64,000 nucleotides of DNA from Antedon mediterranea (Eukaryota; Animalia; Echinodermata). Every line of letters starts with the position of its first letter. Within the stretch, counting starts at the first letter, position 1. The stretch is from assembly GCF_964355755.1 (NCBI RefSeq), contig NC_092675.1, positions 13,424,812-13,488,811 of the forward strand. Reading direction: 5' to 3'. Positions 1-64,000 of this stretch are shown piece by piece. The notes beneath the pieces were generated by a model, which did no database searches, was not told the origin of the DNA, and worked only from the letters and a program-made list of their open reading frames with translations. The position numbers were made by a program, and so were the translations under genes.

Positions 1-3000
1 TTAAAATCACATTATAAACCGTTTTAGACCATTTTGAGCATTTCGATAACACTTTTCACACAAAAACATCAAAGAGCACAAAATAGCTTAATATCGTATT
101 TAAAAACGTTTTAGACCATTTTGAGCATTTAGACAAAACTTTTTCACACAAAACACCAAAGTGCTTAGAATAGCTTCAAATCGCATTTGGAGACGTTTTA
201 GACCATTTTGTGCATTTCGATGAAACTTGGTTACACAAAAACATCAAAGTGCTTAAAATCACATTATAAATCGTTTTAGACCATTTTGAGCATTTCGACA
301 AAACTTTTTCACACAAAATACCAAAGGGCTTAGAATAGCTTCAAATCGCATTTGGAGACGTTTTAGACCATTTTGTGATTTTCGAAAAAACTTTTTTAAC
401 ATAAAAAGACAAAAGTGCTTAGAATAGCTTCAAATCACATTTGGAGACGTTTTAGACCATTTTGTGATTTTCGAAAAAACTTGTTAACATAAAAACACGA
501 AAGTGCTTAGAATAGCTTCAAATCGCATTTGGAAACGTTTTAGACCATTTTGTGATTTTCGAAAAAAATTGTTAACATAAAAACACCAAAGTGCTTAGAA
601 TCACATTATAAACCGTTTTAGACCATTTTGAGCATTTCGATAACAATTTTCACACAAAAACATCAAAGAGCACAAAATAGCTTAATATCGTATTTAAAAA
701 TGTTTTAGACCATTTTGAGCATTTAGATAAAACTTTTTCACACAAAACACCAAAGTGCTTAGAATAGCTTCAAATCGCATTTGGAGACGGTTTAGACCAT
801 TTTGTGATTTTGAAAAAACTTGTTAACATAAAAACACCAAAGTGCTTAGAATAGCTTCAAATCGCATTTGGAGACGTTTTAGACCATTTTGTGATTTTCG
901 AAAGAACTTGTTAACATAAAAACACCAAAGTGCTTAGAATAGCTTCAAATCGTATTTGGAGACGTTTTAGACCCTTTTGAGATTTTCGAAAAAACTTGGT
1001 TACACAAAAACATCAAAGTGCTTAAAATCACATTATAAACCGTTTTAGACCATTTTGAACATTTCGATAACACTTTTCACACAAAAACATCAAAGAGCAC
1101 AAAATAGCTTAATATCGTATTTAAAAACGTTTTAGACCATTTTGAGCATTTCGACAAAACTTTTTCACACCAAAGTGCTTAGAATAGCTTCAAATCGCAT
1201 TTGGAGACGTTTTAGACCATTTTGTGATTTTCGAAAAAACTTATCAACATAAAAACACCAAAAGGTTTAGAATAGCTTCAAATCGCATTTGGAGACGTTT
1301 TAGACCATTTTGTGATTTTTGAAAAAACTTGTTAACATAAAAACACCAAAGTGCTTAGAATAGCTTCAAATCACATTTGGAGACGTTTTAGACCATTTTG
1401 TGATTTTCGAAAAAACTTGTTAACATAAAAACACGAAAGTGCTTAGAATAGCTTCAAATCGCATTTGGAAACGTTTTAGACCATTTTGTGATTTTCGAAA
1501 AAGATTGTTAACATAAAAACACCAAAGTGCTTAGAATCACAATATAAACCGTTTTAGACCATTTTGAGCATTTCGATAACAATTTTCACACAAAAACATC
1601 AAAGAGCACAAAATAGCTTAATATCGTATTTAAAAATGTTTTAGACCATTTTGAGCATTTAGATAAAATTTTTCACACAAAACACCAAAGTGCTTAGAAT
1701 AGCTTCAAATCGCATTTAGAGACGGTTTAGACCATTTTGTGATTTTGAAAAAACTTGTTAACATAAAAACACCAAAGTGCTTAGAATAGCTTCAAATCGC
1801 ATTTGGAGACGTTTTAGACCATTTTGTGATTTTCGAAAAAACTTGTTAACATAAAAACACCAAAGTGCTTAGAATAGCTTCAAATCGCATTTGGAGACGT
1901 TTTAGACCATTTTGTGATTTTCGAAAAAACTTGTTAACATAAAAACACCAAAGTGCTTAGAATAGCTTCAAATCGTATTTGGAGACGTTTTAGACCATTT
2001 TGAGATTTTCGAAAAAACTTGGTTACACAAAAACATCAAAGTGCTTAAAATCACATTATAAACCGTTTTAGACCATTTTGAGCATTTCGATAACACTTTT
2101 CACACAAAAACATCAAAGAGCACAAAATAGCTTAATATCGTATTTAAAAACGTTTTAGACCATTTTGAGCATTTCGACAAAACTTTTTCACACAAAACAC
2201 CAAAGTGCTTAGAATAGCTTCAAATCGCATTTGGAGACGTTTTAGACCAATTTGTGCATTTCGATGAAACTTGATTACACAAAAACATCAAAGTGCTTAA
2301 AATCACATTATAAACCGTTTTAGACCATTTTGAGCATTTCGATAACACTTTTCACACAAAAACATCAAAGAGCACAAAATAGCTTAATATCGTATTTAAA
2401 AACGTTTTAGACCATTTTGAGCATTTAGACAAAACTTTTTCACACAAAACACCAAAGTGCTTAGAATAGCTTCAAATCGCATTTGGAGACGTTTTAGAAC
2501 ATTTTGTGTTTTTCGAAAAAAACTGTTAACATAAAAACACCAAAGTGCTTAGAATAGCTTCAAATCGCATTTGGAGACGTTTTAGAACATTTTGTGTTCT
2601 TCGAAAAAACCTGTTAACATAAAAACACCAAAGTGCTTAGAATAGCTTCAAATCGCATTTGGAGACGTTTTAGACCATTTTGTGATTTTTGAAAAAACTT
2701 GTTAACATAAAAACACCAAAGTGCTTAGAATAGCTTCAAATCACATTTGGAGACGTTTTAGACCATTTTGTGATTTTCGAAAAAACTTGTTAACATAAAA
2801 ACACGAAAGTGCTTAGAATAGCTTCAAATCGCATTTGGAAACGTTTTAGACCATTTTGTGATTTTCGAAAAAGATTGTTAACATAAAAACACCAAAGTGC
2901 TTAGAATCACAATATAAACCGTTTTAGACCATTTTGAGCATTTCGATAACAATTTTCACACAAAAACATCAAAGAGCACAAAATAGCTTAATATCGTATT

Positions 3001-6000
3001 TAAAAATGTTTTAGACCATTTTGAGCATTTAGATAAAATTTTTCACACAAAACACCAAAGTGCTTAGAATAGCTTCAAATCGCATTTGAAGACGGTTTAG
3101 ACCATTTTGTGATTTTGAAAAAACTTGTTAACATAAAAACACCAAAGTGCTAAGAATAGCTTCAAATCGCATTTGGAGACGTTTTAGACCATTTTGTGAT
3201 TTTCGAAAAAACTTGTTAACATAAAAACACCAAAGTGCTTAGAATAGCTTCAAATCGTATTTGGAGACGTTTTAGACCATTTTGAGATTTTCGAAAAAAC
3301 TTGGTTACACAAAAACATCAAAGTGCTTAAAATCACATTATAAACCGTTTTAGACCATTTTGAACATTTCGATAACACTTTTCACACAAAAACATCAAAG
3401 AGCACAAAATAGCTTAATATCGTATTTAAAAACGTTTTAGACCATTTTAAGCATTTCGACAAAACTTTTTCACACAAAACACCAAAGTGCTTAGAATAGC
3501 TTCAAATCGCATTTGGAGACGTTTTAGACCAATTTGTGCATTTCGATGAAACTTGATTACACAAAAACATCAACGTGCTTAAAATCACATTATAAACCGT
3601 TTTAGACCATTTTGAGCATTTCGATAACACTTTTCACACAAAAACATCAAAGAGCACAAAATAGCTTAATATCGTATTTAAAAACGTTTTAGACCATTTT
3701 GAGCATTTAGACAAAACTTTTTCACACAAAACACCAAAGTGCTTAGAATAGCTTCAAATCGCATTTGGAGACGTTTTAGACCATTTTGTGCATTTCGATG
3801 AAACTTGGTTACACAAAAACATCAAAGTGCTTAAAATCACATTATAAATCGTTTTAGACCATTTTGAGCATTTCGACAAAACTTTTTCACACAAAATACC
3901 AAAGGGCTTAGAATAGCTTCAAATCGCATTTGGAGACGTTTTAGACCATTTTGTGATTTTCGAAAAAACTTTTTTAACATAAAAAGACCAAAGTGCTTAG
4001 AATAGCTTCAAATCACATTTGGAGACGTTTTAGACCATTTTGTGATTTTCGAAAAAACTTGTTAACATAAAAACACGAAAGTGCTTAGAATAGCTTCAAA
4101 TCGCATTTGGAAACGTTTTAGACCATTTTGTGATTTTCGAAAAAAATTGTTAACATAAAAACACCAAAGTGCTTAGAATCACATTATAAACCGTTTTAGA
4201 CCATTTTGAGCATTTCGATAACAATTTTCACACAAAAACATCAAAGAGCACAAAATAGCTTAATATCGTATTTAAAAACGTTTTAGACCATTTTGAGCAT
4301 TTCGACAAAACTTTTTCACACAAAACACCAAAGTGCTTAGAATAGCTTCAAATCGCATTTGGAGACGTTTTAGACCAATTTGTGCATTTCGATGAAACTT
4401 GATTACACAAAAACATCAACGTGCTTAAAATCACATTATAAACCGTTTTAGACCATTTTGAGCATTTCGATAACACTTTTCACACAAAAACATCAAAGAG
4501 CACAAAATAGCTTAATATCGTATTTAAAAACGTTTTAGACCATTTTGAGCATTTAGACAAAACTTTTTCACACAAAACACCAAAGTGCTTAGAATAGCTT
4601 CAAATCGCATTTGGAGACGTTTTAGACCATTTTGTGCATTTCGATGAAGCTTGGTTACACAAAAACATCAAAGTGCTTAAAATCACATTATAAATCGTTT
4701 TAGACCATTTTGAGCATTTCGACAAAACTTTTTCACACAAAATACCAAAGGGCTTAGAATAGCTTCAAATCGCATTTGGAGACGTTTTAGACCATTTTGT
4801 GTTTTTCGAAAAAACTTTTTAACATAAAAACACCAAAGTGCTTAGAATAGCTTCAAATCACATTTGGAGACGTTTTAGACCATTTTGTGATTTTCGAAAA
4901 AACTTGTTAACATAAAAACACGAAAGTGCTTAGAATAGCTTCAAATCGCATTTGGAAACGTTTTAGACCATTTTGTGATTTTCGAAAAAAATTGTTAACA
5001 TAAAAACACCAAAGTGCTTAGAATCACATTATAAACCGTTTTAGACCATTTTGAGCATTTCGATAACAATTTTCACACAAAAACATCAAAGAGCACAAAA
5101 TAGCTTAATATCGTATTTAAAAATGTTTTAGACCATTTTGAGCATTTAGATAAAACTTTTTCACACAAAACACCAAAGTGCTTAGAATAGCTTCAAATCG
5201 CATTTGGAGACGTTTTAGACCATTTTGTGATTTTTGAAAAAACTTGTTAACATAAAAACACCAATGTGCTTAGAATAGCTTCAAATCACATTTGGAGACG
5301 TTTTAGACCATTTTGTGATTTTTGAAAAAACTTGTTAACATAAAAACACCAAAGTGTTAGAATAGCTTCAAATCACATTTGGAGACGTTTTAGACTATTT
5401 TGTGATTTTCGAAAAAACTTGTTAACATAAAAACACCAAAGTGCTTAGAATAGCTTCAAATCGTATTTGGAGACGTTTTAGACCATTTTGAGATTTTCGA
5501 AAAAACTTGGTTACACAAAAACATCAAAGTGCTTAAAATCACATTATAAACCGTTTTAGACCATTTTGAGAATTTCGATAACACTTTTCACACAAAAACA
5601 TCAAAGAGCACAAAATAGCTTAATATCGTATTTAAAAACGTTTTAGACCATTTTGAGCATTTCGACAAAACTTTTTCACACAAAACACCAAAGTGCTTAG
5701 AATAGCTTCAAATCGCATTTGGAGACGTTTTAGACCAATTTGTGCATTTCGATGAAACTTGATTACACAAAAACATCAAAGTTCTTAAAATCACATTATA
5801 AACCGTTTTAGACCATTTTGAGCATTTCGATAACACTTTTCACACAAAAACATCAAAGAGCACAAAATAGCTTAATATCGTATTTAAAAACGTTTTAGAC
5901 CATTTTGAGCATTTAGACAAAACTTTTTCACACAAAACACCAAAGTGCTTAGAATAGCTTCAAATCGCATTTGGAGACGTTTTAGACCATTTTGTGCATT

Positions 6001-9000
6001 TCGATGAAACTTGGTTACACAAAAACATCAAAGTGCTTAAAATCACATTATAAAACGTTTTAGACCATTTTGAGCATTTCGACAAAACTTTTTCACACAA
6101 AATACCAAAGTGCTTAGAATAGCTTCAAATCGCATTTGGAGACGTTTTAGACCATTTTGTGATTTTCGAAAAAACTTTTTAACATAAAAACACCAAAGTG
6201 CTTAGAATAGCTTCAAATCACATTTGGAGACATTTTAGACCATAAGTGCTTAGAATCACAATATAAACCGTTTTAGACCATTTTGAGCATTTCGATAACA
6301 ATTTTCACACAAAAACATCAAAGAGCACAAAATAGCTTAATATCGTATTTAAAAATGTTTTAGACCATTTTGAGCATTTCGACAAAACTTTTTCACACAA
6401 AATACCAAAGTGCTTAGAATAGCTTCAAATCGCATTTGGAGACGTTTTAGACCATTTTGTGATTTTCGAAAAAACTTTTTAACATAAAAACACCAAAGTG
6501 CTTAGAATAGCTTCAAATCACATTTGGAGACATTTTAGACCATAAGTGCTTAGAATCACAATATAAACCGTTTTAGACCATTTTGAGCATTTCGATAACA
6601 ATTTTCACACAAAAACATCAAAGAGCACAAAATAGCTTAATATCGTATTTAAAAATGTTTTAGACCATTTTGAGCATTTAGATAAAACTTTTTCACACAA
6701 AACACCAAAGTGCTTAGAATAGCTTCAAATCGCATTTGGAGACGGTTTAGACCATTTTGTGATTTTGAAAAAACTTGTTAACATAAAAACACCAAAGTGC
6801 TTAGAATAGCTTCAAATCGCATTTGGAGACGTTTTAGACCATTTTGTGATTTTCGAAAAAACTTGTTAACATAAAAACACCAAAGTGCTTAGAATAGCTT
6901 CAAATCGTATTTGGAGACGTTTTAGACCATTTTGAGATTTTCGAAAAAACTTGGTTACACAAAAACATCAAAGTGCTTAAAATCACATTATAAACCGTTT
7001 TAGACCATTTTGAACATTTCGATAACACTTTTCACACAAAAACATCAAAGAGCACAAAATAGCTTAATATCGTATTTAAAAACGTTTTAGACCATTTTGA
7101 GCATTTCGACAAAACTTTTTCACACAAAACACCAAAGTGCTTAGAATAGCTTCAAATCGCATTTGGAGACGTTTTAGACCAATTTGTGCATTTCGATGAA
7201 ACTTGATTACACAAAAACATCAACGTGCTTAAAATCACATTATAAACCGTTTTAGACCATTTTGAGCATTTCGATAACACTTTTCACACAAAAACATCAA
7301 AGAGCACAAAATAGCTTAATATCGTATTTAAAAACGTTTTAGACCATTTTGAGCATTTAGACAAAACTTTTTCACACAAAACACCAAAGTGCTTAGAATA
7401 GCTTCAAATCGCATTTGGAGACGTTTTAGACCATTTTGTGCATTTCGATGAAGCTTGGTTACACAAAAACATCAAAGTGCTTAAAATCACATTATAAATC
7501 GTTTTAGACCATTTTGAGCATTTCGACAAAACTTTTTCACACAAAATACCAAAGGGCTTAGAATAGCTTCAAATCGCATTTGGAGACGTTTTAGACCATT
7601 TTGTGATTTTCGAAAAAACTTTTTAACATAAAAACACCAAAGTGCTTAGAATAGCTTCAAATCACATTTGGAGACGTTTTAGACCATTTTGTGATTTTCG
7701 AAAAAACTTGTTAACATAAAAACACGAAAGTGCTTAGAATAGCTTCAAATCGCATTTGGAAACGTTTTAGACCATTTTGTGATTTTCGAAAAAAATTGTT
7801 AACATAAAAACACCAAAGTGCTTAGAATCACATTATAAACCGTTTTAGACCATTTTGAGCATTTCGATAACAATTTTCACACAAAAACATCAAAGAGCAC
7901 AAAATAGCTTAATATCGTATTTAAAAATGTTTTAGACCATTTTGAGCATTTAGATAAAACTTTTTCACACAAAACACCAAAGTGCTTAGAATAGCTTCAA
8001 ATCGCATTTGGAGACGTTTTAGACCATTTTGTGATTTTTGAAAAAACTTGTTAACATAAAAACACCAAAGTGTTAGAATAGCTTCAAATCACATTTGGAG
8101 ACGTTTCAGACCATTTTGTGATTTTCGAAAAAACTTGTTAACATAAAAACACGAAAGTGCTTAGAATAGCTTCAAATCGAATTTGGAAACGTTTTAGACC
8201 ATTTTGTGATTTTCGAAAAAACTTGTTAACATAAAAACACGAAAGTGCTTAGAATAGCTTCAAATCGCATTTGGAAACGTTTTAGACCATTTTGTGATTT
8301 TCGAAAAAAATTGTTAACATAAAAACACCAAAGTGTTTAGAATAGCTTCAAATCGCATTTGGAGACGTTTTAGACCAATTTGGGATTTTCGAAAAAACTT
8401 ATCAACATAAAAACACCAAAGGGTTTAGAATAGCTTCAAATCGCATTTGGAGACGTTTTAGACCATTTTGTGATTTTGAAAAAACTTGTTAACATAAAAA
8501 CACCAAAGTGCTTAGAATAGCTTCAAATCGTATTTGGAGACGTTTTAGACCATTTTGAGATTTTCGAAAAAACTTGGTTACACAAAAACATCAAAGTGCT
8601 TAAAATCACATTATAAACCGTTTTAGACCATTTTTAGCATTTCGGTAACACTTTTCACACAAAAACATCAAAGAGCACAAAATAGCTTAATATCGTATTT
8701 AAAAACGTTTTAGACCATTTTGAGCATTTAGACAAAACTTTTTCACACAAAACACCAAAGTGCTTAGAATAGCTTCAAATCGCATTTGGAGACGTTTTAG
8801 ACCATTTTGTGCATTTCGATGAAACTTGGTTACACAAAAACATTAAAGTGCTTAAAATCACATTATAAATCGTTTTAGACCATTTTGAGCATTTCGACAA
8901 AACTTTTTCACACAAAATACCAAAGTGCTTAGAATAGCTTCAAATCGCATTTGGAGACGTTTTAGACCATTTTGTGATTTTCGAAAAAACTTTTTAACAT

Positions 9001-12000
9001 AAAAACACCAAAGTGCTTAGAATAGCTTCAAATCACATTTGGAGACGTTTTAGACCATAAGTGCTTAGAATCACATTATAAACCGTTTTAGACCATTTTG
9101 AGCATTTCGATAACAATTTTCACACAAAACATCAAAGAGCACAAAATAGCTTAATATCGTATTTAAAAATGTTTTAGACCATTTTGAGCATTTAGATAAA
9201 ACTTTTTCACACAAAACACCAAAGTGCTTAGAATAGCTTCAAATCGCATTTGGAGACGTTTTAGACCATTTTGTGATTTTTGAAAAAACTTGTTAACATA
9301 AAAACACCAAAGTGCTTAGAATAGCTTCAAATCACATTTGGAGATGTTTTAGAACATTTTGTGATTTTTGAAAAAACTTGTTAACATAAAAACACGAAAG
9401 TGCTTAGAATAGCTTCAAATCACATTTGGAGACGTTTTAGACCATTTTGTGATTTTTGAAAAAAACTTGTTAACATAAAAACACGAAAGTGCTTAGAATA
9501 GCTTCAAATCGCATTTGGAAACGTTTTAGACCATTTTGTGATTTTCGAAAAAGATTGTTAACATAAAAACACCAATGTGCTTAGAATCACATTATAAACC
9601 GTTTTAGACCATTTTGAGCATTTCGATAACAATTTTCACACAAAAACATTAAAGAGAACAAAATAGCTTAATATCGTATTTATAAATGTTTTAGACCATT
9701 TTGAGCATTTCGACAAAACTTTTTCACACAAAACACCAAAGTGCTTAGAATAGCTTCAAATCGCATTTGGAGACGTTTTTTATACCATTTTGTGATTTCG
9801 ATGAAACTTGATTACACAAAAACATCAAAGTGCTTAAAATCACATTATAAACCGTTTTAGACCATTTTGAGCATTTCGATAACACTTTTCACACAAAAAC
9901 ATCAAAGAGCACAAAATAGCTTAATATCGTATTTAAAAACGTTTTAGACCATTTTGAGCATTTAGACAAAACTTTTTCACACAAAACACCAAAGTGCTTA
10001 GAATAGCTTCAAATCGCATTTGGAGACGTTTTAGAACATTTTGTGTTTTTCGAAAAAAACTGTTAACATAAAAACACCAAAGTGCTTAGAATAGCTTCAA
10101 ATCGCATTTGGAAACGTTTTAGACCATTTTGTGATTTTCGAAAAAACTTGTTAACATAAAAACACGAAAGTGCTTAGAATAGCTTCAAATCGCATTTGGA
10201 AACGTTTTAGACCATTTTGTGATTTTCGAAAAAAATTGTTAACATAAAAACACCAAAGTGTTTAGAATAGCTTCAAATCGCATTTGGAGACGTTTTAGAC
10301 CAATTTGGGATTTTCGAAAAAACTTATCAACATAAAAACACCAAAGGGTTTAGAATAGCTTCAAATCGCATTTGGAGACGTTTTAGACCATTTTGTGATT
10401 TTGAAAAAACTTGTTAACATAAAAACACCAAAGTGCTTAGAATAGCTTCAAATCGTATTTGGAGACGTTTTAGACCATTTTGAGATTTTCGAAAAAACTT
10501 GGTTACACAAAAACATCAAAGTGCTTAAAATCACATTATAAACCGTTTTAGACCATTTTTAGCATTTCGGTAACACTTTTCACACAAAAACATCAAAGAG
10601 CACAAAATAGCTTAATATCGTATTTAAAAACGTTTTAGACCATTTTGAGCATTTAGACAAAACTTTTTCACACAAAACACCAAAGTGCTTAGAATAGCTT
10701 CAAATCGCATTTGGAGACGTTTTAGACCATTTTGTGCATTTCGATGAAACTTGGTTACACAAAAACATTAAAGTGCTTAAAATCACATTATAAATCGTTT
10801 TAGACCATTTTGAGCATTTCGACAAAACTTTTTCACACAAAATACCAAAGTGCTTAGAATAGCTTCAAATCGCATTTGGAGACGTTTTAGACCATTTTGT
10901 GATTTTCGAAAAAACTTTTTAACATAAAAACACCAAAGTGCTTAGAATAGCTTCAAATCACATTTGGAGACGTTTTAGACCATAAGTGCTTAGAATCACA
11001 TTATAAACCGTTTTAGACCATTTTGAGCATTTCGATAACAATTTTCACACAAAACATCAAAGAGCACAAAATAGCTTAATATCGTATTTAAAAATGTTTT
11101 AGACCATTTTGAGCATTTAGATAAAACTTTTTCACACAAAACACCAAAGTGCTTAGAATAGCTTCAAATCGCATTTGGAGACGTTTTAGACCATTTTGTG
11201 ATTTTTGAAAAAACTTGTTAACATAAAAACACCAAAGTGCTTAGAATAGCTTCAAATCACATTTGGAGATGTTTTAGAACATTTTGTGATTTTTGAAAAA
11301 ACTTGTTAACATAAAAACACGAAAGTGCTTAGAATAGCTTCAAATCACATTTGGAGACGTTTTAGACCATTTTGTGATTTTTGAAAAAAACTTGTTAACA
11401 TAAAAACACGAAAGTGCTTAGAATAGCTTCAAATCGCATTTGGAAACGTTTTAGACCATTTTGTGATTTTCGAAAAAGATTGTTAACATAAAAACACCAA
11501 TGTGCTTAGAATCACATTATAAACCGTTTTAGACCATTTTGAGCATTTCGATAACAATTTTCACACAAAAACATTAAAGAGAACAAAATAGCTTAATATC
11601 GTATTTATAAATGTTTTAGACCATTTTGAGCATTTCGACAAAACTTTTTCACACAAAACACCAAAGTGCTTAGAATAGCTTCAAATCGCATTTGGAGACG
11701 TTTTTTATACCATTTTGTGATTTCGATGAAACTTGATTACACAAAAACATCAAAGTGCTTAAAATCACATTATAAACCGTTTTAGACCATTTTGAGCATT
11801 TCGATAACACTTTTCACACAAAAACATCAAAGAGCACAAAATAGCTTAATATCGTATTTAAAAACGTTTTAGACCATTTTGAGCATTTAGACAAAACTTT
11901 TTCACACAAAACACCAAAGTGCTTAGAATAGCTTCAAATCGCATTTGGAGACGTTTTAGAACATTTTGTGTTTTTCGAAAAAAACTGTTAACATAAAAAC

Positions 12001-15000
12001 ACCAAAGTGCTTAGAATAGCTTCAAATCGCATTTGGAGACGTTTTAGAACATTTTGTGTTCTTCGAAAAAACCTGTTAACATAAAAACACCAAAGTGCTT
12101 AGAATAGCTTCAAATCGCATTTGGAGACGTTTTAGACCATTTTGTGATTTTTGAAAAAACTTGTTAACATAAAAACACCAAAGTGCTTAGAATAGCTTCA
12201 AATCACATTTGGAGACGTTTTAGACCATTTTGTGATTTTCGAAAAAACTTGTTAACATAAAAACACGAAAGTGCTTAGAATAGCTTCAAATCGCATTTGG
12301 AAACGTTTTAGACCATTTTGTGATTTTCGAAAAAGATTGTTAACATAAAAACACCAAAGTGCTTAGAATCACAATATAAACCGTTTTAGACCATTTTGAG
12401 CATTTCGATAACAATTTTCACACAAAAACATCAAAGAGCACAAAATAGCTTAATATCGTATTTAAAAATGTTTTAGACCATTTTGAGCATTTAGATAAAA
12501 CTTTTTCACACAAAACACCAAAGTGCTTAGAATAGCTTCAAATCGCATTTGGAGACGGTTTAGACCATTTTGTGATTTTGAAAAAACTTGTTAACATAAA
12601 AACACCAAAGTGCTTAGAATAGCTTCAAATCGCATTTGGAGACGTTTTAGACCATTTTGTGATTTTTGAAAAAACTTGTTAACATAAAAACACCAAAGTG
12701 CTTAGAATAGCTTCAAATCGTATTTGGAGACGTTTTAGACCATTTTGAGATTTTCGAAAAAACTTGGTTACACAAAAACATCAAAGTGCTTAAAATCACA
12801 TTATAAACCGTTTTAGACCATTTTGAACATTTCGATAACACTTTTCACACAAAAACATCAAAGAGCACAAAATAGCTTAATATCGTATTTAAAAACGTTT
12901 TAGACCATTTTGAGCATTTCGACAAAACTTTTTCACACAAAACACCAAAGTGCTTAGAATAGCTTCAAATCGCATTTGGAGACGTTTTAGACCAATTTGT
13001 GCATTTCGATGAAACTTGATTACACAAAAACATCAACGTGCTTAAAATCACATTATAAACCGTTTTAGACCATTTTGAGCATTTCGATAACACTTTTCAC
13101 ACAAAAACATCAAAGAGCACAAAATAGCTTAATATCGTATTTAAAAACGTTTTAGACCATTTTGAGCATTTAGACAAAACTTTTTCACACAAAACACCAA
13201 AGTGCTTAGAATAGCTTCAAATCGCATTTGGAGACGTTTTAGACCATTTTGTGCATTTCGATGAAGCTTGGTTACACAAAAACATCAAAGTGCTTAAAAT
13301 CACATTATAAATCGTTTTAGACCATTTTGAGCATTTCGACAAAACTTTTTCACACAAAATACCAAAGGGCTTAGAATAGCTTCAAATCGCATTTGGAGAC
13401 GTTTTAGACCATTTTGTGATTTTCGAAAAAACTTTTTAACATAAAAACACCAAAGTGCTTAGAATAGCTTCAAATCACATTTGGAGACGTTTTAGACCAT
13501 TTTGTGATTTTCGAAAAAACTTGTTAACATAAAAACACGAAAGTGCTTAGAATCACATTATAAACCGTTTTAGACCATTTTGAGCTTTTCGATAACAATT
13601 TTCACACAAAAACATCAAAGAGCACAAAATAGCTTAATATCGTATTTAAAAATGTTTTAGACCATTTTGAGCATTTAGATAAAACTTTTTCACACAAAAC
13701 ACCAAAGTGCTTAGAATAGCTTCAAATCGCATTTGGAGACGTTTTAGACCATTTTGTGATTTTTGAAAAAACTTGTTAACATAAAAACACCAAAGTGTTA
13801 GAATAGCTTCAAATCACATTTGGAGACGTTTCAGACCATTTTGTGATTTTCGAAAAAACTTGTTAACATAAAAACACGAAAGTGCTTAGAATAGCTTCAA
13901 ATCGAATTTGGAAACGTTTTAGACCATTTTGTGATTTTCGAAAAAACTTGTTAACATAAAAACACGAAAGTGCTTAGAATAGCTTCAAATCGCATTTGGA
14001 AACGTTTTAGACCATTTTGTGATTTTCGAAAAAAATTGTTAACATAAAAACACCAAAGTGTTTAGAATAGCTTCAAATCGCATTTGGAGACGTTTTAGAC
14101 CAATTTGTGATTTTCGAAAAAACTTATCAACATAAAAACACCAAATCGCATTTGGAGACGTTTTAGACCATTTTGTGATTTTGAAAAAACTTGTTAACAT
14201 AAAAACACCAAAGTGCTTAAAATCACATTATAAATCTTTTTAGACCATTTTGAGCATTTCGACAAAACTTTTTCACACAAAATACCAAAGGGCTTCAAAT
14301 CGCATTTGGAGACGTTTTAGACCATTTTGTGATTTTCGAAAAAACTTTTTAACATAAAAACACCAAAGTGCTTAGAATAGCTTCAAATCACATTTGGAGA
14401 CGTTTTAGACCATTTTGTGATTTTCGAAAAAACTTGTTAACATAAAAACACGAAAGTGCTTAGAATAGCTTCAAATCGCATTTAGAAACGTTTTAGACCA
14501 TTTTGTGATTTTCGAAAAAAATTGTTAACATAAAAACACCAAAGTGCTTAGAATCACATTATAAACCGTTTTAGACCATTTTGAGCATTTCGATAACAAT
14601 TTTCACACAAAAACATCAAAGAGCACAAAATAGCTTAATATCGTATTTAAAAATGTTTTAGACCATTTTGAGCAATTAGATAAAACTTTTTCACACAAAA
14701 CACCAAAGTGCTTAGAATAGCTTCAAATCGCATTTGGAGACGTTTTAGACCATTTTGTGATTTTTGAAAAAACTTGTTAACATAAAAACACCAAAGTGCT
14801 TAGAATAGCTTCAAATCACATTTGGAGACGTTTTAGACCATTTTGTGATTTTCGAAAAAACTTGTTAACATAAAAACACGAAAGTGCTTAGAATAGCTTC
14901 AAATCGCATTTGGAAACGTTTTAGACCATTTTGTGATTTTCGAAAAAACTTGTTAACATAAAAACACGAAAGTGCTTAGAATAGCTTCAAATCGCATTTG

Positions 15001-18000
15001 GAAACGTTTTAGACCATTTTGTGATTTTCGAAAAAACTTGTTAACATAAAAACACGAAAGTGCTTAGAATAGCTTCAAATCGCATTTGGAAACGTTTTAG
15101 ACCATTTTGTGATTTTCGAAAAAAATTGTTAACATAAAAACACCAAAGTGTTTAGAATAGCTTCAAATCGCATTTGGAGACGTTTTAGACCAATTTGTGA
15201 TTTTCGAAAAAACTTATCAACATAAAAACACCAAAGTGCTTAAAATCACATTATAAATCTTTTTAGACCATTTTGAGCATTTCGACAAAACTTTTTCACA
15301 CAAAATACCAAAGGGCTTCAAATCGCATTTGGAGACGTTTTAGACCATTTTGTGATTTTCGAAAAAACTTTTTAACATAAAAACACCAAAGTGCTTAGAA
15401 TAGCTTCAAATCACATTTGGAGACGTTTTAGACCATTTTGTGATTTTCGAAAAAACTTGTTAACATAAAAACACGAAAGTGCTTAGAATAGCTTCAAATC
15501 GCATTTAGAAACGTTTTAGACCATTTTGTGATTTTCGAAAAAAATTGTTAACATAAAAACACCAAAGTGCTTAGAATCACATTATAAACCGTTTTAGACC
15601 ATTTTGAGCATTTCGATAACAATTTTCACACAAAAACATCAAAGAGCACAAAATAGCTTAATATCGTATTTAAAAATGTTTTAGACCATTTTGAGCAATT
15701 AGATAAAACTTTTTCACACAAAACACCAAAGTGCTTAGAATAGCTTCAAATCGCATTTGGAGACGTTTTAGACCATTTTGTGATTTTTGAAAAAACTTGT
15801 TAACATAAAAACACCAAAGTGCTTAGAATAGCTTCAAATCACATTTGGAGACGTTTTAGACCATTTTGTGATTTTCGAAAAAACTTGTTAACATAAAAAC
15901 ACGAAAGTGCTTAGAATAGCTTCAAATCGCATTTGGAAACGTTTTAGACCATTTTGTGATTTTCGAAAAAACTTGTTAACATAAAAACACGAAAGTGCTT
16001 AGAATAGCTTCAAATCGCATTTGGAAACGTTTTAGACCATTTTGTGATTTTCGAAAAAACTTGTTAACATAAAAACACGAAAGTGCTTAGAATAGCTTCA
16101 AATCGCATTTGGAAACGTTTTAGACCATTTTGTGATTTTCGAAAAAAATTGTTAACATAAAAACACCAAAGTGTTTAGAATAGCTTCAAATCGCATTTGG
16201 AGACGTTTTAGACCAATTTGTGATTTTCGAAAAAACTTATCAACATAAAAACACCAAAGGGTTTAGAATAGCTTCAAATCGCATTTGGAGACGTTTTAGA
16301 CCATTTTGTGATTTTGAAAAAACTTGTTAACATAAAAACACCAAAGTGCTTAGAATAGCTTCAAATCGCATTTGGAGACGTTTTAGACCATTTTGTGATT
16401 TTCGAAAAAACTTGTTAACATAAAAACACCAAAGTGCTTAGAATAGCTTCAAATCGTATTTGGAGACGTTTTAGACCATTTTGAGATTTTCGAAAAAACT
16501 TGGTTACACAAAAACATCAAAGTGCTTAAAATCACATTATAAACCGTTTTAGACCATTTTTAGCATTTCGGTAACACTTTTCACACAAAAACATCAAAGA
16601 GCACAAAATAGCTTAATATCGTATTTAAAAACGTTTTAGACCATTTTGAGCATTTAGACAAAACTTTTTCACACAAAACAACAAAGTGCTTAGAATAGCT
16701 TCAAATCGCATTTGGAGACGTTTTAGACCATTTTGTGCATTTCGATGAAACTTGGTTACACAAAAACATTAAAGTGCTTAAAATCACATTATAAATCGTT
16801 TTAGACCATTTTGAGCATTTCGACAAAACTTTTTCACACAAAATACCAAAGTGCTTAGAATAGCTTCAAATCGCATTTGGAGAGGTTTTAGACCATTTTG
16901 TGATTTTCGAAAAAACTTTTTAACATAAAAACACCAAAGTGCTTAGAATAGCTTCAAATCACATTTGGAGACGTTTTAGACCATAAGTGCTTAGAATCAC
17001 ATTATAAACCGTTTTAGACCATTTTGAGCATTTCGATAACAATTTTCACACAAAACATCAAAGAGCACAAAATAGCTTAATATCGTATTTAAAAATGTTT
17101 TAGACCATTTTGAGCATTTAGATAAAACTTTTTCACACAAAACACCAAAGTGCTTAGAATAGCTTCAAATCGCATTTGGAGACGTTTTAGACCATTTTGT
17201 GATTTTTGAAAAAACTTGTTAACATAAAAACACCAAAGTGCTTAGAATAGCTTCAAATCACATTTGGAGATGTTTTAGAACATTTTGTGATTTTTGAAAA
17301 AACTTGTTAACATAAAAACACGAAAGTGCTTAGAATAGCTTCAAATCACATTTGGAGACGTTTTAGACCATTTTGTGATTTTTGAAAAAACTTGTTAACA
17401 TAAAAACACGAAAGTGCTTAGAATAGCTTCAAATCGCATTTGGAAACGTTTTAGACCATTTTGTGATTTTCGAAAAAGATTGTTAACATAAAAACACCAA
17501 TGTGCTTAGAATCACATTATAAACCGTTTTAGACCATTTTGAGCATTTCGATAACAATTTTCACACAAAAACATCAAAGAGAACAAAATAGCTTAATATC
17601 GTATTTATAAATGTTTTAGACCATTTTGAGCATTTCGACAAAACTTTTTCACACAAAACACCAAAGTGCTTAGAATAGCTTCAAATCGCATTTGGAGACG
17701 TTTTTTATACCATTTTGTGATTTCGATGAAACTTGGTTACACAAAAACATCAAAGTGCTTAAAATCACATTATAAACCGTTTTAGACCATTTTGAGCATT
17801 TCGATAACACTTTTCACACAAAAACATCAAAGAGCACAAAATAGCTTAATATCGTATTTAAAAACGTTTTAGACCATTTTGAGCATTTAGACAAAACTTT
17901 TTCACACAAAACACCAAAGTGCTTAGAATAGCTTCAAATCGCATTTGGAGACGTTTTAGAACATTTTGTGTTTTTCGAAAAAAACTGTTAACATAAAAAC

Positions 18001-21000
18001 ACCAAAGTGCTTAGAATAGCTTCAAATCGCATTTGGAGACGTTTTAGAACATTTTGTGTTCTTCGAAAAAACCTGTTAACATAAAAACACCAAAGTGCTT
18101 AGAATAGCTTCAAATCGCATTTGGAGACGTTTTAGACCATTTTGTGATTTTTGAAAAAACTTGTTAACATAAAAACACCAAAGTGCTTAGAATAGCTTCA
18201 AATCACATTTGGAGACGTTTTAGACCATTTTGTGATTTTCGAAAAAACTTGTTAACATAAAAACACGAAAGTGCTTAGAATAGCTTCAAATCGCATTTGG
18301 AAACGTTTTAGACCATTTTGTGATTTTCGAAAAAGATTGTTAACATAAAAACACCAAAGTGCTTAGAATCACAATATAAACCGTTTTAGACCATTTTGAG
18401 CATTTCGATAACAATTTTCACACAAAAACATCAAAGAGCACAAAATAGCTTAATATCGTATTTAAAAATGTTTTAGACCATTTTGAGCATTTAGATAAAA
18501 CTTTTTCACACAAAACACCAAAGTGCTTAGAATAGCTTCAAATCGCATTTGGAGACGGTTTAGACCATTTTGTGATTTTGAAAAAACTTGTTAACATAAA
18601 AACACCAAAGTGCTTAGAATAGCTTCAAATCGCATTTGGAGACGTTTTAGACCATTTTGTGATTTTCGAAAAAACTTGTTAACATAAAAACACCAAAGTG
18701 CTTAGAATAGCTTCAAATCGTATTTGGAGACGTTTTAGACCATTTTGAGATTTTCGAAAAAACTTGGTTACACAAAAACATCAAAGTGCTTAAAATCACA
18801 TTATAAACCGTTTTAGACCATTTTGAACATTTCGATAACACTTTTCACACAAAAACATCAAAGAGCACAAAATAGCTTAATATCGTATTTAAAAACGTTT
18901 TAGACCATTTTGAGCATTTCGACAAAACTTTTTCACACAAAACACCAAAGTGCTTAGAATAGCTTCAAATCGCATTTGGAGACGTTTTAGACCAATTTGT
19001 GCATTTCGATGAAACTTGATTACACAAAAACATCAACGTGCTTAAAATCACATTATAAACCGTTTTAGACCATTTTGAGCATTTCGATAACACTTTTCAC
19101 ACAAAAACATCAAAGAGCACAAAATAGCTTAATATCGTATTTAAAAACGTTTTAGACCATTTTGAGCATTTAGACAAAACTTTTTCACACAAAACACCAA
19201 AGTGCTTAGAATAGCTTCAAATCGCATTTGGAGACGTTTTAGACCATTTTGTGCATTTCGATGAAGCTTGGTTACACAAAAACATCAAAGTGCTTAAAAT
19301 CACATTATAAATCGTTTTAGACCATTTTGAGCATTTCGACAAAACTTTTTCACACAAAATACCAAAGGGCTTAGAATAGCTTCAAATCGCATTTGGAGAC
19401 GTTTTAGACCATTTTGTGATTTTCGAAAAAACTTTTTAACATAAAAACACCAAAGTGCTTAGAATAGCTTCAAATCACATTTGGAGACGTTTTAGACCAT
19501 TTTGTGATTTTCGAAAAAACTTGTTAACATAAAAACACGAAAGTGCTTAGAATAGCTTCAAATCGCATTTGGAAACGTTTTAGACCATTTTGTGATTTTC
19601 GAAAAAAATTGTTAACATAAAAACACCAAAGTGCTTAGAATCACATTATAAACCGTTTTAGACCATTTTGAGCTTTTCGATAACAATTTTCACACAAAAA
19701 CATCAAAGAGCACAAAATAGCTTAATATCGTATTTAAAAATGTTTTAGACCATTTTGAGCATTTAGATAAAACTTTTTCACACAAAACACCAAAGTGCTT
19801 AGAATAGCTTCAAATCGCATTTGGAGACGTTTTAGACCATTTTGTGATTTTTGAAAAAACTTGTTAACATAAAAACACCAAAGTGTTAGAATAGCTTCAA
19901 ATCACATTTGGAGACGTTTCAGACCATTTTGTGATTTTCGAAAAAACTTGTTAACATAAAAACACGAAAGTGCTTAGAATAGCTTCAAATCGAATTTGGA
20001 AACGTTTTAGACCATTTTGTGATTTTCGAAAAAACTTGTTAACATAAAAACACGAAAGTGCTTAGAATAGCTTCAAATCGCATTTGGAAACGTTTTAGAC
20101 CATTTTGTGATTTTCGAAAAAAATTGTTAACATAAAAACACCAAAGTGTTTAGAATAGCTTCAAATCGCATTTGGAGACGTTTTAGACCAATTTGTGATT
20201 TTCGAAAAAACTTATCAACATAAAAACACCAAATCGCATTTGGAGACGTTTTAGACCATTTTGTGATTTTGAAAAAACTTGTTAACATAAAAACACCAAA
20301 GTGCTTAAAATCACATTATAAATCGTTTTAGACCATTTTGAGCATTTCGACAAAACTTTTTCACACAAAATACCAAAGGGCTTCAAATCGCATTTGGAGA
20401 CGTTTTAGACCATTTTGTGATTTTCGAAAAAACTTTTTAACATAAAAACACCAAAGTGCTTAGAATAGCTTCAAATCACATTTGGAGACGTTTTAGACCA
20501 TTTTGTGATTTTCGAAAAAACTTGTTAACATAAAAACACGAAAGTGCTTAGAATAGCTTCAAATCGCATTTAGAAACGTTTTAGACCATTTTGTGATTTT
20601 CGAAAAAAATTGTTAACATAAAAACACCAAAGTGCTTAGAATCACATTATAAACCGTTTTAGACCATTTTGAGCATTTCGATAACAATTTTCACACAAAA
20701 ACATCAAAGAGCACAAAATAGCTTAATATCGTATTTAAAAATGTTTTAGACCATTTTGAGCAATTAGATAAAACTTTTTCACACAAAACACCAACGTGCT
20801 TAGAATAGCTTCAAATCGCATTTGGAGACGTTTTAGACCATTTTGTGATTTTTGAAAAAACTTGTTAACATAAAAACACCAAAGTGCTTAGAATAGCTTC
20901 AAATCACATTTGGAGACGTTTTAGACCATTTTGTGATTTTCGAAAAAACTTGTTAACATAAAAACACGAAAGTGCTTAGAATAGCTTCAAATCGCATTTG

Positions 21001-24000
21001 GAAACGTTTTAGACCATTTTGTGATTTTCGAAAAAAATTGTTAACATAAAAACACCAAAGTGTTTAGAATAGCTTCAAATCGCATTTGGAGACGTTTTAG
21101 ACCAATTTGTGATTTTCGAAAAAACTTATCAACATAAAAACACCAAAGGGTTTAGAATAGCTTCAAATCGCATTTGGAGACGTTTTAGACCATTTTGTGA
21201 TTTTGAAAAAACTTGTTAACATAAAAACACCAAAGTGCTTAGAATAGCTTCAAATCGCATTTGGAGACGTTTTAGACCATTTTGTGATTTTCGAAAAAAC
21301 TTGTTAACATAAAAACACCAAAGTGCTTAGAATAGCTTCAAATCGTATTTGGAGACGTTTTAGACCATTTTGAGATTTTCGAAAAAACTTGGTTACACAA
21401 AAACATCAAAGTGCTTAAAATCACATTATAAACCGTTTTAGACCATTTTTAGCATTTCGGTAACACTTTTCACACAAAAACATCAAAGAGCACAAAATAG
21501 CTTAATATCGTATTTAAAAACGTTTTAGACCATTTTGAGCATTTAGACAAAACTTTTTCACACAAAACACCAAAGTGCTTAGAATAGCTTCAAATCGCAT
21601 TTGGAGACGTTTTAGACCATTTTGTGCATTTCGATGAAACTTGGTTACACAAAAACATTAAAGTGCTTAAAATCACATTATAAATCGTTTTAGACCATTT
21701 TGAGCATTTCGACAAAACTTTTTCACACAAAATACCAAAGTGCTTAGAATAGCTTCAAATCGCATTTGGAGAGGTTTTAGACCATTTTGTGATTTTCGAA
21801 AAAACTTTTTAACGTTTTAGACCATAAGTGCTTAGAATCACATTATAAACCGTTTTAGACCATTTTGAGCATTTCGATAACAATTTTCACACAAAACATC
21901 AAAGAGCACAAAATAGCTTAATATCGTATTTAAAAATGTTTTAGACCATTTTGAGCATTTAGATAAAACTTTTTCACACAAAACACCAAAGTGCTTAGAA
22001 TAGCTTCAAATCGCATTTGGAGACGGTTTAGACCATTTTGTGATTTTTGAAAAAACTTGTTAACATAAAAACATGAAAGTGCTTAGAATAGCTTCAAATC
22101 ACATTTGGAGACGTTGTAGACCATTTTGTGATTTTTGAAAAAACTTGTTAACATAAAAACACGAAAGTGCTTAGAATAGCTTCAAATCGCATTTGGAAAC
22201 GTTTTAGACCATTTTGTGATTTTCGAAAAAGATTGTTAACATAAAAACACCAATGTGCTTAGAATCACAATATAAACCGTTTTAGACCATTTTGAGCATT
22301 TCGATAACAATTTTCACACAAAAACATCAAAGAGCACAAAATAGCTTAATATTGTATTTATAAATGTTTTAGACCATTTTGAGCATTTCGACAAAACTTT
22401 TTCACACAAAACACCAAAGTGCTTAGAATAGCTTCAAATCGCATTTGGAGACGTTTTTTATACCATTTTGTGATTTCGATGAAACTTGATTACACAAAAA
22501 CATCAAAGTGCTTAAAATCACATTATAAACCGTTTTAGACCATTTTGAGCATTTCGATAACACTTTTCACACAAAAACATCAAAGAGCACAAAATAGCTT
22601 AATATCGTATTTAAAAACGTTTTAGACCATTTTGAGCATTTAGACAAAACTTTTTCACACAAAACACCAAAGTGCTTAGAATAGCTTCAAATCGCATTTG
22701 GAGACGTTTTAGACCAATTTGTGCATTTCGATGAAACTTGATTACACAAAAACATCAAAGTGCTTAAAATCACATTATAAACCGTTTTAGACCATTTTGA
22801 GCATTTCGATAACACTTTTCACACAAAAACATCAAAGAGCACAAAATAGCTTAATATCGTATTTAAAAACGTTTTAGACCATTTTGAGCATTTAGACAAA
22901 ACTTTTTCACACAAAACACCAAAGTGCTAAGAATAGCTTCAAATCGCATTTGGAGACGTTTTAGAACATTTTGTGTTTTTCGAAAAAAACTGTTAACATA
23001 AAAACACCAAAGTGCTTAGAATAGCTTCAAATCGCATTTGGAGACGTTTTAGAACATTTTGTGTTCTTCGAAAAAACCTGTTAACATAAAAACACCAAAG
23101 TGCTTAGAATAGCTTCAAATCGCATTTGGAGACGTTTTAGACCATTTTGTGATTTTTGAAAAAACTTGTTAACATAAAAACACCAAAGTGCTTAGAATAG
23201 CTTCAAATCACATTTGGAGACGTTTTAGACCATTTTGTGATTTTCGAAAAAACTTGTTAACATAAAAACACGAAAGTGCTTAGAATAGCTTCAAATCGCA
23301 TTTGGAAACGTTTTAGACCATTTTGTGATTTTCGAAAAAGATTGTTAACATAAAAACACCAAAGTGCTTAGAATCACAATATAAACCGTTTTAGACCATT
23401 TTGAGCATTTCGATAACAATTTTCACACAAAAACATCAAAGAGCACAAAATAGCTTAATATCGTATTTAAAAATGTTTTAGACCATTTTGAGCATTTAGA
23501 TAAAATTTTTCACACAAAACACCAAAGTGCTTAGAATAGCTTCAAATCGCATTTGAAGACGGTTTAGACCATTTTGTGATTTTGAAAAAACTTGTTAACA
23601 TAAAAACACCAAAGTGCTAAGAATAGCTTCAAATCGCATTTGGAGACGTTTTAGACCATTTTGTGATTTTCGAAAAAACTTGTTAACATAAAAACACCAA
23701 AGTGCTTAGAATAGCTTCAAATCGTATTTGGAGACGTTTTAGACCATTTTGAGATTTTCGAAAAAACTTGGTTACACAAAAACATCAAAGTGCTTAAAAT
23801 CACATTATAAACCGTTTTAGACCATTTTGAACATTTCGATAACACTTTTCACACAAAAACATCAAAGAGCACAAAATAGCTTAATATCGTATTTAAAAAC
23901 GTTTTAGACCATTTTAAGCATTTCGACAAAACTTCTTCACACAAAACACCAAAGTGCTTAGAATAGCTTCAAATCGCATTTGGAGACGTTTTAGACCAAT

Positions 24001-27000
24001 TTGTGCATTTCGATGAAACTTGATTACACAAAAACATCAACGTGCTTAAAATCACATTATAAACCGTTTTAGACCATTTTGAGCATTTCGATAACACTTT
24101 TCACACAAAAACATCAAAGAGCACAAAATAGCTTAATATCGTATTTAAAAACGTTTTAGACCATTTTGAGCATTTAGACAAAACTTTTTCACACAAAACA
24201 CCAAAGTGCTTAGAATAGCTTCAAATCGCATTTGGAGACGTTTTAGACCATTTTGTGCATTTCGATGAAACTTGGTTACACAAAAACATCAAAGTGCTTA
24301 AAATCACATTATAAATCGTTTTAGACCATTTTGAGCATTTCGACAAAACTTTTTCACACAAAATACCAAAGGGCTTAGAATAGCTTCAAATCGCATTTGG
24401 AGACGTTTTAGACCATTTTGTGATTTTCGAAAAAACTTTTTTAACATAAAAAGACAAAAGTGCTTAGAATAGCTTCAAATCACATTTGGAGACGTTTTAG
24501 ACCATTTTGTGATTTTCGAAAAAACTTGTTAACATAAAAACACGAAAGTGCTTAGAATAGCTTCAAATCGCATTTGGAAACGTTTTAGACCATTTTGTGA
24601 TTTTCGAAAAAAATTGTTAACATAAAAACACCAAAGTGCTTAGAATCACATTATAAACCGTTTTAGACCATTTTGAGCATTTCGATAACAATTTTCACAC
24701 AAAAACATCAAAGAGCACAAAATAGCTTAATATCGTATTTAAAAATGTTTTAGACCATTTTGAGCATTTAGATAAAACTTTTTCACACAAAACACCAAAG
24801 TGCTTAGAATAGCTTCAAATCGCATTTGGAGACGGTTTAGACCATTTTGTGATTTTGAAAAAACTTGTTAACATAAAAACACCAAAGTGCTTAGAATAGC
24901 TTCAAATCGCATTTGGAGACGTTTTAGACCATTTTGTGATTTTCGAAAGAACTTGTTAACATAAAAACACCAAAGTGCTTAGAATAGCTTCAAATCGTAT
25001 TTGGAGACGTTTTAGACCCTTTTGAGATTTTCGAAAAAACTTGGTTACACAAAAACATCAAAGTGCTTAAAATCACATTATAAACCGTTTTAGACCATTT
25101 TGAACATTTCGATAACACTTTTCACACAAAAACATCAAAGAGCACAAAATAGCTTAATATCGTATTTAAAAACGTTTTAGACCATTTTGAGCATTTCGAC
25201 AAAACTTTTTCACACCAAAGTGCTTAGAATAGCTTCAAATCGCATTTGGAGACGTTTTAGACCATTTTGTGATTTTCGAAAAAACTTATCAACATAAAAA
25301 CACCAAAAGGTTTAGAATAGCTTCAAATCGCATTTGGAGACGTTTTAGACCATTTTGTGATTTTTGAAAAAACTTGTTAACATAAAAACACCAAAGTGCT
25401 TAGAATAGCTTCAAATCACATTTGGAGACGTTTTAGACCATTTTGTGATTTTCGAAAAAACTTGTTAACATAAAAACACGAAAGTGCTTAGAATAGCTTC
25501 AAATCGCATTTGGAAACGTTTTAGACCATTTTGTGATTTTCGAAAAAGATTGTTAACATAAAAACACCAAAGTGCTTAGAATCACAATATAAACCGTTTT
25601 AGACCATTTTGAGCATTTCGATAACAATTTTCACACAAAAACATCAAAGAGCACAAAATAGCTTAATATCGTATTTAAAAATGTTTTAGACCATTTTGAG
25701 CATTTAGATAAAATTTTTCACACAAAACACCAAAGTGCTTAGAATAGCTTCAAATCGCATTTAGAGACGGTTTAGACCATTTTGTGATTTTGAAAAAACT
25801 TGTTAACATAAAAACACCAAAGTGCTTAGAATAGCTTCAAATCGCATTTGGAGACGTTTTAGACCATTTTGTGATTTTCGAAAAAACTTGTTAACATAAA
25901 AACACCAAAGTGCTTAGAATAGCTTCAAATCGCATTTGGAGACGTTTTAGACCATTTTGTGATTTTCGAAAAAACTTGTTAACATAAAAACACCAAAGTG
26001 CTTAGAATAGCTTCAAATCGTATTTGGAGACGTTTTAGACCATTTTGAGATTTTCGAAAAAAACTTGGTTACACAAAAACATCAAAGTGCTTAAAATCAC
26101 ATTATAAACCGTTTTAGACCATTTTGAGCATTTCGATAACACTTTTCACACAAAAACATCAAAGAGCACAAAATAGCTTAATATCGTATTTAAAAACGTT
26201 TTAGACCATTTTGAGCATTTCGACAAAACTTTTTCACACAAAACACCAAAGTGCTTAGAATAGCTTCAAATCGCATTTGGAGACGTTTTAGACCAATTTG
26301 TGCATTTCGATGAAACTTGATTACACAAAAACATCAAAGTGCTTAAAATCACATTATAAACCGTTTTAGACCATTTTGAGCATTTCGATAACACTTTTCA
26401 CACAAAAACATCAAAGAGCACAAAATAGCTTAATATCGTATTTAAAAACGTTTTAGACCATTTTGAGCATTTAGACAAAACTTTTTCACACAAAACACCA
26501 AAGTGCTTAGAATAGCTTCAAATCGCATTTGGAGACGTTTTAGAACATTTTGTGTTTTTTGAAAAAAACTGTTAACATAAAAACACCAAAGTGCTTAGAA
26601 TAGCTTCAAATCGCATTTGGAGACGTTTTAGAACATTTTGTGTTCTTCGAAAAAACCTGTTAACATAAAAACACCAAAGTGTTTAGAATAGCTTCAAATC
26701 GCATTTGGAGACGTTTTAGACCATTCTGTGATTTTTGAAAAAACTTGTTAACATAAAAACACCAAAGTGCTTAGAATAGCTTCAAATCACATTTGGAGAC
26801 GTTTTAGACCATTTTGTGATTTTCGAAAAAACTTGTTAACATAAAAACACGAAAGTGCTTAGAATAGCTTCAAATCGCATTTGGAGACGTTTTAGAACAT
26901 TTTGTGTTCTTCGAAAAAACCTGTTAACATAAAAACTCCAAAGTGCTTAGAATAGCTTCAAATCGCATTTGGAGACGTTTTAGACCATTTTGTGATTTTC

Positions 27001-30000
27001 GAAAAAACTTGTTAACATAAAAACACGAAAGTGCTTAGAATAGCTTCAAATCGCATTTGGAAACGTTTTAGACCATTTTGTGATTTTCGAAAAAACTTGT
27101 TAACATAAAAACACGAAAGTGCTTAGAATAGCTTCAAATCGCATTTGGAAACGTTTTAGACCATTTTGTGATTTTCGAAAAAAATTGTTAACATAAAAAC
27201 ACCAAAGTGTTTAGAATAGCTTCAAATCGCATTTGGAGACGTTTTAGACCAATTTGTGATTTTCGAAAAAACTTATCAACATAAAAACACCAAAGGGTTT
27301 AGAATAGCTTCAAATCGCATTTGGAGACGTTTTAGACCATTTTGTGATTTTCGAAAAAACTTGTTAACATAAAAACACGAAAGTGCTTAGAATAGCTTCA
27401 AATCGCATTTGGAAACGTTTTAGACCATTTTGTGATTTTCGAAAAAACTTGTTAACATAAAAACATGAAAGTGCTTAGAATAGCTTCAAATCGTATTTGG
27501 AGACGTTTTAGACCATTTTGTGATTTTCGAAAAAACTTGTTAACATAAAAACACCAATGTGCTTAGAATAGCTTCAAATCGCATTTTGAGACGTTTTAGA
27601 CCATTTTGTGCATTTCGATGAAACTTGGTTACACAAAAACATCAAAGTGCTTAAAATCACATTATAAACCATTTTAGACCATTTTGAGCATTTCGATAAC
27701 ACTTTTCACACAAAAACATCAAAGAGCACAAAATAGCTTAATATCGTATTTAAAAATGTTTTAGACCATTTTGAGCATTTAGATAAAACTTTTTCACACA
27801 AAACACCAAAGTGCTTAGAATAGCTTCAAATCGCATTTGGAGACGGTTTAGACCATTTTGTGATTTTGAAAAAACTTGTTAACATAAAAACACCAAAGTG
27901 CTTAGAATAGCTTCAAATCGCATTTGGAGACGTTTTAGACCATTTTGTGATTTTCGAAAAAACTTGTTAACATAAAAACACCAAAGTGCTTAGAATAGCT
28001 TCAAATCGTATTTGGAGACGTTTTAGACCATTTTGAGATTTTCGAAAAAACTTGGTTACACAAAAACATCAAAGTGCTTAAAATCACATTATAAACCGTT
28101 TTAGACCATTTTGAACATTTCGATAACACTTTTCACACAAAAACATCAAAGAGCACAAAATAGCTTAATATCGTATTTAAAAACGTTTTAGACCATTTTG
28201 AGCATTTCGACAAAACTTTTTCACACAAAACACCAAAGTGCTTAGAATAGCTTCAAATCGCATTTGGAGACGTTTTAGACCAATTTGTGATTTTCGAAAA
28301 AACTTTTTAACATAAAAACACCAAAGTGCTTAGAATAGCTTCAAATCACATTTGGAGACGTTTTAGACCATTTTGTGATTTTCGAAAAAACTTGTTAACA
28401 TAAAAACACGAAAGTGCTTAGAATAGCTTCAAATCGCATTTGGAAACGTTTTAGACCATTTTGTGATTTTCGAAAAAAATTGTTAACATAAAAACACCAA
28501 AGTGCTTAGAATCACATTATAAACCGTTTTAGACCATTTTGAGCATTTCGATAACAATTTTCACAAAAAAACATCAAAGAGCACAAAATAGCTTAATATC
28601 GTATTTAAAAATGTTTTAGACCATTTTGAGCATTTAGATAAAACTTTTTCACACAAAACACCAAAGTGCTTAGAATAGCTTCAAATCGCATTTGGAGACG
28701 TTTTAGACCATTTTGTGATTTTTGAAAAAACTTGTTAACATAAAAACACCAAAGTGCTTAGAATAGCTTCAAATCACATTTGGAGACGTTTTAGACCATT
28801 TTGTGATTTTCGAAAAAACTTGTTAACATAAAAACACGAAAGTGCTTAGAATAGCTTCAAATCGCATTTGGAAACGTTTTAGACCATTTAGTGATTTTCG
28901 AAAAAACTTGTTAACATAAAAACACGAAAGTGCTTAGAATAGCTTCAAATTGCATTTGGAAACGTTTTAGACCATTTTGTGATTTTCGAAAAAAATTGTT
29001 AACATAAAAACACCAATGTGCTTAGAATCACATTATAAACCGTTTTAGACCATTTTGAGCATTTCGATAACAATTTTCACACAAAAACATCAAAGAGCAC
29101 AAAATAACTTAATATCGTATTTATAAATGTTTTAGACCATTTTGAGCATTTCGACAAAACTTTTTCACACAAAACACCAAAGTGCTTAGAATAGCTTCAA
29201 ATCGCATTTGGAGACGTTTTAGACCATTTTGTGATTTCGATGAAACTTGATTACACAAAAACATCAAAGTGCTTAAAATCACATTATAAACCGTTTTAGA
29301 CCATTTTGAGCATTTCGATAACACTTTTCACACAAAAACATCAAAGAGCACAAAATAGCTTAATATCGTATTTAAAAACGTTTTAGACCATTTTGAGCAT
29401 TTAGACAAAACTTTTTCACACAAAACACCAAAGTGCTTAGAATAGCTTCAAATCGCATTTGGAGACGTTTTAGAACATTTTGTGTTTTTCGAAAAAAACT
29501 GTTAACATAAAAACACCAAAGTGCTTAGAATAGCTTCAAATCGCATTTGGAGACGTTTTAGAACATTTTGTGTTCTTCGAAAAAACCTGTTAACATAAAA
29601 ACACCAAAGTGCTTAGAATAGCTTCAAATCGCATTTGGAGACGTTTTAGACCATTTTGTGATTTTTGAAAAAACTTGTTAACATAAAAACACCAAAGTGC
29701 TTAGAATAGCTTCAAATCACATTTGGAGACGTTTTAGACCATTTTGTGATTTTCGAAAAAACTTGTTAACATAAAAACACGAAAGTGCTTAGAATAGCTT
29801 CAAATCGCATTTGGAAACGTTTTAGACCATTTTGTGATTTTCGAAAAAGATTGTTAACATAAAAACACCAAAGTGCTTAGAATCACAATATAAACCGTTT
29901 TAGACCATTTTGAGCATTTCGATAACAATTTTCACACAAAAACATCAAAGAGCACAAAATAGCTTAATATCGTATTTAAAAATGTTTTAGACCATTTTGA

Positions 30001-33000
30001 GCATTTAGATAAAATTTTTCACACAAAACACCAAAGTGCTTAGAATAGCTTTAAATCGCATTTGGAGACGGTTTAGACCATTTTGTGATTTTGAAAAAAC
30101 TTGTTAACATAAAAACACCAAAGTGCTTAGAATAGCTTCAAATCGTATTTGGAGACGTTTTAGACCATTTTGAGATTTTCGAAAAAACTTGGTTACACAA
30201 AAACATCAAAGTGCTTAAAATCACATTATAAACCGTTTTAGACCATTTTGAACATTTCGATAACACTTTTCACACAAAAACATCAAAGAGCACAAAATAG
30301 CTTAATATCGTATTTAAAAACGTTTTAGACCATTTTGAGCATTTCGACAAAACTTTTTCACACAAAACACCAAAGTGCTTAGAATAGCTTCAAATCGCAT
30401 TTGGAGACGTTTTAGACCAATTTGTGCATTTCGATGAAACTTGATTACACAAAAACATCAACGTGCTTAAAATCACATTATAAACCGTTTTAGACCATTT
30501 TGAGCATTTCGATAACACTTTTCACACAAAAACATCAAAGAGCACAAAATAGCTTAATATCGTATTTAAAAACGTTTTAGACCATTTTGAGCATTTAGAC
30601 AAAACTTTTTCACACAAAACACCAAAGTGCTTAGAATAGCTTCAAATCGCATTTGGAGACGTTTTAGACCATTTTGTGCATTTCGATGAAACTTGGTTAC
30701 ACAAAAACATCAAAGTGCTTAAAATCACATTATAAATCGTTTTAGACCATTTTGAGCATTTCGACAAAACTTTTTCACACAAAATACCAAAGGGCTTAGA
30801 ATAGCTTCAAATCGCATTTGGAGACGTTTTAGACCATTTTGTGATTTTCGAAAAAACTTTTTAACATAAAAAGACCAAAGTGCTTAGAATAGCTTCAAAT
30901 CACATTTGGAGACGTTTTAGACCATTTTGTGATTTTCGAAAAAACTTGTTAACATAAAAACACGAAAGTGCTTAGAATAGCTTCAAATCGCATTTGGAAA
31001 CGTTTTAGACCATTTTGTGATTTTCGAAAAATATTGTTAACATAAAAACACCAAAGTGCTTAGAATCACATTATAAACCGTTTTAGACCATTTTGAGCAT
31101 TTCGATAACAATTTTCACACAAAAACATCAAAGAGCACAAAATAGCTTAATATCGTATTTAAAAATGTTTTAGACCATTTTGAGCATTTAGATAAAACTT
31201 TTTCACACAAAACACCAAAGTGCTTAGAATAGCTTCAAATCGCATTTGGAAACGTTTTAGACCATTTTGTGATTTTCGAAAAAAATTGTTAACATAAAAA
31301 CACCAAAGTGTTTAGAATAGCTTCAAATCGCATTTGGAGACGTTTTAGACCAATTTGTGATTTTCGAAAAAACTTATCAACATAAAAACACCAAAGGGTT
31401 TAGAATAGCTTCAAATCGCATTTGGAGACGTTTTAGACCATTTTGTGATTTTCGAAAAAACTTGTTAACATAAAAACACGAAAGTGCTTAGAATAGCTTC
31501 AAATCGCATTTGGAAACGTTTTAGACCATTTTGTGATTTTCGAAAAAACTTGTTAACATAAAAACATGAAAGTGCTTAGAATAGCTTCAAATCGTATTTG
31601 GAGACGTTTTAGACCATTTTGTGATTTTCGAAAAAACTTGTTAACATAAAAACACCAATGTGCTTAGAATAGCTTCAAATCGCATTTTGAGACGTTTTAG
31701 ACCATTTTGTGCATTTCGATGAAACTTGGTTACACAAAAACATCAAAGTGCTTAAAATCACATTATAAACCATTTTAGACCATTTTGAGCATTTCGATAA
31801 CACTTTTCACACAAAAACATCAAAGAGCACAAAATAGCTTAATATCGTATTTAAAAACGTTTTAGACCATTTTGAGCATTTCGACAAAACTTTTTCACAC
31901 AAAACACCAAAGTGCTTAGAATAGCTTCAAATCGCATTTGGAGACGTTTTAGACCATTTTGTGATTTTCGAAAAAACTTGTTAACATAAAAACATCAAAG
32001 TGTACAGAATAACTTCAAATCGCATTTGGAGACCGTTTTAGGCCAATTTGTGATTTTCGAAAAAACTTGTTAACCTAAAAATACCAAAGTGTTTAGAATA
32101 GCTTCAAATCGCATTTGGAGACGTTTTAGAACATTTTGTGATTTTCGAAAAAACTTGTTAACATAAAAACACCAAAGTGCTTCAAATCGCATTTGGAGAC
32201 ATTTTAGACCAATTTGTGATTTTTTAAAAAACTTGTTAACATAAAAACACCAAAGTGCTTACAATAGCTTCAAATCGTATTTGGAGACGTTTTAGACCAT
32301 TTTGTGATTTTCGAAAAAACTTGTTAACATAAAAACACCAAAGTACTTAGAATAGCTTCAAATCGCATTTGGAGACGTTTTAGACCATTTTATGCATTTC
32401 GATGAAACTTGGTTACACAAAAACATCAAAGTGCTTAAAATCACATTATAATCCGTTTTAGACCATTTTGAGCATTTCGATAACACTTTTCACACAAAAA
32501 CATCAAAGAGCACAAAATAGCTTAATATCGTATTTAAAAACTTTTTAGACCATTTTGAGCATTTCGACAAAACTTTTTCACACAAAACACCAAAGTGCTT
32601 AGAATAGCTTCAAATCGCATTTGGAGACGTTTTAGACCATTTTGTGATTTTCGAAAAAAATTGTTAACATAAAAACACCAAAGTGCTTAGAATAGCTTCA
32701 AATCGTATTTGGAGACGTTTTAGACCATTTTGAGATTTTCGAAAAAACTTGGTTACACAAAAACATCAAAGTGCTTAAAATCACATTATAAACCGTTTTA
32801 GACCATTTTGTGCATTTCGATAACACTTTTCACACAAAAACATCAAAGAGCACAAAATAGCTTAATATCGTATTTAAAAACGTTTTAGACCATTTTGAGC
32901 ATTTCGACAAAACTTTTTCACACAAAACACCAAAGTGCTTAGAATAGCTTCAAATCGCATTTGGAGACGTTTTAGACCAATTTGTGCATTTCGATGAAAC

Positions 33001-36000
33001 TTGATTACACAAAAACATCAACGTGCTTAAAATCACATTATAAACCGTTTTAGACCATTTTGAGCATTTCGATAACACTTTTCACACAAAAACATCAAAG
33101 AGCACAAAATAGCTTAATATCGTATTTAAAAACGTTTTAGACCATTTTGAGCATTTAGACAAAACTTTTTCACACAAAACACCAAAGTGCTTAGAATAGC
33201 TTCAAATCGCATTTGGAGACGTTTTAGACCATTTTGTGCATTTCGATGAAACTTGGTTACACAAAAACATCAAAGTGCTTAAAATCACATTATAAATCGT
33301 TTTAGACCATTTTGAGCATTTCGACAAAACTTTTTCACACCAAATACCAAAGGACTTAGAATAGCTTCAAATCGCATTTGGAGACGTTTTAGACCATTTT
33401 GTGATTTTCGAAAAAACTTTTTAACATAAAAACACCAAAGTGCTTAGAATAGCTTCAAATCACATTTGGAGACGTTTTAGACCATAAGTGCTTAGAATCA
33501 CATTATAAACCGTTTTAGACCATTTTGAGCATTTCGATAACAATTTTCACACAAAAACATCAAAGAGCACAAAATAGCTTAATATCGTATTTAAAAATGT
33601 TTTAGACCATTTTGAGCATTTAGATAAAACTTTTTCACACAAAACACCAAAGTGCTTAGAATAGCTTCAAATCGCATTTGGAGACGTTTTAGACCATTTT
33701 GTGATTTTTGAAAAAACTTGTTAACATAAAAATACCAAAGTGCTTAGAATAGCTTCAAATCACATTTGGAGATGTTTTAGACCATTTTGTGATTTTTGAA
33801 AAAACTTGTTAACATAAAAACACCAAAGTGCTTAGAATAGCTTCAAATCACATTTGGAGACGTTTTAGACCATTTTGTGATTTTCGAAAAAACTTGTTAA
33901 CATAAAAACACGAAAGTGCTTAGAATAGCTTCAAATCGCATTTGGAAACGTTTTAGACCATTTTGTGATTTTCAAAAAAGATTGTTAACATAAAAACACC
34001 AAAGTGCTTAGAATCACAATATAAACCGTTTTAGACCATTTTGAGCATTTCGATAACAATTTTCACACAAAAACATCAAAGAGCACAAAATAGCTTAATA
34101 TCGTATTTAAAAATGTTTTAGACCATTTTGAGCATTTAGATAAAACTTTTTCACACAAAACACCAAAGTGCTTAGAATAGCTTCAAATCGCATTTGGAGA
34201 CGGTTTAGACCATTTTGTGATTTTGAAAAAACTTGTTAACATAAAAACACCAAAGTGCTTAGAATAGCTTCAAATCGTATTTGGAGACGTTTTAGACCAT
34301 TTTGAGATTTTCGAAAAAACTTGGTTACACAAAAACATCAAAGTGCTTAAAATCACATTATAAACCGTTTTAGACCATTTTGAACATTTCGATAACACTT
34401 TTCACACAAAAACATCAAAGAGCACAAAATAGCTTAATATCGTATTTAAAAACGTTTTAGACCATTTTGAGCATTTCGACAAAACTTTTTCACACAAAAC
34501 ACCAAAGTGCTTAGAATAGCTTCAAATCGCATTTGGAGACGTTTTAGACCAATTTGTGCATTTCGATGAAACTTGATTACACAAAAACATCAACGTGCTT
34601 AAAATCACATTATAAACCGTTTTAGACCATTTTGAGCATTTCGATAACACTTTTCACACAAAAACATCAAAGAGCACAAAATAGCTTAATATCGTATTTA
34701 AAAACGTTTTAGACCATTTTGAGCATTTAGACAAAACTTTTTCACACAAAACACCAAAGTGCTTAGAATAGCTTCAAATCGCATTTGGAGACGTTTTAGA
34801 CCATTTTGTGCATTTCGATGAAACTTGGTTACACAAAAACATCAAAGTGCTTAAAATCACATTATAAATCGTTTTAGACCATTTTGAGCATTTCGACAAA
34901 ACTTTTTCACACCAAATACCAAAGGGCTTAGAATAGCTTCAAATCGCATTTGGAGACGTTTTAGACCATTTTGTGATTTTCGAAAAAACTTTTTAACATA
35001 AAAACACCAAAGTGCTTAGAATAGCTTCAAATCACATTTGGAGACGTTTTAGACCATTTTGTGATTTTCGAAAAAACTTGTTAACATAAAAACACGAAAG
35101 TGCTTAGAATAGTTTCAAATCGCATTTGGAAACGTTTTAGACCATTTTGTGATTTTCGAAAAAAATTGTTAACATAAAAACACCAAAGTGCTTAGAATCA
35201 CATTATAAACCGTTTTAGACCATTTTGAGCATTTCGATAACAATTTTCACACAAAAACATCAAAGAGCACAAAATAGCTTAATATCGTATTTAAAAATGT
35301 TTTAGACCATTTTGAGCATTTAGATAAAACTTTTTCACACAAAACACCAAAGTGCTTAGAATAGCTTCAAATCGCATTTGGAGACCTTTTAGACCATTTT
35401 GTGATTTTTGAAAAAACTTGTTAACATAAAAACACCAAAGTGCTTAGAATAGCTTCAAATCACATTTGGAGACGTTTTAGACCATTTTGTGATTTTCGAA
35501 AAAACTTGTTAACATAAAAACACGAAAGTGCTTAGAATAGCTTCAAATCGCATTTGGAAACGTTTTAGACCATTTTGTGATTTTCGAAAAAACTTGTTAA
35601 CATAAAAACACGAAAGTGCTTAGAATAGCTTCAAATCGCATTTGGAAACGTTTTAGACCATTTTGTGATTTTCGAAAAAAATTGTTAACATAAAAACACC
35701 AAAGTGTTTAGAATAGCTTCAAATCGCATTTGGAGACGTTTTAGACCAATTTGTGATTTTCGAAAAAACTTATCAACATAAAAACACCAAAGGGATTAGA
35801 ATAGCTTCAAATCGCATTTGGAGACGTTTTAGACCATTTTGTGATTTTGAAAAAACTTGTTAACATAAAAACACCAAAGTGCTTAGAATAGCTTCAAATC
35901 GCATTTGGAGACGTTTTAGACCATTTTGTGATTTTCGAAAAAACTTGTTAACATAAAAACACCAAAGTGCTTAGAATAGCTTCAAATCGTATTTGGAGAC

Positions 36001-39000
36001 GTTTTAGACTATTTTGAGATTTTCGAAAAAACTTGGTTACACAAAAACATCAAAGTGCTTAAAATCACATTATAAACCGTTTTAGACCATTTTGAGCATT
36101 TCGATAACACTTTTCACACAAAAACATCAAAGAGCACAAAATAGCTTAATATCGTATTTAAAAACGTTTTAGACCATTTTGAGCAATTCGACAAAACTTT
36201 TTCACACAAAACACCAAAGTGCTTAGAATAGCTTCAAATCGCATTTGGAGACGTTTTAGACCAATTTGTGCATTTCGATGAAACTTGATTACACAAAAAC
36301 ATCAAAGTGCTTAAAATCACATTATAAACCGTTTTTGACCATTTTGAGCATTTCGATAACACTTTTCACACAAAAACATCAAAGAGCACAAAATAGCTTA
36401 ATATCGTATTTAAAAACGTTTTAGACCATTTTGAGCATTTAGACAAAACTTTTTCACACAAAACACCAAAGTGCTTAGAATAGCTTCAAATCGCATTTGG
36501 AGACGTTTTAGACCATTTTGTGCATTTCGATGAAACTTGGTTACACAAAAACATCAAAGTGCTTAAAATCACATTATAAATCGTTTTAGACCATTTTGAG
36601 CATTTCGACAAAACTTTTTCACACAAAATACCAAAGTGCTTAGAATAGCTTTAAATCGCATTTGGAGACGTTTTAGACCATTTTGTGATTTTCGAAAAAA
36701 CTTTTTAACATAAAAACACCAAAGTGCTTAGAATAGCTTCAAATCACATTTGGAGACGTTTTAGACCATAAGTGCTTAGAATCACATTATAAACCGTTTT
36801 AGACCATTTTGAGCATTTCGATAACAATTTTCACACAAAAACATCAAAGAGCACAAAATAGCTTAATATCGTATTTAAAAATGTTTTAGACCATTTTGAG
36901 CATTTAGATAAAACTTTTTCACACAAAACACCAAAGTGCTTAGAATAGCTTCAAATCGCATTTGGAGACGTTTTAGACCATTTTGTGATTTTTGAAAAAA
37001 CTTGTTAACATAAAAACACCAAAGTGCTTAGAATAGCTTCAAATCACATTTGGAGATGTTTTAGACCATTTTGTGATTTTTGAAAAAACTTGTTAACATA
37101 AAAACACGAAAGTGCTTAGAATAGCTTCAAATCACATTTGGAGACGTTTTAGACCATTTTGTGATTTTCGAAAAAACTTGTTAACATAAAAACACGAAAG
37201 TGCTTAGAATAGCTTCAAATCGCATTTGGAAACGTTTTAGACCATTTTGTGATTTTCGAAAAAGATTGTTAACATAAAAACACCAATGTGCTTAGAATCA
37301 CATTATAAACCGTTTTAGACCATTTTGAGCATTTCGATAACAATTTTCACACAAAAACATCAAAGAGCACAAAATAGCTTAATATCGTATTTATAAATGT
37401 TTTAGACCATTTTGAGCATTTCGACAAAACTTTTTCACACAAAACACCAAAGTGCTTAGAATAGCTTCAAATCGCATTTGGAGACGTTTTAGACCATTTT
37501 GTGATTTTTGAAAAAACTTGTTAACATAAAAACACCAAAGTGCTTAGAATAGCTTCAAATCACATTTGGAGATGTTTTAGACCATTTTGAGCATTTCGAC
37601 AAAACTTTTTCACACAAAACACCAAAGTGCTTAGAATAGCTTCAAATCGCATTTGGAGACGTTTTAGACCATTTTGTGATTTTCGAAAAAAACTTGTTAA
37701 CATAAAAACACCAAAGTGCTTAGAATAGCTTCAAATCGCATTTGGAGACGTTTTAGACCATTTTGTGATTTTCGAAAAAAATTGTTAACATAAAAACACC
37801 AAAGTGCTTAGAATCACATTATAAACCGTTTTAGACCATTTTGAGCATTTCGATAACAATTTTCACACAAAAACATCAAAGAGCACAAAATAGCTTAATA
37901 TCGTATTTAAAAATGTTTTAGACCATTTTAAGCATTTAGACAAAACTTTTTCACACAAAACACCAAAGTGTTTAGAATAGCTTCAAATCGCATTTGGAGA
38001 CGTTTTAGACCATTTTGTGATTTTCGAAAAAACTTGGTTACACAAAAACATCAAAGTGCTTAAAATCACATTATAAACCGTTTTAGACCATTTTGAGCAT
38101 TTCGATAACAATTTTCACACAAAAACATCAAAGAGCACAAATTAGCTTAATATCGTATTTAAAAATGTTTTAGACCATTTTAAGCATTTAGACAAAACTT
38201 TTTCACACAAAACACCAAAGTGTTTAGAATAGCTTCAAATCGCATTTGGAGACGTTTTAGACCATTTTGTGATTTTCGAAAAAAACTTGGTTACACAAAA
38301 ACATCAAAGTGCTTAAAATCACATTATAAACCGTTTTAGACCATTTTGAGCATTTCTATAACACTTTTCGCACAAAAACATCAAAGAGCACAAAATAGCT
38401 TAATATCGTATTTAAAAACGTTTTAGACCATTTTGAGCATTTCGACAAAACTTTTTCACACAAAACACCAAAGTGCTTAGAATAGCTTCAAATCGCATTT
38501 GGAGACGTTTTAGACCAATTTGTGCATTTCGATGAAACTTGGTTACACAAAAACATCAAAGTGCTTAAAATCACATTATAAACCGTTTTAGACCATTTTG
38601 AGCATTTCGATAACACTTTTCACACAAAATCATCAAAGAGCACAAAATAGCTTAATATCGTATTTGAAGACGTTTTAGACCATTTTGTGATTTTCGAAAA
38701 AACTTTTTAACATAAAAACATCAAAGTGTACAGAATAGCTTCAAGTCGCATTTGGAGACGTTTTAGACCAATTTGTGATTTTCGAAAAAACTTATTAACA
38801 TAAAAATACCAAAGTGTTTAGAATAGCTTAAAATCGCATTTGGAGACGTTTTAGACGATTTTGTGATTTTCGAAAAAACTTGTTTTCACATAAAAACACC
38901 AAAGTGCTTAGAATAGCTTCAAATCGCATTTGGAGACGTTTTAGACCATTTTGTGATTTTCGAAAAAACTTGTTAACATAAAAACACTAAAGTGCTTAGA

Positions 39001-42000
39001 ATAGCTTCAAATCGCATTTGGAGACGTTTTAGACCGTTTTGTGCATTTCGATGAAACTTGGTAACACAAAAACATCAAAGTGCTTAAAATCACATTATAA
39101 ATCATTTTGGACCATTTTGAGCATTTCGACAAAACTTTTTCACACAAAACAACAAAGTGCTTAGAATAGCTTCAAATCGCATTTGGAGACGTTTTAGACC
39201 ATTTTGTGATTTTCGAAAAAAACTTGTTAACATAAAAACACCAAAGTGCTTAGAATAGCTTCAAATCGCATTTGGAGACGTTTTAGACCATTTTGTGATT
39301 TTCGAAAAAACTTGTTAACATAAAAACACTAAAGTGCTTAGAATAGCTTCAAATCGCATTTGGAGACGTTTTAGAACATTTTGTGATTTTCGAAAAAAAT
39401 TGTTAACATAAAAACACCAAAGTGCTTAGAATCACATTATAAACCGTTTTAGACCATTTTGAGCATTTCGATAACAATTTTCACACAAAAACATCAAAGA
39501 GCACAAAATAGCTTAATATCGTATTTAAAAATGTTTTAGACCATTTTAAGCATTTAGACAAAACTTTTTCACACAAAACACCAAAGTGTTTAGAATAGCT
39601 TCAAATCGCATTTGGAGACGTTTTAGACCATTTTGTGATTTTCGAAAAAACTTGGTTACACAAAAACATCAAAGTGCTTAAAATCACATTATAAACCGTT
39701 TTAGACCATTTTGAGCATTTCTATAACACTTTTCGCAAAAAAACATCAAAGAGCACAAAATAGCTTAATATCGTATTTAAAAACGTTTTAGACCATTTTG
39801 AGCATTTCGACAAAACTTTTTCACACAAAACACCAAAGTGCTTAGAATAGCTTCAAATCGGATTTGGAGACGTTTTAGACCAATTTGTGCATTTCGATGA
39901 AACTTGGTTACACAAAAACATCAAAGTGCTTAAAATCACATTATAAACCGTTTTAGACCATTTTGAGCATTTCGATAACACTTTTCACACAAAATCATCA
40001 AAGAGCACAAAATAGCTTAATATCGTATTTAAAAACGTTTTAGACCATTTTGAGCATTTAGACAAAACTTTTTCACACAAAACACCAAAGTGTTTAGAAT
40101 AGCTTAAAATCGCATTTGGAGACGTTTTAGACCATTTTGAGCATTTAGACAAAACTTTTTCACACAAAACACCAAAGTTCTTAGAATAGCTTCAAATCGC
40201 ATTTGAAGACGTTTTAGACCATTTTGTGATTTTCGAAAAAACTTGTTAACATAAAAACACCAAAGTGCTTAGAATAGCTTCAAATCGTATTTGGAGACGT
40301 TTTAGACCATTTTGAGATTTTCGAAAAAACTTGGTTACACAAAAACATCAAAGTGCTTAAAATCACATTATAATCCGTTTTAGACCATTTTGAGCATTTC
40401 GATAACACTTTTCACACAAAATCATCAAAGAGCACAAAATAGCTTAATATCGTATTTAAAAACGTTTTAGACCATTTTGAGCATTTAGACAACACTTTTT
40501 CACACAAAACACCAAAGTGTTTAGAATAGCTTAAAATCGCATTTGGAGACGTTTTAGACCATTTTGTGATTTTCGAAAAAAATTGTTAACATAAAAACAC
40601 CAAAGTGCTTAGAATAGCTTAAAATCGCATTTGGAGACGTTTTAGACCATTTTGTGCATTTCGATGAAACTTGGTTACACAAAAACATCAAAGTGCTTAA
40701 AATCACATTATAAATCGTTTTAGACCATTTTGAGCATTTCGACAAAACTTTTTCACACAAAATACCAAAGTGCTTAGAATAGCTTCAAATCGCATTTGGA
40801 GACGTTTTAGACCATTTTGTGATTTTTGAAAAAACTTGTTAACATAAAAACACAAAAGTGCTTAGAATAGCTTCAAATCACATTTGGAGACGTTTTAGAC
40901 CATTTTGTGATTTTCGAAAAAACTTGTTAACATAAAAACACGAAAGTGCTTAGAATAGCTTCAAATCGCATTTGGAAACGTTTTAGACCATTTTGTGATT
41001 TTCGAAAAAACTTGTTAACATAAAAACATGAAAGTGCTTAGAATAGCTTCAAATCGTATTTGGAGACGTTTTAGACCATTTTGTGATTTTCGAAAAAACT
41101 TGTTAACATAAAAACACCAATGTGCTTAGAAAAGCTTCAAATCGCATTTTGAGACGTTTTAGACCATTTTGTGCATTTCGATGAAACTTGGTTACACAAA
41201 AACATCAAAGTGCTTAAAATCACATTATAAACCATTTTAGACCATTTTGAGCATTTCGATAACACTTTTCACACAAAAACATCAAAGAGCACAAAATAGC
41301 TTAATATCGTATTTAAAAACGTTTTAGACCATTTTGAGCATTTCGACAAAACTTTTTCACACAAAACACCAAAGTGCTTAGAATAGCTTCAAATCGCATT
41401 TGGAGACGTTTTAGACCATTTTGTGATTTTCGAAAAAACTTGTTAACATAAAAACATCAAAGTGTACAGAATAACTTCAAATCGCATTTGGAGACCGTTT
41501 TAGGCCAATTTGTGATTTTCGAAAAAACTTGTTAACCTAAAAACACCAAAGTGTTTAGAATAGCTTCAAATCGCATTTGGAGACGTTTTAGACCATTTTG
41601 TGATTTTCGAAAAAACTTGTTAACATAAAAACACCAAAGTGCTTCAAATCGCCTTTGGAGACATTTTAGACCAATTTGTGATTTTTGAAAAAACTTGTTA
41701 ACATAAAAACACCAAAGTGCATACAATAGCTTCAAATCGTATTTGGAGACGTTTTAGACCATTTTGTGATTTTCGAAAAAACGTGTTAACATAAAAACAC
41801 CAAAGTACTTAGAATAGCTTCAAATCGCATTTGGAGACGTTTTAGACCATTTTATGCATTTCGATGAAACTTGGTTACACAAAAACATCAATGTGCTTAA
41901 AATCACATTATAATCCGTTTTAGACCATTTTGAGCATTTCGATAACACTTTTCACACAAAAACATCAAAGAGCACAAAATAGCTTAATATCGTATTTAAA

Positions 42001-45000
42001 AACGTTTTAGACCATTTTGAGCATTTAGACAAAACTTTTTCACACAAAACACCAAAGTGTTTAGAATAGCTTCAAATCGCATTTGGAGACGTTTTAGACC
42101 ATTTTGTGATTTTCGAAAAAACTTGTTAACATAAAAACACCAAAGTGCTTCAAATCGCATTTGAGACATTTTAGACCAATTTGTGATTTTTGAAAAAACT
42201 TGTTAACATAAAAACACCAAAGTGCTTACAATAGCTTCAAATCGTATTTGGAGACGTTTTAGACCATTTTGTGATTTTCGAAAAAACTTGTTAACATAAA
42301 AACACCAAAGTACTTAGAATAGCTTCAAATCGCATTTGGAGACGTTTTAGACCATTTTATGCATTTCGATGAAACTTGGTTACACAAAAACATCAAAGTG
42401 CTTAAAATCACATTATAATCCGTTTTAGACCATTTTGAGCATTTCGATAACACTTTTCACACAAAAACATCAAAGAGCACAAAATAGCTTAATATCGTAT
42501 TTAAAAACTTTTTAGACCATTTTGAGCATTTCGACAAAACTTTTTCACACAAAACACCAAAGTGCTTAGAATAGCTTCAAATCGCATTTGGAGACGTTTT
42601 AGACCATTTTGTGATTTTCGAAAAAAATTGTTAACATAAAAACATCAAAGTGTACAGAATAGCTTCAAATCGCATTTGGAGACCGTTTTAGGCCAATTTG
42701 TGATTTTCGAAAAAACTTGTTAACCTAAAAATACCAAAGTGTTTAGAATAGCTTCAAATCGCATTTGGAGACGTTTTAGACCATTTTGTGATTTTCGAAA
42801 AAACTTGTTAACATAAAAACACCAAAGTGCTTAGAATAGCTTCAAATCACATTTGGAGACGTTTTAGACCATAAGTGCTTAGAATCACATTATAAACCGT
42901 TTTAGACCATTTTGAGCATTTCGATAACAATTTTCACACAAAAACATCAAAGAGCACAAAATAGCCTAATATCGTATTTAAAAATGTTTTAGACCATTTT
43001 GAGCATTTAGATAAAACTTTTTCACACAAAACACCAAAGTGCTTAGAATAGCTTCAAATCGCATTTGGAGACGTTTTAGACCATTTTGTGATTTTTGAAA
43101 AAACTTGTTAACATAAAAACACCAAAGTGCTTAGAATAGCTTCAAATCACATTTGGAGACGTTTTAGACCATTTTGTGATTTTCGAAAAAACTTGTTAAC
43201 ATAAAAACACGAAAGTGCTTAGAATAGCTTCAAATCGCATTTGGAAACGTTTTAGACCATTTAGTGATTTTCGAAAAAACTTGTTAACATAAAAACACGA
43301 AAGTGCTTAGAATAGCTTCAAATCGCATTTGGAAACGTTTTAGACCATTTTGTGATTTTCGAAAAAAATTGTTAACATAAAAACACCAAAGTGTTTAGAA
43401 TAGCTTCAAATCGCATTTGGAGACGTTTTAGACCAATTTGTGATTTTCGAAAAAACTTATCAACATAAAAACACCAAAGGGTTTAGAATAGCTTCAAATC
43501 GCATTTGGAGACGTTTTAGACCATTTTGTGATTTTCGAAAAAACTTGTTAACATAAAAACACGAAAGTGCTTAGAATAGCTTCAAATCGCATTTGGAAAC
43601 GTTTTAGACCATTTTGTGATTTTCGAAAAAACTTGTTAACATAAAAACATGAAAGTGCTTAGAATAGCTTCAAATCGTATTTGGAGACGTTTTAGACCAT
43701 TTTGTGATTTTCGAAAAAACTTGTTAACATAAAAACACCAATGTGCTTAGAATAGCTTCAAATCGCATTTTGAGACGTTTTAGACCATTTTGTGCATTTC
43801 GATGAAACTTGGTTACACAAAAACATCAAAGTGCTTAAAATCACATTATAAACCATTTTAGACCATTTTGAGCATTTCGATAACACTTTTCACACAAAAA
43901 CATCAAAGAGCACAAAATAGCTTAATATCGTATTTAAAAACGTTTTAGACCATTTTGAGCATTTCGACAAAACTTTTTCACACAAAACACCAAAGTGCTT
44001 AGAATAGCTTCAAATCGCATTTGGAGACGTTTTAGACCATTTTGTGATTTTCGAAAAAACTTGTTAACATAAAAACATCAAAGTGTACAGAATAACTTCA
44101 AATCGCATTTGGAGACCGTTTTAGGCCAATTTGTGATTTTCGAAAAAACTTGTTAACCTAAAAATATCAAAGTGTTTAGAATAGCTTCAAATCGCATTTG
44201 GAGACGTTTTAGACCATTTTGTGATTTTCGAAAAAACTTGTTAACATAAAAACACCAAAGTGCTTCAAATCGCATTTGGAGACATTTTAGACCAATTTGT
44301 GATTTTTGAAAAAACTTGTTAACATAAAAACACCAAAGTGCTTAATATAGCTTCAAATCGTATTTGGAGACGTTTTAGACCATTTTGTGATTTTCGAAAA
44401 AACTTGTTAACATAAAAACACCAAAGTACTTAGAATAGCTTCAAATCGCATTTGGAGACGTTTTAGACCATTTTATGCATTTCGATGAAACTTGGTTACA
44501 CAAAAACATCAATGTGCTTAAAATCACATTATAATCCGTTTTAGACCATTTTGAGCATTTCGATAACACTTTTCACACAAAAACATCAAAGAGCACAAAA
44601 TAGCTTAATATCGTATTTAAAAACTTTTTAAACCATTTTGAGCATTTCGACAAAACTTTTTCACACAAAACACCAAAGTGCTTAGAATAGCTTCAAATCG
44701 CATTTGGAGACGTTTTAGACCAATTTGTGATTTTTGAAAAAACTTGTTAACATAAAATCACCAAAGTGCTTAGAATAGCTTCAAATCGCATTTGGAGACG
44801 TTTTAGACCATTTTGTGATTTTCGAAAAAAATTGTTAACATAAAAACATCAAAGTGTACAGAATAGCTTCAAATCGCATTTGGAGACCGTTTTAGGCCAA
44901 TTTGTGATTTTCGAAAAAACTTGTTAACCTAAAAATACCAAAGTGTTTAGAATAGCTTCAAATCGCATTTGGAGACGTTTTAGACCATTTTGTGATTTTC

Positions 45001-48000
45001 GAAAAAACTTGTTAACATAAAAACACCAAAGTGCTTAGAATAGCTTCAAATCGCATTTGGAGACATTTTAGACCAATTTGTGATTTTCTAAAAAACTTAT
45101 CAACATAAAAACACCAAAGGGTTTAGAATATCTTCAAATCGCATTTGGAGACGTTTTAGACCATTTTGTGATTTTCGAAAAAACTTGTTAACATAAAAAC
45201 ACCAAAGTGCTTAGAATAGCTTCAAATCGCATTTGGAGACGTTTTAGACCAATTTGTGATTTTCGAAAAAACTTATCAACATAAAAACACCAAAGGGTTT
45301 AGAATAGCTTCATTTGGAGACGTTTTAGACCATTTTGTGATTTTGAAAAAACTTGTTAACATAAAAACACCAAAGTGCTTAGAATAGCTTCAAATCGCAT
45401 TTGGAGACGTTTTAGACCATTTTGTGATTTTCGAAAAAACTTGTTAACATAAAAACACCAAAGTGCTTAGAATAGCTTCAAATCGTATTTGGAGACGTTT
45501 TAGACCATTTTGAGATTTTCGAAAAAACTTGGTTACACAAAAACATCAAAGTGCTTAAAATCACATTATAAACCGTTTTAGACCATTTTGAGCATTTCGA
45601 TAACACTTTTCACACAAAAACATCAAAGAGCACAAAATAGCTTAATATCGTATTTAAAAACGTTTTAGACCATTTTGAGAATTTAGACAAAACTTTTTCA
45701 CACAAAACACCAAAGTGCTTAGAATAGCTTCAAATCGCATTTGGATACGTTTTAGAACATTTTGGGTTTTTCGAAAAAAACTGTTAACATAAAAACACCA
45801 AAGTGCTTAGAATAGCTTCAAATCGCATTTGGAGACGTTTTAGAACATTTTGTGTTCTTCGAAAAAACCTGTTAACATAAAAACACCAAAGTGCTTAGAA
45901 TAGCTTCAAATCGCATTTGGAGACGTTTTAGACCATTTTGTGATTTTTGAAAAAACTTGTTAACATGAAAACACCAAAGTGCTTAGAATAGCTTCAAATC
46001 ACATTTGGAGACGTTTTAGACCATTTTGTGATTTTCGAAAAAACTTGTTAACATAAAAACACGAAAGTGGTTAGAATAGCTTCAAATCGCATTTGGAAAC
46101 GTTTTAGACCATTTTGTGATTTTCGAAAAAGATTGTTAACATAAAAACACCAAAGTGCTTAGAATCACAATATAAACCGTTTTAGACCATTTTGAGCATT
46201 TCGATAACAATTTTCACACAAAAACATCAAAGAGCACAAAATAGCTTAATATCGTATTTAAAAATGTTTTAGACCATTTTGAGCATTTGGATAAAACTTT
46301 TTCACACAAAACACCAAAGTGCTTAGAATAGCTTCAAATCGCATTTGGAGACGGTTTAGACCATTTTGTGATTTTGAAAAAACTTGTTAACATAAAAACA
46401 CCAAAGTGCTTAGAATAGCTTCAAATCGCATTTGGAGACGTTTTAGACCATTTTGTGATTTTCGAAAGAACTTGTTAACATAAAAACACCAAAGTGCTTA
46501 GAATAGCTTCAAATCGTATTTGGAGACGTTTTAGACCATTTTGAGATTTTCGAAAAAACTTGGTTACACAAAAACATCAAAGTGCTTAAAATCACATTAT
46601 AGACCGTTTTAGACCATTTTGAACATTTCGATAACACTTTTCACACAAAAACATCAAAGAGCACAAAATAGCTTAATATCGTATTTAAAAACGTTTTAGA
46701 CCATTTTGAGCATTTCGACAAAACTTTTTCACACAAAACACCAAAGTGCTTAGAATAGCTTCAAATCGCATTTGGAGACGTTTTAGACCAATTTGTGCAT
46801 TTCGATGAAACTTGATTACACAAAAACATCAACGTGCTTAAAATGACATTATAAACCGTTTTAGACCATTTTGAGCATTTCGATAACACTTTTCACACAA
46901 AAACATCAAAGAGCACAAAATAGCTTAATATCGTATTTAAAAACGTTTTAGACCATTTTGAGCATTTAGACAAAACTTTTTCACACAAAACACCAAAGTG
47001 CTTAGAATAGCTTCAAATCGCATTTGGAGACGTTTTAGACCATTTTGTGATTTTTGAAAAAACTTGTTAACATAAAAACACCAAAGTGCTTAGAATAGCT
47101 TCAAATCACATTTGGAGACGTTTTAGACCATTTTGTGATTTTCGAAAAAACTTGTTAACATAAAAACACCAAAGTGCTTAGAATAGCTTCAAATCGTATT
47201 TGGAGACGTTTTAGACCATTTTGTGATTTTGAAAAAACTTGGTTACACAAAAACATCAAAGTGCTTAAAATCACATTATAAACCGTTTTAGACCATTTTG
47301 AACATTTCGATAACACTTTTCACACAAAAACATCAAAGAGCACAAAATAGCTTAATATCGTATTTAAAAACGTTTTAGACCATTTTGAGCATTTCGACAA
47401 AACTTTTTCACACAAAACACCAAAGTGCTTAGAATAGCTTCAAATCGCATTTGGAGACGTTTTAGACCAATTTGTGCATTTCGATGAAACTTGATTACAC
47501 AAAAACATCAAAGTGCTTAAAATCACATTATAAACCGTTTTAGACCATTTTGAGCATTTCGATAACACTTTTCACACAAAAACATCAAAGAGCACAAAAT
47601 AGCTTAATATCGTATTTAAAAACGTTTTAGACCATTTTGAGCATTTAGACAAAACTTTTTCAGACAAAACACCAAAGTGCTTAGAATAGCTTCAAATCGC
47701 ATTTGGAGACGTTTTAGACCATTTTGTGCATTTCGATGAAACTTGGTTACACAAAAACATCAAAGTGCTTAAAATCACATTATAAATCGTTTTAGACCAT
47801 TTTGAGCATTTCGACAAAACTTTTTCACACAAAATACCAAAGTGCTTAGAATAGCTTCAAATCGCATTTGGAGACGTTTTAGACCATTTTGTGATTTTCG
47901 AAAAAACTTTTTAACATAAAAACACCAAAGTGCTTAGAATAGCTTCAAATCACATTTGGAGACATTTTAGACCATAAGTGCTTAGAATCACATTATAAAC

Positions 48001-51000
48001 CGTTTTAGACCATTTTGAGCATTTCGATAACAATTTTCACACAAAAACATCAAAGAGCACAAAATAGCTTAATATCGTATTTAAAAATGTTTTAGACCAT
48101 TTTGAGCATTTAGATAAAACTTTTTCACACAAAACACCAAAGTGCTTAGAATAGCTTCAAATCGCATTTGGAGACGTTTTAGACCAATTTGTGATTTTTG
48201 AAAAAACTTGTTAACATAAAAACACCAAAGTGCTTAGAATAGCTTCAAATCACATTTGGAGACGTTTTAGACCATTTTGTGATTTTGAACAAACTTGTTA
48301 ACATAAAAACACCAAAGTGCTTAGAATAGCTTCAAATCGTATTTGGAGACGTTTTAGACCTTTTTGAGATTTTCGAAAAAACTTGGTTACACAAAAACAT
48401 CAAAGTGCTTAAAATCACATTATAAACCGTTTTAGACCATTTTGAGCATTTCGATAACACTTTTCACACAAAAACATCAAAGAGCACAAAATAGCTTAAT
48501 ATCGTATTTAAAAACGTTTTAGACCATTTTGAGCATTTCGACAAAACTTTTTCACACAAAACACCAAAGTGCTTAGAATAGCTTCAAATCGCATTTGGAG
48601 ACGTTTTAGACCAATTTGTGCATTTCGATGAAACTTGATTACACAAAAACATCAAAGTGCTTAAAATCACATTATAAACCGTTTTAGACCATTTTGAGCA
48701 TTTCGATAACACTTTTCACACAAAAACATCAAAGAGCACAAAATAGCTTAATATCGTATTTAAAAACGTTTTAGACCATTTTGAGCATTTAGACAAAACT
48801 TTTTCACACAAAACACCAAAGTGCTTAGAATAGCTTCAAATCGCATTTGGAGACGTTTTAGACCATTTTGTGCATTTCGATGAAACTTGGTTACACAAAA
48901 ACATCAAAGTGCTTAAAATCACATTATAAATCGTTTTAGACCATTTTGTGATTTTCGAAAAAACTTTTTAACATAAAAACACCAAAGTGCTTAGAATAGC
49001 TTCAAATCACATTTGGAGACATTTTAGACCATTTTGTGATTTTCGAAAAAACTTGTTAACATAAAAACACGAAAGTGCTTAGAATAGCTTCAAATCGCAT
49101 TTGGAAACGTTTTAGACCATTTTGTGATTTTCGAAAAAACTTTTTAACATAAAAACACGAAAGTGCTTAGAATCACATTATAAACCGTTTTAGACCATTT
49201 TGAGCATTTCGATAACAATTTTCACACAAAAACATCAAAGAGCACAAAATAGCTTAATATCGTATTTAAAAATGTTTTAGACCATTTTGAGCATTTAGAT
49301 AAAACTTTTTCACACAAAACACCAAAGTGCTTAGAATAGCTTCAAATCGCATTTGGAGACGTTTTAGACCATTTTGTGATTTTTGAAAAAACTTGTTAAC
49401 ATAAAAATACCAAAGTGCTTAGAATAGCTTCAAATCACATTTGGAGATGTTTTAGACCATTTTGTGATTTTTGAAAAAACTTGTTAACATAAAAACACCA
49501 AAGTGCTTAGAATAGCTTCAAATCACATTTGGAGACGTTTTAGACCATTTTGTGATTTTCGAAAAAACTTGTTAACATAAAAACACGAAAGTGCTTAGAA
49601 TAGCTTCAAATCGCATTTGGAAACGTTTTAGACCATTTTGTGATTTTCAAAAAAGATTGTTAACATAAAAACACCAAAGTGCTTAGAATCACAATATAAA
49701 CCGTTTTAGACCATTTTGAGCATTTCGATAACAATTTTCACACAAAAACATCAAAGAGCACAAAATAGCTTAATATCGTATTTAAAAATGTTTTAGACCA
49801 TTTTGAGCATTTAGATAAAACTTTTTCACACAAAACACCAAAGTGCTTAGAATAGCTTCAAATCGCATTTGGAGACGGTTTAGACCATTTTGTGATTTTG
49901 AAAAAACTTGTTAACATAAAAACACCAAAGTGCTTAGAATAGCTTCAAATCGTATTTGGAGACGTTTTAGACCATTTTGAGATTTTCGAAAAAACTTGGT
50001 TACACAAAAACATCAAAGTGCTTAAAATCACATTATAAACCGTTTTAGACCATTTTGAACATTTCGATAACACTTTTCACACAAAAACATCAAAGAGCAC
50101 AAAATAGCTTAATATCGTATTTAAAAACGTTTTAGACCATTTTGAGCATTTCGACAAAACTTTTTCACACAAAACACCAAAGTGCTTAGAATAGCTTCAA
50201 ATCGCATTTGGAGACGTTTTAGACCAATTTGTGCATTTCGATGAAACTTGATTACACAAAAACATCAACGTGCTTAAAATCACATTATAAACCGTTTTAG
50301 ACCATTTTGAGCATTTCGATAACACTTTTCACACAAAAACATCAAAGAGCACAAAATAGCTTAATATCGTATTTAAAAACGTTTTAGACCATTTTGAGCA
50401 TTTAGACAAAACTTTTTCACACAAAACACCAAAGTGCTTAGAATAGCTTCAAATCGCATTTGGAGACGTTTTAGACCATTTTGTGCATTTCGATGAAACT
50501 TGGTTACACAAAAACATCAAAGTGCTTAAAATCACATTATAAATCGTTTTAGACCATTTTGAGCATTTCAACAAAACTTTTTCACACCAAATACCAAAGG
50601 GCTTAGAATAGCTTCAAATCTTATTTGGAGACGTTTTAGACCATTTTGTGATTTTCGAAAAAACTTTTTAACATAAAAACACCAAAGTGCTTAGAATAGC
50701 TTCAAATCACATTTGGAGACGTTTTAGACCATTTTGTGATTTTCGAAAAAACTTGTTAACATAAAAACACGAAAGTGCTTAGAATAGTTTCAAATCGCAT
50801 TTGGAAACGTTTTAGACCATTTTGTGATTTTCGAAAAAAATTGTTAACATAAAAACACCAAAGTGCTTAGAATCACATTATAAACCGTTTTAGACCATTT
50901 TGAGCATTTCGATAACAATTTTCACACAAAAACATCAAAGAGCACAAAATAGCTTAATATCGTATTTAAAAATGTTTTAGACCATTTTGAGCATTTAGAT

Positions 51001-53755
51001 AAAACTTTTTCACACAAAACACCAAAGTGCTTAGAATAGCTTCAAATCGCATTTGGAGACCTTTTAGACCATTTTGTGATTTTTGAAAAAACTTGTTAAC
51101 ATAAAAACACCAAAGTGCTTAGAATAGCTTCAAATCACATTTGGAGACGTTTTAGACCATTTTGTGATTTTCGAAAAAACTTGTTAACATAAAAACACGA
51201 AAGTGCTTAGAATAGCTTCAAATCGCATTTGGAAACGTTTTAGACCATTTTGTGATTTTTGAAAAAACTTGTTAACATAAAAACACCAAAGTGCTTAGAA
51301 TAGCTTCAAATCACATTTGGAGACGTTTTAGACCATTTTGTGATTTTCGAAAAAACTTGTTAACATAAAAACACGAAAGTGCTTAGAATAGCTTCAAATC
51401 GCATTTGGAAACGTTTTAGACCATTTTGTGATTTTCGAAAAAACTTGTTAACATAAAAACACGAAAGTGCTTAGAATAGCTTCAAATCGCATTTGGAAAC
51501 GTTTTAGACCATTTTGTGATTTTCGAAAAAAATTGTTAACATAAAAACACCAAAGTGTTTAGAATAGCTTCAAATCGCATTTGGAGACGTTTTAGACCAA
51601 TTTGTGATTTTCGAAAAAACTTATCAACATAAAAACACCAAAGGGATTAGAATAGCTTCAAATCGCATTTGGAGACGTTTTAGACCATTTTGTGATTTTG
51701 AAAAAAATTGTTAACATAAAAACACCAAAGTGCTTAGAATAGCTTCAAATCGCATTTGGAGACGTTTTAGACCATTTTGTGATTTTCGAAAAAACTTGTT
51801 AACATAAAAACACCAAAGTGCTTAGAATAGCTTCAAATCGTATTTGGAGACGTTTTAGACTATTTTGAGATTTTCGAAAAAACTTGGTTACACAAAAACA
51901 TCAAAGTGCTTAAAATCACATTATAAACCGTTTTAGACCATTTTGAGCATTTCGATAACACTTTTCACACAAAAACATCAAAGAGCACAAAATAGCTTAA
52001 TATCGTATTTAAAAACGTTTTAGACCATTTTGAGCAATTCGACAAAACTTTTTCACACAAAACACCAAAGTGCTTAGAATAGCTTCAAATCGCATTTGGA
52101 GACGTTTTAGACCAATTTGTGCATTTCGATGAAACTTGATTACACAAAAACATCAAAGTGCTTAAAATCACATTATAAACCGTTTTAGACCATTTTGAGC
52201 ATTTCGATAACACTTTTCACACAAAAACATCAAAGAGCACAAAATAGCTTAATATCGTATTTAAAAACGTTTTAGACCATTTTGAGCATTTAGACAAAAC
52301 TTTTTCACACAAAACACCAAAGTGCTTAGAATAGCTTCAAATCGCATTTGGAGACGTTTTAGACCATTTTGTGCATTTCGATGAAACTTGGTTACACAAA
52401 AACATCAAAGTGCTTAAAATCACATTATAAATCGTTTTAGACCATTTTGAGCATTTCGACAAAACTTTTTCACACAAAATACCAAAGTGCTTAGAATAGC
52501 TTCAAATCGCATTTGGAGACGTTTTAGACCATTTTGTGATTTTCGAAAAAACTTTTTAACATAAAAACACCAAAGTGCTTAGAATAGCTTCAAATCACAT
52601 TTGGAGACGTTTTAGACCATAAGTGCTTAGAATCACATTATAAACCGTTTTAGACCATTTTGAGCATTTCGATAACAATTTTAACACAAAAACATCAAAG
52701 AGCACAAAATAGCTTAATATCGTATTTAAAAATGTTTTAGACCATTTTGAGCATTTAGATAAAACTTTTTCACACAAAACACCAAAGTGCTTAGAATAGC
52801 TTCAAATCGCATTTGGAGACGTTTTAGACCAATTTGTGATTTTTGAAAAAACTTGTTAACATAAAATCACCAAAGTGCTTAGAATAGCTTCAAATCACAT
52901 TTGGAGACGTTTTAGACCATTTTGTGATTTTGAACAAACTTGTTAACATAAAAACACCAAAGTGCTTAGAATAGCTTCAAATCGCATTTGGAGACGTTTT
53001 AGACCATTTTGTGATTTTCGAAAAAACTTGTTAACATAAAAACACGAAAGTGCTTAGAATAGCTTCAAATCGCATTTGGAAACGTTTTAGACCATTTTGT
53101 GATTTTCGAAAAAAATTGTTAACATAAAAACACCAAAGTGCTTAGAATCACATTATAAACCGTTTTAGACCATTTTGAGCATTTCGATAACAATTTTCAC
53201 ACAAAAACATCAAAGAGCACAAAATAGCTTAATATCGTATTTAAAAATGTTTTAGACCATTTTGAGCATTTAGATAAAACTTTTTCACACAAAACACCAA
53301 AGTGCTTAGAATAGCTTCAAATCGCATTTGGAGACGTTTTAGACCATTTTGTGATTTTTGAAAAAACTTGTTAACATAAAAACACCAAAGTGCTTAGAAT
53401 AGCTTCAAATCACATTTGGAGACGTTTTAGACCATTTTGTGATTTTCGAAAAAACTTTTTAACATAAAAACACCAAAGTGCTTAGAATAGCTTCAAATCA
53501 CATTTGGAGACGTTTTAGACCATTTTGTGATTTTTGAAAAAACTTGTTAACATAAAAACACGAAAGTGCTTAGAATAGCTTCAAATCGCATTTGGAAACG
53601 TTTTAGACCATTTTGTGATTTTCGAAAAAGATTGTTAACATAAAAACACCAAAGTGCTTAGAATCACATTATAAACCGTTTTAGACCATTTTGAGCATTT
53701 CGATAACAATTTTCACACAAAAACATCAAAGAGCACAAAATAGCTTAATATCGTA
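1..53755. repeat. Satellite DNA array (left arm), 88/87/78-bp monomer family with higher-order structure; continues beyond the window start
   Basis: The anchor GTTTTAGACCATTTTG recurs every 78-89 bp (e.g. TTTTAGACC starts at 450, 538 and 616, 703). The main 88-mer is TTTTAGACCATTTTGTGATTTTCGAAAAAACTTGTTAACATAAAAACACCAAAGTGCTTAGAATAGCTTCAAATCGCATTTGGAGACG. All copies are in the same orientation. Confidence 0.98.
53751..53755 (+). other. Target-site duplication, left copy (TCGTA)
   Basis: Left junction is TAATA-TCGTA|TGTAAC; right junction is GTAACA|TCGTA-TTTAAAAATG. Removing the element and one TCGTA restores the normal monomer AATATCGTATTTAAAAATG. Confidence 0.95.
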
Positions 53756-54028
53756 TGTAACTGCAGCCTACTTACAGGAGGCCCTCTAGAGCTCAGATAG
53801 ATAAAAAGTGATAAGAGAGAATAAGACATTTTTTATGACATAAAGTTTAGAGATAATCATTGTTAAAAGTATCTTTACCATAGGCTCCAATAAGGCTACA
53901 AGGTATTTATACATGGTTATTCATGTGATTGTAATTATAACTTATGACTTGTATTTTTAATTAGTTGAGTTTTACTTCATTGCTGAGAGCTAGCCCTAGG
54001 CCTTAGGGTACCATGTTCCCCGGCCCCA

Positions 54029-54035
54029 TGAGTCA
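54029..54035 (+). promoter_or_regulatory. AP-1/TRE-type motif TGAGTCA in the LTR, next to a GC-rich CCCCGGCCCC stretch
   Basis: Exact AP-1 consensus about 75 bp upstream of the candidate start at 54110. Motif match only; function is untested. Confidence 0.35.
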
Positions 54036-54109
54036 GACCTGTGCTTGTCTGCCTGTACGATGATGATATGATTAGGCCTACATTGTAATGCTAATCTTTG
54101 TTTTATTAT

Positions 54110-54118
54110 AGTTTTCAC
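54110..54118 (+). other. Candidate self-primer segment in the LTR (AGTTTTCAC); copy in the 3' LTR at 60732-60740
   Basis: Exact reverse complement of 54247-54255, lying upstream of the LTR poly(A) signal. Confidence 0.6.
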
Positions 54119-54224
54119 GGTGTTTATTCAAGTTGCTAATGATACTGTAATTTGTAGAGATACAAGAGATAGTTCAGAGAATAAATAAAGGAACATCAGT
54201 ATCTACAAAATTTGTAATTTATTT

Positions 54225-57200
54225 ATGATGGACGCCTACGGTAACAGTGAAAACTTTGCTGATGAAAACTCAATGAATCTAAGAGAACAGAGTGAGAGAC
54301 GCCCTACAGCTAAGGCCCTGTCAATTAGCATTGCTACTGAAGTAAAGCTGTTGACTCAAACTCAGAGAAAGGCTCAAGAAGCATCAAGTGAACTAGAAGA
54401 TGTTCCAAGCGACGAATTTGAGATACAAACTGCATTATGCAAAGCTAAAGCTGCATTAAAGGAATATAGTGATGCTTGGTGCGTATTGAATAAATTGTAT
54501 GCACAAGATAGAGATGGTATTCATCGCAAAGATCACCTGGAGAATGAGAACATATATCTCACCATTACCAACTCCATCCAAGCTAGTATAACAAGCGCTA
54601 TGGATAGGGCACATGCATTAGCCCTGGAGTGTCAAGCCTCAAAATCTGCAGCATCAAGGAGTTCATGTCGATCTATTGTTAGCATTAAAGCTCAAGCTGT
54701 GGCGAATGCTGCTGCAGCCAACAAAACTGCTCAATTTGCTGAAAAAATGGCTAAACAGAAAGCAGACCTTACAGCAAAGGAAGCGGAAATGGAAATTAAG
54801 AAAGCAGAAGCAAGGCTTGAAGAAATAAGGCGGGAAGCACAGCAAAGAACAGAACATGCCAAAGCTGAAGCAGAGTTCAAAGTTTTAGAGGCTAAACAAG
54901 CTGCAGCTGTAGAGAATGCACGAGTTGATGCAATTCAACAGGAAATTCAGAACGGATATGGAGAAATTATGACCACCCCACACCAAACCTCAAATGATCA
55001 TGCACTAAGGTTTCGCAACCTAACCAAACCTCAACCTCTAATGACACAGACACAAGCAACAACAGCCCAATCGACAATGCCTCAAAATCAATCTAGCAGT
55101 ACCACAGACTTAAACGCTTTAGCAGAAGCCTTTTCTTCAGCCTTCAGTATGAACCGCATACCAGCACCAGAGCCACCAATATTTGATGGCGATCCTCTTA
55201 AGTACTATGATTGGAACGCATCCTTTAGATGTTTAATCGAAAATAAAGGAATTTCTAAGGAAGACAGAATTCACTACCTTAAGAGATACATAGGAGGCCC
55301 AGCAAAGGAAGTTGTCAGTGGATACTTTCTGCTACAAGGTGAACATGCTTATGAAAACGCTAAAGCAGTTTTAGAAAAAAGATATGGAAATCCATTTATA
55401 GTTTCCGAAGCATTTAGAGACAAATTAGACAGCTGGCCAAGGATTCAAGCAAGAGATTACAATGGCCTTAGGCGACTCTCTGACTTTCTGAACCAATGCA
55501 ACATAGCAATGAGAGAAATGAAAGGCTTGGAAGTTCTTAATGACAGCAGAGAAAACCGGAAAATTCTTCAAAAATTACCAGATTGGTTAGTGAATAGATG
55601 GCGAAGAAACGCAGTGAGCGCTATGCAAATCAAGGGTAGTTATCCAACATTCAATGACTTTTCCACATTTTTGACGACCGAAGCTGAAATTGTTTGCGAT
55701 CCTGTTACCTTAATACCAGAAAATGAAACAAAATTCACAGAGAAAAGTTCAAGATATCGAAACCAATCTCAAACGCTAGCCACCAGTATCAGTGGAATGC
55801 CATCATGCTTCATGTGTAAAATGAATAACCATCACCTAATTGACTGCAGAGCGTTTGCCAGAAAACCCGATACCGAAAAACAGCAATACATCAAGCAAAA
55901 TGGTCTATGTTTCAGCTGCTTACAACATGGCCATGTGTCAAGGAACTGTAACCAGAAAAGTATTTGTAAAATTTGCCAAAGGAGACATCCAACAAGTCTC
56001 CATGTAAAGGAGAGAGATCCGGCTAACGAGATTGACGCCGCGACACAGCCGAATGTTGACGCTAAGTCTGAAGTAGTACAATCAGTAAAGACTTCAAATG
56101 TAAAGGAGAGAGATCAGGCTAACGAGATTGACGCCGAGACTCGGCTGAATGGTGACGCTAAGTCTGAAGTGGTAAAATCAGTAAAGACTTCAAACTGCAA
56201 AAATGTCCGCAGAAACACAAACAACACAATGTCTTCAATGATAGTTCCCGTCTGGATATCCAATGAACATAAACCTGAAAAGGAACATCTTGTATATGCC
56301 CTATTAGACACACAATCCGACACAACCTTTGTGCTAGAAGATACTGCAAACCAAATTGGTGCAAGTTGCGAACCAGCAACACTAAGATTGACTACGATGA
56401 CGTCTAAAAGGGAAGTCGTATCTTGCAAGAAGTATAACAACCTAATGATTAGAGGTTTCTTTGAAGAAACAAAAATTCAGCTACCAACGGCATATACTAG
56501 AGAATACATACCAGTTGACCAATCACATATTCCTACACCCGAAAAGACGAGATGTTATGCTCATCTACAAAGGATAAGTCAACAGATACCATCTAGACAA
56601 AACTGTGAAATAGGGTTGCTTATTGGGTATAACGTTCCACAGGCTCTGGCACCCATAGACCATATTTCAGGAAATGGAAATGAACCATTCGCTATCAAAA
56701 CTCAATTGGGTTGGAGTGTTGTAGGAGGAGGAGCTGAGACATCTTATGTTCCTCAAGATAAAATCGGTCACAGTCATAGAGTAATGGTGAAGGAAATTCC
56801 AAACGATCTACACTTAACGTACGAATCTAATTTGAAATCGGAACCAACCAAAGAAGTTCACTATGTCTTAAAAACAGCTGTTAAAGAAATAGTTACTCCA
56901 TTAGATGCAATAAGAGCCTTGGAGTACGACTTCACGGAGAAAGTTACAAGAGACACAGTTCTCTCTCAAGAAGACATGCAGTTTATGGATACTCTAAAAA
57001 AGGAAGTCCATATCAATGAAGACCGACATATCGAAATGCCATTACCCTTTAAAAAGAGGCCAGTATTACCGAATAACAGAATTTGTGTACTGCATCGATT
57101 GAACCACCTAAAACGACGTTTCCTGACGAATGAGAAGTACTTTGAAGATTATCAAAAATTTATGACAGAAATACTTCAAAATGGAGATGCCGAGAAAGTA

Positions 57201-60200
57201 CCAGCAAATGAAATACAAAAAGAGCCAGCATGGTACATACCTCATCACGGAATTTACCACCCTAAGAAACCCACCAAAATTCGTGTTGTCTTTGACTGCT
57301 CCGCTAACTACAAAGGTACAGCCTTGAATCAACATCTTCTTACTGGACCAGACCTAAACAACACACTCATAGGTGTACTATGCAGATTTAGACAAGAACC
57401 CATAGCCATAATGTGTGATATAGAGAGGATGTTTCACCAGTTTCATGTTAACCAGAATGACAGAAACTATCTACGCTTCTTGTGGTGGGAAGATGGAAAT
57501 CTCGAAAGGCAACCCATAGATTACAGAATGAAGGTCCACTTGTTTGGAGCCGCTTCCTCACCAGGTTGCTCTAATTTCGGACTAAAATACATGGCGGAAC
57601 ACTTTGCCGAACAACACAAACCAGAGACAGTTAACTTCATTAAGAACAACTTTTATGTAGACGATGGTCTAAAGAGCGTAGAAACTGTACCTGAAGCAGT
57701 TGAATTAATAGAAGATGCCAGAAAACTGTGTGCAAAGGGCTCACTTAGACTACATAAATTTATTTCCAACCAACGAGACGTTATGTCTACCATCCCAAAA
57801 TCAGAACAGGCTAAAGGAACCGTAGATCGAGACCTATCATTCGAAGACTTACCAGTTGAAAGGGCCCTTGGAATACAATGGTGCGTCGAGTCAGATAACT
57901 TTCAATTTAGAATCACCATGAAAGACACTCCATTGACACGCCGAGGAATTCTATCCACTGTAGCATCAATTTTCGACCCACTTGGACTTCTTGCCCCATT
58001 TACACTCAAGGGTAAGCAAATACTGCAAGAAGTGTGCAAGGAGGGAACAGACTGGGACGAAAAACTTTCCGAGGAGCTTCGTCCAAAATGGGAGAAATGG
58101 AGATTAGACCTTCCAAAGCTTGCCACCATTACGATTAATAGGTGCTTCAAACCAAAAGATTTCCAACAAAGAAAGGTCGAATTTCATCACTTTTCCGACG
58201 CAAGTAATTCTGGTTATGGGCAGTGCTCGTATATAAGACTTGAAAATGACTTCTCTGAGATTCACTGTGCGCTGATAATGGCAAAGGCCCGAGTGGCACC
58301 CAAAAAGGTTGTTAGTATTCCAAGATTAGAGCTACAAGCCGCGGTGTTGTCAACAAAAGTCAGTACCATTCTATATCAAGAACTAGAATATAAAAATTCA
58401 GCACACTACTTCTGGACTGACTCGAAGGTAGTACTTGGTTATGTCAGAAACGAAGCCAGACGTTTCCATGTGTACGTAGCTAATCGCGTCCAACGCATTA
58501 GAGATACCACAAATCCTGAACAATGGAACTACATATCTACGAATGAGAATCCAGCCGACCATGCTTCAAGAGGTCTTGGAGCAAAGGACTTACAGACATC
58601 CAACTGGTTTCAAGGACCAAAACTCCTTTGGAAATGCGGAAATATAGTGGAAAATAATCAAAAATTTGACGTATCTTCCAACGATCCGGAAGTAAACCAA
58701 GCTAGCGTGCTTGCGATAAATTCCACTGAAGAAAATTGCTTGCTAAATCGTGTAGAACGTTTTTCCGATTATAAGAGAGCAGTTACAGGAGTTGCCGCTC
58801 TTAAGAAATTCATCAAAACAAGAAAAACCAAAAATCATTATACCATTACCTCTGTAGAAGACAGAATCGAAGCTGAAAAGACCATCATCAAAATGGTCCA
58901 ACATAAGTTCTTCAAAAAAGACATCGACCAACTCTACAAGCAATCTTCCAAGTGCACAGGCAATCTTGCGAAGTTAGACCCGTACATAGATGTTGACGGA
59001 TTACTGCGAGTTGGTGGTCGCCTGAAACGAGCCACCTCTCTAGATATGGGTGTTAAACATCCTGCAATATTGCCAAAAAGAAGCCATGTAACACATTTAA
59101 TAATTAAACACTACCATGAGAAAACAGCCCATCAAGGAAGAGGCTTTACGACCAATGCAGTTAGATCCAATGGATTTTGGATAGTTGGAATAAGTTCAGC
59201 TGTATCAAGCCATATCTACAAGTGTGTTCAATGCAGAAAATTACGTGGGCGTAATCAAGACCAAAAAATGGCAAACTTACCAAATGAAAGATTGGAACCA
59301 ACCCCTCCGTTTACATATACTGGGTTTGACTGTTTTGGACCATTTTTGGTTAAGGAGGGAAGAAGAGAATTAAAAAGGTATGGATTGTTATTCACATGTA
59401 TGGCATCAAGAGCCATTCATATAGAGATGCTCGACGACATGACAACAGACGCCTTTATCAACGCTCTTAGATGCTTCATTGCTATACGTGGCAATGTTCG
59501 TCAATTTCGTTGTGATCAAGGCAGTAACTTTATGGGAGCACAACATGAGCTCACAAAGGCCTTTAAGGAGATTAAAGAAGATAAGGTGCGAAAGTTCCTA
59601 GCAGATCAAAACTGTAACTTCTTTTCTAATGTTCCTTCCGCCAGTCATATGGGAGGCATTTGGGAAAGACAAATAAGAACAATCCGTAACGTTCTCTATT
59701 CCATTCTTAATCAATACAAGTCAAGATTAGATAGCACGTCTCTCCGTACATTCCTGTACGAAACGATGGCTATCGTCAATAGTAGACCTCTAACAACCGA
59801 AAATCTAAATGATCCACATGGACCCGAAGCCTTAACTCCGAACCAGCTACTCACAATGAAATCGAAAATCGTTTTTCCACCGCCTGGGTTCTTTGTCAAG
59901 GAAGACGTATATGCATTAAGAAGATGGCGTCGAGTTCAGTTTCTGGCCAATGAATTTTGGTCAAGATGGAAAAAGGAATATTTGACCAACCTTCAATCGA
60001 GAGCTAAGTGGAACCAAGTACGCCGAAACCTTGAGATAGGAGACATAGTACTACTAAAAGAAGAACATTTGATACGCGGAGACTGGAAATTGGCCAGAAT
60101 ATCTGAATTAATGCCAAGTGAGGACGGACTAGTGAGAAAAGTTAGGTTAATTGTTGCAGACACAAATATCGATAATGATGGAAAACGGTTGAAACGCGCA

Positions 60201-60260
60201 ACATATTTGGAAAGGCCAATTCATAAACTAACCTTGATTTTAGAAAATACAAACTGTTAA
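54225..60260 (+). CDS. BEL/Pao gag-pol polyprotein, 2011 aa (true start may be the ATG at 54273)
   Basis: Uninterrupted ORF. Ala/Glu/Lys-rich coiled-coil-like N-terminus; Gag core starting PAPEPPIFDGD (DUF1759-like, ~55155); knuckles CFMC..H....C, CFSC....H....C and CKIC...H....H (55806-56003); aspartic protease ALLDTQS (D at 56307); RT FYVDD (57654); RNase H FSDAS (58197), RLELQAA and FWTDS; integrase HHCC plus D(59328), D(59514), E(59664); C-terminal RWRRVQ..FWSRW..EYL and RPIHKL (DUF5641-like). Confidence 0.96.
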   Translation: MMDAYGNSENFADENSMNLREQSERRPTAKALSISIATEVKLLTQTQRKAQEASSELEDVPSDEFEIQTALCKAKAALKEYSDAWCVLNKLYAQDRDGIHRKDHLENENIYLTITNSIQASITSAMDRAHALALECQASKSAASRSSCRSIVSIKAQAVANAAAANKTAQFAEKMAKQKADLTAKEAEMEIKKAEARLEEIRREAQQRTEHAKAEAEFKVLEAKQAAAVENARVDAIQQEIQNGYGEIMTTPHQTSNDHALRFRNLTKPQPLMTQTQATTAQSTMPQNQSSSTTDLNALAEAFSSAFSMNRIPAPEPPIFDGDPLKYYDWNASFRCLIENKGISKEDRIHYLKRYIGGPAKEVVSGYFLLQGEHAYENAKAVLEKRYGNPFIVSEAFRDKLDSWPRIQARDYNGLRRLSDFLNQCNIAMREMKGLEVLNDSRENRKILQKLPDWLVNRWRRNAVSAMQIKGSYPTFNDFSTFLTTEAEIVCDPVTLIPENETKFTEKSSRYRNQSQTLATSISGMPSCFMCKMNNHHLIDCRAFARKPDTEKQQYIKQNGLCFSCLQHGHVSRNCNQKSICKICQRRHPTSLHVKERDPANEIDAATQPNVDAKSEVVQSVKTSNVKERDQANEIDAETRLNGDAKSEVVKSVKTSNCKNVRRNTNNTMSSMIVPVWISNEHKPEKEHLVYALLDTQSDTTFVLEDTANQIGASCEPATLRLTTMTSKREVVSCKKYNNLMIRGFFEETKIQLPTAYTREYIPVDQSHIPTPEKTRCYAHLQRISQQIPSRQNCEIGLLIGYNVPQALAPIDHISGNGNEPFAIKTQLGWSVVGGGAETSYVPQDKIGHSHRVMVKEIPNDLHLTYESNLKSEPTKEVHYVLKTAVKEIVTPLDAIRALEYDFTEKVTRDTVLSQEDMQFMDTLKKEVHINEDRHIEMPLPFKKRPVLPNNRICVLHRLNHLKRRFLTNEKYFEDYQKFMTEILQNGDAEKVPANEIQKEPAWYIPHHGIYHPKKPTKIRVVFDCSANYKGTALNQHLLTGPDLNNTLIGVLCRFRQEPIAIMCDIERMFHQFHVNQNDRNYLRFLWWEDGNLERQPIDYRMKVHLFGAASSPGCSNFGLKYMAEHFAEQHKPETVNFIKNNFYVDDGLKSVETVPEAVELIEDARKLCAKGSLRLHKFISNQRDVMSTIPKSEQAKGTVDRDLSFEDLPVERALGIQWCVESDNFQFRITMKDTPLTRRGILSTVASIFDPLGLLAPFTLKGKQILQEVCKEGTDWDEKLSEELRPKWEKWRLDLPKLATITINRCFKPKDFQQRKVEFHHFSDASNSGYGQCSYIRLENDFSEIHCALIMAKARVAPKKVVSIPRLELQAAVLSTKVSTILYQELEYKNSAHYFWTDSKVVLGYVRNEARRFHVYVANRVQRIRDTTNPEQWNYISTNENPADHASRGLGAKDLQTSNWFQGPKLLWKCGNIVENNQKFDVSSNDPEVNQASVLAINSTEENCLLNRVERFSDYKRAVTGVAALKKFIKTRKTKNHYTITSVEDRIEAEKTIIKMVQHKFFKKDIDQLYKQSSKCTGNLAKLDPYIDVDGLLRVGGRLKRATSLDMGVKHPAILPKRSHVTHLIIKHYHEKTAHQGRGFTTNAVRSNGFWIVGISSAVSSHIYKCVQCRKLRGRNQDQKMANLPNERLEPTPPFTYTGFDCFGPFLVKEGRRELKRYGLLFTCMASRAIHIEMLDDMTTDAFINALRCFIAIRGNVRQFRCDQGSNFMGAQHELTKAFKEIKEDKVRKFLADQNCNFFSNVPSASHMGGIWERQIRTIRNVLYSILNQYKSRLDSTSLRTFLYETMAIVNSRPLTTENLNDPHGPEALTPNQLLTMKSKIVFPPPGFFVKEDVYALRRWRRVQFLANEFWSRWKKEYLTNLQSRAKWNQVRRNLEIGDIVLLKEEHLIRGDWKLARISELMPSEDGLVRKVRLIVADTNIDNDGKRLKRATYLERPIHKLTLILENTNC
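54247..54255 (+). other. Non-canonical primer-binding site (GTGAAAACT)
   Basis: Occupies the PBS position directly after the LTR-terminal CA. It lacks the TGG needed to pair with a tRNA CCA end and is complementary to 54110-54118. Confidence 0.6.
56002..56193 (+). repeat. In-frame 96-bp tandem duplication (2 x 32 aa) between the Gag knuckles and the protease
   Basis: ATGTAAAGGAGAGAGATC starts at 56002 and 56098. I count 8 mismatches in 96 bp. Protein: VKERDPANEIDAATQPNVDAKSEVVQSVKTSN / VKERDQANEIDAETRLNGDAKSEVVKSVKTSN. Confidence 0.95.
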
Positions 60261-60368
60261 CTTATTCTTTCAATAGTTTTGGTAAATATTGTTAAGGTAC
60301 TTCCAGTTTTGCATTGCTTGTGTTTATTCTGGCACGGGTGGAAGTTTAGGTTAAATCATAGATGATTT

Positions 60369-60377
60369 GGGTGGGAG
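60369..60377 (+). other. Polypurine tract (GGGTGGGAG)
   Basis: G-rich tract abutting the TG of the 3' LTR, the position expected for plus-strand priming. Confidence 0.85.
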
Positions 60378-60868
60378 TGTAACTGCAGCCTACTTACAGG
60401 AGGCCCTCTAGAGCTCAGATAGATAAAAAGTGATAAGAGAGAATAAGACATTTTTTATGACATAAAGTTTAGAGATAATCATTGTTAAAAGTATCTTTAC
60501 CATAGGCTCCAATAAGGCTACAAGGTATTTATACATGGTTATTCATGTGATTGTAATTATAACTTATGACTTGTATTTTTAATTAGTTGAGTTTTACTTC
60601 ATTGCTGAGAGCTAGCCCTAGGCCTTAGGGTACCATGTTCCCCGGCCCCATGAGTCAGACCTGTGCTTGTCTGCCTGTACGATGATGATATGATTAGGCC
60701 TACATTGTAATGCTAATCTTTGTTTTATTATAGTTTTCACGGTGTTTATTCAAGTTGCTAATGATACTGTAATTTGTAGAGATACAAGAGATAGTTCAGA
60801 GAATAAATAAAGGAACATCAGTATCTACAAAATTTGTAATTTATTTATGATGGACGCCTACGGTAACA
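60378..60868 (+). repeat. 3' LTR (491 bp)
   Basis: No difference from the 5' LTR found on a by-eye comparison (offset 6622). Confidence 0.97.
60802..60811 (+). terminator. Overlapping AATAAA poly(A) signals (AATAAATAAA) in the 3' LTR; copy at 54180-54189
   Basis: Two overlapping AATAAA hexamers about 60 nt before the LTR end, followed by T/GT-rich sequence (TTTGTAATTTATTT). Confidence 0.7.
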
Positions 60869-60873
60869 TCGTA
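60869..60873 (+). other. Target-site duplication, right copy (TCGTA)
   Basis: Matches 53751-53755. Confidence 0.95.
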
Positions 60874-63800
60874 TTTAAAAATGTTTTAGACCATTTTGAG
60901 CATTTAGATAAAACTTTTTCACACAAAACACCAAAGTGCTTAGAATAGCTTCAAATCGCATTTGGAGACGGTTTAGACCATTTTGTGATTTTGAAAAAAC
61001 TTGTTAACATAAAAACACCAAAGTGCTTAGAATAGCTTCAAATCGCATTTGGAGACGTTTTAGACCATTTTGTGATTTTCGAAAAAACTTGTTAACATAA
61101 AAACACCAAAGGGCTTAGAATAGCTTCAAATCGTATTTGGAGACGTTTTAGACCATTTTGAGATTTTCGAAAAAACTTGGTTACACAAAAACATCAAAGT
61201 GCTTAAAATCACATTATAAACCGTTTTAGACCATTTTGAGCATTTCGATAACACTTTCACACAAAAACATCAAAGAGCACAAAATAGCTTAATATCGTAT
61301 TTAAAAACGTTTTAGACCATTTTGAGCATTTCGACAAAACTTTTTCACACAAAACACCAAAGTGCTTAGAATAGCTTCAAATCGCATTTGGAGACGTTTT
61401 AGACCAATTTGTGCATTTCGATGAAACTTGATTACACAAAAACTTCAAAGTGCTTAAAATCACATTATAAACCGTTTTAGACCATTTTGAGCATTTCGAT
61501 AACACTTTTCACACAAAAACATCAAAGAGCACAAAATAGCTTAATATCGTATTTAAAAACGTTTTAGACCATTTTGAGCATTTAGACAAAACTTTTTCAC
61601 ACAAAACACCAAAGTGCTTAGAATAGCTTCAAATCGCATTTGGAGACGTTTTAGACCATTTTGTGCATTTCGAAGGAACTTGGTTACACAAAAACATCAA
61701 AGTGCTTAAAATCACATTATAAATCGTTTTAGACCATTTTGAGCATTTCGACAAAACTTTTTCACACAAAATACAAAAGTGCTTAGAATAGCTTCAAATC
61801 GCATTTGGAGACGTTTTAGACCATTTTGTGATTTTCGAAAAAACTTTTTAACATAAAAACACCAAAGTGCTTAGAATAGCTTCAAATCACATTTGGAGAC
61901 GTTTTAGACCATTTTGTGATTTTCGAAAAAACTTGTTAACATAAAAACACGAAAGTGCTTAGAATAGCTTCAAATCGCATTTGGAGACGTTTTAGACCAT
62001 TTTGTGATTTTTGAAAAAACTTGTTAACATAAAAACACCAAAGTGCTTAGAATAGCTTCAAATCACATTTGGAGATGTTTTAGACCATTTTGTGATTTTT
62101 GAAAAAACTTGTTAACATAAAAACACGAAAGTGCTTAGAATAGCTTCAAATCACATTTGGAGACGTTTTAGACCTTTTTGTGATTTTTGAAAAAACTTGT
62201 TAACATAAAAACACGAAAGTGCTTAGAATAGCTTCAAATCGCATTTGGAAACGTTTTAGACCATTTTGTGATTTTCGAAAAAGATTGTTAACATAAAAAC
62301 ACCAATGTGCTTAGAATCACATTATAAACCGTTTTAGACCATTTTGAGCATTTCGATAACAATTTTCACACAAAAACATCAAAGAGCACAAAATAGCTTA
62401 ATATCGTATTTATAAATGTTTTAGACCATTTTGAGCATTTCGACAAAACTTTTTCACACAAAACACCAAAGTGCTTAGAATAGCTTCAAATCGCATTTGG
62501 AGACGTTTTTTTATACCATTTTGTGATTTCGATGAAACTTGATTACACAAAAACATCAAAGTGCTTAAAATCACATTATAAACCGTTTTAGACCATTTTG
62601 AGCATTTCGATAACACTTTTCACACAAAAACATCAAAGAGCACAAAATAGCTTAATATCGTATTTAAAAACGTTTTAGACCATTTTGAGCTTTTAGACAA
62701 AACTTTTTCACACAAAACACCAAAGTGCTTAGAATAGCTTCAAATCGCATTTGGAGACGTTTTAGAACATTTTGTGTTTTTCGAAAAAAACTGTTAACAT
62801 AAAAACACCAAAGTGCTTAGAATAGCTTCAAATCGCATTTGGAGACGTTTTAGAACATTTTGTGTTCTTCGAAAAAACCTGTTAACATAAAAACACCAAA
62901 GTGCTTAGAATAGCTTCAAATCGCATTTGGAGACGTTTTAGACCATTTTGTGATTTTTGAAAAAACCTGTTAACATAAAAACACCAAAGTGCTTAGAATA
63001 GCTTCAAATCACATTTGGAGACGTTTTAGACCATTTTGTGATTTTCGAAAAAACTTGTTAACATAAAAACACGAAAGTGCTTAGAATAGCTTCAAATCGC
63101 ATTTGGAAACGTTTTAGACCATTTTGTGATTTTCGAAAAAAATTGTTAACATAAAAACACCAAAGTGCTTAGAATCACAATATAAACCGTTTTAGACCAT
63201 TTTGAGCATTTCGATAACAATTTTCACACAAAAACATCAAAGAGCACAAAATAGCTTAATATCGTATTTAAAAATGTTTTAGACCATTTTGAGCATTTAG
63301 ATAAAACTTTTTCACACAAAACACCAAAGTGCTTAGAATAGCTTCAAATCGCATTTGGAGACGGTTTAGACCATTTTGTGATTTTGAAAAAACTTGTTAA
63401 CATAAAAACACCAAAGTGCTTAGAATAGCTTCAAATCGCATTTGGAGACGTTTTAGACCATTTTGTGATTTTCGAAAAAACTTGTTAACATAAAAACACC
63501 AAAGTGCTTAGAATAGCTTCAAATCGTATTTGGAGACGTTTTAGACCATCTTGAGATTTTCGAAAAAACTTGGTTACACAAAAACATCAAAGTGCTTAAA
63601 ATCACATTATAAACCGTTTTAGACCATTTTGAACATTTCGATAACACTTTTCACACAAAAACATCAAAGAGCACAAAATAGCTTAATATCGTATTTAAAA
63701 ACGTTTTAGACCATTTTGAGCATTTCGACAAAACTTTTTCACACAAAAACATCAAAGAGCACAAAATAGCTTAATATCGTATTTAAAAACGTTTTAGACC

Positions 63801-64000
63801 ATTTTGAGCATTTAGACAAAACTTTTTCACACAAAACACCAAAGTGCTTAGAATAGCTTCAAATCGCATTTGGAGACGTTTTAGACCATTTTGTGCATTT
63901 CGATGAAACTTGGTTACACAAAAACATCAAAGTGCTTAAAATCACATTATAAATCGTTTTAGACCCTTTTGAGCATTTCGACAAAACTTTTTCACACAAA
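60869..64000. repeat. Satellite DNA array (right arm), same family and orientation; continues beyond the window end
   Basis: Resumes in exact register within the interrupted 87-bp monomer and shows the same monomer types. Confidence 0.98.

Follow-up and report, generated by a model that had tools for sequence, protein, structure and literature searches.

We report a BEL/Pao retrotransposon whose own spliced 5' leader is the likely primer of its reverse transcription, in the manner of Tf1 and with the primer built by splicing, in place of a host tRNA. It lies in the 64-kb window (by which we mean the whole stretch of DNA that was analyzed). No tRNA primer site follows its 5' LTR, and a GT-AG intron lies inside that LTR. 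The exon junction formed by removal of the intron is complementary to the bases that adjoin the LTR; among relatives, this complementarity is maintained by covariation, and the pairing stops at the LTR end. BEL/Pao elements have been described as tRNA-primed and as poorly understood in their replication (PMC8742986).

Results

The element is complete and young, with two identical LTRs, and it is inserted within an array of 88-bp satellite repeats (Table 1). Its gag-pol frame matched Pfam families PF05380, PF03564, and PF18701, with a weak match to PF17921, and contains three Cys-His boxes followed by protease (DTQS), reverse transcriptase (RT; YVDD at 57654-57665), RNase H, and integrase. The D-E-D-D motifs of RNase H lie at 58185-58568, and the protease, RT, RNase H, and integrase motifs are all intact. 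The Pao-type gag-pol, the domain order PR-RT-RH-IN, LTRs within 0.2-1.2 kb, a polypurine tract, and a target site duplication (TSD) identify the element as BEL/Pao, and its domain order, single frame, three Cys-His boxes, 5-bp TSD, and LTR size are also those of canonical Belpaoviridae (BEL, Pao, and Tas). Among the best 120 of 5600 protein matches, identity was 56-64% over the RT-RNase H region, and the named proteins were mostly from fish, with some from echinoderms and a hemichordate. This range resembles that given for Sinbad-like elements, which we treat as a lead only.

Around the element, the window (1-53750 and 60874-64000) is a long satellite array of ~88-bp monomers with a higher-order unit of roughly 252 bp; it is possibly centromeric. 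Within the frame, an in-frame tandem duplication of 96 bp occupies 56002-56194, between the Cys-His boxes and protease. No tRNA gene was found in the 64-kb window, no Rfam match at E<=1 was obtained over 53700-54500, and there is no clear TATA box in the window's LTR.

Table 1. Positions of the element's features in the window
Feature	Positions	Strand	Remarks
TSD TCGTA, left copy	53751..53755	+	within 88-bp satellite
5' LTR, 491 nt	53756..54246	+	TG...CA; same sequence as 3' LTR
End of LTR exon 1 (AAG), 5' part of predicted primer	53900..53902	+	pairs with post-LTR positions 8-10
GT-AG intron inside LTR, 209 nt	53903..54111	+	GTATTT ... T-rich tract, TAG; contig joint 53902/54112
Branch-point-like CTAAT	54091..54095	+	from sequence; putative function
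Start of exon 2 (TTTTCAC), 3' part of predicted primer	54112..54118	+	C54118 is the predicted 3'-OH; putative cut at 54118/G54119
Predicted minus-strand strong-stop template, 128 nt	54119..54246	+	rest of R plus U5; putative role
Poly(A) signal AATAAA	54180..54185	+	downstream of predicted primer end
Single gag-pol frame, 2023 codons	54225..60260	+	first ATG within LTR
Predicted primer-binding site GTGAAAACTT	54247..54256	+	adjoins LTR; no TGG; 10-nt complement of spliced junction
Polypurine tract GGGTGGGAG	60369..60377	+	adjoins 3' LTR
3' LTR	60378..60868	+	same intron present; putatively unspliced
TSD TCGTA, right copy	60869..60873	+	

A sequence-only reading of this DNA had pointed out that no TGG follows the 5' LTR and that the first 9 nt after it pair with 54110-54118, and both observations hold. 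The bases 3' of the LTR are GTGAAAACTTTG, and the first nine are the exact complement of 54110-54118, which is the sole 9-nt match in the LTR. The chance of such a match had been put at ~0.3%; in 20,000 dinucleotide shuffles of the LTR, it arose in 0.225% at offset 0 and in 1.1% at offsets 0-3, in keeping with a real match. Of the internal 9-mers, 23/6122 had a complement in the LTR.

Other parts of that reading had to be revised. It had proposed that TAGTT, where the complement begins, was initiator-like and could mark the start of R, so that the first nucleotides of the RNA would serve as a Tf1-style primer. The letters are present, but we reject them as an initiator, as they form the 3' splice site of a 209-nt intron, the acceptor of a joint seen in sequencing-run contigs; for splicing to occur, the transcript must therefore start upstream of 53902. 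The predicted primer is instead the exon 1/exon 2 junction. The joint 53902/54112 is exact, has GT..AG ends, and occurs in contigs of public runs X1, X2, and X4, all from one sample (S1). The intron starts at AAG/GTATTT and ends with CTAAT (branch-point-like by the consensus), a T-rich tract, and TAG/TT. In the spliced form, AAG joined to TTTTCAC is a 10-nt complement of the post-LTR sequence. Of the nine unspliced bases, the first two belong to the intron (its AG) and happen to be the same as those that end exon 1. The gain from splicing in the window is one base pair only (9 to 10). In the window, and in most of the relatives with a poly(A) signal, that signal is located downstream of the primer end. 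An extension of the helix by pairing of TGTT (54121-54124) with the terminal AACA had also been suggested; it can form in the window element but is not conserved, being present at 1/28 junctions, and was rejected.

The library type of runs X1, X2, X4, and X5 is not on record, and none of the six runs listed is recorded as RNA. X1, X2, and X4 look like DNA: their depth is flat and stepped, the satellite is covered very deeply, contigs break at each end of the LTR, and a junction with the flank is seen at 54246. The joint therefore probably reflects intron-less genomic LTR copies and not splicing directly. If the runs are DNA, such copies are what reverse transcription of spliced RNA would be expected to leave behind. 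Under this reading, the intron-less form accounts for ~42% of LTR depth in sample S1 (X1, X2, and X4), and the intron is therefore not required. Depth in X1 was 442 for the joint versus 609 for the intron-bearing form. At the LTR start, it was 763, below the ~1050 that the DNA reading predicts, and the joint depth matches that of the LTR-to-gag contig (436), as an RNA reading would also predict. If X1, X2, and X4 are RNA, the joint is a direct sign of splicing. Depth steps in exon 1 gave no consistent position for the transcript start. Run X5 (sample S2), guessed to be RNA yet containing flank junctions, showed no joint, and its LTR assembled as one 491-nt contig. The presence of the intron-less form in S1, while it was not seen in S2 (X5), is possibly due to recent, polymorphic intron loss.

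Two other features of the runs deserve mention. All four contain a derivative in which gag is kept and pol replaced, its sequence departing from that of the element at 56032 and returning to it at 60244. It outweighs the pol-bearing form (depth of 460 versus 142 in X1 and 72 versus 4-13 in X5) and is likely a non-autonomous partner that has kept the LTR and primer site. All four also have A, not T, at 54257 (post-LTR position 11), just beyond the 10-bp helix; by eye, this A would allow four extra pairs with exon 1 past a 2-nt bulge.

Relatives were collected by a metagenome scan, in which at least 611 stretches were confirmed; the best 80 gave 60 loci. We set aside 22 loci without a 5' LTR/internal junction and 11 extra copies of families already counted (L004, L007, L011, L015, L018, L019, L020, L025, L039, L042, and L047), and the 27 loci analyzed made, with the window, a set of 28. 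LTR ends were set by repeat boundaries in 4/28 and by the junction motif in 24/28, where they were hand-picked from candidates, some after the match had been seen. In all 28, the internal region starts with GT, and TGG is absent from the 5 nt around the junction. RT identity among loci was 48-84%, with the exception of one within-family pair at 95%. L001 grouped with zebrafish and medaka proteins in a quick tree that is poorly resolved at depth and was used for spread only. A scan of viral contigs gave 11 pattern matches, none of them a relative.

The spliced complement was defined by a simple rule that allowed one join, from any GT to a YAG at least 45 nt downstream. Under this rule, 20/28 loci had a perfect spliced complement of 10-14 nt, to which exon 2 contributes 5-7 nt and exon 1 contributes 3-8 nt. 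Seven of the eight misses were contigs with only part of the LTR; among loci with a readable LTR (window included), 20/21 had a junction-spanning complement of 10-14 nt. The one remaining miss, L028, has a complete 333-nt LTR that is intron-less and carries a ready-made 14-bp complement with one bulge. As controls, 8/400 cross pairs (mostly between similar motifs) and 1/460 internal CA/GT decoys had such a complement. When the bases facing exon 1 were shuffled, the observed length was reached in <5% of trials for 11/20 loci, while shuffled tails equaled it in 19% of trials for the window and in 32-41% for three other loci. We also chose splice sites by crude scores that ignore the post-LTR bases, although the scores were written after the data had been seen. 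The acceptor then matched the primer end in 16/21 loci, and this acceptor combined with the top donor gave at least 10 nt in 7/21 versus 0/400 cross pairs. L001 and L056 each have two workable candidate sites.

Several loci add detail on LTR structure. L012 (3814-5514) has a 1.7-kb LTR in which a predicted 1321-nt intron splits a 12-nt complement. L017 (5996-6600) and L060 (5769-6200) have 3' LTRs with a clear donor and acceptor, on contigs without the 5' junction. Two types of polypurine tract occur across loci L003-L060, GGTGGGAG, which adjoins the LTR, and GGGGAGCCA, which is separated from TG by a 3-nt spacer. Thirteen loci with a 3' LTR only were checked for a following junction, which yielded one motif-like site and no complement.

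Covariation between the post-LTR bases and an LTR-internal complement, the check proposed in the sequence-only reading, is present. The 20 positives make up 19 distinct pairs and 15 distinct post-LTR 10-mers, cross-pair controls are low, and 2-4 Watson-Crick pair types occur at each of positions 3-10. As the loci had been chosen for pairing, the weight of this result rests on the variety of pairs and on the cross control. Comparisons of close pairs show changes on both sides of the helix: between L024 and L022 (75% RT identity), position 7 is changed in both the site and exon 1; between L024 and L027, there is a two-sided change at position 11; and between the window and L006, there is one at position 5, on the exon 2 side. 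L018 has an LTR copy that lacks the intron, as does L022 (its 3' LTR); these carry the predicted junctions, with 11-nt complements kept.

The register of the helix is constant as well. Pairing ends at the LTR's terminal CA/TA in all positives, and the base opposite the LTR's last A is G in 16, A in 2, and C in 1 of the 19 distinct pairs. As T is never found there, the helix does not continue past the LTR boundary in any of the 19, in agreement with the earlier claim that the complement ends where the 3'-OH of a primer must sit. The first ATG of the window's frame is inside the LTR, which makes the primer site coding (54225-54260), and in L040 (1582-1593), the start codon of gag is itself part of the primer site; the helix could thus have a second role as a switch for translation.

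In folding predictions, the isolated duplex was more stable spliced than unspliced in 20/20 cases, by 2.1-13.7 kcal/mol, and the gain for the window (-13.0 spliced versus -10.7 unspliced) was among the smallest. In whole-leader folds, the helix reached a probability of 0.8 in 14/20 cases with a 20-nt exon-1 stub and in 6/20 with a 60-nt stub. The window's helix was predicted only with stubs of <=20 nt, in a manner dependent on the 3' cut-off, and had a probability of 0.00 with stubs of >=30 nt. This weak fold may mean either that exon 1 is short, that nucleocapsid protein drives annealing, or that the model fails for this copy.

Discussion

We propose that transcription would begin in the 5' LTR, upstream of 53902, and that the cap-proximal intron would be spliced out. 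The junction would then anneal to 54247-54256 of the same RNA or of a co-packaged RNA, probably with help from the Cys-His boxes of Gag, and RT/RNase H would cleave after C54118, as Tf1 RT does after its self-primer. With extension from C54118, the first DNA base would copy the LTR's terminal A, and the resulting 128-nt strong-stop DNA would transfer to the 3' LTR via the shared stretch from 54119 to the poly(A) site. All sequence upstream of the cut, including the intron, would be copied from the 3' LTR. That copy of the LTR would have no nearby cap or upstream acceptor and would be mostly unspliced in genomic RNAs, and the full-length primer would form on the 5' copy only. The cap favors splicing of the first intron, and the 3' copy is without an upstream exon boundary.

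Because the intron would be recopied from the unspliced 3' LTR, it would survive retrotransposition, which would account for its persistence in the LTR; full-length strong-stop copying of a spliced leader would erase it. Intron-less LTRs would arise by occasional splicing of the 3' copy or when RT reads through a template that has not been cut. As copies without the intron exist (L018, L022, L028, and the host's S1 form), the element can do without it and sometimes loses it, and splicing need not be an obligatory switch.

Alternatively, the junction helix may be regulatory, acting as a translation/packaging switch or in control of the 5' poly(A) signal, with another molecule serving as the primer. 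Consistent with this, codons 8-11 of the frame in the window and, in L040, the gag ATG fall within the helix, and in the foamy virus LTR, a donor upstream of the poly(A) signal matters, according to the available text of PMC3694450. A regulatory helix would have no need to start at the first post-LTR base and stop there, yet this is true in every distinct pair, and no other primer site is visible; we therefore consider this explanation unlikely.

A second alternative, which we regard as very unlikely, is that the RNA starts at ~54110 and that its unspliced first 9 nt are a Tf1-type primer. A 9-nt unspliced complement is found in the window and in 14/28 loci, and the helix in the window is predicted most readily when the 5' leader is very short. 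Folding of the unspliced RNA from starts at 54100-54111 gave the 9-bp helix a probability of 0.01-0.31. The site, however, is the splice acceptor used in a real contig joint. Moreover, relatives with an exon-2 part of 5-6 nt match, when unspliced, over only 5-7 nt, and the remainder precedes a GT donor that is 171-426 nt upstream. The 9-nt unspliced matches come from loci with AG, or a similar base pair, at the end of exon 1.

It is more doubtful still that a half tRNA or other host RNA fragment primes the element, as in copia-type elements. The anticodon loop of one tRNA-Glu(UUC) type presumably has the same eight letters as window positions 54111-54118, which a text search of the literature did not confirm. 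Priming by half tRNAs is known from Ty1/copia lineages, as described in the available text of PMC6317226. A single host RNA cannot match 15 post-LTR 10-mers, each of which is complemented by the junction of its own LTR and only rarely by that of another, nor would it account for the covariation. The least probable explanation is uncut self-priming, in which RT starts at a 2'-OH at or near the G after the helix to give a retron-like branched RNA-DNA molecule: retron branching occurs at a G, and G follows the helix in 16 of the 19 distinct pairs, but it is not invariant, and Tf1 is a precedent for cleavage in an LTR element.

Priming by the element's own spliced leader, which we favor, has its closest parallels among known self-priming elements. 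Tf1/sushi and Tcn1 have been described as self-priming, and the TAR lineage of copia has been predicted to be so, in the available text of these sources (PMC6317226, PMC5341516, PMC3601003, PMC6934838, PMC5443660). In Tf1, the first 11 bases pair with the site, and RNase H cuts between bases 11 and 12 (PMC7175516, available text). As in the window element, a tRNA site is lacking in Tf1/Tf2 of Schizosaccharomyces pombe, Tf1/sushi, and the Tcn1 chromoviruses (Ty3/gypsy), and an LTR-derived segment of ~11 nt pairs with the LTR-abutting bases; in these elements, RT/RNase H is thought to free the 3'-OH (PMC7175516, PMC6317226, PMC5341516, available text). In the window element, the LTR-derived complement is likewise at least 10 nt long (10 nt when spliced; 20/21 loci), and the RNase H motifs are intact. 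The window element differs from this group in being BEL/Pao by its Pfam families and not a Ty3/gypsy chromovirus. Its complement is split by a spliceosomal intron, is noncontiguous in the DNA, and is probably not the RNA's first 11 nt. No conserved R-U5 stem beside the helix was found in the element set. The element would thus work like Tf1 self-priming, yet outside the Tf1 group. For the TAR lineage of Ty1/copia (Houba and Osr-1), the prediction of self-priming was also based on a complement in the LTR, of 10 nt or longer; that lineage belongs to another superfamily and its complement is contiguous, and the blastn rule used would miss split complements (PMC6317226, available text).

According to the ICTV profile, Belpaoviridae are primed by host tRNA, with an 18-nt site to which tRNA-Arg or tRNA-Gly binds (PMC8742986). 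The window element, in contrast, has no tRNA-Arg/tRNA-Gly site, and TGG is absent from within 5 nt of the LTR throughout the set (0/28 junctions). As the family is delimited by sequence, the missing tRNA site is a departure from its description and not grounds for exclusion. Foamy viruses are tRNA-primed. Their LTR also has a splice donor upstream of the poly(A) signal, which controls polyadenylation, but not a complete intron that builds a primer, in the available text of PMC3694450. Penelope-like elements also keep introns through retrotransposition and have been proposed to self-prime, but they are non-LTR elements with other enzymes, and their intron is not part of a primer (PMC3846280, available text). 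The available main text of the Sinbad, de la Chaux, and mollusc BEL/Pao surveys makes no mention of a primer-binding site or tRNA (PMC554778, PMC3118150, PMC6238403). Within the freely accessible literature searched, much of it available as partial text, we found no paper on BEL/Pao self-priming or on a primer built by splicing.

If our interpretation is correct, self-priming would have arisen one more time among LTR elements, in a branch of BEL/Pao, and reverse transcription would be started in a new way, by a primer that splicing puts together. This would explain both why an intron persists in the LTR and why primer-site finders return empty results for these elements, and it would give a simple annotation rule for their LTR ends. 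It is quite possible, and we advance it tentatively, that in a widespread aquatic BEL/Pao lineage, fish included, the spliceosome builds the primer for RT. Splicing would then mark the cap-proximal LTR as the only good primer and tie replication to the splicing state of the host, and the intron would perpetuate itself, as the spliced junction leaves with the primer.
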